Source: Octopus vulgaris (Eukaryota). From it: a stretch of DNA of 64,000 nt. Each line of letters starts with the position of its first letter. The stretch's first letter is position 1. Made by a program: the position numbers and the translations under genes. This document shows positions 1 to 64,000 of the stretch, piece after piece. The notes beneath the pieces are model-generated. The model searched no databases and was not told the origin of the DNA. It saw only the letters and a program-made list of their open reading frames with translations. Location: contig OX597832.1 of the NCBI GenBank assembly GCA_951406725.2, positions 66,092,001 through 66,156,000 on the forward strand. Direction: 5' to 3'.

Positions 1-249
1 TGAGTAGCAAATTCTTTTGTTTCATTCCATTTAAGTCATGACCTTCCTCAATAAAATCTGAACTCAAGATGGTCAAATACTACTGCTACACAGTGGAGTT
101 TGCTAACTAAATTTATAAATGCTACATTCTTATGATTATCGCTTCACTGCTTTTATTCGTATAGTGTATAGCATCTCAAATATTGGTTGGTTTGTTTGGG
201 TTCCTTCGCTTTTCTATACTGTGTTATTTTGTTTCAAAATCCTTTCTTC

Positions 250-660
250 AAACTTCATGAATGATGTTTTGTTCCTATATTTACATAATTTGATTATCTC
301 AGAGTACTTTGCCATTTTATCACGTTTTCGCTGGATTTGATTATTTTGAAGGTTTCATCTAGGCATGGATTGCTTGTTATACGGTGCAGCATTTTTTAAT
401 ACGGACCAGTTGGTCGTATGTTTCACTCAACTCTGTTTTAGTCTGCAGACGAGGTTCGTTAGAGATGTGGGGTATCTTTTATATATATTCGAAAATAACG
501 AGAGATGGTTTCTCAGACGCGTTCATGGTATCTACAGCATTACCAGCGTACGGGTATTTCTGCGTGTCTGTCTTCACCCCATATTTATACATTACATTCC
601 TTATCATGCAGTTGTTGTTAAATCATTACGTCTCCACCTACACATGATATTTTTCCTTTT
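250..660 (-). pseudogene. Decayed Penelope-like element GIY-YIG endonuclease remnant
   Basis: Manual minus-strand translation across frameshifts gives NNNCMIRNVMYKYGVKTDTQKYPYAG (GIY-YIG-like NVMY..YAG, 541-598), then RLRNHLSLF, TSLTNLVCRLK, NWSVLKNAAPYNK and SEIIKLCKYRNK. This is the typical PLE C-terminus and parallels the copy at 44160-44590. Confidence 0.75.
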
Positions 661-1338
661 CTTTTCCAGGAGATACTATTCGTGGTCCTCTTTCTTCTAC
701 TACCAGTAATCATGCACACGTTAACCTTATGCATGGATTGCACCTTTAGCTGTGTAATGCTGTTTGGGTGTGTTTTTGCTATTGATGAATTTTTATTTCC
801 CCCAACTTTCCACCATTTTATTCATATATACAGTGTCATTTGTTACTGAAGAGGTCACTAGAAAAAAGGAGCATTTATCAATTCAGTTAACAAACCCTAC
901 TGTATAGCAGCAGTAACTGACCATCTATTCAGTATATATTGAAAATAGTGATGCTTTAAATGAAATCAAACAAAAGAATGTACACCTATCATTCAAATGC
1001 GCTGATTGAATAGCAAAGTAATTCATACTCCACCATACACATCTCCATCCCCATATACTGTTCTTCCTATAACTATTCCCATTACCCTCTACTCCTCCCC
1101 ACCAAATGCGGACAGAAATACCCACATATCTCGTTTGACCTACGTCATGGTAAAAAGGGAAAATATCCCCCTGTGTGGGTCATCCACTGATGTTATAGCC
1201 CCTGAAGAAATGAATCAATGAGGATGATCAACAGGATGCCTAAGGATGCTACGGACGGCACTGTGATCATCCCAGTAATATGGACTGTGATCTTGAGTCA
1301 TGTGATTTGTGGATACGTGCGTAGCGATGTATCTTAGG

Positions 1339-1425
<87 letters not shown>
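1339..1425. repeat. (ATT)n microsatellite, the 3' tail/target of the adjacent R4/Dong-like element
   Basis: Pure ATT run directly abutting the element's 3' UTR. Confidence 0.95.
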
Positions 1426-1426
<1 letters not shown>

Positions 1427-3212
1427 TATGTTTGACTTTTACTTTATATTTGTACAAGTTGGCTCCAAATCTCACCCAGAGACCTCAAGAGGCAACAGGT
1501 TGGAAGTTCGTATTGTTGTAATGCCTAGTGTGCCATATATTTGGTTTTCTATTTAGTGTTGTACTAGTGAATGCCTAAAAAAAAAACCAAAGTTATGTTT
1601 GTTTTAAAACTTGGGGTTACATAGAAAGTATTTTGCGTAGGATATAAGCAGTTCTCATGAGCACTATCTTTTGAATTTCTGCCATTTTGGGGTCTCCCGA
1701 TATCTGAGTTAGGTAGCGATCAGCCCCTTTTGCTATTATTCCCAGGGCACCTATGACAACAGGTATTGTTTTTGTCTTCAGGTTCCACATTTTGCTGATT
1801 TCTATTTCAAGATCTGTATATTTGCTCAGTTTTTGGTAGGTCTTGACAAATACGTGTATATCGATTGGGACAGTCATATCAATGAGGAGGCATGTTCTTT
1901 ATTTGAAGTCTTTCAATATGATGTCTGGCCTATTTGCATCTATCTTTCTGTCAGTTTGAATGGGGAAGTTCCAGAGGAGTGAAATGTGTTTATTTTAAAG
2001 CACTGGAGGTGGTTTGTGTTCCCACCAGTTTTTTCATGGGGCAAATCCAGGTTTTTGCAGATTACCCAGTGAATATATTCTGCAGCTCTATCATGCCTGT
2101 TGAGATACTCTGTAGGCGCTAGAAGACTGCACTTGGAGATAACATGATCAATGGTTTCATTTTGTTGTTGACATACACGACATGTTGGGTTACTACCGTT
2201 CTTTAATATGTTGGCCTGGTAGTTCCTTGTTGATAGGCATTGATCTTGAGCTGCTTTGATAAACCCTTCCCTTTCAGATTTTAAGCCAGAGGCCATTAGC
2301 CATTGATGGGTCAGGGCTTTGTCAACATCTGCATTATTCGCTCTCTTTGGGTATTTGCCATAGAGAGGTTTTTCTTACCATTTATCATTCAGAATATCTA
2401 AGGCAGCAGTTTTAGCACGGGTTTTCATGCGTTTAGATTTTTCTGTGCTTGTTTATTGTATGTCTAATACCGAAATGTGTTGTATTCGGAATTCACTTAG
2501 ATATTCCTTTGCCTGTTTTGTTACTGAGTATGATGCTTTCTTGTTTTCATGTTTTGAGACAAGTTTTAACATCCAGTCCTCAGAGATTTTCAGGTAGGTG
2601 TCTAGGCCAATTGTAGCAATCTTCATTGTTATTGCCAGTTGTAAAAGTCCACGATCTCCCTCTTTTCTTGGCAGTTAAATTCGTTCTATATCTACCTTAG
2701 AGTGGTGCATTCTATGCATTGTCAACAGTTTTCGTATTTTTCTGTCAAGATTAAATATTTCAGTAATTGACCAGTTAACGATATTGAAACTGTAAGTCAC
2801 GACTGGTATGGCTAAAGCATTGATCGCTTCGATCCTGTTTCTCGCATTCAGCGCTGTCTTGAGTATTGCTCTTACTCTGCGATAACATTCTCTCCGGATC
2901 CTTTCCTTCATCACTGAATGCTTTATTCCGTCCCCTTCAATTACCTCTAGGTACTTGTAGCTCTCCGCTGGGTCTAATTCTTTTATGACATTCTGCTGGT
3001 CAAGGTTAACGTTAGATGTTTCTGTCATTTTTCTTTTGAAAAATGTAGCTTTTGCACATTTATCGAGGCTAAATTGCGTTCTGATGTCATCGCTGAATAT
3101 TTAAACAATCGTTTGAGTTGATGGTCATTTTTGGCAAAGAGCTTTAAATCATCCACGTAAATGAGCTGATTTATATTTTTATCAAACATTTTATATCCGT
3201 ACTGCGTGATTC
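1426..3212 (-). mobile_element. 5'-truncated, frameshifted R4/Dong-like non-LTR retrotransposon (RT C-terminal half + CCHC + REL endonuclease), family 1
   Basis: GYKMFDKNINQLIYVDDLKLFAK (YVDD at 3148-3159). ORFs 2675-3028, 1940-2296 (CRVC..ETIDHVISKC zinc knuckle, RHD) and 1617-1877 (K..KY.DL..EI..MW, IPVVIGALG). ATT repeats on both sides. Confidence 0.92.
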
Positions 3213-3870
3213 ATTGTCACAACACATGAAATTTTTACATCACCAGCATCACCATTATTATTATCATTATTATTATTATTATCATCATCATCATTAATTT
3301 TATTGTATATTATACATATACGTGTGTGTTTTTATTTATGCATGTATGTATGTATCCGTATAAGATTAAAATAGCCATCTGTGTATCATATTTAATGGAG
3401 ACGCACTACAAATAGCTCTGGACCCTATAAGTAGCAGACAAATAGTCGTCCAGAAGCGGTAGCAGAAATGCTGGAAGTGCAGTTCTACCTCCTCGGGACT
3501 TGTCTGTAATATGTATTTCTCTAGCAATCTGCAGACAATTTTCGCAGTCAGTTTGTTTTTGCGTGATGTTTCAGCAGTGACTATGATACACTTATCGCTA
3601 TTCTAATCTAGTGCATTTTCTTTTACGTATTAATAATAGCCGGACAGCTACATATAGCACCAGAGAGTTTGCAATAATTTCTTCCTGTAAGAGTAGCAAA
3701 TGATATTACCTTGCCGTGCGGCTGCTGCTGAAAGAGCGCAGTGAGGGTCAAATCCGCGTTCAGCATCCACACCGCTGCCGCTGGACAATTCTCGTCTGTT
3801 GCTGTTATATTTTATTTGTGTTATAAATACAATGCACTCTTAAAAGAGGCGTTTCGCTTGTATGCAATAA

Positions 3871-3924
<54 letters not shown>

Positions 3925-5139
3925 ACACACACACGTATGTATATATGTTTGTGTGGAGAGAGAGAAAGGTGAGTAAAGTGCTAGAAAAACATATAAACTG
4001 AGATGTGTGTGTGTATATATATATACAAATAAATATACGTGTGTATGAAATCTATGTATCTGCGTGGGGGGGGGGGGGCTATGTGTGTCTACGTGTGTGT
4101 CTGTGTGTGCTTGTGTATGTGTTTGTGTATGCATATATAGAGACATCTATCCAAGCACCTACAAATGTAAACATACTCTTGTTTGTACATGTTCAACTTG
4201 TTGATTAGATTTATTCTATCGCCCAACACAAAAGATATGTTGGCCATTGACATAGCATCATTTGCAGATATTTTATATACCTGGATAAAACGTGTCTTTT
4301 TTTGAAAGCAATACAGTGTAATTTATGAGGAATTGTTAGTTTTTTCTAGCAGGTTATGCTACTCTAAAATATTCCCACACCCTGTATTGTCATAAATAAC
4401 ATTATGCTCGAATTATTTTCTCTCTGTTAACATATGATTGCATATCATTTACTTATGAACATGCGTCAGTGCTTTAGGTTGGAAACAATTTGTGGAAAAA
4501 TTGAAACACTTTCTAATAAGCTTAGTTTGTAGCTCCACTAAACATTGCTTCACAATTGTTTATAATACTATTACGTGTAGGCTCGATTACATTTTCATCA
4601 ATAACATATAGCCATGTAAACATTTCCTCCACTCTTCAGATATATTTTGTTGAACGTCCTGTCATAATTTTAGCAACCAGACACCGAGTAAACAAGTCTT
4701 TGTCTATATGAAACAGCCTACAGCAAAGTCTACCTCGATCTGTGGTAACGATAACTATACCATCTTCTACAAGGGTTGGATATAATTGAGATGTACGATA
4801 AAAGGTGCGGTCTTGTTGGGAATGCTTGGGATGATAGTTGTATGTCGAAACAACTTATACATCTCGTCACACTGTCGCATGGATAAACGACATCTATATT
4901 ACCATCCTTTGACTTCACATATGTAACCACGCTGGTTTCAGTAATTATTGAGATCAGGTCTTCCTAATATTGATCAAAACTTTTGTTTCCTAGTAAACTA
5001 TGTGTGATTTCACAATAGAAAGGAATGCTAACACAATCGACACCTTACGTAGTCATCAACAACTAATAATATATGTACGCATAATATCTCTACTTTGTGA
5101 AACAGTTTTTAATATCAGGATACGTGTTATGTGTACATG

Positions 5140-5210
5140 AATATATGCACATACACACACACATACATATATGTATATGTATATATGTATGTATGTATAT
5201 ATATTTATAT

Positions 5211-5259
<49 letters not shown>

Positions 5260-5361
5260 TATATATATATTTCTATATTTATCATATAGACGTGTGTATA
5301 TATATAAATTTATGTATAAGTGTGTATGAGTGTGTCTCTGTATGTATGCAGGTATATATAT

Positions 5362-5438
<77 letters not shown>
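5140..5438. repeat. Compound (TA)n/(CA)n microsatellite
   Basis: Seen directly. Similar tracts at 7550-7872, 15255-15480, 27228-27395, 27930-28165, 29110-29340, 32350-32430, 33550-33770, 47360-47545, 56715-56780 and 61790-61960. Confidence 0.95.
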
Positions 5439-5439
<1 letters not shown>

Positions 5440-7586
5440 CCCAATATTTTGGTCATTATCGCGGATTGACTTACAAATTATTAATTTTGCAATATTTGTT
5501 CAGTGCTCCTGGGATGGTGCCCTTCCATCGATAAAACCACGAATCAACTATCTGACAGGAAATAAACACTTAATCTCTGTAGAAGGTGCGTATTTGCATT
5601 CATTATGAGAGAAATCGTATTGTTGATGACATAAGGATTTACAAACTTTAGTGAGAGCGTGAAATGATACTCAGTCTGAAAAACCTTCCTAAAAACTAAG
5701 AGCGAAAACCAGAAAGAAAACCCGATATGCACTGTTCCAAAATGAAATAAAGAAATAATTATTCCAAATTTATAAATTCTTATGGCGTCAAAAACGTACG
5801 ATTCTGTTTGGTTAGTTTAAAGTTTCTAAAGTGGATGGAGATGCTTAAATGGCTACTTTGGCCCAATGGTAGAACATCTGTCATGTTTACAGGAAATGTG
5901 GATTGGAATCCCATGGACATCTTTCGATTGCGTGTTTCTCTTTTCTATGCAGGAGGATTTTTCCAGAAAATATTTACATCCCATTATTTATAGCTGTAAG
6001 TGCTTCGAGATCCACTGTCATTGGTGATGGCGTTATTAAGATTCTAATTACATAGAGCTCATCGAACTGACTTATCATTAAACACGGATCGCCGATGAAG
6101 TGGATAGTATCATAACACTAGTATCTGAGCTTCTTGGAGTGTTTTCGTGTGTGTTTGCAGGCCATTAATGTAGGGATCTTTCCTTTTCGTGTAACATTTA
6201 GGTGTCTTCATTCATATTCGATAATGTAGTTTTTACTTCAGATGGAATATATATTTCTTAGCTTCCTAACATTAAAGTGTTTAAGATTCACTCCCAGCGA
6301 TGTAGACTTCACCGCACATCATTCCCGTCGGATCATTTTTGTTTATCTTTTTTCAAATAAATGACAACACACTAAAGATGAAGTGATAAATATTCAATGT
6401 TATTCGGAATGTAATCTTAAATCGTTTTAAAAAAGAGGTTTTAAAACATATGCTCATCTATCAATTTTAAATGAGATAATTTTATATTTCTGTGAGTTTG
6501 CCACTGATTAAATTTTTTTCAAATATGATATGTTTGAAATAGAGCCATTATATTTTGGCTGCAGGAAATATAGAGCAAGACTCTGTGATAGACAATCATA
6601 TAAAGAGGATTTTGCAGGTGAAATAAATAACATTTAATAATTTTTGTAAGGGGTTTGCCACACAAACATATGTTCGAAATAATTCTACTGTCTTATACAC
6701 TTTTTTTTCTACAGTTCCCAGAAATCTGAGCCTTGTGAGTGTTATTGTGTGGATAAAGACGACTTTTTGAAGCCTTACTGGCTACGCTGAGCCACTTGTT
6801 GGCTTACTGATCTAATCCACCGCTACAAACTGTCCATTGGTTGTTTGAGTTAGATTAAAAACATTTGCAAGCAACCGGATCATTTCATGAGACATGGTAT
6901 GTAACGATCTTCCTTTTCTGGTACAATACACACTGCCCCCCCCCATACGCTGCCATGCGTGCTGTCGACTCAATGCTATCTAACCCATAAAAATAGACAA
7001 ATTTTCTTAAGAGGAGGCAATTTACATGTTTTCCTTTAATGAAAATATATAGTGATAATGGTACTATCGATATAATTATGAAAGGTGTATTTAGTTGAAT
7101 CGATTTCAGCATTCGAAAGTAATAACGTATTCATCATTTCTGTTATGGTGAATTAGCTGCATTAAAGATTTTTCGTCTGGAATCCAATCGAAAATATAAA
7201 GAACTAAAATGGTAAACATTGTAACACCTGACAAGAAACATTTAAATTGTGATCTCTTATTCAGAACAGGCGGCATTTTTTTTTTTAGAATACTGCTTAG
7301 TTGTGAAACAAAGCCACGTGCCTAATTAATTAGTAACAACTTAAACCGACCACAAATCATGTACACAAAGGCTAGAAATGCTAAAAGTACCTGAGATATC
7401 TCTCAAATTTCAGCATGGAATTTGCAGGGAATCACACATTGAACCATGTAGCGGCAGGTCACGATATATGAATTGAATAGAAATGACCTCAAACATGCCG
7501 TCATATACATTGCGTGCGCATAAATATTCATGAGTGTGTATGTAGTTATATATCTACATATATATATATTTATATATATATATATC

Positions 7587-7651
<65 letters not shown>

Positions 7652-7654
7652 ATA

Positions 7655-7740
<86 letters not shown>

Positions 7741-7770
7741 TGTGTATGTATATATGTATATGTGTATATA

Positions 7771-7821
<51 letters not shown>

Positions 7822-8244
7822 ATATGTGTATATATATATGTATGTATATATATATATGTATATATATATATAAATGTGTGCATGTGTATATTAATATATA
7901 AATTATTTATATTTGACGGATATTTGTCGTCATATTGTTAGCTCAACCTTTCGGCTGATATACTCTCCAGCCTTACGGATTTTTTCTCGTAAGAGGTTTT
8001 TCACGCTAGCTACTGATAATTTCATTTAAAGATTTTATCCTCAATTGTTAATTTATATTTTTCACCGGAATAGTTCAATACTGAATTTTTATTCCGAGTA
8101 AGCAATTTGTTACCGAAATGCATTGAGAATAAGCCCGCCATTTTCATAGATATGTAAAGATAAACACTCGTACATGCTACGACGAATTCTACGGATGGCT
8201 ATCGAGCTTGTAACGGTATGATTTTTCTTATATATCTTGAGTTT

Positions 8245-8308
8245 GTTGCACTGATGAACATAGAATGCATATTCTGCATTAATTGCGAAATCACAGGTGA
8301 TATGTAAC
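8245..8308 (+). ncRNA. Type I hammerhead ribozyme motif (PLE/retrozyme type), probably damaged
   Basis: Stem I GTTGCA/TGTAAC; CTGATGA 8251-8257; GAAA 8287-8290; stem III ATCAC-ag-GTGAT; AUA cleavage triplet. The 10.1-11.1 pair is A-C instead of G-C. Confidence 0.75.
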
Positions 8309-8429
8309 TAATTTTTTTTTAACTGATTTGCTTTGAAGTTTTGCATTCGGTAAAATTTTGTTTATTTTAGTAGTTTTGACCGCATTGGTCCCTCTTAGCG
8401 TGTGGTATCTACAAATAGTAGTACCCTCA

Positions 8430-8500
<71 letters not shown>

Positions 8501-8712
8501 TCAATATAGGGTAGCAAAAAATTCAATAGACTATTTTCTCTCTCTCACTACCCTATATTGAATAATTGATGATTTTCTCACTAATTCTGAAATTAAATCA
8601 GCAGCTTATATTTGCTGCTGATTGGCGCGATTACGGTAGTTTTTGAAAATTTTAGGGCAGACATTCCCGGAGCATAGATACTACTGCCTCGTGTATGTCT
8701 GTCTCTCCTGGC

Positions 8713-8826
8713 TTCGTTACCGATGAGATGTGGCCTTTGGTAGATCGACTTAATTAAGTTTAATTTAATTTAATTAGGCTGGTATGCCATTAAAAACATC
8801 GAAACAATGCATTGTCTAAAGATGAA
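8713..8826 (+). ncRNA. Type I hammerhead motif with variant core CCGAUGA and long loop II
   Basis: TTCGTTA-CCGATGA (8720-8726)-GATGT...ACATC-GAAA (8801-8804), palindromic stem III ACAATGCATTGT, C (8816), TAAagaTGAA; GUC triplet. Confidence 0.7.
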
Positions 8827-9424
8827 TAGGGTAAACGTTTTTTTTAATTTTCCTTTAATTGCTGAATTACTATTACTTGGCGGTTTGAGTCCTGGCTGCC
8901 CTTTCTAGTGGGTCGAATGGCCTATTTGAGGCCGTTCCTCAATTGTTGTTGAATATATATATATATATATATAAACATATATTTCTCCATTTAGGGATGA
9001 CTAGGGTAAAATATCAACTTGACATATTTGCCTTGAAATAAGCAGTATGAAAGACATATGATGCATCTCAGGAATCAAAACGAGAAGAAAAAGAATGACA
9101 CTATCAAGTATTGAATACATTTATCATTTTTTGCGCTCTGCCGTATTCTCAAGATAGCTCTAATCAATTATTTGCAACTGTACTGTAACACATTGTTGCA
9201 AAGAGTCCGAAAACCTACAATATCCAACCGCACGTCGCTGTGATATTCGTTTATATCATTATATATATATATATATATATATACAAGAAATATATCAATG
9301 TCAATGCAACATTTTCCGAATTCCTAAGAAAGAAAAACACATATTAGGTTAGAGTGATGGCTTATCTTACGTTTTCCAGCTATTTCTCATCGTTAAGCGC
9401 CTAACTGTATCAAATCCATTATAT

Positions 9425-9640
9425 TGGTTTCCAACTGTGGCACAGAGCCAGCAATTACGAGGGAACGTATGTCGATTACATCAACCCCCAGTAGTCAACT
9501 GGTACTTATTTTATCGACCCTAAAATAATGAAAGTCAAGGTTAACCTATGAGGAATATGAACCCAGAATATAAAAACGGACGAAATGCTGTGAAGACGAC
9601 TTTTTCCCGGCGTGCTAACAATTCTGTCTGCTCTCCGCCT
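9425..9640 (-). mobile_element. Degenerate tRNA-derived SINE (same family as 47150-47358)
   Basis: Reverse complement matches the 47150 copy (gcagaattgttagcacgccggg...gtcgataaaataagtaccagtt...ggggttgatgtaatcgac). Confidence 0.75.
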
Positions 9641-11193
9641 TATTCCTCTAATTCCTAATACTCAATTTCCTATTCTGGAAGCAAGAAATTGTACTTTAAT
9701 ACTTAGAATGTTTCTAAGAAAAGTTATTTAAAGAAACCTTTCCATTTAATTCAACTGATATTTTGTAATATGTCCTCATTTTATTTATGACAACGTCACT
9801 GCTAACAAAGCGATGATCCACCAGATCATTAAATAATGGAATACCAGCATTGGCTCTTCTGCTATTTGTCCCTGTCTAGTGATCGTTTCATAACAATTTT
9901 CGGGTGTAGAGATTATGTTTTTAACGAAAATTATATTCTGTTTCTAGCAAATGAGTGGAGCCAAAATTTCTCCATCGGGTCGGCTGACTTAATACTCGAT
10001 CCAGTAAATTGCAAGCATTAATCTTCAGCTTTACCATCTGAGATTGCATTTTGACGCCTTCCACCGTGTATTTCATACTATGATAGTTGTTAACGAAACT
10101 CACAGAACTTATAGTTGCGTTGATGGAATATACTTCATATTTGAAATGCGTAGTATTGTGCTACTATATCAAATCAGTAATTTCCTTTCATATTCAGAGT
10201 CGTGAAATCTAATGGAAGATGTAAGACAGCAGACAAGATATCTTACCGCAGGTAGTATTATCATACCGGCTTTTGACATCAATAACAGCATCCATTCAGT
10301 TTGCCGTTCATTTCTTCTGTAAATCAATACCAAACCGAAATATACTAATCTCCAAATCTGAAGATTCTGTACACTGATTGGTTATAATTAAATTTGCTGA
10401 GGATTTTCGTGTTTTCATCAAATGTCTTCATATAATTTTAGAAAATTCATGGACTTCTTTCTGACCTGGAGAATGCAATTACCTCTAAATGCAGAGTTCC
10501 CTTGCAATTTTTCTGTCCCAGTGATTACCTTCGTGACTAATTAATAATATTCTTCTGTTGATATACACACGTGCAAGCATACAAATACACATACATAGAT
10601 ACATACATATATGTCTGCCGGCTTCCAAAGAAAAGTTATACATTTATACATGTATGTATGTTTGTATGTATATATGCATATCTTTTCTTTGGAAGCCGGC
10701 ATCAAATTACATCATAATTCAATAAACAACTATCTTGACGTTGTCATTGTTAATTTCCAAACAATATATTTTGAAATGTTGCAGAGAGCAAGCAGTCTCT
10801 TCCTTCGATAAACTGTATCTACAACGCATTCCCAAATTCAGTTTTACTAATAATATTAGGAAGCGTAGACTCGAAGTAATTATAAAAAATGAAAGCATTA
10901 TAATTTTCATATTACTTTTACCAAAACATCGAAAGATTGAAACAAATATGGTTAATGATTAGGTATACTAAACAGAAAATGCTTTGTGGCTAATACAGGT
11001 TTATGCATAGTATTTAACACATTGTGTTCCACTGTTTAACATTATATTTAAACGTATAATGATAAGTCTTACAACCAATATACTAACAACTACATATTTT
11101 CTCACCCTCAAAATATCAGTCAACTGACTTGCATGCAATTGCACGAGCATTCACGTACACACAAACAACACGTGCGCGCACATCACACATACA

Positions 11194-11229
<36 letters not shown>

Positions 11230-12932
11230 TGAACACAATATAATACTTTTGCATCTAGAAATAAGAGACCGATAAATGGCCAATAAAAATACGTATCAAT
11301 CTGAAACAGAGAAAAAATATACAATCAACGAAAAGCCTTAACGTTGGTGACCCGACGTCAGCGCAACTCAATAAAAGGAATTGTTAGAGACAAAAAAAGA
11401 AAAACGAATAAATAATTAAATATACATTGCTATGAATACCAGACTTTATAAAATCGGCGGTTTCCGATAAGACGTTGTAATATGGCTAAGTAAGAGTTAT
11501 AACATAATAATATATAATATAATACATGGAATGTAAAAATCTGTTACATTCAAATCGGTTTCTTCTCGCAAGAGGAGAATAACCACTAGAGAAGCAATTA
11601 ACATACAACTTTGCAAGTAACTGACAGCAAATCAATGATCTTGAATTCAATGAAGACTAATCAGTTAATAGATTTACCAATATACAACTTCATGCCTTCG
11701 TACTACTGTTAGTTTCAGGAAAGGAATGCATACAAGCGATTAATTATTCCTGCTATGTTTAATTCACATTTTATGCAGATTGGCAAGTCGTCTTACATTT
11801 GACAACTTCTGTCTCGTTAAATGTACCGGAGAGTCCATCAGGTTAACGCAACTTTCACAACATGGAACACACAAACTCACTCTGAATCTTCATGTCTCCT
11901 GTTAATTATCTCCGTAACTAAGTTATCTTTTCTTACATTATCGGGAAACCGAAAATTAGTGAGGAAGCGATATAATGTATGGAGCTATATTCAATACGTT
12001 TTCGACAAATATATCTTGAGAGATATTTCTCCGATACTGATGAGATCAATTTGAATGTTATAAAAGATAACTGCGTTCTGAATCAAGGTAGACAACAGTT
12101 AGCATTTTAAATCAATAAGAAATGTGCTCCAACATAACAGTTAGTCCAAAACTTTGGGACATTTATTGTCGATTATAATAAAATATATCTTAGTTGGACC
12201 TTTTTTATCGTTCCGAGAAATTTAAAATGTAGGTTCGTCTTCGACAGTAAATTTCCAATCAGTATCTTATCATTTCTGCTAGTGAAGTAAATTTAAATCG
12301 TCCAACTGGCCCTTCAATATCTTTACCGAACCCCGGCCGGATACAGCCATTTTGGCAAATCTTTAGTCTAAAGGTACCTGGATTTAGTGTTTATAGAAAT
12401 GGCCATGGACATTGTACTTACTCTCAAAAGTAATTAATTAAAAACCATATCATGTGACACGTGGTAGTCACATGCGCTTAAAAAATTTCGAATTGTTTGA
12501 ATTAGATTCAAAACAAGTCCTGTGTTTCTTTCATCGGTCTTGTTGTTCGCAAAGACATCAAAAGATCTCGAAAACCGGAAGAACATAAATGAAAAACGTA
12601 AATAGCCTGACTGCCAACACTTTAAATGGAAACACAGCATTAATTCTATTTCCACTAAGGACAAAACAAAGCTTTGTAGAATAGTGAATAGGGAAATGCG
12701 TGAATATGGCACTTGATCAACTGTTTTGCTAATTTTTTATTGATGAGTCACAGATGTTACCATTGTTTACAGCTTGTAACATAAAGTCCACTACATATTT
12801 GTATTTAGGTAAGTAATCTAGAGTTTTACATAGTTAAGTACCGTGACCATAATCAGAAGCGTATCTTTCGTAATCTATCAATAAACCAATAAAGCATAAC
12901 CTCCGGTCTTTGAACAGTTACTCAGACAAGAA

Positions 12933-13146
12933 CGAGGGGATGCTGAAAAAGTTCTTAGCATTAAGAGCGTCGCCAGAGGCCTGGTTTGGGGAACCAATCT
13001 ACCGAGTTCTATTACAGGGCTGAAGGGCCGCGGCAATATGTGTGAGAATCTGAAAGATGAATCTTGTTGAATAAAATCATGATTAACTGATCCTCTTGTA
13101 TTTTTTTAACGCAAAGCCAGGAACTCTAGCCCTACATCACCTCGTA
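12933..13146. mobile_element. Mariner-type MITE
   Basis: Imperfect terminal inverted repeats (cgaggggatgctgaaaaagttc ... ggaact...cacctcg-ta), ~210 bp. Related to 40223-40404 and to the mariner end at 54825. Confidence 0.6.
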
Positions 13147-15376
13147 TATATTCATTCTGTCTTCAACATAATTATTAACCACTGTTTTACACACCATACT
13201 TGCAGTTCATTCTTTGCAGTAGAAAGAACTGCTAGATGGACACTCCCGACAGAGAATTGATAAAATCACGAGAAATAGAGCAATACCAAACCAAATAACT
13301 GAAACTGATGTCGTTTAGCTTCGACCGAGCACTGATTACGACCTCTTTGCCCTCCACTTTTCTCGTAATCTGGGGATTAAATTTTCTCCTATTTCTTTTT
13401 TTTTTTTGTTATCCTTTATCACACTTTCTTAAAGATGATATATTTTGAATGTTTCTAGAGATTTCACCGCTAATTTGCGACAGTGACATTCATCGTATCA
13501 TCAGTGTTGTGTTTAAACTTTTGCGAAAAATGTGTTTGCAAAGAATATATTTTAGGTCTCAGTAATATATGCGGTTTTCATAAGTAGATATTATGAAATA
13601 ACTTTATCACTCCTGGCAAATTCTGTTTACATAATATCAATAAAAAATTAATGTTATATTTTTGTCACATCTCAAACACAAACGACAATGAAATAATAAA
13701 CAATGGGAAGTACTACAAGTAGTCTTACGCTCACAAACGCGCACACACACAGGCATGCAAACACACGAGCGCGCACACACAAACATATATATATATATAT
13801 ATATATATATGCGTGTGTGTTTTCTGATTTTGTTCCTCTCAATTTCAAGGGTTTTCAGGAGCATGGAAAATACACGATAGACTCGTATGACAACACTTCA
13901 GCAATATGAATTGATGCATCAAAGACAAGATCCTCAAGTATGACATTTTATTTCTATGAATTCGAAATGAATATATTTATTTGGAACACGTAAATATATT
14001 CATTTCGTTTTCATACATATATATATGTGTACAGTAAAGCAGTTACGCAAAAATTGTAAAGAGGTTAAAAGTGTAAAGAGCCCCTCCGGTCATCAACAAC
14101 CATGGAATTGCACCCAGAAAGTTCCCCTCTGAGGCACATGCTTGGGAAATGTTGATTATTGAAGATCAGCAGCCTCCTACAGCACGCCAATCTCCCCGTT
14201 CCACGCTACCGATGTCATCCAATTCAAAGACAAGGTCAAATAAAGCTTGGCACCAATGACATCGTAACTGAATGAGCTGGAGCAACGTGAAATGAGTTGT
14301 CTTGCTCAAAAACACAACAAATAGACCAATCCAGGAATCGAACTCGCTACTTCATGATTATGAGTCCGACGCTCTCGCTCTAAACACTGAGAGTCCTTTT
14401 GATATATTACAGCATGCCAGAATAGTAGAACACCGGGCAAAATAAGTCTACGTTCAGACTAAAGAGCTCTGCGTTTGATCACTTTTTTATGCGATTCTGA
14501 ACATGCGTTTAACCTTATGAATTCCAATACACAGTAATATAATTAATACAAGTAAGGCAAATTATAATTTCTATATAATCCAAAATAAGTTGTAATGCGC
14601 TGTATATTATACATGCATCCGCACAAACACTCACACATAAACACACACACACACACACATATACGCATATACATAGACACACATAAAATTAGATATAACA
14701 ATGATTGTATTAATATAGGAAGATATATCTGCGTCGTCAACAGAGAGACTGGAAAGAAGAGCTCAACGTGTTTCGCTACAGAAATTACATTTTACGAAGA
14801 TACTTGGAGAAAGATTGTTCGCACACTAGTGCCTATGATATAAAAATAATTGTTGAGTGACCACGGATGACATCCATATGTTCATTCGCCAGCAAGATCA
14901 GACGTGACACCGGTCTTAACAATTGCAACAACAAATTGAAGTGAACCAAAAAAATGTTATTTTCATTTATTGATCTTATATATTTTTCCACCTAATATTT
15001 TATAAATTATATGAGTGTGCAAAGGTATAAAGCATGCGCATGTAAAACGTGTTAAAGTTAATCCCTATGTGAAATCATTCAAATAAATCATGGTAAGCGA
15101 TGCAGTTTTTAAGCGTTGTTGAAATATTTCGTTCGTTGCTTGCATGAGTCACATCAAACTTACTGCCTCGAAATGTCTATCTCACTCTCACTCTTTTCTT
15201 TGTCACTCACTGTTTTTCTCTTTCTCTTACTGTGTGTTGTGTGCGTCCACATATAATATATATATGTGTGTGTGTATATATGTATATATATATATATATA
15301 TATATGTATATACACATATATATATATATGTATACATATTATGTTCGTACATATATATATATATATATATATATGC

Positions 15377-15447
<71 letters not shown>

Positions 15448-16057
15448 TACATATATATATATATACGTATATATGTATATACGTAAGTAGGCGTGTGTAT
15501 GAAGGCATGTATATAAGTATTTATATTTTCCTTTGTGTATATGTACATATTTCTCGCTTGTGAAACTTCTTTCATAGCTCAAACTACGCTATGAACGTAT
15601 AAAATCCTGAACATGCTTTCATTATTTTGTTTCCTCTGCATACATGCAATATGATACACACATTCGCACACACACGCACATACATATATTCAGTATTAAT
15701 TCATTCTTGACATGCATAAGAGGTGCAAAAGCCTTTTGTGCTGTATTGATCGTTACACACCTGTAACTTTTAATCGATATTCGTTAAATGTTGATACATT
15801 TTCTTTCACCTCAAGTTTAATAAATAATTTCTTCTTGTGAGTACGAAGTGACGCACTGACTTACTATAAATCCAATACCTGTTAATCTTAACTGCCTTTT
15901 CTCTGTCACTCCGTTCCTTACACATTGCATCACAACAGAAGCACAGCTATTGTCTGTATAGCCCCTACAACTATCTTATTCTTAAGATATTAGCATTGCA
16001 TACAAATAATAAGTATTACCTGCATAAAACGCGCACAGACACACATACATAAATTTG

Positions 16058-16101
<44 letters not shown>

Positions 16102-18128
16102 CATACACATATATATGTGTGCGTGTAGTAGTAAGTTAGTATTTTATATAATACGTTATATATCGAAATATACTTGGTCAATCTCAGCAATTGAATTAGT
16201 TGGACGCGTTCCAATAATACGCTTTTACTTTTGTAGATCTTCTGTGTATTCCATTTCAAATAATTGCCAAAACTACTGGTTTAAATTATTTTGATTCTAA
16301 TTCAATAGAGTGAGAAGAGAACAACAACAACAACTACAGCAGCAACAACATCTACAACGACGACGGCGACAACAATAACAGCAATGAAGGTAACAGATAG
16401 TAGTTTTATCGTAGTATTTACATGTTTCCAAAATTGACTTGCGTGTTACGTTATTACTGCTCTGAATGCAGACGTATTTGAAAAGCTTTTCTTTATTCTT
16501 TCCAATGTTTTGTGACTTTTGTGAGACATGTTGACTTCATCGGTATCCTGGGTATTTTGATAAAACTATACGTTTAATTTCTAGAGCGATATCTGTCCGA
16601 ATTATTCGTCAATGACGTGTGTTTACGAAAGAATTTGAATTCGAAGAATCCGACGAAATTGAGCTACAGTTCATTATTTGTTGCTTGGAAACTACACATT
16701 TTAATTAAGACGTCAAAAGAAATATTTCATAATCAAAATTCTTGTATTTATTAATTAGTATTACCTTTGAATGGATAAAGATTAATTAAAGCGCAGCCAA
16801 TCCGTGCCGTAAAGAACATATTTTTCTGATCTCGAATTCTGGGTTATAACGTTGTGTGACATCTTGGGAAAGATTTCAGTGTATATAACGCAGTCTCAGA
16901 TTGACATAACCCTTGTCTTTTATATTGGCTATATGGAAACTGTTTAGAAGCGTGTCACATGGATTGTACCTTAAATTCGAAAGTTTTACCTTTCCACAGA
17001 GGGTACACAACACTGCTTCTCCCTGATTATTATGGTAAGTTTGCAATTATTTGTGGAATATTTAGGCACGTACACACATTCATAAGAGGAGATAATTCAG
17101 TTTTTCGATCAACTGAATTACCAATTTATTAATTAGATTAACAAGGAATATATATGAGTTGCTAATGTACATTAGTTTCCTCAACTCATCAGTAAAATTT
17201 ATTCGATCTGGTCTGTGATATACACAATATTCGATATATTAATTTTAGTATTATATATAAACGTATAAAAACAAGATATTGCAACACAGACATTTTGCAT
17301 TTCAATGTCAAGGAAATTACTAGTATGAATTTTAGTGAACCCGTAGAAATGAAGTATAAATTCAACTAAGCAACACCTTGGAGTTCAGAATAAAATACAG
17401 TAAAATTGAAAAAAAAAGACTATGAGCGCCCTCATGAATCCCCATTACAAATAAACTATCGGATTCGAGTTTTGAGAAGTGTTTCTCTTTCGCTAATTAG
17501 TTATCGTGGCATAAAGCACACGATATCGAGAAAAGTCACAGCAAACTGGGGTGGGGGGAAATAAGCGTTGTCTTCTATTCAATCTTGTGCTTTTCCGAGA
17601 ATGCCAGATTGGTGCAGTTGTTTTAACGTTGGGCAATATTTAGGTCCTAAGTTCAAATGCAACTAAGATAATGACTATATTTTAAAATTCTGGGATCGAA
17701 AGATTGCGGATATGTGATGCACTGCGATCGATGTAAGCAACTATGCACGTCTTCCATATTTCTGTCCTACTTTCACTATGAATCCCAACAATCTGCAGCC
17801 ATTTCTATCATATTTACAACAACGTCTCATAAAAATGAAGTACAATCCCAGCTGAAAGACCACATCGGGCTTTCGAAAATAGCCAAATGCATCAAATATA
17901 ATTTTTAAAACTACTTTATTAGGATAATCAATGTAGAGACGGCATACATCTATAAAGGAAATTATTATTCAGTTTAGATCGAGAAGAACAATAATGAAAT
18001 TAATGGTTTCCTAAACTAGGTTTTATCTCGTGACGCCATAAACATCGAATGTTATGCAAAGTTTATGAACGTAAATTGAATTGCTATGTAAGTTGAAGTG
18101 CAAAAGTAAATATATACGTATCTCAACG

Positions 18129-18164
<36 letters not shown>

Positions 18165-18166
<2 letters not shown>

Positions 18167-19590
18167 GCTCTCTCGTCGTTCACAAAAAATTAGCGTTTGC
18201 AATACTTTTTTCGTTCGGCGTCAACAGCCCTTCCTATCTTGTTCTCCCTGTCCTGTCTTTTACTGTTATATATATATTTTTTTTACTGTTTATATATATA
18301 TATTTTTACTGTTTATATTTTTGTACTGTCGTTACTGTCTCGTTTTTTTACCATTTTTACCCCTCTGCGAAAAGATCTCAGAATTTTAATTGATTTGCTT
18401 TTCGCAGGAAGGAAAGTTTCTTGTCGAAGATACGTCTCGCTTTTATCCTTCGAAACGTAGAGTAGATGAAACTTTAGCGACTGAAGAAGGGGTTTTTTCG
18501 TTGTGTTAACTGTCCTGTACTCCATTTTTTGTTGTTTTAAAAAAAATGTCCTGTTCCTTTGGTTTGTGTCTATGTTTTCGTTTCTCTATGTGTTCGACGT
18601 CCCTTTGGTGTCCTGTACTCATATATGCGTGTATATGTACATGTAGAGGTAGGTACGTACATATATGTTTATATATATGCATATGTTTTATTTCTTTTAT
18701 TAATATATTATACGACTAAACGCACGCACCCTCTTAAGTAAGATTGTTCTGTATATCAAGTTCGCCTTGATATTAACTCTCACGTGCACTCTGCTCTTTC
18801 TTTCTTTCTTTCTATCCCATCCCCCCTTTTCGTCTTTTTCCCTCACTTAACTTGTCTCTTCCTCTCTCTCTCATTCTTCATTCTCTCTCTCCCCCTCACC
18901 CTTCTTCATGGTCTCCTCGCACCATTCCCTTTCTTCTCTCCCTTCCTCTTGCTCCTCCTCCCCCATTCCCGTCGTCCATCTGCGACGATACTTCCGCCGT
19001 AACTGCTAACGGTCTTTCTCGCCCGCCTTTTAAGGCTACTGGACGACTTTTCCTGCTCTCTCGTCGTTCACAAAAAATTAGCGTTTGCAATACTTTTTTC
19101 GTTCGGCGTCAACAGCCCTTCTTATCTTGTTCTCCCTGTCCTGTCTTTTACTGTTATATATATTTTTTTTTACTGTTTATATATATATTTTTTTACTGTT
19201 TATATTTTTGTACTGTCGTTACTGTCTCGTTTTTTTACCATTTTTTTACCATTTTTACCCCTCTGCGAAAAGATCTCAGAATTTTAATTGATTTGCTTTT
19301 CGCAGGAAGGAAAGTTTCTTGTCGAAGATACGTCTCGCTTTTATCCTTCGAAACGTAGAGTAGATGAAACCTTAGCGACTGAAGAAGGGGTTTTTTCGTT
19401 GTGTTAACTGTCCTGTACTCCATTTTTTGTTGTTTTAAAAAAAATGTCCTGTTCCTTTGGTTTGTGTCTATGTTTTCGTTTCTCTATGTGTTCGACGTCC
19501 CTTTGGTGTCCTGTACTCATATATGCGTGTATATGTACATGTAGCGGTAGGTACGTACATATATGTTTATATATATGCATATGTTTTATT

Positions 19591-19600
<10 letters not shown>
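18165..19600 (+). mobile_element. Non-coding partial tandem repeat (~890 bp unit, ~1.6 copies) with rearranged hammerhead motif: retrozyme-like family A
   Basis: 18165-18710 is repeated at 19053-19600. Flanked by (TA)n on both sides. No credible ORF. A dispersed third copy lies at 42497-42880. Confidence 0.85.
18359..18493 (+). ncRNA. Rearranged hammerhead-like motif, family A copy 1 (copies 2 and 3 at ~19257-19391 and ~42537-42668)
   Basis: GAAGGA (II) ... TACGT-C (18436)-TCGCT ... TCCTTC-GAA-ACGTA ... AGCGA-CTGAAGA (18481-18487). All three stems are perfectly complementary; GUC triplet. Confidence 0.75.
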
Positions 19601-19630
<30 letters not shown>

Positions 19631-20453
19631 GTATGTGTGCGTGTGTGTACACGCTTATAGAACTGCTTGTATATATAAATATCTTTGTATGTATGTATGT
19701 ACGTATCTAAATATCTATCTCCCTCTTTCTCTCCATTTCTCTTTCTCTGTATATATTGTGAGAGAGGGGTAACAAGAAATGTATGCATGTATATGTATGT
19801 GTGAGTGTGTGTGTGTGTGTGTGTGTTTCTATTTGTGCGTCAGTGTGTCTCTGTCTCTGTGTTTTTGCATTATATAATGAGAAATTTTTAATTAGCAATG
19901 TAGAAAGAAATCTCAGGTTTGTGAATAAGGGTTAATCTCCCGACCCGTACAGCTGCTTATTAATGATTGAAGCACGACTGAGACCCATAATGCACTATAC
20001 CCTCTGACTTTTCTCTTTCTAATATCAGTGGCTATATAAACTAATGCATCAATTCTTTTCTAAATATAGCTACAAGAATTTCTTGAAATATTTCTTTTAT
20101 GTCGTTTAAGAAACACTCATTTTTTGGTACATAATATGGTAGTGAGAATGAAACGTTTCGGGTCTTGCACAATCTTATAAACAACGTTTTGCATGTAATG
20201 AAATGAGAAAGCATGGTTCGTAGAACGATGGAATCATTGTCCGCATATTCGTTCTGTCTCCACCAACTGGTGAGTTGTGGAGTTATTTTGTCGAATTCCT
20301 TCACGTTTTCTACAGATACGATTGTCATTCGACTTGTAAGAAATGTATGCTCAAGCAATTAGGAAAATAGCAAACGCAGAATAATTTATGAGAATTATTT
20401 TCTTCCATAGAATATATTGGATATGTATGTATATGTATATGTATATGTATGTA

Positions 20454-20957
20454 TAGTTTTTCTAATGCTCGTTGCTTGGTTTTTCTTGGAGGGCTGGCCG
20501 TGATCTAGTAATCTCAAGATTAATCAGCCGAAATTACTACGATGATCCGGTTCTTGACTGAAGACTGAGGGTTTCGAATGTCCTGTCCGTGTTTATTGTG
20601 TCGTCTTCTAAGAGTTATACGTTCTTGTCCATGTTGTATTTTTCTACATACCTTAACATATATTCCAGGCGCCCCGTACCCCCCTTAACATTTATGTGAG
20701 CACATATTCTTAATAATTGGTACGACTCTCTGTTTGTCTCTCTCTCTCTCTCATTTTTACTTGATCTGTCCCCCTCTCTCTCTTTTCTCTCTACTCATCC
20801 TCTTTTTCTCTTCTCTTTCCTCTGATTCTTTGGTCTAGTCTTCCACTACCCTCCTATTTCTTTGTCTCGCTCTGCACTCACAGGTCATTCTTCGACACCC
20901 ATCCCTTCTCTCTGATTCCTTCTTTCTCTCTCTTCTCTCTCTTTGTTGCGTTTGTCC

Positions 20958-20991
<34 letters not shown>

Positions 20992-22367
20992 TTTGCTTCT
21001 CTTTCTTTTCTTTTCCCTCTTCTCTGTCACGTGACTGTTGGCCGAAATCTGCCTTTCAGTTCCTGACCCTCGTCTTGTTAACATCGCTGTTTTCGTCCGC
21101 CACTATAAAGGCTTTTTCCATTGCGCCAGAGAAAAAATTTGTTTGCTTGTTATCAGTCGTAAGACACTGTTGTTTTCACCGTTAATGCTTCTGTATTTCA
21201 TGTTTCTGTATTCCATTATTGTTTTTTTTTTTTTTTTTTTATATCTGTCCCTTTTGCTGTCCTGGTGTTCGTATGCATTCGATCCTTCTTCCAGGAAATC
21301 TACGCTTCCAGCTTAGTTTTTCTAATGCTCGTTGCTTGGTTTTTCTTGGAGGGCTGGCCGTGATCTAGTAATCTCAAGATTAATCAGCCGAAATTACTAC
21401 GATGATCCGGTTCTTGACTGAAGACTGAGGGTTTCGAATGTCCTGTCCGTGTTTATTGTGTCGTCTTCTAAGAGTTATACGTTCTTGTCCATGTTGTATT
21501 TTTCTACATACCTTAACATATATTCCAGGCGCCCCGTACCCCCCTTAACATTTATGTGAGCACATATTCTTAATAATTGGTACGACTCTCTGTTTGTCTC
21601 TCTCTCTCTCTCATTTTTACTTGATCTGTCCCCCTCTCTCTCTTTTCTCTCTACTCATCCTCTTTTTCTCTTCTCTTTCCTCTGATTCTTTGGTCTAGTC
21701 TTCCACTACCCTCCTATTTCTTTGTCTCGCTCTGCACTCACAGGTCATTCTTCGACACCCATCCCTTCTCTCTGATTCCTTCTTTCTCTCTCTTCTCTCT
21801 CTTTGTTGCGTTTGTCCCTCCTCTCTCTCTCTCTCTCTCTCTCTCTTCCTTTGCTTCTCTTTCTTTTCTTTTCCCTCTTCTCTGTCACGTGACTGTTGGC
21901 CGAAATCTGCCTTTCAGTTCCTGACCCTCGTCTTGTTAACATCGCTGTTTTCGTCCGCCACTATAAAGGCTTTTTCCATTGCGCCAGAGAAAAAATTTGT
22001 TTGCTTGTTATCAGTCGTAAGACACTGTTGTTTTCACCGTTAATGCTTCTGTATTTCATGTTTCTGTATTCCATTATTGTTTTTTTTTTTTTTTTATATC
22101 TGTCCCTTTTGCTGTCCTGGTGTTCGTATGCATTCGATCCTTCTTCCAGGAAATCTACGCTTCCAGCTTAGTTTTTCTAATGCTCGTTGCTTGGTTTTTC
22201 TTGGAGGGCTGGCCGTGATCTAGTAATCTCAAGATTAATCAGCCGAAATTACTACGATGATCCGGTTCTTGACTGAAGACTGAGGGTTTCGAATGTCCTG
22301 TCCGTGTTTATTGTGTCGTCTTCTAAGAGTTATACGTTCTTGTCCATGTTGTATTTTTCTACATACC

Positions 22368-22371
<4 letters not shown>
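20454..22371 (+). mobile_element. Non-coding tandem repeat (860/855 bp unit, ~2.2 copies) with rearranged hammerhead motif: retrozyme-like family B
   Basis: Units start at 20454, 21314 and 22169 and are near-identical apart from microsatellite/homopolymer lengths. Flanked by TA-type microsatellite. Confidence 0.9.
21276..21440 (+). ncRNA. Rearranged hammerhead-like motif, family B copy 2 (others with cleavage C at 20513 and 22228)
   Basis: GGCTG (II) ... TAGTAAT-C (21373)-TCAAGA ... CAGCC-GAA-ATTACTA ... TCTTGA-CTGAAGA (21418-21424); AUC triplet. Confidence 0.75.
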
Positions 22372-22405
<34 letters not shown>

Positions 22406-23719
22406 TATATTTATATGGATATACATATATATATATATACGTATGATGTATATATATATATATATATCTTGCACATGCCACTAGCAGTTGGCTGGGACTA
22501 CGCATACAGCCAACATACTCTTTTGCATATAAATTTTGCCATGAAGAAATATTAGTTTTGGCAAGGTAAGCCACGTTAAGCGGAAGACAGGTCGCTGTTC
22601 TTGAATAACAGATTGCTCCGTTTGTGCGAGTACGTGTGTGTGTGTGTGTGTGTATCAACCTATAATTACGTGTGTTTGTAAGTGTTTATGTGTACATAAG
22701 TCTGAACATGTATGTGTGAACATGTGTGCGTGTGCGTGTGTGTGTGTGCGTGTGTGTGTATACTTTTCATTCTGTTAAATGAGGGTTTCTGAGTCGGAAG
22801 AAAAGAAATTTGTGTGTGATGGTAAAATATGACTACACGTGTGTATCTAGATCGGTTGAACATTGGTAAATTTCCTTAATCCATGTAGAAACGATGTAGA
22901 AAGAAAGAATTATTCGTTCGTAAACATGGTTGTGCTGCACTTAGTGCTGTAGAATCAGAATGAAGTTATGGTATTTCAACTTCTTTTGGTGTAGATGAAG
23001 CTTGGTGTTCTGTGAATCAACAGTAATGATATACCTCTCGAAATAGCAGTCCATTAATCACTAATAAGAGTAATGCAATTAATCTCGCTGTCAAATAAAT
23101 TCGCGTGTCTGCGATCACGTCCTGATCAAACTGCACAATGTAGTTCCCATTTAAGTGTAAAGATTCTACAGGAAAATAATTTTAGATCACTTTGCATTCG
23201 TAATTCTATTAGAAAATCTGGGAAAATTAAACCTCTTCGATATGACGTCTGTGTTGATAGAGGTAGTTCTTTGGTGAGTAATATCATCCGTCTCTTTTAC
23301 TCACCAAAGGCTTAACAAATTCCTTCGGTTCCACATTTCAATGAATTTGAAATGATAGTGGAAAGAATAAAGCTGTGTGATATAAAAGACAGATGATTCA
23401 GTTTAGCCAAAGGAATTATATCCTGTATAATTCAGAAACAGAAACTCGTGATGCTAGATGCAACAGGAACACTAAGTGTGAAGCCTTATTGCTAGAGATT
23501 TTGTATTTTATGTTATAAATATGGATTGCACATAAGGATTCTCACTTCATGAATTCCTGACTAGATATCACAACCTCTAATGGCGCCACTTCATGAATAA
23601 ACTGATTGTGGTGGGCACCACTCATGTTGTGAGCAAATTTCCATCAAATACGGTTTCTTCATTTAAGAAGGCACATATATGACCACTCCAAATACGATGT
23701 AAATATTTTGTTTTAATAC

Positions 23720-24407
23720 AACCTGAGCAGATTTGATTTGGTCTTTCTCCACAATTTTTCTTCCAAAACAATAATGCTTTATGAGTATAAAAAAGGAAAC
23801 TCTGCAGCCGAAGCGACTTGAAACATGCAATCAACTTATGGGAAAGAATGCTCGAATGAAAAAACTTGCAGAAGATGGTTTGCAAAATTCAGAAGTGGAG
23901 AATATAGCCTTGAATATGAGAATCGAAGAGAACGTACAGTTGAGTTTGATGATAAGCTCCTTGAGGCATTACTAGAAGAAAATCCTGCATTATTATCAAT
24001 TAGAGTGTTTGAACCGAGCTATGAAGGAAAAAAAACCTGTTTTAGCGTATCGAAAATGAGTGATGTTTCATCAGGACAATGCGCTACCCCACACTGCAAA
24101 GATCACATGACAGAAGATCAAAGAGCTTGGTTGGGAAACAAATCCTCATCTACCTTATTCTCCGGACCTTGCTCCTTCAGGCTAACCTGTGTTTCGTAAT
24201 TTACAGAATCATATGGAGGATATAACTTCCGCAAGCCTGGAAGAGGTCGAAACTGACATTTCAGTGTTCTTCCCTTGTAAATAGATGGAAGGAAGTCATA
24301 AATAATCAGGGAAAATACATTGATGATTAAATTTCAATTAAACATCACATTTAATTATTTGTTTTCTTTATTCAAAATTCGGACAGAAGTTATGGGATGA
24401 CCTGATA
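23720..24407 (+). mobile_element. Internally deleted mariner transposon remnant
   Basis: HTH region YGKECSNEKTCRRWFAKFRSGEYSLE..R. After a deletion/frameshift, FHQDNATPH and LGWETNPHLPYSPDLAPS. Right TIR-like end ggacagaagttatgggatgacctgata. Confidence 0.88.
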
Positions 24408-26259
24408 TCTATCTTATCAAGCGTCTGCCTGCAACACCTAATTGCTATTCGCGCGTGTTGAAATATCAATTTAACATCAACTTTTATTCGTGTAAGGCTG
24501 AAAAGGTGTGTAACAGTAGCTATACTGTTCAAATTACGATAGGGGGGCGAGTTGCTAAAAAGAAAAATCGCTTTTTAAAAGATAAATGTCACATTAGACT
24601 AAAATGATGCTATAAACAGGCGTAAATATCATTGTAAGATACAGAAAAGCGAAATACATAGATAGAACAATAAAGGGAGAGGGAGAAAAATTTTGAGTGT
24701 ATGTATGAGTGTATGTGTGCGTGCGTGTGGGTGTGAGTATGTGTGCGTGTGTAGTCACTTTAAATTAATTATATTACCTCTAAAATTGATATTTTAATAA
24801 ACAGAAATGTCTATTCTCTATGGAAACAGCAACTTTAATTTGGTCCTTAAGCGGTCAACTTTAATTTGGTCCCTAAGCGTTAGTAAAAATTGGCAAGCTG
24901 TCACTAAAGTCAAATTAATTTATTATGAACCCCTCTATCAATGTTGTGCCTACAAAATAAAGCATCGTTATTTTTATAGTTTTGAATATATACTCCAGCA
25001 CCAATAGTAGCCACAATAGCAGGGGAAGTAGTAGTAGAGGTAGTTTTACTTGTAGTAGTAGTATTAGTTGTGGTAATGCGAGTTGGGTGGTGTTAATTTC
25101 GTTGCAAATTCAAACGCAGTTCGATTATCACGTTCCATATTTCGTCCTATTTCTCTGCGGTGCCTAAGCTATCCGCTATAAAATATTGGTAAATCATATA
25201 AACTTGCACTCTGTGTATTTTTCTGAAACAATTTTAATCGTTCCCAAAAGATCTACAATTAGAGACGTTCTTTCTGGTTATCTCTATTTCCAGATCTATA
25301 TATTTCCATAGTTTTGCGAGTGTATTTAATGTTGCATTATTGACTGCTGCTAGAGATAAATTTCGATCAGGGATAATTAGTCCTCAGATTTTCCCACGAT
25401 ATATTAAGTGGTTCATTGCATTTGATTATTCTGCTTCTATATATTAGAGTATGCCCGAGAGCGGTGGCTCTGTCGAGATCTGAGATCTCATAATACTACT
25501 AAAGTTTCCAAGGTTTGACGGAATCGATAGAGTGTCGGCCGAAATATTTTTTCAGAGTTCGCTTGCGTCTATTTATCGTTAAACTGTAAATATTTTCCCC
25601 AGAAATGTTCCTACCAAATTATATGAAGGAATGTCATATTATTATTCAATACGGCGTAAACGCCATATTATTTGTTCTTTTCCTTCGATGTTTTTCTTTA
25701 GTTTTGCAAATTGATAATAGATCCACATCATGATAATTAGCATTGCTGAAGAACAAATTTTCTATAATAGTGTAATAATATATATATTATCGCTTATAAA
25801 AGGCACAGCTATTAAATCTGCGTCTGATCTACATGATTCTAGCAAAAAGCCACTTGGAAATAGCGGATTGCTCTGTACCGAAGTATATCTTTGATTGTTG
25901 TTTTAATTAATTAATAAGGATTCATATTTAAATATATTTTCATACTGTACACTTAGTGGTTTTCATGTTTTTATGTTCGTCGTCTAGCAAACGACAATTA
26001 ACAAAATCCTTTCGTCTCTACCCTCATTTATTATTATTTTAGGTTCTCATAATTGAATAGGTTCTACTTACATATTTTTTTCTCAAACAGTAGAAGAGAT
26101 ACGATTGGAAAGGAAATAGGCTCATATTTCTAATATACTTAGTAAACATAGAAAAAATTCGTCCTAGGCTTTCTTACCAAACGGAGTAGATAACAATATA
26201 TTTACCCTTACTGTTCCATTACACAATACAGTGTAGCAAAGAAGCAGGCTTTGCGATTG

Positions 26260-26553
26260 CGTGATTTCGGATACAATTCTACTAGCCGGTGCATTAGGCA
26301 AGTGGTTTCTAATATATTACCAAGCCGACTAAGGCCTTGTTGGTGATTCTGGTAGAGAGAAAATAGGTAGAAGCCCGTCGGGGACAGCAACATGAAGCTC
26401 ACTCGTTTAACAAATGACACACACATCAGTGGTGGTTTCACGTAGTGAGAGTGTAGGAAAGCTAACAGCGGTGCTCCAGCATGGATACAACTCTCCAGCT
26501 GAAACTTGCAGATAATATATACATACACACACACAAACACGCACTCACACACT

Positions 26554-26587
<34 letters not shown>

Positions 26588-26820
26588 TTCATACACACAC
26601 ACACAGAGAATCGTTTTTGTGCCTGTTTCAAACCGCCAAATGATTGACAACCGGTGTTATTTTGTTTGCGTAACTTATTGGTGCGGTAAAAGGAGTTTAA
26701 AGCAATTAGTACCATGTATAAAAATAGGTAGTGGGGTCAATTGATCCAACTGAAACTAGTGAAGCCAGTGCAACGGCATGTCCGCAGCCTAATCACTGAA
26801 ACAAGTAAATGACGAAACGA
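26260..26820 (+). mobile_element. Old degenerate SINE (39045 family) interrupted by microsatellite and a second SINE tail
   Basis: ggcaagtggtttctaatat..gccgactaaggccttg..ggtagag..gaagcccgtcg and ttgacaaccggtgtt..gtaactta match the 39045 copy. Extra gcggtgctccagcatgg tail at 26468. Confidence 0.6.
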
Positions 26821-27229
26821 AAGGTGAGACCGATAGCGAAGCGTTAAATCAACGATATTCAGGCCAACCCACAATTATGTGTACTTCGAACATTTGAATT
26901 CTTTTATCCTCGCATAAACTATTATTTGTGCTCTTCATTGGTATCGGAAATCACTCTATGGTTGCTTAGCTTCAAATTTGGAAACAGTGGTTGCTTGTTT
27001 GAAAGTGTAACACTTTTAATGTTTCTATAATAGAGGCGGAGGATGTTTGTCCAATTATTTCCTACAGCATCTTCTGTGGCTTGCTGCCGCTAAAAGCTGT
27101 CGCTAAAGGTAAGTAGGATGCATTTTACATAGAATCAAAATACAAATGACTATCGAAAACTGTATGCATTGTCGGCTTTGACAGTATGCGTCCTACTTTA
27201 ACAAACACAAGAACATCATCATGTTCTTG

Positions 27230-27265
<36 letters not shown>

Positions 27266-27294
27266 TATATATACATATACATATATATACATTA

Positions 27295-27364
<70 letters not shown>

Positions 27365-27977
27365 GCATACATACATGCATGCATACATATATATTGTTTA
27401 CGTCGAAGGGTCTTATAATTTTATATGGGGGTCGACGTAAATCAAGTTTGACAGGAGAATAATTTGTTTTCTTGTTTTTAATGTTTCTATTCCTAACAGC
27501 AGCGGGAGCAGCGGCAGTGACAGGGACAGTGGAAGCAGCAGCAGCAGCAATAACAGTAGTAGTAGTAGTGGTATCAGCAGCAGCAGCAGCAGTAAAGCAG
27601 CTACAGCGTCTATAGCCTCACCGCCAACAGAACTACGTACACTAATGATATTAATGCTTAAAATAAAGGCTGTAATCTGACATTATTTCCCTACCATCAT
27701 ATTGACTTAATCCTCTGTCATTTCTTGCCACATGCTATAATATTCATATTCCGTTCTCTTCCTTTTCTTTCTACAATTTCTTCTCTTTCTTCTTTCTTCT
27801 TACCCTTCTGTCTTTTTCTCGATCGCTCTTTAAGTACCTGCTTTCCTTCTATCCAATTCCACATTCAGCCAGTAACGTGCCAGTAAATACAAACGAGTTA
27901 ATAAACCCATTTCCGCAATACACCAGCTTCCACACACATAAACACACATAGACACACACACAGACACACACACCCAC

Positions 27978-28029
<52 letters not shown>

Positions 28030-28055
28030 TATATATGTATCTATCTATCTATATA

Positions 28056-28166
<111 letters not shown>

Positions 28167-28926
28167 GAAACTGATGATAATAAATTTCTAAATACACATA
28201 CGTACATATATATCTATGCATGCGTGTATGTATGGATGCATATATGTATATACATACGGAGCTACGCGTTCATTTATGTATCTTTCTACCTACGTCTACC
28301 TACATATATATATATATATATATAGAAGAAGAAGAGAGAGAGATAGACAGACAGATACATAAATATGATTGTATGTATGTTTGTATGTATAAAGCAGTAG
28401 GCAGGAAAAAATGTAGAGGTAATGAGAACATAGTATAAACCAAAATCTAGAAACATGTGTCACCAAAGAACATGTCATTTAGAATTATCAAGTTGATTGA
28501 TTTGCGTGGGAATTAAATAAGAGAAAAAGAGTAACAAGTAGACGGCAAGTAGAGTACATTCGCTTTTGCTAGTGCTGGGTGTCAGTAGGCCTTTTCGGTG
28601 TCTTCGTTACGTATTGTCGTATGATTACAGTTTCACTACAATTGTGTAAGTGGATTGATTTCTATGAACGCCATAGCAAACACACACACACATACACACA
28701 AACACACACACACATAAACACACACACACACACATACATATACATATACAAATGTTTATGCAAATGCGTGTGCCTACACACCAACACACGAAGTTGCGTA
28801 TAAGTCATCAAATGTACAGTACTTTTATACGTGACATGTTTAGATAAGTAGTATTTAAATATTTACTTGCACAAATACGCTCGCACGTATATCGGTGTAT
28901 GTGCATGTGTTTGTTATTGTAAGAAT

Positions 28927-29030
28927 GCACACATACGCACACATGCACATACGCACACATGCACATACGCACACATGCACATACGCACACATGCACATAC
29001 GCACACATGCACATACGCACACATGCACAT
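28927..29030. repeat. 16-bp minisatellite (CACATACGCACACATG) x~6
   Basis: Seen directly. Confidence 0.85.
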
Positions 29031-29111
29031 ACACACATAAATAATATGTAATATATACATATATATCATATATATCGACATATATTCAAATACATACAAC
29101 AGCAGATTAAT

Positions 29112-29151
<40 letters not shown>

Positions 29152-29158
29152 CATATAC

Positions 29159-29199
<41 letters not shown>

Positions 29200-29200
29200 T

Positions 29201-29304
<104 letters not shown>

Positions 29305-29305
29305 G

Positions 29306-29341
<36 letters not shown>

Positions 29342-29789
29342 TGGAAAGAGTGTAGGTGATTGGGAAAACAACGACAGTTCGAGTGCAACTCTGTTTATTT
29401 TTCTATGTACTTCAGTACTGCTGTCTCTGTTTATATTGCAATATGTGGTAGCCTCACTATCTAGGTTTTGCTTTCTCTTCTTTCATAAGGAAACGTGCAC
29501 GTTCAGATGAGGAGACACTTGGACACACAAATCATTGCTTGCATCTTCTACCTCAATTTTTCTCTCTCCATGCATACAGAATCGTTAAAGTGTTAGTGTG
29601 TGCGTGTGGTGGGGCACAGTATGTGTGTATAGTCTATATGTATATCACCTGCACATAACTGATTATTTCTATAGACCAAACCTCTTATTACTAGTCACAT
29701 CTTATTATCAAAACATATCTTATCCGGAAGAACACTATACCACCGCCAATGTAATTTCAGCTATCCCACCCTCTTTCTTTCTTTGCCAC

Positions 29790-29999
<210 letters not shown>

Positions 30000-30644
30000 C
30001 CTCTTGCTATCTCTCTCTCTTTATATATATATTTATATGCGTTTGTGTATGTGTGTGAGTGTGTGTGCGTGCGTGTGTGTGTGTGTGTGTGTGAAGTATT
30101 ATTAGTCATAAACAGTAATACAGTGGTGACTAGCAAGACTTCCACCTAAACAGGTATAGTATAAAATATATGAAGAAAGAAGAGGAAATATACCGCTCGC
30201 GAAAAATAAAAGCGACATCTTAAAAAAACCCAACAATTCTACGGTAAATACACAAACGAACAATGTAAATATTTCATCTCAGTACATTATCTTTTGAGTT
30301 TTTCTATATTTATTTATCCGTACACCCCAGAAATGAGCAGTTATCTTCCCTGTCCCGAATAATAACGATTACCAATTACCTCCCCTTAGATTTTTATACT
30401 TGTTGATTCATTTCATTCACAAACTCCCATAAACAACATGGACGAGAATTTTCTTAAGAAAACACAAAATTACAACAATTTCAATGTTATGGTTAGCAAA
30501 ATCAAAATCTGACGAGAAACACAATACTCTTTCTGTTATAAAACATATTTTAAAAAGCTATTAATCCTATGTAAACTGTGCATTTTCCTTCTTTTATTTC
30601 AAATGTTGGGATAATCACAATTATCCTTCAAAGCTTTTCTCACA

Positions 30645-30689
<45 letters not shown>

Positions 30690-30779
30690 CATGTAGTATT
30701 AATAACTGAATCCATATGATATATATATATATATATATACCGTGTAGTATTAATAACTGAATCCATCTAATATATATAT

Positions 30780-30945
30780 AATGTTTCATCATTTTTTCCC
30801 TGTTATTCCTTTCTGACGAAGAGCGTAGGCTCGGAACGGAAAACTCTTTTCCAGTTTTCATTCCGAGAGATAAATTAATACTCCTGCCTGTTGTTCCCTC
30901 ACCTGTCTTCATCATTTCCTTTTCTCTAAACCTGAATTATATATA
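30780..30945 (+). mobile_element. PLE-type terminal remnant with mutated minimal hammerhead
   Basis: CTGACGA-A-GAGC-gtag-GCTC-GGAA (30813-30836), with GAAA mutated. A related copy at 58152-58186 reads GTTT-CTGAAGA..GAAACGTA-AAAC. Confidence 0.6.
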
Positions 30946-31592
30946 TTGTTTTTTCCTTTATCCTTAATTTATATTATTTCCTCTTCCAGCTACCCACTGC
31001 TCTAAGCCTACGATAATAAAATGTCACCTACACCCAACTCCAACCTCCCTAAGAACCAGCTGACTTCATGTATCCCACTTCACAAATAATATTCTTAAAC
31101 GCGACAGACAAACTTTTTATTCATTCCTCCATAGCTGGCCTCGTTAGATTTCAGCCACGTATCTGCTCTGTTCTTAGGATGTTCCTTGGTTTTCAATATT
31201 ACGTTTCATCTAATGATTATGACTTTTTTTTCTAATGAAGTCATATTCTCATCTTTGCATAGATGCGTAAGAAACAGCTGCAATGAGATGACACTTATCC
31301 ATCGTATGTTATTATTCATCTGATCATAATACACTAAGGGGATTTACAACTTGTCAGACACTCAAAGTATAACTATAACGTACAATTCAACCTAACGTCT
31401 GCTTTGGACAAGCCCCTAGACGCTAATTACTCATAGTATTGGTTTTCTCTGAGTACGCTACCGGAATATACAATTTGATATTTACAAACCATAGTCCGAA
31501 ACCACAGGTTTATCCAACCCTACCTGGTGCATATTTTTTCAAGCACTTGATTCTATCTCAATATTTTTCTTACTATATATATATATATATGT

Positions 31593-31667
<75 letters not shown>

Positions 31668-32344
31668 AGTGTGTGTGTGCGTGTGTATTATGCAGACATA
31701 TGAATACATGTATATTCTCACATACATTATTATACATTATTCATAGCTTCTCTAATAAATGACGAAGATTGTTTTATTTTTATATTTTTATGCGTTATAA
31801 TTATTTTATATTTCGAAAAGGATATAAGCGGCCAACGTGATATCATACACCGTGTAGTATTAATAACTGAATCCATCTAATAAAGAGCTAACATTATTGT
31901 TGACGGTTCATTTATCAAAGGTTGCTTGCTTTGTTTCACTCTCTGTACTGTTTATTATAGAGGAAATAATTCATTGAAATATAAACAATGGATATTTATT
32001 GGTGTAAGAATTAGAATCCTAAATATCATATTATCAAACTAAAATGTCGCTTTACGAAACTAACGTTTTGTGTTCAGATAGATATATACACATGCATACA
32101 CACACAAATAAGTACACAGCGACGCGGAGATGCACTCAATTGTATGACATATACATGTGTGTGATTCTCTGTGTGTGTGTGTGCGAATGCGTGTGTAGGT
32201 GTGTAGAATGTACTTATATATCATATCCTTCTTTCACAATATTCCTATCTACTGGGATATATATATATATAATTATATACATATATATATATTTATATAT
32301 ATGAATGCATATATACACATATATGTATTCATGCGTATACACAC

Positions 32345-32436
<92 letters not shown>

Positions 32437-32462
32437 CTGGCAATATGACCATTCCGAAATAT

Positions 32463-32498
<36 letters not shown>

Positions 32499-32500
<2 letters not shown>

Positions 32501-32712
32501 AGGCGCAATGGCCTAGTGGTTAGGGCAGCGGACTTGCGGTCGGAGGATCGCGGTTTCGATTCCCAGACCGGGCGTTGTGTGTGTTTATTGAGCGAAAAAC
32601 ACCTGAAAGCTCCACGAGGCTCCGGTAGCAGGTGGTGATCCCTGCTGTACTCTTTCACCACTCTAAAAGGCGGTGCTCCAGCATGGCCGCAGTCAAATGA
32701 CTGAAACAAGTA
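32499..32712 (+). mobile_element. tRNA-derived SINE (chimeric head and tail)
   Basis: A box TGGCCTAGTGG and B box-like GGTTTCGATTCC. The 3' tail ggcggtgctccagcatggccgcagtcaaatgactgaaacaagta is shared with the 39045 SINE and is followed by poly-A. Confidence 0.85.
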
Positions 32713-32715
32713 CAA

Positions 32716-32767
<52 letters not shown>

Positions 32768-32823
32768 CATATACATATATCTACAGAATTTTTTGAAGTC
32801 ACGTACAGATAATGTATTCTCTA

Positions 32824-32911
<88 letters not shown>

Positions 32912-33009
32912 AATATATATAAATAATGTGTGTGTGTGTGTTTGATACATTATATATATTTTAGTGTAGGTAGATAGAGAGTGAATGATAGAAAGACAAT
33001 AACTCCAGT

Positions 33010-33073
<64 letters not shown>

Positions 33074-33582
33074 GATAGATAGATAGACTGAGATATATAT
33101 ATATACATAATAGAATTCACACATAGAGATGTTGATATAGATATACAATTGTATATCATATTTTTATATCAAGATAAACCTTTCAGAAATATAATGTCTT
33201 ACAGTTCAGAAATAGAGATATAAAAGTGATGGAGTGAGACATCGACTTGTTGAAACGAACGAACATATTTAAAAATAGATTCAATTCATAAACTATTCTC
33301 TTTTATCCAGAACAAAAAAGCGAATTTAAACAAATATTAAAGTGTACAGAGATTAAAGCGAATAGGCCTGAAAACGTCTCCTGTCATTATTCGCTTTCGA
33401 TAATATATTTGATTGTTTGGATTTAATGGCCTGTCATCAGCACTATCTAATTAGGATGAACAGTTTGGTGAGAGGGTTAATATTTTTAGTATTTTTAGTA
33501 ACATATATTCTGCTTGATGTGTCCCTATATCTGTATTTTCCTCTGTATGTTCGTGTGTGTGTGTGTGTGTGTGTATACACCC

Positions 33583-33641
<59 letters not shown>

Positions 33642-33680
33642 ATTATACAGGTGCGCTTGTATATATACATTTATGTATAT

Positions 33681-33723
<43 letters not shown>

Positions 33724-33951
33724 ACATTTATGTATATATATATGTGTGTATATATATATATTTATAAAACATAGTTAATATATTTAAATATACACGTGCT
33801 TATATCTATGTACTTATATATATATATATATGAATTTCTGCATACTTATACCTATACATATATATACATAACCATATAAGTACATATGTAGAATCCTCAA
33901 CACACACAGAGGCACATTCAAACAAACCCACACCCATACACACATACAAAC

Positions 33952-34003
<52 letters not shown>

Positions 34004-34089
34004 GTGTGTTTGAATAATTATTCCAATAATCGAACAGTATTCACGGTAGCATCTTCGCCGGGTGTAAGATTGTAAAAAAACAGTAGTTG

Positions 34090-35830
34090 AGTGGTGTTTA
34101 AAAACACGCTAATCCCTTGAAAATGGGGTAGAATCATTTTTCTTGTCTCAGCTCCAGTTGCCCACCGTTTGCATTGCTACACTTTTAGTAAACCTTCTCA
34201 GTTAAATGTAATTTGGTTAATGAGGGCGTTTGCCGTTGCCCCCTTCATCTGCGTTTCTTTTAACGACGTATGTCCATCCGGAATCTTTGATACGAGATGA
34301 TCCAGTTTCGTTTTGAAAATGCCTGCACCTTTCCCATGTACGTCTTTCAGGCTTTATGTGATTGATATTGATGAGTTTTGAACCTGTGTCTGTATGTGGT
34401 CCCGTTACTCGATGACAATGATGGGATTTCTGGTACTACGCAGTGGGGCCCTGTTTTGCTGTTTGTATAACTGAAAATACCAAAATTTAGTACACGCTCT
34501 AGGATTTTTGAGATGTATATTACTGAATGTCATTAACGCCGTCGTTCCTGAGAGTAGATTATTAACATATTCATTGTATCCCAGGAGATAACGTCGCATT
34601 TAGATGATGTTCTTTTTGTTGCTTCGCGAGATTGCTTCGAGTTTTGCTGTTAATTTTACACTGTGTGATGACCATTGTTGAGAACAGTAATCTTAATGGT
34701 TGAGTACAAATGTCCTCCAGACGGTGATCCTGGTTTCGTATTTTCTTGTTCTGAAAGTTCGAAGGATCCCCCAAGCCAACCGTCTGCGTTTTATTGTTAA
34801 CTCAGTAATATGCACCTTGAAACATGCTACGTTACTCATGTGGATGCCAAGGTCACCCCCTGATTTTATGACTACAATCCCTTCTGGTCCAGTGTATCCT
34901 GTTTACTTTTCATTTATTTCCGTGTATTGAACGTGGATGGCTTGGAATTTTTCAGCATTAAACTGCATGTTATTTTCCATTGCCACATGTATATTGCGAC
35001 CACCACTGTCGATCCATAACGTTTTTAGGGTTCTGTATTCTCCAAGAGACGTTTGTGTCATTTGCATAAGTAGCAAGGGTGGCTATCTGAACAGCTGAGG
35101 GCATGTCTGAGAGGGCTACTATTAATAGCAATGACACCAAAATAGTCCCCTGTAGAACACGATTAATATTTTTGTGTTTCCTTGAATTTGTCCCCATTGA
35201 CCACCACCAGATGACTCATATCTTGCACAAAGTCGTAGCCATTCTCCAAGTTTTCCGACCATGCCAAAATTACGCAGTTCGTAATTTATCATACCATGTT
35301 CAACTTTATCAAAGGCTTTTGCAAAATGAAGATGAATCAGGTCCACATTTGTGTTGTTGAGCAGCTCCTTAAACACGCAAGCGTAGTGCTGCAAGAGCTA
35401 TGTTTGCCAGCTTCTATCACGTCGAAAACCACACTCGGTGTCAGTCAGCAAGTGATTTTGTTGAAGGAAAGCAATTAGTTTCCCTCGGACTATTCGATCC
35501 ATGACTTCCCTGATGTGTGAGCTCAAAGAAAGAGGAGTTAAAGATTTTAGCTTCTGCTCAGCTTCCCCCTTTATTAATAAGGTACAATACCTCCTTCAGT
35601 TTTCTTGGGAGCGTACCATTTGCAAAGAAGCTATGAAGAAGCTGCAGTAGTTTTGCGAGGACTCATTTGCATGACTTAAGAAAGATTGCTGGGAATCCAT
35701 CTGGATCAGCAGTTAAGTTTGCGTCGAGGTCATCTATTTCCAGTATTATATCCTCGTCTTTGATGTTGATGTAATCAATTATTACGAACTCCCTTCCTAC
35801 GTCTGTAGTTGTAAGGAATTCTACAGGTTT
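34090..35830 (-). mobile_element. Decayed CR1/L2-type LINE reverse transcriptase region
   Basis: VDLIHLHFAKAFDKVEH (35122-35394) and VLQGTILVSLLLIVALSDMP..YANDT (34970-35197), i.e. degenerate DFAKAFD / PQG / YADD motifs. Confidence 0.85.
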
Positions 35831-35859
35831 GCTAACTTGCATATATAGATAACGGAGTG

Positions 35860-36912
35860 TCGACGGAACTGTTCATAGGGCTAACAAAATGCTCTCATGG
35901 AATGTCAGCGAACGAGGTTTATTTTTCAGTATGGTCCATCTTGCGGTTCGCACACAGCTTCAGTTGTGCTGTAGTCCTTGAATGCCATTAGTGAAAAAGT
36001 TTGTTGCTCACAAACGTCATCAGCAACAGATATATCACTGCTATACTGGTTCCGAGCCAAGAGTATTTTAGAGTTGGATGGGACCAAATCAGTAGAATTG
36101 GGAGAGTAATTAACCAGTTCGAGGCCACAGTCATGCACAGTAGCCATTGAAACCAAGAACATGTGTGCTGGAATATTTTCCTCATGAAACTAGAACTCTT
36201 TCAACAGTTTCCTGGACGTTTGAACTACATAGACTTTCGTAACTGCCTCAGCAGGTTAGCATAGTAATCTCCATTGATGGTGTGGCCACTTTAAATGTAT
36301 TCAATAAACTCTGTGCCATTTGCATCCATCAACATTGAGGCCATCATTTACTCTACAGATGAAACGATGCTGGCCTGTTTTTGGAACAGGTAAGGAGGAT
36401 TGTTTCTAACCCAATGAGTATCTCCGTGTATCTGGTTAAGATACCCCCATCACTTATGGAGAGTTAGGAAATGCTCAAGGGAACCAGCTGGATCTAACCC
36501 AATCTATGTCAGATTTTCCCGTGATGTGATCAGCCTGGTGCACTTCTGATCAGGTTTCAGAAGACGTGGAACCCACCAAACAGAATCCTTCGTCATGGCA
36601 TGTTCATTTTGCAGAATATTCTCATCGCTTTGACGGATATGCTAATACCATTAGCGATTTGATTTCCACATGACTGGAACGGGGTAGAAAAAGTCCTCCT
36701 CACCTGTTCCAAAAACAGGCCAGTATCATAAATCTGCAGGGTAACTGATTGCCTCATTTTTGATGGATGCAAACGGCACAGCGTTTATTGAATAACTTTA
36801 AAATAGCCACACTATCTATGGAGAGTACTATGCTAACCTGCTGAGGTAGTTACGAAAGTCTATGTAGTTCAAACACCCATGAAAACTGTTGAAAGGGTTC
36901 TAGTTTCATGAG
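35860..36912 (-). mobile_element. Decayed mariner transposase with an inverted internal duplicate (36710-36912, + strand)
   Basis: VHDCGLELVNYSPNSTDLVPS (YSPDLAPS-like). 36183-36400 is the reverse complement of 36710-36912 (gatggatgcaaa.ggcaca..tttattgaata..atggaga.tactatgctaacctgctgagg). Confidence 0.8.
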
Positions 36913-37378
36913 GAGACCAAACAGCTAATAGTATTAGTATATCCGTGAAAGCAATGAGAATATTCTGCACAATAAACATGGCATATGGCGAAGATGCGCA
37001 ACTTTTTCTTCGGTGATGGAATTTGCTGGACGTCCAGATCTTGGGTACTATTTAGGAATCCAGCGTCCCCTTCTTAAATTCAGTTGCCTAATGTTGCACT
37101 CTCGTTAAAGCTGGAACGTCATCGGCAGCTGTAGCAACAATCTCAGCAAGAGTGTCTTTCGGGGATAAACCATTTTCCTGCAGCACTTCATAATACCAAG
37201 ATGCCAAATTTTGTCCATTTTTAAGAGTAGTCACTACTTGTTTAATTTGTTCTTATTTTAACTCATGTCCCTTGTCCGGTAATCTTTCGTCATACATCTG
37301 TGATCTTTTCGGTACCAGTTTCTGTCCTCGTGTGTGCTCCTGCTCCACTTTCACCATTCTGTTCTTCTATAATGTGTA

Positions 37379-37848
37379 TTTAACCCATCTTTTTAATAAA
37401 TGCATTGTCATTTTTTTTCAGGTAAACTGATATCTGACTGGAGTTTCCATGCTCATGTATGCTCCTGCTCGGCTTAGCCCATTTTCTTCTCTGATGTGTA
37501 TCCTTATATGCGCATGCGTTTCGGCCTGTATCTATGTGTACTTGAGTGTGCTTGTGTGCGTGTGCGTACGCGTGTCTGTATGTGTACGCAGAGACACGCA
37601 CAAACACACACACATACACACATATACGCTCACAGATACAGGCGCAAACGCATGCACATATAAGGATACACATCATAGAAGAGAATGGGCTAACCGAGCA
37701 GGAACATAGAAAGTTCAGTCAGCTATCAGTTTACCTGAAAAAAAAAAGACAAAGCATTTATTAAAACATGGGTTAATTTTAATGCATGCAAGTTTCCACT
37801 AGTATCACTGCATCATATTCAGTCTATGAACTTTTCAACCCACCCTCG
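37379..37848. repeat. Foldback of mariner subterminal sequence (~150 bp arms) followed by a mariner TIR
   Basis: 37379-37532 is an imperfect inverted repeat of 37633-37776. 37780-37848 is the reverse complement of the mariner end at 54825-54897. Confidence 0.8.
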
Positions 37849-37885
37849 TGTGTGAGCATATACACACACACACCCACACACACAC

Positions 37886-37935
<50 letters not shown>

Positions 37936-38555
37936 ACACACATACACATGCATATATATATATATGAAGAGAGGAAGAAAGTGAAAGAGAGGCACTATGA
38001 AGCAAAAAAGAACACGAGGAATAAATATGTATACATGCATTTACACATCGATAAAATTTTTAATTGTTTATATACATTGAAATGTACACACTCAGCTAGA
38101 CATACACACGCTTACACAGATATGTATCTCTATCGGCCCAACAAACTCATATCCAAGTTCCTGGATCTCATGCTCTAGCGTCTTTCATTCCAAATATATT
38201 TGTATATAGATGTATGTATATGTATCAGCAGCAAATATCCACGATTGAATACTTATATTGATATTATTATTGCTACTATTATCTTAGGCAATATATATAG
38301 TTCATAATAGCAGCAACAATAATATAGGTGGTGGCAGGCCTAACATAGCATCCTTTAGTTATTGAATTAAATTTATATCAATCATAAGGACGCACAAATG
38401 CGTGTACCTGCTAGAGATAAATGTTAAAACCCTCCTTCAACCCGTCAAAATAACAATGAAAATAACAATATAACCAACAATACTCGGGCGAAGCGGATCG
38501 AAATAAACCCCTCACATACCTATATAGCATAAAGCTAAATTTTTTGGTATTAGTA

Positions 38556-38850
38556 TACATTACAATAAAAGATTACAATACATTATAATAGAAGATTAAG
38601 CATTAACAAGAAGTCCCATAATTTGAGGAAGTTCTTTCTGGAGTATATTTTAGTAATGCAGGTAAGTTCAAAAATTTAACTAATCGTAGTTAGTCATGGA
38701 AGACGTTTACCTGATGAAGGGGACATTATTTACTAGGATAAGTTAAATTTTTGAACTTTCTTACTAAAATGTACTCCAGAAACGGCTGTCGAATGGAGCT
38801 CCTCTAATAACGGGACTTCTTCTTACTATTTAATCTTTTATTGTAATGTA
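38556..38850. mobile_element. Inverted PLE-type terminal repeat remnant with hammerhead core
   Basis: 38556-38690 is inverted relative to 38730-38850. CTGATGA (38711) aGGGGACATT...AATGTaCTCCa GAAA (38779) CGGCTGTC; stem I is poor. Confidence 0.65.
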
Positions 38851-39044
38851 GTTATTTGCTCTTTCAACTGTCTTTTTTTGCCTACTTCATAAATTCGACG
38901 CTTTGTTACTTTTGTTTTGCATAATCCATATATGGTTTGCTCAATTTACACCTCGAAATTTTTCACCTTATTTACTTTTCGAATATTTTTACATTCTTTT
39001 AATCTATATGTTTATCTACATATTTTTGTGTTACTTTTATATAT

Positions 39045-39446
39045 AGGCGCGGGAGTGGTTGTGTGGTAAGTAGCTTGCTTACCAACCACATAGTTTCTGA
39101 TTCAGTCCCACTGCGTGGCATCTTGGGCAAGTGTCTTCTACTATAGCCTCGGGCCGACCAATGCCTTGTGAGTGGATTTGGTAGACGGAAACTGAAAGAA
39201 GCCTGTCGTATATATGTTTGCGTGTATGTTTTTATGTCTGTGTTTGTCCCCCTAGCATTGCTTGACAACCGATGCTGGTGTGTTTATGTCCCCGTCACTT
39301 AGCGGTTCGGCAAAAGAGACCGAAAGAATAAGTGCTGGGCTTACAAAGAATAAGTCCCAGGGTCGAGTCGCTCGACTAAAGGCGGTGCTCCAGCATGGCC
39401 GCAGTCAACTGACTGAAACAAATAAAAGAGTAAAAGAGTAAAGAGT
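39045..39446 (+). mobile_element. Full-length tRNA-derived SINE (Octopus-type)
   Basis: tRNA-like head (tggttgtgtggta..gattcagtccc), conserved body ggcaagtgtcttctactatagcctcgggccgacc, internal TG tract, and tail ending in (AAAAGAGT)n. Confidence 0.85.
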
Positions 39447-39632
39447 ATCTATTGTTCTGACATAAAATGTATTATCGCATGTATATTTTAAAAAAAATAT
39501 GTGTCCAATATTGCGTCATGGAATTTGTTGATTGCCCTACACTTTGTTTCTGAATTTACCTCTTTAATTATTGTTCGTGTTTGTATTCTAAGCACTTCTC
39601 AGTAGCAGCCCTATATATTTCGAAAGAAAGAT

Positions 39633-39664
<32 letters not shown>

Positions 39665-40222
39665 CATTTCGATTTGGCATATAGTTTGCAAGACTCTTTA
39701 TGTGAGTTCGTGTGTTGAAGAATATTTAACACACTGACCGGTAAAATTTACACTTATTTCTTTTTCATTCTTCTAAATTTTTGTTGCGTGTTGTAACCTT
39801 TTCAATAGTTTTTAGAAGGAAATTAAATTATAAGGCACTAAAAGAGAATGACTCTCCCCAGACACAACAGTATATATGTGTGTTGTTTGTGTGTGTGTGT
39901 GTGTGTGAGTATGTATGTGTGTATGCATACGGCATGCATATGCACTTGTCCACTCGCTGTCTGATGTTGCGCAAAACCCAACACTGCGTGATTGGAATGC
40001 ATGGTTCTTAATTACAAACCCATGTCTTATCTCCCTTCCCCGCCTCTCTCTCTATCTATCGAACCGACCAAAGATTTGTGTTTATATTTCTTAAACGAAA
40101 ACTAAAAAAAGCACGTCGTCCATATGTGCGTGTGTGTGTGCGTGCACGTGTATATTTGTGCGTGTGTGTATGTGCGATTCTGTGTGCGCGTGTATGTGTA
40201 TATATACACATATATATATACA

Positions 40223-40404
40223 TGAGAGGCAATGAAAAGTTCCTGGTTTTGAGGTCCAAGATTCCAAGTTCCTTTCGAAGGCTTAGAAAACCTGAAGGGC
40301 CACTGAATCTGAGAGGTGTAAATATGTAGAACAAAATCATATTTAAATGAACTTACTGTATTTTCTTTTAACCGAAGCCAGGTGCTTTTCAGCACACCCT
40401 CATG
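40223..40404. mobile_element. Mariner-type MITE
   Basis: TIR-like ends gagaggcaatgaaaagttcctggttt / aagccaggtgcttttcagcacaccctc. Confidence 0.6.
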
Positions 40405-40420
40405 TATATGTGTGTGTGTA

Positions 40421-40455
<35 letters not shown>

Positions 40456-41767
40456 GTGTGTACTCGCACATTTAATATCGATTAAAACCAGCTTAATGTG
40501 ATATTGTAGACACCCAATCGTTTCCCTATTTAATGAATTAGTGCTGTTGTGATTAGCTCACGTTTTTCACGCAATTTCGATATCCCTTGAATGTTGGCAC
40601 GATATTACCTTGTGAAACATGCTATAATTAGGGGAATAATAATTTGAAAAGGGTCAAAATATCGTGCTACAAATGAGAATCATCTAATCTCATTAATCTG
40701 ACAGTAATTATTGAGGCTCCGAGAAAGGCAGATGAAATACAATTCTGTCTGTAATAGAATACGCCATTAAGATGTAGAGAGCCAAAAATGATCATATTAC
40801 CAATTATATGCTGCCGGTGTTTGTTTAAATTCAGTTGAAGTTCAACACGCGTTTAGCAGTTTTATGATTTGAGACGGTACTGTCGTTCCCATCCCTGATA
40901 TATTTATAGTTATGGAATAGGGAGTAAGAATACATTTACATACAAAAAGCATTCTAATTTTCGCAGAACACCAGCAATTTGGAAGAGAGGAGAGTAAGTT
41001 GATTACATCGACTTAAGGGTGTAACTGGTACTTAGTGTGTCAAAAATCTCAAAGAGTGAAAGGCAAAGCTGAAGACGCCTTTTTAAAATGCTCTAACAAT
41101 TGATCTTTGTAACTTTGTCAAACACCAGCTCTATCCTTACAGAAAGATTTCAACAAATTAAATGTAACTTTTAAGTTGTGTCTTGGGACGGTCATTATGC
41201 CAATAATAATGACTCACAAACTGGTTCAATATCACTTCTTTAATGTTACGTAATTGGTAATAATATTTAACCAACTAACACATCGTCCATTTGTTTAATG
41301 TGTTGGTTAAACAATCAAATGTATGTTTGTTCATTAAAGTCATTTCGTCGCTATTTGCAACCTCGTTAATTCAGATCTGCCTGAGAATTAATCTTATTCC
41401 TGTGTGTATGAATGCCTATATGTGTCTATGAAGATGTGTGTTTGCTTACAAGAGAACAGTAAATTCGGTGCGAAAAGAAGGGCTTATGTTTGCGCCCGCA
41501 TGCGGGTGCGTGAGTGTGGTTGTGCACGTACTCAGGCGTAACGTGCATTAACCGTCCGTGACCTCATTAAGGGTCCGGTCTATTGTTCACCGTCAGTTCG
41601 ATCTCGGATGGAAGGAATAAGCTCCCGTACTTATCATATATAAGACTGGTACGTATTCTGTCGGCCACTTTTGCTCAACTGCTCAGTTACCGGGTCGTAA
41701 AAACGCCAACACCGGTTGTCAAGTGGTGATGGTGAACAAACATAAACACAAACACACACACACACAT

Positions 41768-41826
<59 letters not shown>

Positions 41827-42403
41827 CACGGACACACGCGCACACGTACAGACACAGACGGACACACATTCATACATACATACTTACATACATACATACA
41901 TACTGGTACGTATTCTATCGGCCACTTTTGCTCAACTGCTGTATGTCAAGTGTGTGTGTGGATGTGCTTGTGTGTGTGGATGAGATACAGAAAATAGAAT
42001 TTACAAGATGCATGATTCAAATCCACTACAATTGTTTCGGCTCAAATTCCAACGAGATGTGTACGATCAGTTGTGTCGCATCACAATTACATCAGGCGAG
42101 GTCTAAAAAGATTATCTCACTCATTCTTTTCAATTTACCCAGTATTGTTGACATGTTTTTTGGTAACTTCCTACATTATAGCAGATTTCATGAGAAATTA
42201 AAAGAAAGATATCTCTTCAAATGTGTAGCTCAATGAAAAATATATGTGGCTGTGCCTCTGTGTGATTGTTTCTATGTATGCATGTGTTCGCGCGTGCGTA
42301 TGTGTCTTTGTTTATGTGTTTCATTTATTCGATGTATAGAATTCTCCAAGGTAGTGCATTTTTATATGTATGTATACACAAACACACACACACAAACACA
42401 GAA

Positions 42404-42438
<35 letters not shown>

Positions 42439-42496
42439 ACAATGTTTATATATATATATATATAATAATGTTTATAATGTTTATAATGTTTATAAT

Positions 42497-42880
42497 TTGT
42501 ACTGTCGTCACTGTCCTGTTTTTGTTACCATTTTTTACCCCTCTGCGAAAAGATCTCAGAATTTAATTGATTTGCTTTTCGCAGGAAGGAAATTTTCTTG
42601 TCGAAGATACGTCTCGCTTTTATCCTTCGAAACGTAGAGTAGATGAAACCATAGCGACTGAAGAAGGTTTTTTTTCTTTGTGTTAATCGTCCTGTTCTCT
42701 ATTTTTTGTTGTTTAATAAAATGTCCAGTTCCTTTGGTTTGTATTTATGTTTTCGTTTCTCATTGTGTTCGACGTCCTTTTGGTGTCCTGTACTCATATA
42801 TGCGTGTATATGTACATGTAGAGGTAGGTACGTACTTATATGTTTATATATATGCATATGTTTTATTTTATTTATTAATA
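42497..42880 (+). mobile_element. Dispersed, more diverged 5'-truncated copy of family A
   Basis: Aligns to 18320-18705. Ribozyme core and stems I-III are unchanged (cleavage C 42613, CTGAAGA 42658) while the flanks carry substitutions. Confidence 0.9.
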
Positions 42881-42997
42881 TATATATATATATATTCAGC
42901 AAAATTTAGATTCAAATGAATACGGTACGGTAGATACGGTAGATGCGCCAGAATTTTGCATGGTGTTATACATATAAATCCATGGGGTGATTATAAT

Positions 42998-44813
42998 CAG
43001 AACAAGTAACAAGAATAGATTCGGTAATTTGGTACGATCGTTTCGTACTACATCATTTTATTAAATGTTGTAAGTATTACAACAGTTCTAAAATGCTAAG
43101 CACTCATCAGCCATTAATAGAGGTTTTCCATTAATACATAATTTTCATATCAAGTGATAACGTTATAGAGAAGGTAGATATATAGACAAAATGTGGATTT
43201 AAATGTTAAGGACATTCAAGATAGTGGACTTTATCAACTGACTGAATAATATTCAGTTGTTATGAACTGCTAGGAGGTTCTGAGAAGAATGGACAAATGA
43301 AAGGAGACAAGAAAGATTTTCTATTTATAGAAATAGGGGTGAAATAGATGTCAAAGTTCCATATAAAGAAATTTAGGTAGATAGAAAATGATTGTCACAT
43401 TACAATGCCAATTACTACTATTTGGTAAACAGATTTAGCATTAGGAAAACTAGGTTAATGTCAAATGGTTATAATGACACTCATAGACAATGTAGAGTTT
43501 TTTTTATAAAAATAATATAATAATAACATTATTAGTAGCTCATAGGTTCTGAGTACTTTGATACGTTGGATTAAAGGAGAAATTATAGATCTAAAAATTT
43601 ATTCAATTTAGAGAAAAGTCTATCACTTATTATGAGTAGGCACAATACTTATTAATTGGGGATAAAAGTCTTATTAATCAAGTGTATTATATTAGGGGTC
43701 AAAAATATATAATACGGAAAATGGAAGAGGAGAAATCAAAGAAGAAAGGTATTCGTAGGTTCAGTAGAACGTGATTTAATAATATGAAGAGAAGTAATTT
43801 AGAAGAGTAAATTATTCAGATTTCATAGATAGTGAGTTGTTATTAATGAATTAAAATATAGAATCAGTTGGAAATAATATTTACTACCCCCGGACGAAGG
43901 TTAATTAGTTAGGTAAAAATATCTTAGGTTAAATATATATTAAGAAATGGAAGCGAGATAATCAAGGTGAACCGAATAGTTTCCTTAGGGACATAGAATT
44001 TATGCTATTTAGTATTGGAGAATATTAAAAAAAAATTCTAAGTATGCAATGAAGTTTGTTAGCAATCTATGTATGTTCAATTAAAAACTAGTATGGTATC
44101 TTTGTTCTTATTTGGTTATAAAGAAATAAAATTTGAAATTTAGGAATATTCACGATATTATTATGTAAAATATTTAAACGTACGGGTTGTGCGATGTATG
44201 CAAGATAATCCTAGCTCCGAACAGTTATTTTACAGAATTGTATTACTCCGATATTTTAAAATTTCATATGTTTCCATAGAACAAAGTTGACAACCATCCC
44301 TACTATTTTTATAAGGCCGTGCTTTTTTTACTATATCCCATTTCAGGTTGAATTCTATATTACTCGTCTTTAGTTCTCAAATTTTACTAGACAATGTTGT
44401 GCAACCTGCTTTGTGTTTGAACCTAAAGGAGGAAAAATGATTGTTTAAACGTTATTTTTTAAATCTACCGAACAACCGAAATAAAGATAGTTGTTATTTG
44501 AAGTTATTATTGTACGTTTATAAATCACATTTTAGACCGAACAGCGGCCAGATACCGGACATTTCGATCTAATCCTACAATTACCACTGGGGGATAATTT
44601 CAAGTACTAGTATTATTTAAGGACAGTTCATTTTCATTTCTGTTATTTGAGTTGTTATTAGTATTAGTGTTATTTTCTCTAATAGTAGTTACATTGTTAT
44701 GCAAACTGGGGTTACTAGTTATTAATCCATCCTCATTATCATCACCTACTACACTTTTATCCATATTACCTATATTATTGATGTTGTTATTATCACTATT
44801 TCTATTAATGTTG

Positions 44814-44880
<67 letters not shown>

Positions 44881-44907
44881 CATCATCATTATTAATATTA
44901 TTATTAC

Positions 44908-44970
<63 letters not shown>

Positions 44971-47076
44971 CATTATAATTATTGCTATTTTTATTATTAT
45001 TATTATTATTATTGCTGTTGTTACTATTCATGCTATCGCTAGCTAACTTAATACCTTTACTATTAAGTCTAGCTATTATGGTAGCCATATTTGGGAGAGT
45101 AGAATATGATATTCTTACTGATTACTTAAAAATTATTTTATAATATTTATGGGAGGCTGGGAAGTTTTTTTTTCCAGTATAGACATAAATCTACTGTATA
45201 TATTCGTCGAGATTCGTTCATTTGAAGGGGATATTTAACCAAATGACATTTTTCCTTTATATTATTTGTTTGAGTAAGAGTGGGAAAGATTAGTGTTATC
45301 CATATTCTTACGAGATTCATTATACGTTATAGTCTTATTTTTATGTTTATTAGTTTTTTCTTTATGGGAGAAATTTTTGTATATATTTTATCTGGGTTTG
45401 CATTTTCATAGTTATTTATGATCTGTTTACTATTTCGATTCTTATTGTTGGGTTTATACACTAGGTTCTTTTCTTCTATAGATTTATGTTTATTTAGGGT
45501 ATGAGTTTCTATATTACTTGAGCCATTTACGTTCACTTCATCGTTTAGGAGATCTATGTTATCAAGATCTAGGAAGGTTATTTCCTGGTCGTATCCATCC
45601 TTGGATAATGCAATATTATAATGATTAGAGTGAGAGTCAAGGATTTCAATATTCGATGATAATTTTGAAATTCTCTATTGATTTAAGTGTATTCGGAGGG
45701 TGATTAGATGATTTATTTATGTATCTGGTAATTTCACCCTCCTTTCTAAATGGGTGATGTAACTTTGAATTTTCTAAGGTAACGTTTAGAAAATTCACTA
45801 TCTTGGTGTTAGTTTCATACGTAATGTCTAGGTTGAAATCTTTGAACATTTACTAATTTTCTTTCTTATCCTCTCAACTTTAGATTTATTGTTACTAGGT
45901 ACAATAAACAAAACATCATCTCAATATAAACAACCTTATAATTCCGGGATATCTCTATTTATGCATTTTAATAAATACGCTCCTACTAGATTAGTTATCT
46001 CCGCCGAATCACTTGAGCCCAGAAGCATATCAAAATTATTAGGGGTATCTGCCCTAGTCCATAATTTTCCTTCAAATTCGATGACAGTTTTCCTAGCTAA
46101 TAGGATGATGTCAATTTCTTCCCTAGATATGAGAGAGAGGTTCTTAGGAAAAATGAGTGATGTATTAAGTAGAATGTGGGAATCTTAATGATTCTTAAGA
46201 AAAATTTCTCCGAAAACCCTTCTGTAAGACTCATATGTCCAATTGGCTGACTTAGGAAATCTATTTTGGACAATATTCTACCCCATATAATTCCTAACCT
46301 CCCCTTGAGTCTATGGATTAATACAGACGAGGTAATAGATTGGTTTAAATCTCTAGATAATAATAATAGAATTTCTTTTATCCAATTTGACATTAACAAT
46401 TACTATTCCAGCATTATCCCCAGTTAATAAGTATTATGCGTACTCATAATAAGTGATAGACTTTTCTCTAAATTGAATAAATTTTTAGATCTGTAATTTC
46501 TCCTTTAATCCAACGTATCAAAGTACTCAGAACCTATGAGCTACTAATAATGTTATTATTATATTAGTTTATAAAAAAACTCTACATTGTCTATGAGTGT
46601 CATTATAACCATTTGACATTAACCTAGTTTTCCTAATGCTAAATCTGTTTACCAAATAGTAGTAATTGGCATTGTAATGTGACAATCCTTTTCTATCTAC
46701 CTAACTTTCTTTATATGGAACTTTGACATCTATTTCACCCCTATTTCTATAAATAGAAAATCTTTCTTGTTTCCTTTCATTTGTCCATTCTTCTCAGAAC
46801 CTCCTAGCAGTTCATAGCAACTGAATATTATTCAGTCAGTTGATAAAATCCACTATCTTCAATGTCCTTAAAATTTAAATCCACATTTTGTCTATATATC
46901 TACCTTCTCCATAATGTTATCACTTGATATGAAAATTATATATTAATGGAAAACCTCTATTGATGGCTGATGAGTGATCAGCATTTTAAAACTGTTGTAA
47001 TACTTGCATCATTTAATAAAATGATGTAGTGCGAAACGATCGTACCAAACTACCGAATTTATTCTTTTTCTTATTC

Positions 47077-47078
<2 letters not shown>
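42998..47078 (-). mobile_element. Decayed Penelope-like element (RT + GIY-YIG) with ~665 bp inverted terminal repeats
   Basis: Minus strand: FDMLLGSSDSAEITNLVG..GCLY*DD (45911-45935); VNFLNVTL..YINKSSNHPP; GNCRIRSKCPVSGRC..NVIY..YFG..RLNNHFSSF..LKWDIVKKARPY..CQLC (44590-44160). 42998-43665 is inverted at 46414-47078. Confidence 0.92.
43030..43113 (-). ncRNA. Intact type I hammerhead in the PLE 3' repeat (mirror copy 46964-47047, + strand, weakened stem II)
   Basis: TGG-CTGATGA-GTGCT...AGTAC-GAA-ACGATCGT (palindromic stem III)-A-CCA; GUA triplet. Confidence 0.85.
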
Positions 47079-47135
<57 letters not shown>

Positions 47136-47149
47136 TTATTTCTGTGTAT

Positions 47150-47358
47150 GAGCTGGCAGAAACGTTAGCGTACCGGGCGAAATGCTTAGCGGTATTTCGT
47201 CTGTCGTAACGTTCTGAGTTCAAATTCCGACTTTACCTTTCATCCTTAAGGAGTCGATAAATAAAGTACCGGTTTCGCACTGGGGTCGATGTCATCGACG
47301 TAATTCATTTTTCTGTCCTTGTTTGTCCCCTCTATATTTAGCCCCTTGTGGGTAGTAA
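47150..47358 (+). mobile_element. tRNA-derived SINE
   Basis: A box-like TGGCAGAAACG and B box GAGTTCAAATTC. Homologous copies at 9425-9640, 40960-41070 and 63355-63562 (all - strand). Confidence 0.8.
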
Positions 47359-47382
47359 ACAAATATATATATATATATATAC

Positions 47383-47489
<107 letters not shown>

Positions 47490-48029
47490 TATATATATAT
47501 AATATATATATATATATATACATATATAGATAGATAGATAGATACAAAATTAAAAAGGAGAGAAACCAATGTCAAAGGTCGTTCTACATATTCATTCCAT
47601 TTCAAGCTATCGACATTTTCCACAATATACAATATATAAAGATGCGTTCAATATGATAGAAACTTATAAGAATTCATAAACACATATACATACGAAAATT
47701 TACAATTATATAAAAATTCATAAATATATAAAAATTTATAAACATATAAATATTTATTAATACATAAACAAATAAATATAAATACATAGATGTACTTGCG
47801 GGGTCCGAATGTCCGTATTAGATTCAATTAGGAGGGTAAATAAGAAAGTTACTTTAAGATGATTCATGAAGAATCCTTAGTAAGTATCAAATCTTACGGC
47901 CATCTTTAGAAGATATAGTTTGATAAATGCGAGTTAACTCCAAGCATAGCAGTTATCTATACTTCTCCCATCGGTAAGAATATCTAAGACAGCCGTATAA
48001 GCACGGGTTTTCATACACTTAACTTCTTC

Positions 48030-48172
48030 TCTGCTTGTTTCTAGTTCGTCTGATTCTGGAATTTGTTGTATTTGGAATTCCCTTTATCTACTTTGTTACT
48101 GAGTATGATGCTTTCTTGTCTTCATATTTTACAAGTTTTAATATCCAGTCATCAGAATTTTTCAGACAATTG
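48030..48172 (-). mobile_element. Short internal fragment of R4/Dong-like family 1
   Basis: tttgttactgagtatgatgctttcttg...acaagttttaa.atccagtc matches 2517-2595. Confidence 0.75.
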
Positions 48173-48217
48173 TGGAAAACTTCATTGTTAAATCCAGTTG
48201 TATTATTATTATTATTA

Positions 48218-48650
48218 TTTTTTTTTCTTCTTTCAAATTTGCTTCCATTTCTTGCCGAGTGTCTTCCCGACTCCTAGGGCAAAGAAACTCATAGTATACA
48301 TTGGTAGGCCATTAAACCAAACTCAATAGTTCGTTCATTTAAAAAAATTTTTTTAAAGTTAAATTAAAATACATGAGCAGCAACAGTTCTCACATCGACA
48401 ATGCTCTTCTCAATACGTGTGATGTACCAGTTAAGACAATCTTTTGCACTTCTTGCAGGGATGGTAAACCAGGGATCATTCTCATATAATTTTTGGCTCC
48501 CTTCTTGATCATTCCTAGTGCTCCTACGATCACTGGTATTGTAACCGCCTTGAGATGCCACATTTTCTCAATTTCAATGAGTAGGTCTTTATATTTTCTG
48601 AGCTTCTCAAACTCTTTCGCTGAGATATTATGATCACAGAGGATGCTCAA
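48218..48650 (-). mobile_element. Severely 5'-truncated copy (3' ~430 bp) of R4/Dong-like family 2
   Basis: ORF 48390-48650 plus 3' UTR is nearly, but not exactly, identical to 48680-49110. ATT repeats on both sides. Confidence 0.92.
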
Positions 48651-48677
48651 GACATTACATTATTATTATTATTATTA

Positions 48678-51487
48678 CTTTTTTTTTTTCTTCTTTCAAA
48701 TTTTCTTCCATTTCTTGCCGAGTGTCTTCCCGACTCCTAGGGCAAAGAAACTCATAGTGTATATTGGTAGGCCATTAAACCAAACTCAGTAGTTCGTTCA
48801 TTTTTTTTTTTTTTTTTTAAAGTTAAATTAAAATACATGAGCAGCAACAGTTCTCACATCGACAATGCTCTTCTCAATACGTGTGATGTACCAGTTAAGA
48901 CAATCTTTTGCACTTCTTGCAGGGATGGTAAGCCAGGGATCATTCTCATATAATTTTCGGTTCCCTTCTTGATCATTCCTAGTGCTCCTACGATCACTGG
49001 TATTGTAACCGCCTTGAGATGCCACATTTTCTCAATTTCAATGAGTAGGTCTTTATATTTTCTGAGCTTGTCAAACTCTTTCGCTGAGATATTATGATCA
49101 CAGGGGATGCTCATGTCGATCAATAAGCAAACTTTATTGTTTTGGTCTTTCACAACAATATCTGGTTTATTGGCCTTGATGGTTCGGTATGTATGTACTG
49201 GAAAGTCCCACAGAATGGTTACATTTTCTCCTTCAGTTACAGCCTCAGGGTGTTGATTATACCACTTGTCGGCAGTTTTGATATTGTAATGCCGACTTAT
49301 TAGCCAGTGTAGATATTGGCCAACTCTGTCATGTCTTAATTTATACTCCACTGGTGCTAAGACTTTACATCCAGAGATTAGATGGTCCACTGTTTCAATC
49401 ATGTCGTTGCAGAATCGGCATTTTGGGTCTGCTCCATTTTTCATCACATTGGCCTGGTAGTTCCGGGTTAATAGGCTTTGATCTTGAGCAGCCAGGATGA
49501 AACTTTCGCTCTCTGCTTTTAGCCCTCAGCTCCGCAGCCACTGATGGGTTTGCTTCTGGTCAACATCAGCTTGTTTGCTGCGGGTCACATATTTGCCGTG
49601 CAGAGGTTTCTCCTCCCACCTATCAGCCAATTGCTCGTGCGCTTTTTTCATTGCCATCAATTTCACCTTCTTTGCAACAATAGTTGCCGTACTTCCCTCG
49701 GGTTGTTCAGTTTGGGTATCCTGCACGAGATCAATAGCAAATTTTTTGCTTTCCTTGATGATAGAATGAAGCTTCTTTCGTCTCTCGTGATTTTCCACGA
49801 GCTTTAGCATCCAGTCATTCGATATTTCGAGATATTTGGCCAGTCCAATTGTGGTTGTTTTGTAAGCTAGTTCAAATTGGATCAGGCCTCGAGCTCCTTG
49901 GGCTCTGGGAAGGTAAAGGCGATCTACGTCTGCCTTTGGGTGGTGCATCCTATTACAACTCAGCAGCTTGCGTATTTTTCTATCTATATTCTTTATTTCA
50001 CTCATATTCCAGTTCAACACATTGTAGCTATAAGTAACAACTGGAACTGCTAAGGAATTTATAGCTAATACCTTGTTACGTGCATTTAGTTCAGATTTCA
50101 GGACTGCACGAACTCTCCTATAACATTCCTTCCTGATTTTCTCTTTCATGCTTGCATGCTGAATACCAGAGCCTTCATTTATCCCTAAATATTTGTATGT
50201 CTGTTCTTGCTCAAGCTCTCTTATGACTGTGTCAACATCTAACACGACTGAATTTGTGGTCTTCACTTTCCCTTTCTGGAAAGTGGCCTTGGCACACTTC
50301 TCAAGTCCAAACTCCATCCCGATGTCATCGCTGAATGCTTTCACTGTGCGCAATAGGCCTTCAAGTTCATTATTGTCTTTACCATAAAGTTTTAAGTCAT
50401 CCATATAAAATAGATGGCTTATTTTTTTATTGGCAATTTTATACCCATACCCTGTTCTGTTTAATTCACTTGTAAGGGGTATTAGGGCTATGCAGAATAT
50501 TAAAGGTGAAGGTGAGTCACCTTGAAAAATTCCACAGTTGATGTTTATATTTTCTGAGGCAAGTACTCCATTAGAGTGGTATAATTGGAGATTCGTATTC
50601 CACAACGACATATTGTGCTTCAGGAAGTTTGAAATCACAGGGGAAATTTTAAAGATGTCCAGCGATCTCAAGATCCATGGATGCGGTATACTGTCGAAGG
50701 CCTTTTTATAGTCAATCCATGCGGTGCTGAGATTTCTGCGCTTGTTGTGACAGTTCTCAAGGATCATACGATTGATTAGCAGTTGATCTTTGCATCCGTA
50801 AGACCTCGGCGGCACCCTTTTTGTTCAATGGGGAAAATATCGTTCTTCTCCATGAATGCATATGTTTTCTCCGCCAGGATAGATGTTAGGATTTTATACG
50901 TGGTGGATAGACAGGTTATAGGCCGATAGTTTTTTGGAAGGTTGGTTTCGTTATTCTTTGGGAGTAGGTAAGTAATGCCACTTGCTAACCATTCAGGTGT
51001 TTTCTTTGGGTCTCTCAAAATCCCATTAAGCAGCTGAACTAGCTTACCGTGTGCGCACGGGAGCGATGCGAGCCAGAAATTCGGCACCCTATCTTTACCG
51101 GGGGATTTCCAATTATGGGCCTTCGTGAGTGCCTTTCTTAGGTCTGCTATTGTGATGTCTTCCCATGCTTGTTGTTGTAAATTTTGGTAGGATCCTTCAG
51201 TTTGTATAATCCAGTCTGCATTTATGTTGTACGTCTTCTTGTCACTCCAAATCCTTTCCCAAAAGTTTTGAACTTCTTCCATGGGAGGAGGGTCTTTAAC
51301 GGTTACTTTCTCCTTCCCTATTTCTCTGTAGAATTTTTTGCCATTGGATGTGAACAGCTTATTTTGCTTGTAAAACTTGTTTCTCTTCTCAAATCTTCGT
51401 ATTCTTTGGGCTTTTGCTTGGACTTTTTGTTTCAGCGTTTCTTTTATTGATATCAGTTCTTCTCTTGGTGAGGATCCAAATTTTCTC

Positions 51488-51490
<3 letters not shown>
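48678..51490 (-). mobile_element. Young 5'-truncated R4/Dong-like non-LTR retrotransposon (RT + CCHC + REL endonuclease), family 2, two frameshifts
   Basis: ORFs 50776-51490 (NWKSPGKD, NYRPITCL), 49526-50815 (WIDYKKAFDS, GIFQGD, YMDD) and 48854-49447 (CRFC..HLISGC, RHD, KPDIVV..LID, K..KY). Both ends are embedded in (TAA)n. Confidence 0.95.
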
Positions 51491-51570
<80 letters not shown>

Positions 51571-51676
51571 CATCATTATTGAGTGAGAGAGCAGTTCATG
51601 CCATCAAAGTGACACTGGGGTAAAATATACGTAGCCCAATATACCCATCATGACTACCCGTCTGATAAGGGTTATA

Positions 51677-51772
<96 letters not shown>

Positions 51773-51795
51773 TATTATTATTATTATTATTATTT
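51491..51795. repeat. (ATT)n tract interrupted by a ~90 bp unique insert (51581-51672)
   Basis: Seen directly. The insert is probably the extreme 3' end of another TAA-tailed retroelement (inference). Confidence 0.85.
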
Positions 51796-53289
51796 TAGTA
51801 GTAGTAATAGTTGTAGTAGTAGTTGTAGTAGATGCGCAGGTGTTGCGTGATATTGATCCTCTTTTTTGCTCTTGTTTTATGTACGTCTTGCTTCCATTTG
51901 TCTCGTATTAGTAGGAAAAGAACAAATTTTCCCAATTCGTTAAATGACATTAGTGGTTTCAATCATTCTGAGTATGGCATATCGGGGTCAGTAATAAGTA
52001 ATTGTCATTGTTATACTTTGCTATTTTCTTCTTATTCATCACGCTTTTTTGATTAGCGTTCATACACATGAAATTAAGACACATTTCGAAAATTATTCGA
52101 ATATAGAGATAAGACGCGTTTTACGCGACCGTACCGATTGCCTCGTGGAGAGGACAATGAGGAGATAAATGGACATGTTGATTACGGTAAGATGATAGAC
52201 TTGACGTTGATAACAACGATGATTATTGCATGATTACGATAATTAAAATGATAATGATGAAATTTTGAAGGTTGAGTGATCAAAGAAATCTGATATATTA
52301 AAGTAACCTCTACTTGAAACATTCAAAAAGATATTGGATGCAGCAGCCTTGTAGTGAAGAATATACACAGGGAAGATCAGCTGCTATAAACTCATAGACC
52401 AACTTCCGGTCATAAAAATAATTCTGATAGATGTTAAATCAAGGCGGTGCTCCAGCATAGACGAAGTTCTAGGATGAAAGCATTAAAATGATAAAATAAT
52501 ACATATGATAACAACCATTTCAATGTAGAGGTCGCCGACAATGAAGAGTGCGAAGACGAGGAATCCGAAGATTATGACCACCACAGCGACGACGTCGACG
52601 ACAACGCGGCTAATGATGATGACTATGATAATTATACTGGTACTTATGTTGTTATATATGATGGTGGTGGTAGTGGTGCTGCTGACTCTGGGGTGTTGAC
52701 GAAGACGATGATGATAATAATGATGACGATGATGATGATGTTGAAAATGATGATGATGATGATGATGATTACGAAATTTCTACGTAAATAAATGGTGTTT
52801 TTCAAAGAATAGTTCAAATGATAAATTCTATGAGATAATAAATGACATGGAACGCTCTTGGCAATTTCAGAACTGCAGTGAACAGCAGCAACATAATGAA
52901 AGAAAGAACCAACGAAAACATACAGAATCGAAGACATTTTTTTCCTTCATACTCAACACCTACGCAGTACACATGAAACATTGAAAAGAAATATATGTAA
53001 TGTGTAGGTGCGTGTGTGTTTGTGTGTGTATTTCTGATGTGTCTCTGTGGTTAGTATATTTATGCAGTGTTTTTGTATGTATATATATATATATATGGAA
53101 CGTGGCTGTAACACTTCTTTCCAGGTGACAGTTCACCGAAGAAGTGAGAATTCGTATCGGTTACCGCTACGATAGCAGCATCTGTAACACTCACCACATT
53201 GTTCTCCACCACATTGTATGTGATTCAGAAATCTGACAATTCATCTGCACCACCTCATACGCTTGCCTTTCTTCAACAGATGGTGGACT

Positions 53290-54060
53290 CAGTAAATAGT
53301 ATCCATTCTCAGCTCGATCTTCCAGTGTAATATATAAACAAAAAAAAACTGAACTACTCCAATCAGTATTCTCATACTCATGTTACATATCCCCCTGCCG
53401 TTATTGATGATGTTTCTCTACCGCACACAGACTCATTATACTATCTTTCTTGTATAATCTTTAATTTTGAATTCTGCAATGGGGTGATACTCCATCGGAT
53501 CAATTTGACCTCTGACAATTTCGGAAGAATCAGCGAAAGAGTTTTTCTGTGAAAAACCTTAGAGCACCTAAAAATTCTCTGTTTATCGAACTGTCTGTTT
53601 ATCCATCTTCCGGTATGGATCTGAGTGCTGAGCACTTTTTCAAAGCCGGATAAAACAAGAGGAAGCGTAGCATATCAGATCACTCCAAAGTATCCTCCGT
53701 CTCAGGTGACAGGATCAGGTGTCTCACGTCGAAATCCTTCTGAGGGCTTGGATCTTCATCATTAAGACCCGATTCATTTGTCGTCTTGGCATGGTTGGCC
53801 ATGTGATTCGGATGCTGGATAACAGTCTCCCAATGATGGTCCTTTCCAGCAAGTTCGTGATCGAGACTGGAAGTAAACCTCATGGTGGTCCAAATCTTCA
53901 TTCTCTCGATCATCTCAAGTGGTCTCCCATTTATTACGGTGTCCTTCCCAATCGGTTCGAAGACCTGGATTCTAATCGGAAGGCATGGATATCCATGTTC
54001 GATGGTATAGAAGAGTACTTTGTAACCGAACACAAAAAAACTGCACGAAGAGAGGAGGCG
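53290..54060 (+). mobile_element. Decayed RTE-type LINE 3' region
   Basis: RLGMVGHVIRMLDNSLPMMVL..DSNRKAW resembles the RTE C-terminal RLRWxGHVxRM.xxRLP motif. Upstream LPSLVYGSE-like cttccggtatggatctgag. Confidence 0.7.
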
Positions 54061-54704
54061 ACATCGTTAACATCTGTAGTCGCTATTGCTCAGGTTTGCT
54101 TTCACTACCCTCATGGATCGGTCGCATCAGCTACGTCTGCTCCCTTGAGATCCAATGTGCTAGAGGTGAAGGAGGATGAATCACTTGGATCGACGCTGTC
54201 ATTATCTTTCATTAGTTGTCATCAGCAAAAGTGAGCAATAGACAGCATAATGATAAACACAAATTTATATTAATGTTTCTATTAATGTGGAGATTTATAG
54301 CCATAAAAGTAAGGAATTATCATGATGATATTTATCCAAATATGCAGAGTGGACAAAGATGTTCAAGGGAATGTCCTCCGCGTGTAACGGACCTCGCAAA
54401 ATTTACCAGCTTTTATGGTGATATATAAGAGATAAAGTTTACTGTACAAAAACAGCAACGTTGGCGACTTAAAGGCAGCCACGGAAAGAGAATCATCAGA
54501 TAGGTTTCTTGATCTTTGCGATTATATTGCTTCGCATAATCAGCGGTGCATGAACGAGATAAATCATCAGTGTGAAAAAAATCGCTCAGAATTAACTTGC
54601 TTTTGTAGAATCTTTAAAACTTTGAAAATGTAATATATTTAATAAACGGTGATATAAAATCATTCGATATGAGTATAAAGTTTGAGGACAGGTGAAATAT
54701 TTGT

Positions 54705-54749
<45 letters not shown>

Positions 54750-54819
54750 TGTGTTTTGTGTGTTGTATGTGTGTATCTATGTATCTCATTAGATGCATTG
54801 AAATTTACAAACCGATAAT

Positions 54820-55998
54820 ACCTGGTTGGGCTGAAAACTTCATAGGCTGTCTATGAAGGAGTGATGCTACAGCTGTGAAATCTTGCAAGCATTAATTCCA
54901 AACCTTTCTTTGTTTTTTTCATTTATAACATCATTGTTTTTTCCCGGTAAACTGATATCTGATAGTTAAAAAAATTCAAATGTAAGTAGTGGCAAACACT
55001 TCAAAATGAACGAATTGACATTCAGTCCAATGACATTCAGTTTGAGATTGTTGATTCATTAGTGGATCACACTCCAGTTTTCTGAACAGAGAAAAAGTGG
55101 GCAGCTAAATTTAGGAGGGGAATGGAATATTCAAGATGGATAAATTGTTGTGTTCACCACGTGCTTATGAATGACAATCGATTGTCTCTAAATCAAATAG
55201 CCAATGTCATTACTATATTTCTAGAGAGTGTTGAAAATATTGTGCACAATGAAGCTGACATTACAAAGGCTTCTACTGAGCGGGCACGACGCCTTGTGAA
55301 TCTGATCAAATGCCCACCAGGTCGATCAGATGACGGGAAAATCTGACATTCTGAGGTAAAAAATTCCAGGCAGTTCCAGCTGGTTTCCCTTAGCGTTTCC
55401 TAATCTACGATGAGTGAGGATCACTGAGCCAGATACAAAGTGACATTCCATTTAGTGGAAACACTTCTCTCTCATTCCAAAGACGGCCATTTCATCAGTA
55501 TGGTAGATGTTGGCCTCAGATGTTTGAGATGCAAAAGGTATTGTGTTTTTGACTATCAATGGAGAAAATAATTGTAACTCGCTGTGACACTTACGAAGCG
55601 CTCAGGATGAGTGACAGAAATTGTTTTCTTTCACCAGGAAAATGCTCCAGCACACATTTCCATGGTTTCTATAGCAGTTGTGTGTGACTGTGGCTTTCAG
55701 CTGGTTGGTCACCTTCTCTATCTTCCGTATTTGGCGCCATCTAACTATCTATCATCTGGTCCCCAACATGAAACAGAGTTTGGTTGAGAACTGGTATCGC
55801 AGAGATAAGGACATCATATGCTAATGATTTTTGACCAATAAAAGGAAAGTTCCTTCTCCAATGAAAGCTAAAGCCTGCACAACGGATGTAAGACATGAGT
55901 GGACCGCAAGGAAAACTATGTTGAAGAATAACCCTCAGATGGTCACATTCCGTGAGAAGATCATGATCGAGCTACCAACCTTTCGAGCGTCCGTCGTA
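54820..55998 (+). mobile_element. Near full-length, heavily decayed mariner transposon
   Basis: Left TIR gggctgaaaacttcataggct; VHHVLMNDNRLSLNQIA..VENIVHNE; FHQENAPAH; HLLYLPYLAPS; right TIR-like end. Confidence 0.8.
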
Positions 55999-56713
55999 AA
56001 ACAGTTATTTTCTTGTAAAGAAACAACTAATTCGAACGAAATGATTTATTGATATGGCTTATAAAAAGGAACCGAAAATGTTATAACACCCCTTTAGTTA
56101 ATGTCAGGCGGTAATAATGCACACATGAAATAGAAGACAAGCAAACACACACACACGCACACACAAACACATACACATACGCACACACATACAAACACAC
56201 ACACATACGCACACACTCACACACAAGGCATACATATGGCTATGCATATAGAAGAGTATTCGCATGAACAAACACACGCGCAGATACACACATATATGTA
56301 TGAATAAACACACGCGCAGATACACACATATATGCATGAGTGTGTGTGTGTGTGTGAGTATGTATGTGTTTGTGTGCATTTGTGAGTACAAAAAACTCAC
56401 GGGCGTAGATGCATAGAAATCACAGTATTCTTTGAGTGACTGATCGAATGAAAACCCGAGAAAATGAACGCACGAAGCAGGGATGCACTTAGTCATTTGT
56501 CGACATTTCTTTAAACACGGAAGAATGCCTTCACTAGCGAAAGATTCAAGGGTGCATAGTGACACTTCGGTACAGAGGCGTCCCTTAGTAAACACTCGCA
56601 TGCTTTTACATGTAGATATAATTACAGAGACGTATACACATATATGTTCACCCATGAATCTACATGCATATACATGCACATACCTGTGCATATTCATATA
56701 TGCAGGTATATAC

Positions 56714-56783
<70 letters not shown>

Positions 56784-56897
56784 GTAAATATATAGGATGG
56801 CGAATCTTTTTAGAAATTTCAACAATAGTGGCCTAGCATAAAATGTCAATAGGCAACATATTCTCAATATGAAATAGTATACATTTAAACACAAGAG

Positions 56898-57029
56898 AAA
56901 ACTACCTTTAACAGGTATTTGTTACACGCTAGATGAAGCAGTCCAAATGACCAAAACCAAAGTACTCACAAATATGGTTTTCGTCGTTTTGACTGCTTTC
57001 TATAGTGTGTAAAAATTACCTGTTAAAGG

Positions 57030-57035
<6 letters not shown>
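56898..57035. repeat. Imperfect 138-bp palindrome (hairpin/MITE-like)
   Basis: aaactacctttaacaggta...tacctgttaaaggtagttt with pairing continuing inwards (ttacacgcta/tagtgtgtaa, aagcagtc/gactgctt, aaaacca/tggtttt). Confidence 0.85.
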
Positions 57036-57095
<60 letters not shown>

Positions 57096-57268
57096 AGATA
57101 GGGGTTGTAAATTCAACCCTACTTGGGATAACATATATCCAATATACTGCTAGAGAAGTACCCAACAAAGCTAATACATAAATGTTAAGAATTGCGATGC
57201 AATTAATTCATTTACTGTATTAGGTGGGCAAAGGTAAAATTATTTTTACCATAAATTAATAATACAAA

Positions 57269-57346
57269 ATAAGAAAATGGAGAAATATATCTAAATTATT
57301 CATCAAATTTGATGAATGATTTAGATATATTTCTCCATTTTCTTAT
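57269..57346. repeat. Near-perfect spacerless 78-bp palindrome
   Basis: ataagaaaatggagaaatatatctaaattattcatcaaa|tttgatgaatgatttagatatatttctccattttcttat, one mismatch. Confidence 0.92.
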
Positions 57347-57400
57347 GTCTAATATGTCTAATAAACGTACACACACACACACGCTTACATGCACACACAC

Positions 57401-57468
<68 letters not shown>

Positions 57469-58438
57469 CAGAGGGATAGATAGAGTGATAGAAGTTTCAG
57501 TAACTATGTCGAGGTGAATGTAGGAATGTACCGTTCAAATATTTTCTCTCCAGCAATGTCGCTTCTGGTTTGGTTGAACTTCTCTTCACAATATATTCCA
57601 ACATTGTTCCAGACTGACTAATGCCTTTAAGCTGAATTTGGTGAGCGGGAATTCGTTGGAAATCTGACGAATATAGAAATACGTAGGTTTGTGTGTCTAT
57701 GTTTACTCACACGTACATGTGCATGCGCCTTTGCTTGTGTGTTAGTTGTTCCAACGCGTTGACAATCGCTGGTGTTACGAGCGTATTTCGGCAAACACAA
57801 TCCTATTAAATATCAGCCTCGAATGTCAGCAGGGTAAGATCCTGAATGTCACTGAAAGAAATTATAAAAAAACGAACAAAAGACAAATATATTTTTCTCT
57901 TCTCATCTCACAATTCTGTAGAGGAATGCAGGTGCATCTCAAGACTTCTACCATTTTTTTGATTGAACCTCCATCTAATAGAACCTATTTGATGTTCGTG
58001 TAAGTGATTTCTTCTTAATTTTATAGTACACAAAAACAGACAGACACATACACACGCATACATACATACACACACGCTCGGTCATTTCAAAATGTAACTA
58101 CACGTGGATTGTTGGCGATTTTTCCTACGTCTTCTTTTTCCTCTGTCTCCTGTTTCTGAAGAAGAGTTTTAATCGAAACGTAAAACTAACTTGCATTCCT
58201 TCCCTGAGCATCTGTTAATAGTTTGCATGTACCACGTCCTCGCGTTCTCGCTTTTTCCTTGTTGCATTTTCATTGTTTTTTGGTGGGGGGATTATATATA
58301 CATATACAGATAGAAATATAACGTGATGTAATAGGGATTTGGAATACGGGCAGGTACCTCTTTAGCGCTCTGGTATAATCCAGTCAAGGCTAACTACATC
58401 GATGTTCAAACCTTTACCGATCCTTGTGAGCTCCACCC

Positions 58439-59834
58439 AGCGCATAGGTAAGACCTTGAACAAACCTGCATAGGAATATCTACCCCTGATGAATATGCAC
58501 TGTAACTAAACTGGTTAAATGGACACAAATGCTACATCAAAAGTCATTAGGATACTTATGCAACCGAAACACGTGTCGGATTGGAATTTAATGTGAATTT
58601 AATGAGATGAATACTGTAATGAATTTTGTATAATTGTATAATTGTATAATTCTCTACTCTTCCTTAAGATTCTTGCATACACACATGCAGACACACACAT
58701 ACACACACATGTATGTAGTATCAGATGATAACCAGATGGAGCCAAATCAGGATAGTAGGGACGGTGATCCATCAGTTTATGGCCAGAGTCATGCACAGTA
58801 GGCATTAAATGCAAGGGTTTGTGTGCGGGGGCATTGTGCAGGGGAAGCAAAACCCCATTCGTCAATGTTCCTGTGCGTTTGGTCTTCATAGCCTTTCGTA
58901 ATTGCCTTAGAAATTTGGCATAGTACTCTCCATTGATGTTGCGGGCCTTTTGAAGATAGTCGATAAACACGATGGTTTTTGCATCCCCAAGACTGAGCAG
59001 CCCTGCAGATGAAACTACCTTGGTCTTTGGAACAGGTGCGGAAGAGTGTTTCTACTGAATAGAATACGTCATTTTCTCTGGTTCAAGCTGGTGAAGCCAA
59101 CACTTATCCTGATGTAAGGAAACATTGAAGGAAACCAGCTGGATGTGCCTCAAACAATATCAGATTTTCCCGGATTGTGGTAAGCGCATAGGTAAGACCT
59201 TGAACAAACCTGCATAGGAATATCTACCCCTGATGAATATGCACTGTAACTAAACTGGTTAAATGGACACAAATGCTACATCAAAAGTCATTAGGATACT
59301 TATGCAACCGAAACACGTGCCGGATTGGAATTTAATGTGAATTTAATGAGATGAATACTGTAATGAATTTTGTATAATTGTATAATTGTATAATTCTCTA
59401 CTCTTCCTTAAGATTCTTGCATACACACATGCAGACACACACATACACACACATGTATGTAGTATCAGATGATAACCAGATGGAGCCAAATCAGGATAGT
59501 AGGGACGGTGATCCATCAGTTTATGGCCAGAGTCATGCACAGTAGGCATTAAATGCAAGGGTTTGTGTGCGGGGGCATTGTGCAGGGGAAGCAAAACCCC
59601 ATTCGTCAATGTTCCTGTGCGTTTGGTCTTCATAGCCTTTCGTAATTGCCTTAGAAATTTGGCATAGTACTCTCCATTGATGTTGCGGGCCTTTTGAAGA
59701 TAGTCGATAAACACGATGGTTTTTGCATCCCCAAGACTGAGCAGCCCTGCAGATGAAACTACCTTGGTCTTTGGAACAGGTGCGGAAGAGTGTTTCTACT
59801 GAATAGAATACGTCATTTTCTCTGGTTCAAGCTG
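58439..59834 (-). repeat. 744-bp period tandem duplication containing a mariner transposase fragment
   Basis: 58439-59090 is repeated at 59183-59834. Identical ORFs FIDYLQKARNINGEYYAKFLRQLRKA..HNAPAH..HRPYYPDLAPSGYHL. Confidence 0.93.
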
Positions 59835-60875
59835 AAATGAAGTGTCTTGCTCGCGTACACAACACTCCGCCGGAGATTGAGCCGAATCACTTAGCCACGC
59901 ACCTTCCGATAGTATCATATTGCACTGTAAAATCACATAGCTTTTTTATGTTCATGGTCATATTGTATTGCGTGCATTAAATATACGTAAGCGATATGGA
60001 TATGTACTCCTCTTTGCAGGGTGAATGTTATGCAAAAATAAACGTAGATCGTTGTGTAAAGTTAAAATAAGTGATCTTAAATCCTGCGATGAAGTTTGTA
60101 TCAACTCTGCCTCTTTCTTTCTCGAAAAACTTAACTCCATCATTTTTTCAGTTTGTCCTCCCCATTTTACACAAATTGTCCAACGCACAATTTGTGTAAA
60201 TTCGTTCGATACTCCCCTTTTCTGCTGACCAACGTACCTCGGCATGACTTCTATCTTGTAGGAACACAACTATACCCTTTTCAAACTTGATACTATTTCA
60301 AAACATGCAATTCACTGAATACAATTGCACTCCCTTCGCCCCCTATACATCAATGACATTGCATTTGGAACTTAGTCCCAATTCGTGAGCCATTATTTCA
60401 TGCGATGAGGTTCATCTTTGGTTTAAACCAGAGCCAACCACATCTCAAACATGAAGTGAAGGACATCTCTACTTTATATGTATCTACATTTACAAAATGA
60501 CTTACAGGTCAAAACCTTTTACATCCCATAAAATACCCAAGCCACATCCATTACCAATTCCCATCTCCGTTTCCATACCTGACATTTCCTTTTGGATTTT
60601 ACCATTCTTACAAGTTTTAACTAGTTTCCTTATTACAGAAGGACTGGTTAAGGTAGTAAAAAACTGCATCAAATGTTTTCTATGCAGCTATTTCTATATA
60701 AATGGGGCCCATCGGAAATTAATCGACAGTGGGCGTCTAAATGAGCAGCACTGTCTGGCACAACGCCTGCCATTTCTGCGAAAATAAACGTATCTTTTGC
60801 TATCTCTGTTCGCCTCCCCCACCTTTCTCTCTCTCTCTCCTCCCTCTCTTTCTCTGTCACTCTCTCTATCTTTTT

Positions 60876-60948
<73 letters not shown>

Positions 60949-61794
60949 ATATCTATCTATCTATCTATCTATCTATATATCTATCTATCTATCTCACGTT
61001 CTATATCTTTCTCATGGCGTTTCATATTAACGTGTTCCTACTCCCTGATACTGACGTGAACAAAAGAGGAGATGCTGGTTCAGATCAACAATTTCCAGGG
61101 GTCAAACAGTCATCTTTTCCCCATTATCAACATATATCCACACTAATACAAACACATACCATCACTACCAACATATTTCACAAAATAATAAAAAAAATGC
61201 ACCGTAATTATTCCCACACAGACTATATAGCCATAAAATATGTAGTCATACACATCGTCACCCTTCCTTGCGCGCGTTAACTCACAGCTGAAAGTGCATA
61301 AACAATTGAATATAAACTGACATACACAACTCTATCTACACAAACTCCCTTGTTCATACACACACCATACATGCAAAAAACATCATTTAAAAAATGTCAT
61401 TGGTGCATTTCTTCATCTTACTTACGCTTAATCTTCAAATATTCTTATTCTTTCCTGAAACACCACAACCATTCTAAGATCCATTCCAGAGTGAGTCAGG
61501 TAACTAACTATAATTGCCATTTCGTTCCACAAAATTTCTGAATCTTCTCCTCATTCATTTTCTTTCTTGTTTATCTTTTAATACAAACTCTGCAAAGTGG
61601 AGAGTTTCACTTCATTGCGCCATTTGTTCATTAAGCAAATATTATGATGGAATTTCTCGTGTTATTTTCAATGTTATTTTTTTTTTCTTAAACACTTCCT
61701 CATACATAAATTGTCACAAGCATAAACTTACAGCTAGCTGTGTATTTTAACACACACACGCAACACTCACACATATGTGAGCGCATATACATAT

Positions 61795-61848
<54 letters not shown>

Positions 61849-61884
61849 GGATAGATAGACACTTTATATACATGTAAATATATA

Positions 61885-61961
<77 letters not shown>

Positions 61962-63130
61962 CAACAACCACTCGTAAACTCGTATATATTGTACCGTGCA
62001 CATAGAAACGATCTGTCGTGATAACATATTTATAACTAATTTAGCTTTAATCCATTTCAAAAGTGAAAAAAAATAAAACCGGGAAAATAAAGAGCTTGAA
62101 ACGTGTTATGATGGGTGACAGAAAAGATAAGCACATCCCCCCAACACACAAGAAGAGCTAAAAGTTAAGACATTTCATTTTATGTGATTATTTCCAGAGC
62201 CGTGATATCGTATGACTTGATTTTACGAAGTAGGCCGTGTTTTAATCAAATAAGACTCTTGATAGACCAAAGAATGAAGCGGAACAATGATGTTAATTTT
62301 GCAAACTTTATTCATTCATATCATTCAGAATTAAACATAGGCGTGGGGGGGATGAAGATGTTTGATTTGGTTGCACACGGAGTGGTACAGAGTTTGATTT
62401 GTATGTGAAACACAAGAGGCAAATTTAATATTTAGTCATTGTCGAGATCGTCATTGTCTTGTGAGCTATACTTGGTATACAGAACTTGTTTATTCGCTTT
62501 CACTCACAAACAAACACAAACACTCACACATGCATATATATGTATGTCTAAAAGTTTAATCCAAAACCATAAGTCCAGAGACTACATATGAACTCTTCAT
62601 TCTCCAACTGTCTGATCAGCTTCCTTTGAACTTCTCACCTCGAAAAATATATATCTATAAGCATTGCTTTAACTGAAGAAGTTTTATGTAATGAATGTAT
62701 TTTTATATCACGCAAACCTGGAACCTACGTATTAAATTATTTCAATGCATCGCTATTTGGTTTCACTTCATTATTACTACTAATACGAATTAAAAATTAA
62801 GAATTAAATAAAAATTAACCGGTCTTGACTCTATTTATGCGGATAATCTAGAAACGATTCGGAGACGTTTCATCCATTTGACGCAAGTACCCTGCAACGC
62901 TTCTTAACGTTACACGAAATATTCATGCATACATGGACACACATAACACATACACACACACACACACACATACACACATATATTTCCAATGTGTTATGTA
63001 TGTGAGTATGTGTAAGTATTTGTATGTGTGAACATATTCATATATGTAGATATGTATATATATATGTATATTTTATCTATCTATCTACATATTTCTCTAC
63101 CATATTTTTATTTCTCTCTTATTCTCTCTC

Positions 63131-63196
<66 letters not shown>

Positions 63197-63354
63197 CATA
63201 TGTCTCACACGTATATCTTTACGTATGCCTCTTCGGTGTAAATTTCTTCATCTCCATAAGAATTTCTCAAATCCCATCCAATCAGGCAATCCCTTATTCA
63301 GTGGCGCAATATGTCCTATCTGTAAATACACTTGCTCAGTTCTGTCAAAATCAT

Positions 63355-63562
63355 CGTTTCTCTTCTAGATACAAGGCTCTAAGTTTTGGGAGAGTGGGCC
63401 AGTCGATTAGATCGACGCCAGTACGTAACTGGTACTTAATTTATCGGCCCCGAATGGATTAAAGGCACTGTCGATTTCGGCGGAGTTTGAAATCACAACG
63501 TAAAGACAGACGAATACCGATAAGCATTTCGCCTGGCGTACTAACATTTCTGCCAGCTCACC
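63355..63562 (-). mobile_element. tRNA-derived SINE (47150 family)
   Basis: Reverse complement ggtgagctggcagaaatgttagtacgccaggcgaaatgctta..cgtctgtctttacgtt matches the 47150 copy. Confidence 0.8.
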
Positions 63563-64000
63563 GTTATTGTCCTTACAAAATTATGGAAGTAATTTAGTCG
63601 ATGGCAATGCTACAATTATTTCTGTTGAAGAGTCTTCTGGGGAGAGTCTACTAAATTCAGTTAGCCAGTCTTGCCATTTATCGAGTCACATTTTGGCCCT
63701 TGAATGAAGTTAAGCTCGGAAGCGCTTTACGGATAATTCGTCCATTATACGTCGAACTTACAATTATCTCCGTCAATTGAAAAAGAGGAATGTATATTTT
63801 AAAATACGTTGGTGGATTGTAGGGTATGAATTTTGTAATATTGAGTGTCTGTTTATAAAGAAAAGCAATTGCATGGATACCTCTCCCAAGAATGCAAGCC
63901 AGGTAAGGAAAATCAAGAAGAAACACTGACGTTTAACCGAGGTCACTCGGACATAAATATGAGAAAACTATGGTGTCTGCACTGAATGAATTTATTAAAA

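Follow-up and report, generated by a model that had tools for sequence, protein, structure and literature searches.

The window, by which we mean the whole 64,000-nucleotide stretch of Octopus vulgaris DNA that was analysed (C19:66,092,001-66,156,000 of a 2.8-Gb, 227-contig assembly), carries on its + strand an insertion of 2.23 head-to-tail units at 20454..22371, here called family B. The units repeat with periods of 860 and 855 nt, and the two full units are identical save for two microsatellite indels, of 2 and 3 nt; exact unit identity reaches 59 nt leftward to 20454 and 144 nt rightward to 22371. Three identical sets of hammerhead core words start at 20504, 21364, and 22219, and the longest ATG-initiated frame in the repeat (six frames) is 68 aa. 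The insertion is bordered by a (TATG/TA)n tract on the left (20412..20453, the tract being seen to 20455) and by the (TA)n target tract on the right (22372..22467, seen from 22371), and because TA-type tracts lie on both sides, no target site duplication is readable. A preliminary description of this DNA, which had reported about 2.2 near-identical, non-coding head-to-tail units with three ribozyme cores inserted in a TA-type microsatellite, was accurate in these respects.

The ribozyme copies occupy 20492..20564, 21352..21424, and 22207..22279 (all +), with predicted cuts 3' of 20513, 21373, and 22228, respectively. These cleavage positions, already proposed in the preliminary description, are the C of UC, and the TCAAGA 5' ends and monomer sizes predicted with them hold. 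The predicted monomers span 20514..21373 (860 nt, pyrimidine-rich, without an ORF) and 21374..22228 (855 nt), both on the + strand, and are followed by a 143-nt 3' arm (22229..22371, +) that terminates at the fixed 3' end of the family, CCTTAA; at its 5' side the insertion is truncated 60 nt before the first predicted cut. Within the unit, CATATAT directly follows the fixed-end point CCTTAA and is likely a priming match to the nicked (TA)n target. A TATA-like box at 21104..21109 (+; second copy at 21962-21967), preceded by an E-box-like word, may be an internal promoter.

Family B is a young, abundant, high-copy, non-coding retroelement with hundreds of insertions in the genome. Its 106-nt core has 1,122 candidates, all 40 scored ones being 100% identical, and the 21-mer at its 3' end has 1,234 exact matches as compared to 0 for the reversed control. 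The first 100 of these 1,234 matches make up 70 loci, which would give ∼850 insertions if the ratio holds, and all 70 were used for a census of ends. Every one shares a single 3' end, 143 nt past the predicted cut and running into (TA)n, while the 5' ends vary; more than one end motif is present in 19 of the 70, and the longest array has six cores. A fixed 3' end with variable 5' ends is the pattern that target-primed reverse transcription from a fixed priming point would leave. The earlier proposal that the element is recently mobilised and non-autonomous is supported, and the genome-wide copy number rules out single-locus occurrence and an assembly artefact (40 of 40 identical; 1,234 matches vs 0). 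The endpoints are not freely permuted: all copies stop at one 3' position, and variation is confined to their 5' ends. Related families are B' (∼745-nt unit, 2,406 genome candidates) and A (898-nt unit, at least 1,671 candidate cores). Family A, found in the window at 18166-19595 (+) and 42506-42880 (+), ends in (TA)n; its sequence is unrelated to that of family B, yet it has the same core-opened S-G-C ribozyme.

Strand order and fold of the ribozyme

Each family B unit has one hammerhead core, whose blocks run in the order cleavage site, GAAA, CUGAnGA (S-G-C), with the core words UH, GAAA, and CUGAnGA all intact. A permuted-hammerhead descriptor matched the window six times (three in family B, three in family A) as compared to 0.03 times per shuffled window (30 shuffles). 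Rfam at gathering thresholds gave no match in the window because the strand order is non-canonical. Across forty evenly spaced 10-kb samples of the genome, the descriptor matched twice in 400 kb against a null of 0-1; of these two matches, one is real and the other probably due to chance. Matches were also seen at three loci (L018, L056, and L076) outside the three lineages treated below; that at L018:401-494 (+) is an S-G-C core like a cnidarian Naiad core, without a clear upstream stem II strand.

The elements of family B copy 1 (all +) follow one another as II5'-T-S-G-T'-I3'-CUGAAGA, and copies 2 and 3 are the same. The upstream stem II 5' strand (20492..20497, GGCTG plus a G.U) is predicted to pair with 20524-20529, flush to GAAA and with a G10.1-C11.1 pair. 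The 5' strand of a further helix, which we call T (20497..20505), is predicted to pair with 20544-20551 and to be separated from stem III by a variant K-turn-like internal loop. Block S (20506..20519) holds the stem III 5' strand, UC with the predicted cut 3' of 20513, and the stem I 5' strand TCAAGA, and block G (20524..20539) holds the stem II 3' strand, GAAA (20530-20533), and the stem III 3' strand. The stem I 3' strand TCTTGA and the CUGAAGA core lie at 20552..20564, and the CTGA that follows could form only a weak, out-of-register stem II with a 2-nt insertion. Because the stem II 5' strand lies upstream of the cleavage block, the SGC ring is predicted to be opened within its core, between A9 and G10.1, and in a circular monomer the remaining RNA would be one large insertion between these two nucleotides.

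An upstream strand of at least five pairs flush to GAAA (G10.1-C11.1) is present in 22 of 29 distinct cores, and 26 of the 29 have no pair in a flush downstream stem II. Compensatory changes in stems I, III, and T affect 12 of 23 pairs in the A lineage (9 sequences) and 6 of 24 in the B lineage (6 sequences); these sets are small and related, and although they exceed shuffles, the excess is no probability. Stem II is invariant within lineages and wholly different between the three compared in this genome (B, A, and Octopus-type Naiad), with GGCTG/CAGCC, GAAGG/CCTTC, and GACACC/GGTGTC, and in Naiad consensi, as read by eye, it also changes completely between ctenophore, cnidarian, and ostracod elements. 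No stem II covariation was found inside the A or the B lineage. When the upstream strand was compared with shuffles, p ranged from 0.03 to 0.26 per core (22 cores with at least five pairs) and was 0.26 for family B.

Helix T pairs the nucleotides after the upstream strand with those before the stem I 3' strand and would correspond to the stem I-II interaction helix of Eckert et al. shifted to the 5' side. From the strand order and pairing that the sequences display, we infer the three-dimensional fold of the ring. In the kink-turn consensus, two stems flank a 3-nt bulge and then a G.A and an A.G pair in tandem. Of 11 cores tested, four (B', B216, and two Naiad copies) show the canonical pattern between the upstream linker and the III-T linker. 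The family B site is a variant, with G.A followed by A.U instead of A.G at the second pair, and in that orientation a K-turn is absent from all six A-lineage cores among the 11. With a K-turn-like bend, T would come within reach of the distal ends of stems I and II. Nested minimum-energy folds predicted with RNAfold, for the core as for the circular monomer, contain no hammerhead, an uninformative outcome because RNAfold cannot model pseudoknots.

Our first reading was a plain type SGC hammerhead with a 2-nt bulge, which was demoted when the upstream strand proved more general. It is unlikely, though still a rival, that an ordinary type SGC is the active form, its stem II supplied by the nucleotides that follow CUGAAGA, with a 2-nt bulge preceding GAAA, and with the upstream strand acting as an inhibitor or switch that delays cleavage; it stays a rival because the stem II p-values are modest and the downstream alternative in family A is equally stable (duplex energies of −12.3 kcal/mol downstream and −11.7 kcal/mol upstream). 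The downstream 4-bp helix pairs in 87.5% of cells in the B lineage, but without compensatory change, and it is broken in B216. Two A-lineage variants form a flush downstream stem II (5 and 7 pairs), and pairing of the family B tail with the linker is possible too (−7.5 kcal/mol), yet the downstream helix is missing from Octopus-type Naiad cores and, by eye, from the coral, Clytia-order, and ostracod consensi. Moreover, G10.1-C11.1, described as a conserved pair in the accessible part of PMC4209133, forms solely with the upstream strand.

Naiads and the source of the enzyme

According to the available text of Craig et al. 2021 (PMC8557442), Naiads lack canonical hammerheads, yet some are flagged as HHR_core or HHR_half_core, including two cephalopod families; Naiad_Ovul and Naiad_Esco are both flagged HHR_half_core. 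The same text gives (TA)n as the insertion preference of Naiads and holds the cephalopod Naiads to be long inactivated. Among their 54 published consensi, as available to us, the ring described above can be seen in 17, of which 11 are core-opened and 6 are type CSG; these are readings by eye without a null, and the text search overlooks motifs split by line ends. The core-opened Naiads are one ctenophore and one Clytia family (by file order), three from Acropora, two from Morbakka (by order), one from Darwinula, and Obim, Ovul, and Esco (stem II decayed). The six CSG-type Naiads, CSG being another opening of the same ring, all lie in the nematode part of the consensus file; nematode Naiad 3' ends in parts 13-16 of the accessible supplement read as type CSG with long interaction helices. 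The Omin, Adux, and Skow-1 Naiad ends and several arthropod places (supplement parts 16-19, as available) gave no fit or none resolvable by eye.

In the octopus genome, a 20-mer taken from the Ovul core finds 212 exact matches, and the core lies 3' of a decayed Naiad reverse transcriptase (RT) in L200/L203 and L206. BLAST of the family B unit against the fetched 3' ends of Naiads, Neptune-type elements, and Penelope-like elements (PLEs) of the clade to which the decayed PLE in the window belongs found no similarity, so descent of family B from Naiads is argued from the fold and not from sequence. On this structural evidence, the ribozyme design appears to derive from Naiad 3' UTRs.

The design and the present enzyme may have different origins. 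In a search with a Naiad RT fragment (150 of 3,100 candidates scored), the close matches were all decayed, with a longest open frame of 292 aa among those resembling Naiads, and the ranking extended down to Neptune-type matches at 33-35% identity. Of the GIY-YIG loci fetched (30 of 148 matches), 29 were Neptune-type, a label that we presume from the CxxxxCxxC motif and the C-terminal GIY-YIG layout, and one resembled a host nuclease. Two Neptune-type families have intact ORFs (781 and 753 aa), as does the clade of the window's decayed PLE (∼980-1,090 aa). Because the Naiads here are decayed, the present helper is more likely an intact PLE with a C-terminal endonuclease, either Neptune-type or of the window clade. 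The Neptune-type families likewise end in (TA)n, and the 3' termini of intact PLE families are all U-rich, a likeness too weak to assign a partner. The permuted descriptor found no S-G-C core in the fetched 3' regions of intact Neptune-type and window-clade PLEs; their 3' cores readable by eye are of canonical order, and none resembles the family B unit. Young intact PLE families at L133-L143, L233-L245, and L309-L316 have 3' cores (by eye) with a TTGAnAA variant, in which U3-A8 replaces C3-G8, and in the 781-aa family an upstream ORF overlaps the RT frame.

The decayed PLE in the window (43008-47069) has inverted arms; at ∼46963-47050 it carries a type I hammerhead of canonical order whose stem III is palindromic. 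A Penelope-type enzyme such as those of the decayed elements in the window had been named as the probable mobiliser of family B, but neither this PLE nor its intact relatives have any sequence in common with family B; its clade is one candidate helper among several. A still-active Naiad, missed in the assembly or in our search, would unite ribozyme design and enzyme in one clade, and Naiads do favour (TA)n and carry the same ribozyme fold; we nevertheless regard such a helper as improbable, since the close RT matches are all decayed and Craig et al., in the text available, hold cephalopod Naiads to be long inactive.

A probable cleavage footprint and proposed copying from circles

The 5' ends of family B copies change in frequency abruptly at the predicted cut. 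They fall at +1..+20 past it in 22 of the 70 loci and at −20..−1 in 1 (one-sided binomial 2.9e-6, or 5.5e-6 with one segmental duplicate dropped; the 70 include two pairs of segmental duplicates, of which one pair falls in the peak). The end is exactly at +1 in 4 of the 70, most near-cut ends sitting 2-19 nt past the cut. The simplest reading of the pile-up is that the RT ran off at a 5' end made by the ribozyme, with slight trimming afterwards. Had the RT stalled at structure, ends should gather along the 3' edge of the fold, at +25 to +55, but just 4 are found there. The family B hammerhead thus likely self-cleaves in cells, at the site that the structure predicts. At L126:1501 and L126:2103, two Naiad-type core copies start exactly at their predicted cut, after a TA tract.

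The same loci divide almost evenly between those that read through at least one cut site (34 of 70) and those of at most 143 nt (36 of 70). Unit pairs inside arrays differ by 0-1 substitutions (19 pairs), whereas those drawn from different arrays (509, of which 28 at zero) have a median of 10. Array L184 (G000:C1:108237500-108244000, − strand), a family B array of six cores, has the same A>G set in all six, with 8 changes in five cores and 7 plus a deletion in one; the many non-A>G differences in the mutation tally stem from alignments that ran into the flanks of shortened copies and were left out. These changes are confined to the 56 nt after the cut, where they include GAAA>GAGG, with none elsewhere in the unit (chance of such clustering, 3e-8), and the pattern occurs six times in the genome, every time inside L184. 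Because they are all on the ribozyme strand, they would fit A-to-I editing of the + strand RNA. ADAR is abundant in cephalopods. Unit lengths in L184 alternate 843/844. Units 3 and 5 have one C>T in common, so two units may stem from later DNA duplication; even so, at least two identical edited cores are needed at insertion. An in-phase pattern of dead cores is the trace expected of one edited circle copied several times, which is likely what L184 records. Together with the census of 5' ends, it lends weight to the earlier idea that the tandems arise via a circular template.

In four sequencing runs presumed to be RNA, the family B unit is covered in 24-27 of 30 bins (control stretch 4-7 of 30), and one of them has it whole in an 856-nt contig. 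Three of the four contain a junction that leads back by 860. Contigs of a high-copy tandem would look alike for a circle, a genomic tandem, and read-through, so this coverage is given no weight here.

It is quite unlikely that there is no circle at all, with tandems coming from uncleaved linear multimers and unequal crossing-over and the ribozyme merely trimming 5' ends. The 36 loci of at most 143 nt need no circle, parent arrays are homogeneous anyway, and the mutation common to alternate units of L184 would fit such exchange. However, the seed for a unit-length duplication must already contain two cores; identical core-destroying A>G sets, private to L184, are hard to obtain via independent editing of a linear multimer; and copying of linear RNA can just shorten arrays, yet six cores were reached. 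That family B is a satellite-like repeat or an assembly artefact with a chance resemblance to a hammerhead is extremely improbable, for although Rfam gave no match and the nested minimum-energy fold contains no hammerhead, Rfam models and RNAfold cannot represent a multiply pseudoknotted order, and the dispersed copies with a single fixed end, the covariation, the near-zero null rate, and the step in 5' ends at the cut all stand against it.

We therefore consider it probable that family B is a high-copy retroelement, young and non-coding, with its 3' end fixed in (TA)n, bearing an S-G-C hammerhead that likely takes its stem II 5' strand from upstream and likely cleaves itself in cells. A borrowed Penelope-like enzyme likely copies the element into DNA, using linear as well as circular RNA as template. 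In the mechanism that we propose, a tandem copy would be transcribed on the + strand, as is suggested by the A-to-G marks falling on that strand. The SGC ring, opened between A9 and G10.1, would then form stems I, II, and III, with helix T tying the outer ends of I and II and a K-turn-like bend joining T and III. Cleavage 3' of UC, to which the 5'-end pile-up points, would free ∼860-nt monomers. The 3' end of each monomer (II5'-T-III5'-UC) would be clamped to its 5' part by three helices, an arrangement that would favour ligation into a circle. A PLE RT/GIY-YIG enzyme would nick (TA)n and prime 143 nt past the cut. On cleaved linear RNA, run-off at the cut would give copies of at most 143 nt, and on a circle, repeated rounds would give partial tandems like that at 20454-22371.

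Relation to known ribozymes and retrozymes

Metazoan non-LTR retrozymes have type I hammerheads and circRNAs of ∼170-400 nt (Cervera and de la Pena 2020, PMC7229834, from the portion of the text available); the words octopus and cephalopod are absent from the main text of that paper. In the accessible part of a later survey, retrozyme consensi measure 51-972 bp and no mollusc was sampled (Li, Clavereau and Pollet 2026, 10.64898/2026.07.22.740005). That retrozymes are PLE parasites is already published, always with type I hammerheads, found with type I descriptors, in what is available of these two sources. Family B resembles them in its tandem non-coding units with one hammerhead each, and a circular stage and use of a PLE enzyme are proposed for both; unlike them, it has a unit of ∼850 nt and a non-circularly permuted hammerhead. 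Of the preliminary description as a retrozyme, the non-coding, retrozyme-like PLE parasite stands, but the hammerhead is S-G-C with an upstream stem II strand and not type I. Family B would work like a retrozyme and is filed as a variant.

In the accessible text of Eckert et al. 2023 (PMC10085705), type SGC is a non-circular permutation, validated in vitro and reported from metatranscriptomes only; our search of the literature for type SGC hammerheads returned that paper only. In the same text, CUGAnGA and the adjacent stem II strand are assumed to be inseparable, six orders are distinguished, and two CSG sequences are described. Family B shares with the types SGC and CSG described there the S-G-C order, all core nucleotides, a short stem I-II linker, and an extra helix that bridges the outer ends of these two stems, but differs from all six orders in that CUGAnGA and the stem II strand appear to be separated. 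A literature search, thin on subscription papers, found no publication describing this core-opened form.

Family B resembles Naiads in targeting (TA)n, in combining a fixed 3' end with 5' truncation, in forming partial tandems, and in the ribozyme ring, which Naiads carry in their 3' UTR; the (TA)n, 3'-end, and tandem traits are not Naiad-specific. It differs from them in having no N-terminal GIY-YIG/CxC/RT ORF and no detectable sequence similarity, and the fold is not given by Craig et al. in the available part of PMC8557442. With elements that carry canonical-order hammerheads, family B shares a ribozyme near the 3' end and a circular template proposed for reverse transcription of more than one unit; those hammerheads have a tiny palindromic stem III and act as dimers, whereas that of family B is predicted to have a full stem III of 5-7 bp and to be monomeric and multiply pseudoknotted.

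A broader reading, to which we give somewhat better than even credence, is that the reverse-order ring opened between A9 and G10.1 is an active seventh hammerhead wiring and the hidden ribozyme of Naiads from ctenophores to cephalopods; that it clamps cleaved ends into circles; that it escaped into non-coding parasites, which outlive Naiads by switching helpers; and that these parasites left DNA fossils of in vivo cleavage and of ADAR-edited circles. If true, this would place non-circularly permuted hammerheads, reported from environmental RNA, on animal chromosomes as well, and the premise that CUGAnGA and stem II have to be contiguous would fall. It would also explain why Naiads have been scored as hammerhead-free and would reopen the inference that hammerheads are dispensable for PLE spread. 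A circular template behind PLE and retrozyme tandems has long been proposed with little direct genomic evidence so far, and the step in 5' ends and the in-phase edited array are two cheap readouts usable on any assembly. A 75-nt construct suffices for a direct test of the fold.

Several other repeats lie in the window. Canonical-order hammerhead-like core words occur in old repeats at 30800-30870, 57640-57700, and 58120-58185 (all +). Remnants of non-LTR retrotransposon RTs with (ATT)n tails are found at 1339-3100 (−) and 48201-51600 (−), the latter with a 464-nt duplicated 3' end. A mariner-like transposase fragment at 58439-59834 forms a 744-nt tandem duplication, and the CTGATGA within it looks incidental.

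Follow-up and report, generated by a model that had tools for sequence, protein, structure and literature searches.

Can a hammerhead ribozyme still be assembled when a whole domain divides its catalytic strand and the two halves lie on either side of the cleavage site, and does one RNA molecule suffice for it? The question is raised by tandem repeats in a 64,000-nucleotide, microsatellite-rich stretch of Octopus vulgaris DNA (OX597832.1, positions 66,092,001 to 66,156,000; this whole stretch is called the window below), which belongs to a 2.8-Gb genome in 227 contigs. Eckert et al. (2023) describe hammerheads as three blocks, S, G and C, whose non-circular types SGC, CSG and GCS cleave during transcription; in the passages of their paper available to us, block C (I'-CUGAnGA-II) is assumed to be interrupted by at most one or two nucleotides, and six permutations are counted (PMC10085705). 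The RNA of the mobile repeat considered here is probably a hammerhead ribozyme whose catalytic strand is both reordered and split by a domain, a reading made from sequence.

A putative hammerhead with a divided catalytic strand

The motif occurs in two repeat families, A and B, whose copies in the window are the following:

20454..22378, plus strand: family B tandem retrozyme array, about 2.2 units of 855-860 nt, with a variable 5' end
20454..20580, plus strand: B copy 1, 5'-truncated within the hairpin loop; cut predicted after 20513
21276..21440, plus strand: B copy 2, complete split-core hammerhead, from the order descriptor and the nested fold model
22131..22295, plus strand: B copy 3; cut predicted after 22228
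18165..19611, plus strand: family A tandem retrozyme array, about 1.6 units of 898 nt, with (TA)n flanks
18359..18493, plus strand: A copy 1, split hammerhead with GUC; cut predicted after 18436
19257..19391, plus strand: A copy 2, split hammerhead; cut predicted after 19334
42449..42888, plus strand: solo A copy, 5'-truncated and older; ribozyme at 42537-42670, cut predicted after 42613

From 5' to 3', the B unit reads outer stem, hairpin, stem II strand, interaction strand, stem III, AUC, stem I, short linker, II', GAAA, III', interaction strand, I', CUGAAGA and outer stem. The circular block order C-G-S of types I, II and III is absent, the order here being II, S, G, I'-CUGA. The parts of B copy 2 are:

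21276..21288, plus strand: outer stem P0, 5' strand, partner 21427-21440; from the fold and two-sided changes in the alignment
21289..21351, plus strand: accessory hairpin, with G10.1 as the next base; mean pair probability 0.92
21352..21356, plus strand: stem II, G10.1 strand, upstream of the cleavage block, partner 21385-21389; from the swap test and the alignment
21357..21365, plus strand: 5' strand of the I-II interaction helix, partner 21404-21411; from covariation and analogy with PMC10085705, seen in part
21366..21379, plus strand: block S, comprising the stem III 5' strand, the AUC triplet and the stem I 5' strand; cut predicted after C21373, with a truncation footprint
21385..21399, plus strand: block G, comprising II', GAAA (21390-21393) and III'; from the descriptor and the nested model
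21398..21403, plus strand: putative hinge of this copy, a 3-nt bulge then GA at the kink-turn position
21412..21424, plus strand: I' and CUGAAGA (21418-21424), half of block C
21427..21440, plus strand: outer stem P0, 3' strand, 3' of A9; from the fold and two-sided changes in the alignment

The outer stem pairs 21276-21282 with 21434-21440 and 21284-21288 with 21427-21431, the hairpin stem is 21289-21298/21342-21351, stem III is 21366-21372/21393-21399 with C17 at 21373, and stem I is 21374-21379/21412-21417. In A copy 2 the corresponding elements are the outer stem (19257-19262/19386-19391), the hairpin (19263-19272/19296-19305), stem II (19306-19310/19345-19349) and the CUGA-type core (19379-19385). 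A descriptor of this order with three stems of at least 5 bp gave six matches in the window, namely the three B and three A copies, and none on 100 dinucleotide shuffles of it. The fold stability corresponds to z = -3.06 for a 174-nt B region and z = -1.52 for a 149-nt A region, and an Rfam search of the window ribozymes at gathering and E<=10 thresholds returned no match.

A preliminary description of this DNA had proposed a permuted hammerhead on a conserved scaffold, and every helix that it named was found in both families; its view that the outer stem and the hairpin replace the A9-G10.1 link is likewise supported. Some of its details have to be amended. The outer stem, said to follow CUGAAGA directly, is present, but in B two unpaired bases intervene; the B hairpin is one U-G pair longer than was given; and the 7-bp extension described for A exists, but of the window copies only that at 18359-18493 has it without a mismatch, the 37 family-A cores taken from the first 60 loci showing a perfect extension in two cases and one mismatch in 34. 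Furthermore, the helix presented as a distal extension of stem III actually pairs the strand that follows II with the one preceding I', and is therefore the I-II interaction helix.

Covariation across subfamilies

Pattern searches of the genome yielded 3066 matches of the B lineage, against 1 in the control, and, outside family A, 2596 of the A lineage, against 12 in the control, with 1037 candidates for family B and 2138 for family A. From these lineages, 183 distinct copies were grouped into 58 clusters, and the medoids of 29 were used; visual inspection removed the other 29 clusters, which were truncated or chimeric, bore deletions, had decayed strongly or stood close to a cluster in use. 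The core is standard across the 29 medoids: CUGAnGA and GAAA are present in all of them, the extraction pattern having required the core, U16.1-A15.1 in 29/29 and G10.1-C11.1 in 26/29, and none has G at H17, which the parser also required. Large A-lineage subfamilies (L235, L244, L151, L067) carry GUU or AUA triplets with CUGAUGA, and Naiad-type copies carry GUA.

As read from these sequences, stem I, stem II, stem III and also the helix joining I and II covary across the subfamilies of this genome. In a swap test that allowed equal register freedom to the upstream and downstream strands, stem II tracks the upstream strand over 12 distinct II' sequences, with 4.67 of 5 pairs for the own strand against 3.61 for swapped ones (0/100000 permutations). 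When 18 B-lineage copies chosen by hand are aligned with MAFFT and the result is left unedited, 82.7% of the cells pair and two-sided changes occur in 27 of the 42 pairs; none of 500 shuffles reached as high, and slid registers gave 29-46%. Since the subfamilies are related, these permutation and alignment counts measure tracking and are not probabilities. Two-sided changes affect four of the five pairs of stem II, 5/7 in the inner outer stem, 3/5 in the hairpin and 7/8 in the interaction helix, and none of the 6 bp of the distal outer stem in this alignment. The swap test of the outer stem (5.74 vs 5.70) gave no discrimination because the region is U-rich.

Relation to known hammerheads

The order II, cleavage block, GAAA block, I'-CUGAnGA is absent from the literature searched: in a full-text search lying mostly outside subscription journals and preprint supplements, neither a split block C nor a non-circular hammerhead belonging to a Naiad was described. 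Like SGC, CSG and GCS (PMC10085705, in part), the RNA has the S-G-C cyclic sense, two pseudoknots, a short I-to-II' linker (3-7 nt) and a standard core; with SGC and CSG it shares the helix between the strand that follows II and the one that precedes I', which in those two types is required, as established by mutation. Unlike all three, it has stem II at the 5' end, a domain of at least 60 nt at A9/G10.1, and all three links together. In the passages available, CSG was known to Eckert et al. as two metagenome sequences only, and the source of the three types is metatranscriptomes, metagenomes and one weak bacterial case, whereas here thousands of copies lie in an animal genome in a retroelement context. 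The same topology with stems I and III of at least 4 bp was found in 0/120 metagenome loci among the matches listed and in 0/20 viral loci, both searched with narrow, kink-turn-specific patterns.

The minimal dimeric hammerheads of Penelope-like elements (PLEs; Cervera and de la Pena 2014, PMC4209133, in part) have in common with this RNA the PLE context, the tolerance of an insertion between 9 and 10.1 and a conserved G10.1-C11.1. Those ribozymes are of type I order, with a helix III of 0-2 bp, a palindromic loop and a single extra nucleotide, unlike the non-circular order, the helix III of 5-7 bp and the whole-domain insertion found here. The analogy with them drawn in the preliminary description is therefore weak, because they dimerise through a helix III of 1-2 bp and a palindromic loop (PMC4209133) and stem III here is 5-7 bp.

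One molecule or two

The preliminary description had also proposed for the RNA a rod whose two loops kiss, within one molecule or between tandem units, and had considered that cleavage might require a dimer. Its geometric worry is sound: stems III and I/II point in opposite ways, so the distance to be closed is a genuine puzzle, one that Eckert et al. note for SGC too (PMC10085705, in part). The nested model of B favours stem II in cis (0.82) over the rod (0.04). We favour, with moderate confidence, a monomer as the active RNA, that is, one molecule folding back on itself.

In the B lineage, a kink-turn between stem III and the interaction helix would provide the bend for such one-molecule closure. 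Its signature is kept in the copies outside the young subfamily, with GA before III in 137/143 and, in 139/143, a GA that follows a 3-nt bulge of variable sequence; one of the contributing searches required the kink-turn bases and two others did not, and the published octopus Naiads carry them as well. The 3b-3n pair agrees in most cases with the ion-folding rule for kink-turns (PMC4382518, in part), having 3n=G or 3b=C, and not both, in 13 of 21 medoids, and is Watson-Crick in one. In a rough geometry built on A-form dimensions, a kink of 50 degrees brings the strand ends to about 11 A from each other. The young B subfamily has UA (21366-21367) in place of GA at the kink-turn, to be read as a Kt-23-like A-U at 2b-2n, a comparison with literature seen in part, or as a 4-nt bulge; its 7-bp stem III leaves a geometric gap of 32-57 A. 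Family A has a near-symmetric AGUA/GAA loop in the place of the hinge and no 3-nt bulge in that register; we take this loop to be loop-E-like. As the B transcript grows, stem II is predicted to close in cis first, with a probability of 0.83-0.86 up to 21424 and 0.58 at 21440. In the nested model of family A, stem II falls from 0.55 to 0.01-0.05 as the transcript lengthens. The arm lengths of the coral and EuTe Naiads, judged by eye, call for fraying if closure is in cis.

Rather unlikely, though to be taken seriously, is that the same split hammerhead acts mainly as a head-to-tail, strand-swapped dimer and needs two units for cleavage. Stem III and the interaction helix would then form a rod, and the core would join S and G of one unit to II and I'-CUGAnGA of the other. 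By geometric inference, an antiparallel two-fold dimer closes at any rod length, and this length varies, by eye, from about 15 to 23 bp among the published Naiads. Such a dimer would also suit family A and some Naiad relatives that have no clear hinge, a straight family-A rod leaving a gap of 78 A. Dimer-dependent hammerheads are known from PLEs and amphibian retrozymes, the B rod is the most stable single nested state scored (-32.6 vs -27.4 kcal/mol for the scaffold plus II), and for SGC, where the same distance puzzle was noted, the passages available of Eckert et al. contain no concentration series. Yet a straight rod needs no kink-turn, and about 96% of the B-lineage copies keep one; the stem II of nascent B is predicted to close first in cis; and the pairing partners are at most 75 nt apart, against some 860 nt to the next unit. 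Moreover, the stems are of 5-7 bp, the GAUC palindrome of the B copy in the window is lost in other subfamilies, and most Naiad 3' ends are discontinuous at the border of III and the interaction helix.

Possible traces of cleavage

A template that ends at the cut would leave insertions starting at the cut. Insertions were sampled in genome order through an anchor near the 3' end, with the first 100 of 1341 B matches and the first 64 of 402 A matches, less two without sequence; only the 5'-most unit of each array was kept, six array members were removed and three likely duplicate B locus pairs were retained. Relative to the predicted cut, 26 of 73 B insertions start at +1 to +25, five of them exactly at +1, against a single one at -24 to 0 and none at -49 to -25; there are none at 0 to -17, and 31/73 extend past the site. 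For A, 12/61 ends fall at 0 to +24 vs 1/61 at -25 to -1, and ten ends placed at -143 are alignment artefacts that lie upstream of the site regardless. The Fisher p of the pile-up is 1.9e-5 for B and 5.6e-3 for A. This cliff at +1, the expected trace of a template ending at the cut, supports cleavage in vivo, albeit indirectly; microhomology with (TA)n probably shapes the spread of the 5' ends.

It is improbable, in our judgement, that the structure is conserved and no cutting takes place in vivo, the pile-up arising because the reverse transcriptase (RT) stalls on the folded RNA and because A/T stretches share microhomology with (TA)n. The spread of the ends over +1 to +25, with many of them at A/T-rich positions, and the 31/73 B insertions that cross the site would fit such an origin. 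However, the pile-up stops at +1, where five ends lie, and none are found from 0 to -17 though that stretch is TA-rich as well; an RT at +10 has already displaced I' and III'; and the stems covary around unchanged core bases and a triplet that obeys the NUH rule. The same covariation largely rules out, and leaves with hardly any probability, an ordinary contiguous hammerhead of type SGC in which stem II would be made by the bases right after CUGAnGA and the upstream match would be incidental: four bases after CUGAAGA can pair with II' in the window copies of A and B if shifted by 2, but the in-register pairing is 0 bp in 6/6 window copies, and the upstream strand tracks II' whereas the downstream one does not (own 2.75, swapped 2.64; 31579/100000 permutations over 12 distinct II' sequences).

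Two other kinds of observation carry no weight as evidence. Contig starts near 21370 are explained by an assembly branch at a variant 30 nt further on, and the unit-length, self-closing contigs from three runs presumed to be RNA and one large run would arise equally from tandem repeats as from circles.

Carrier elements

The repeats have the traits of non-LTR retrozymes, being non-coding, tandem, dispersed and provided with one hammerhead per unit. Among the frames listed, the A and B units hold low-complexity frames only, and no GIY-YIG plus RT ORF of an autonomous Naiad occurs in these 855-898 nt units; among the ORFs listed, no RT is linked to the ribozymes in the flanks of the loci. The family B array has a fixed 3' end that runs into (TA)n near 22371, and in the plus-strand loci examined a single 3' position of the array is followed by (TA)n whereas the 5' starts vary. 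Past the core, (TA)n begins after about 90 nt in 61 young-B cases and after 210-220 nt in 45 A cases. The targeting of (TA)n and the partial tandems point to Penelope-like elements, and the fixed 3' end of the copies fits the internal initiation of PLE RT on its RNA (PMC11167929, in part).

Like the metazoan non-LTR retrozymes (PMC7229834; 10.64898/2026.07.22.740005; both in part), families A and B consist of non-coding tandem units with one hammerhead each, dispersed as monomers to multimers, low in GC and PLE-derived. Those retrozymes carry type I hammerheads in units mostly of 170-400 nt, and up to 972 bp in the available part of Li et al. 2026, unlike the split non-circular hammerhead and the (TA)n-targeted units of 855-930 nt found here. 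With Naiads the two families share the (TA)n target and the same split ribozyme, located at the 3' end of Naiad_Ovul and Naiad_Obim (PMC8557442, in part); unlike Naiads, they encode no EN/RT and show no clear similarity beyond the ribozyme design. Their (TA)n target, fixed 3' end and common 3' ribozyme design are those expected of non-autonomous elements mobilised by Naiads, as which they may be classed.

Judged by its sequences, family B is very young, 40 of 40 scored copies being identical. Cephalopod Naiads are described as long-inactive remnants by Craig et al. 2021 (PMC8557442, in part), and the Naiad ORF-end motif has seven matches in this genome; yet the B copies are identical, so the driver may be another (TA)n-targeting PLE. 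In three of the seven ORF-end matches the range allowed a linkage to be sought, and no ribozyme was found at the expected distance among the matches listed. A PLE-like ORF fragment (L411:22-426), with 7510 first-look candidates in the genome, belongs to a possible alternative driver clade; its likeness to PLEs is presumed from motif resemblance, and it had no match in Pfam. Ribozyme subfamilies are often adjacent or inverted within one (TA)n tract (L126, L143, L212, L101/L102, L417/L418), and mixed tracts, such as that with A and B in the window, resemble the inverted insertions and insertion hot spots of PLEs.

Naiad 3' ends

Naiads are elements of 3.4-4.4 kb that target (TA)n, and no canonical hammerhead is reported for them in the available text of Craig et al. 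2021, who flag 'HHR_core' and eight 'HHR_half_core' cases, including octopus and squid Naiads (PMC8557442). We read by eye the 3'-terminal 340-400 nt of 53 Naiad consensus sequences (File S5 of that paper, in part). The split order was recognised in nine, Obim, Ovul, Amil, Aacu, Anas, Movir-2, EuTe, Bfor and Esco, of which Amil, Aacu and Anas are three near-identical coral Naiads, Bfor has a stem I of only 2 bp and Esco is decayed. Besides the two octopus elements, these cover coral, box-jelly, ctenophore, EuTe and squid Naiads, the last with a decayed copy. The corals and Bfor plainly show both the outer stem and the hairpin that flank the split; the octopus Naiads have a distinct hairpin and a weak outer stem. 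Six other Naiads, all from nematodes (Nbra-1 to -3, Hcon, Hpol and Asuum), have hammerheads of type CSG, again by eye; five more contain cores to which no order could be assigned, and in 33/53 no hammerhead core could be parsed by eye within the terminal 340-400 nt. The nematode CSG hammerheads are clean, with a long I-II interaction helix. At the 3' ends of Naiad_Ptep, Smim and Dst-1/2/4, the core halves lie in other unusual arrangements, possibly further permutations; in Naiad_Ptep, S, G and I'-CUGAAGA are clear and a hairpin precedes GAAA instead of a normal stem II.

In the present genome, the motif of the octopus Naiad ribozyme has 315 matches (control 0). In the locus L516, a Naiad 3' UTR that is truncated, the script recovers the ribozyme with its kink-turn and one mismatch in stem III. 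Descriptors of the usual order are blind to the split order, which we offer as an answer to the apparent lack of hammerheads in Naiads.

Other features of the window

At 58113-58185 lies a hammerhead-like remnant of canonical order, with a 5-bp stem III, GUC, CUGAAGA and GAAA and with weak stems I and II, which may be a decayed minimal PLE ribozyme. A broken non-LTR retrotransposon with RVT_1 and zf-RVT matches occupies 48201-51603 on the minus strand and has at its 3' end a tandem duplication of 464 bp; near 1943-3100 there is a related fragment. At 58439-59835, a 744-bp tandem duplication contains mariner-type transposase fragments (Transposase_1). Both duplications are unrelated to the ribozyme repeats.

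Model and significance

The model we propose combines a cis-folding split hammerhead, a cut that sets the 5' end of the unit and the spreading of copies by a Naiad-type PLE; as a whole, we consider it reasonably likely. The RNA would assemble a standard core (CUGAnGA, GAAA, NUH and G10.1-C11.1) from blocks that follow one another as S, G and C, the non-circular sense, with all three connecting links present and the chain opened at A9/G10.1, within block C. Outer stem and hairpin would probably be stacked, thereby keeping A9 next to G10.1. Stem III would bend at the kink-turn or bulge, and the interaction helix would run back, capping stems I and II. The cut would set the 5' end of a unit-length RNA, and (TA)n would be nicked by the RT/endonuclease of a Penelope-like element, which most probably belongs to the Naiad clade. 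Reverse transcription would begin internally at one constant position, lying about 90 nt beyond the core in B and 210-220 nt beyond it in A, and the RT would either run off at the cut or read through uncut, circular or template-jumped RNA, giving the tandem arrays.

A broader reading makes the RNA a gated split permutation, the seventh of the hammerheads, and an ancient ribozyme of the Naiad 3' UTR in at least four animal phyla that would cut only on head-to-tail docking of two units or on bending by a kink-turn-binding protein. With the gating included we regard this as doubtful; without it, a split permutation that is active and linked to Naiads is highly likely. If gating were true, cleavage would count the tandem copies or sense a host factor.

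In conclusion, the split block C would break the explicit assumption of the paper on non-circular permutation that CUGAnGA and stem II are inseparable. In animal genomes, where they number thousands of copies and the predicted cut has left its footprint, the non-circular hammerheads would acquire a biological role, and surveys of retrozymes and PLEs built on type I descriptors would undercount. Finally, a kink-turn in a hammerhead and a free domain at A9/G10.1 would offer new handles for structural work and for the design of RNA switches.
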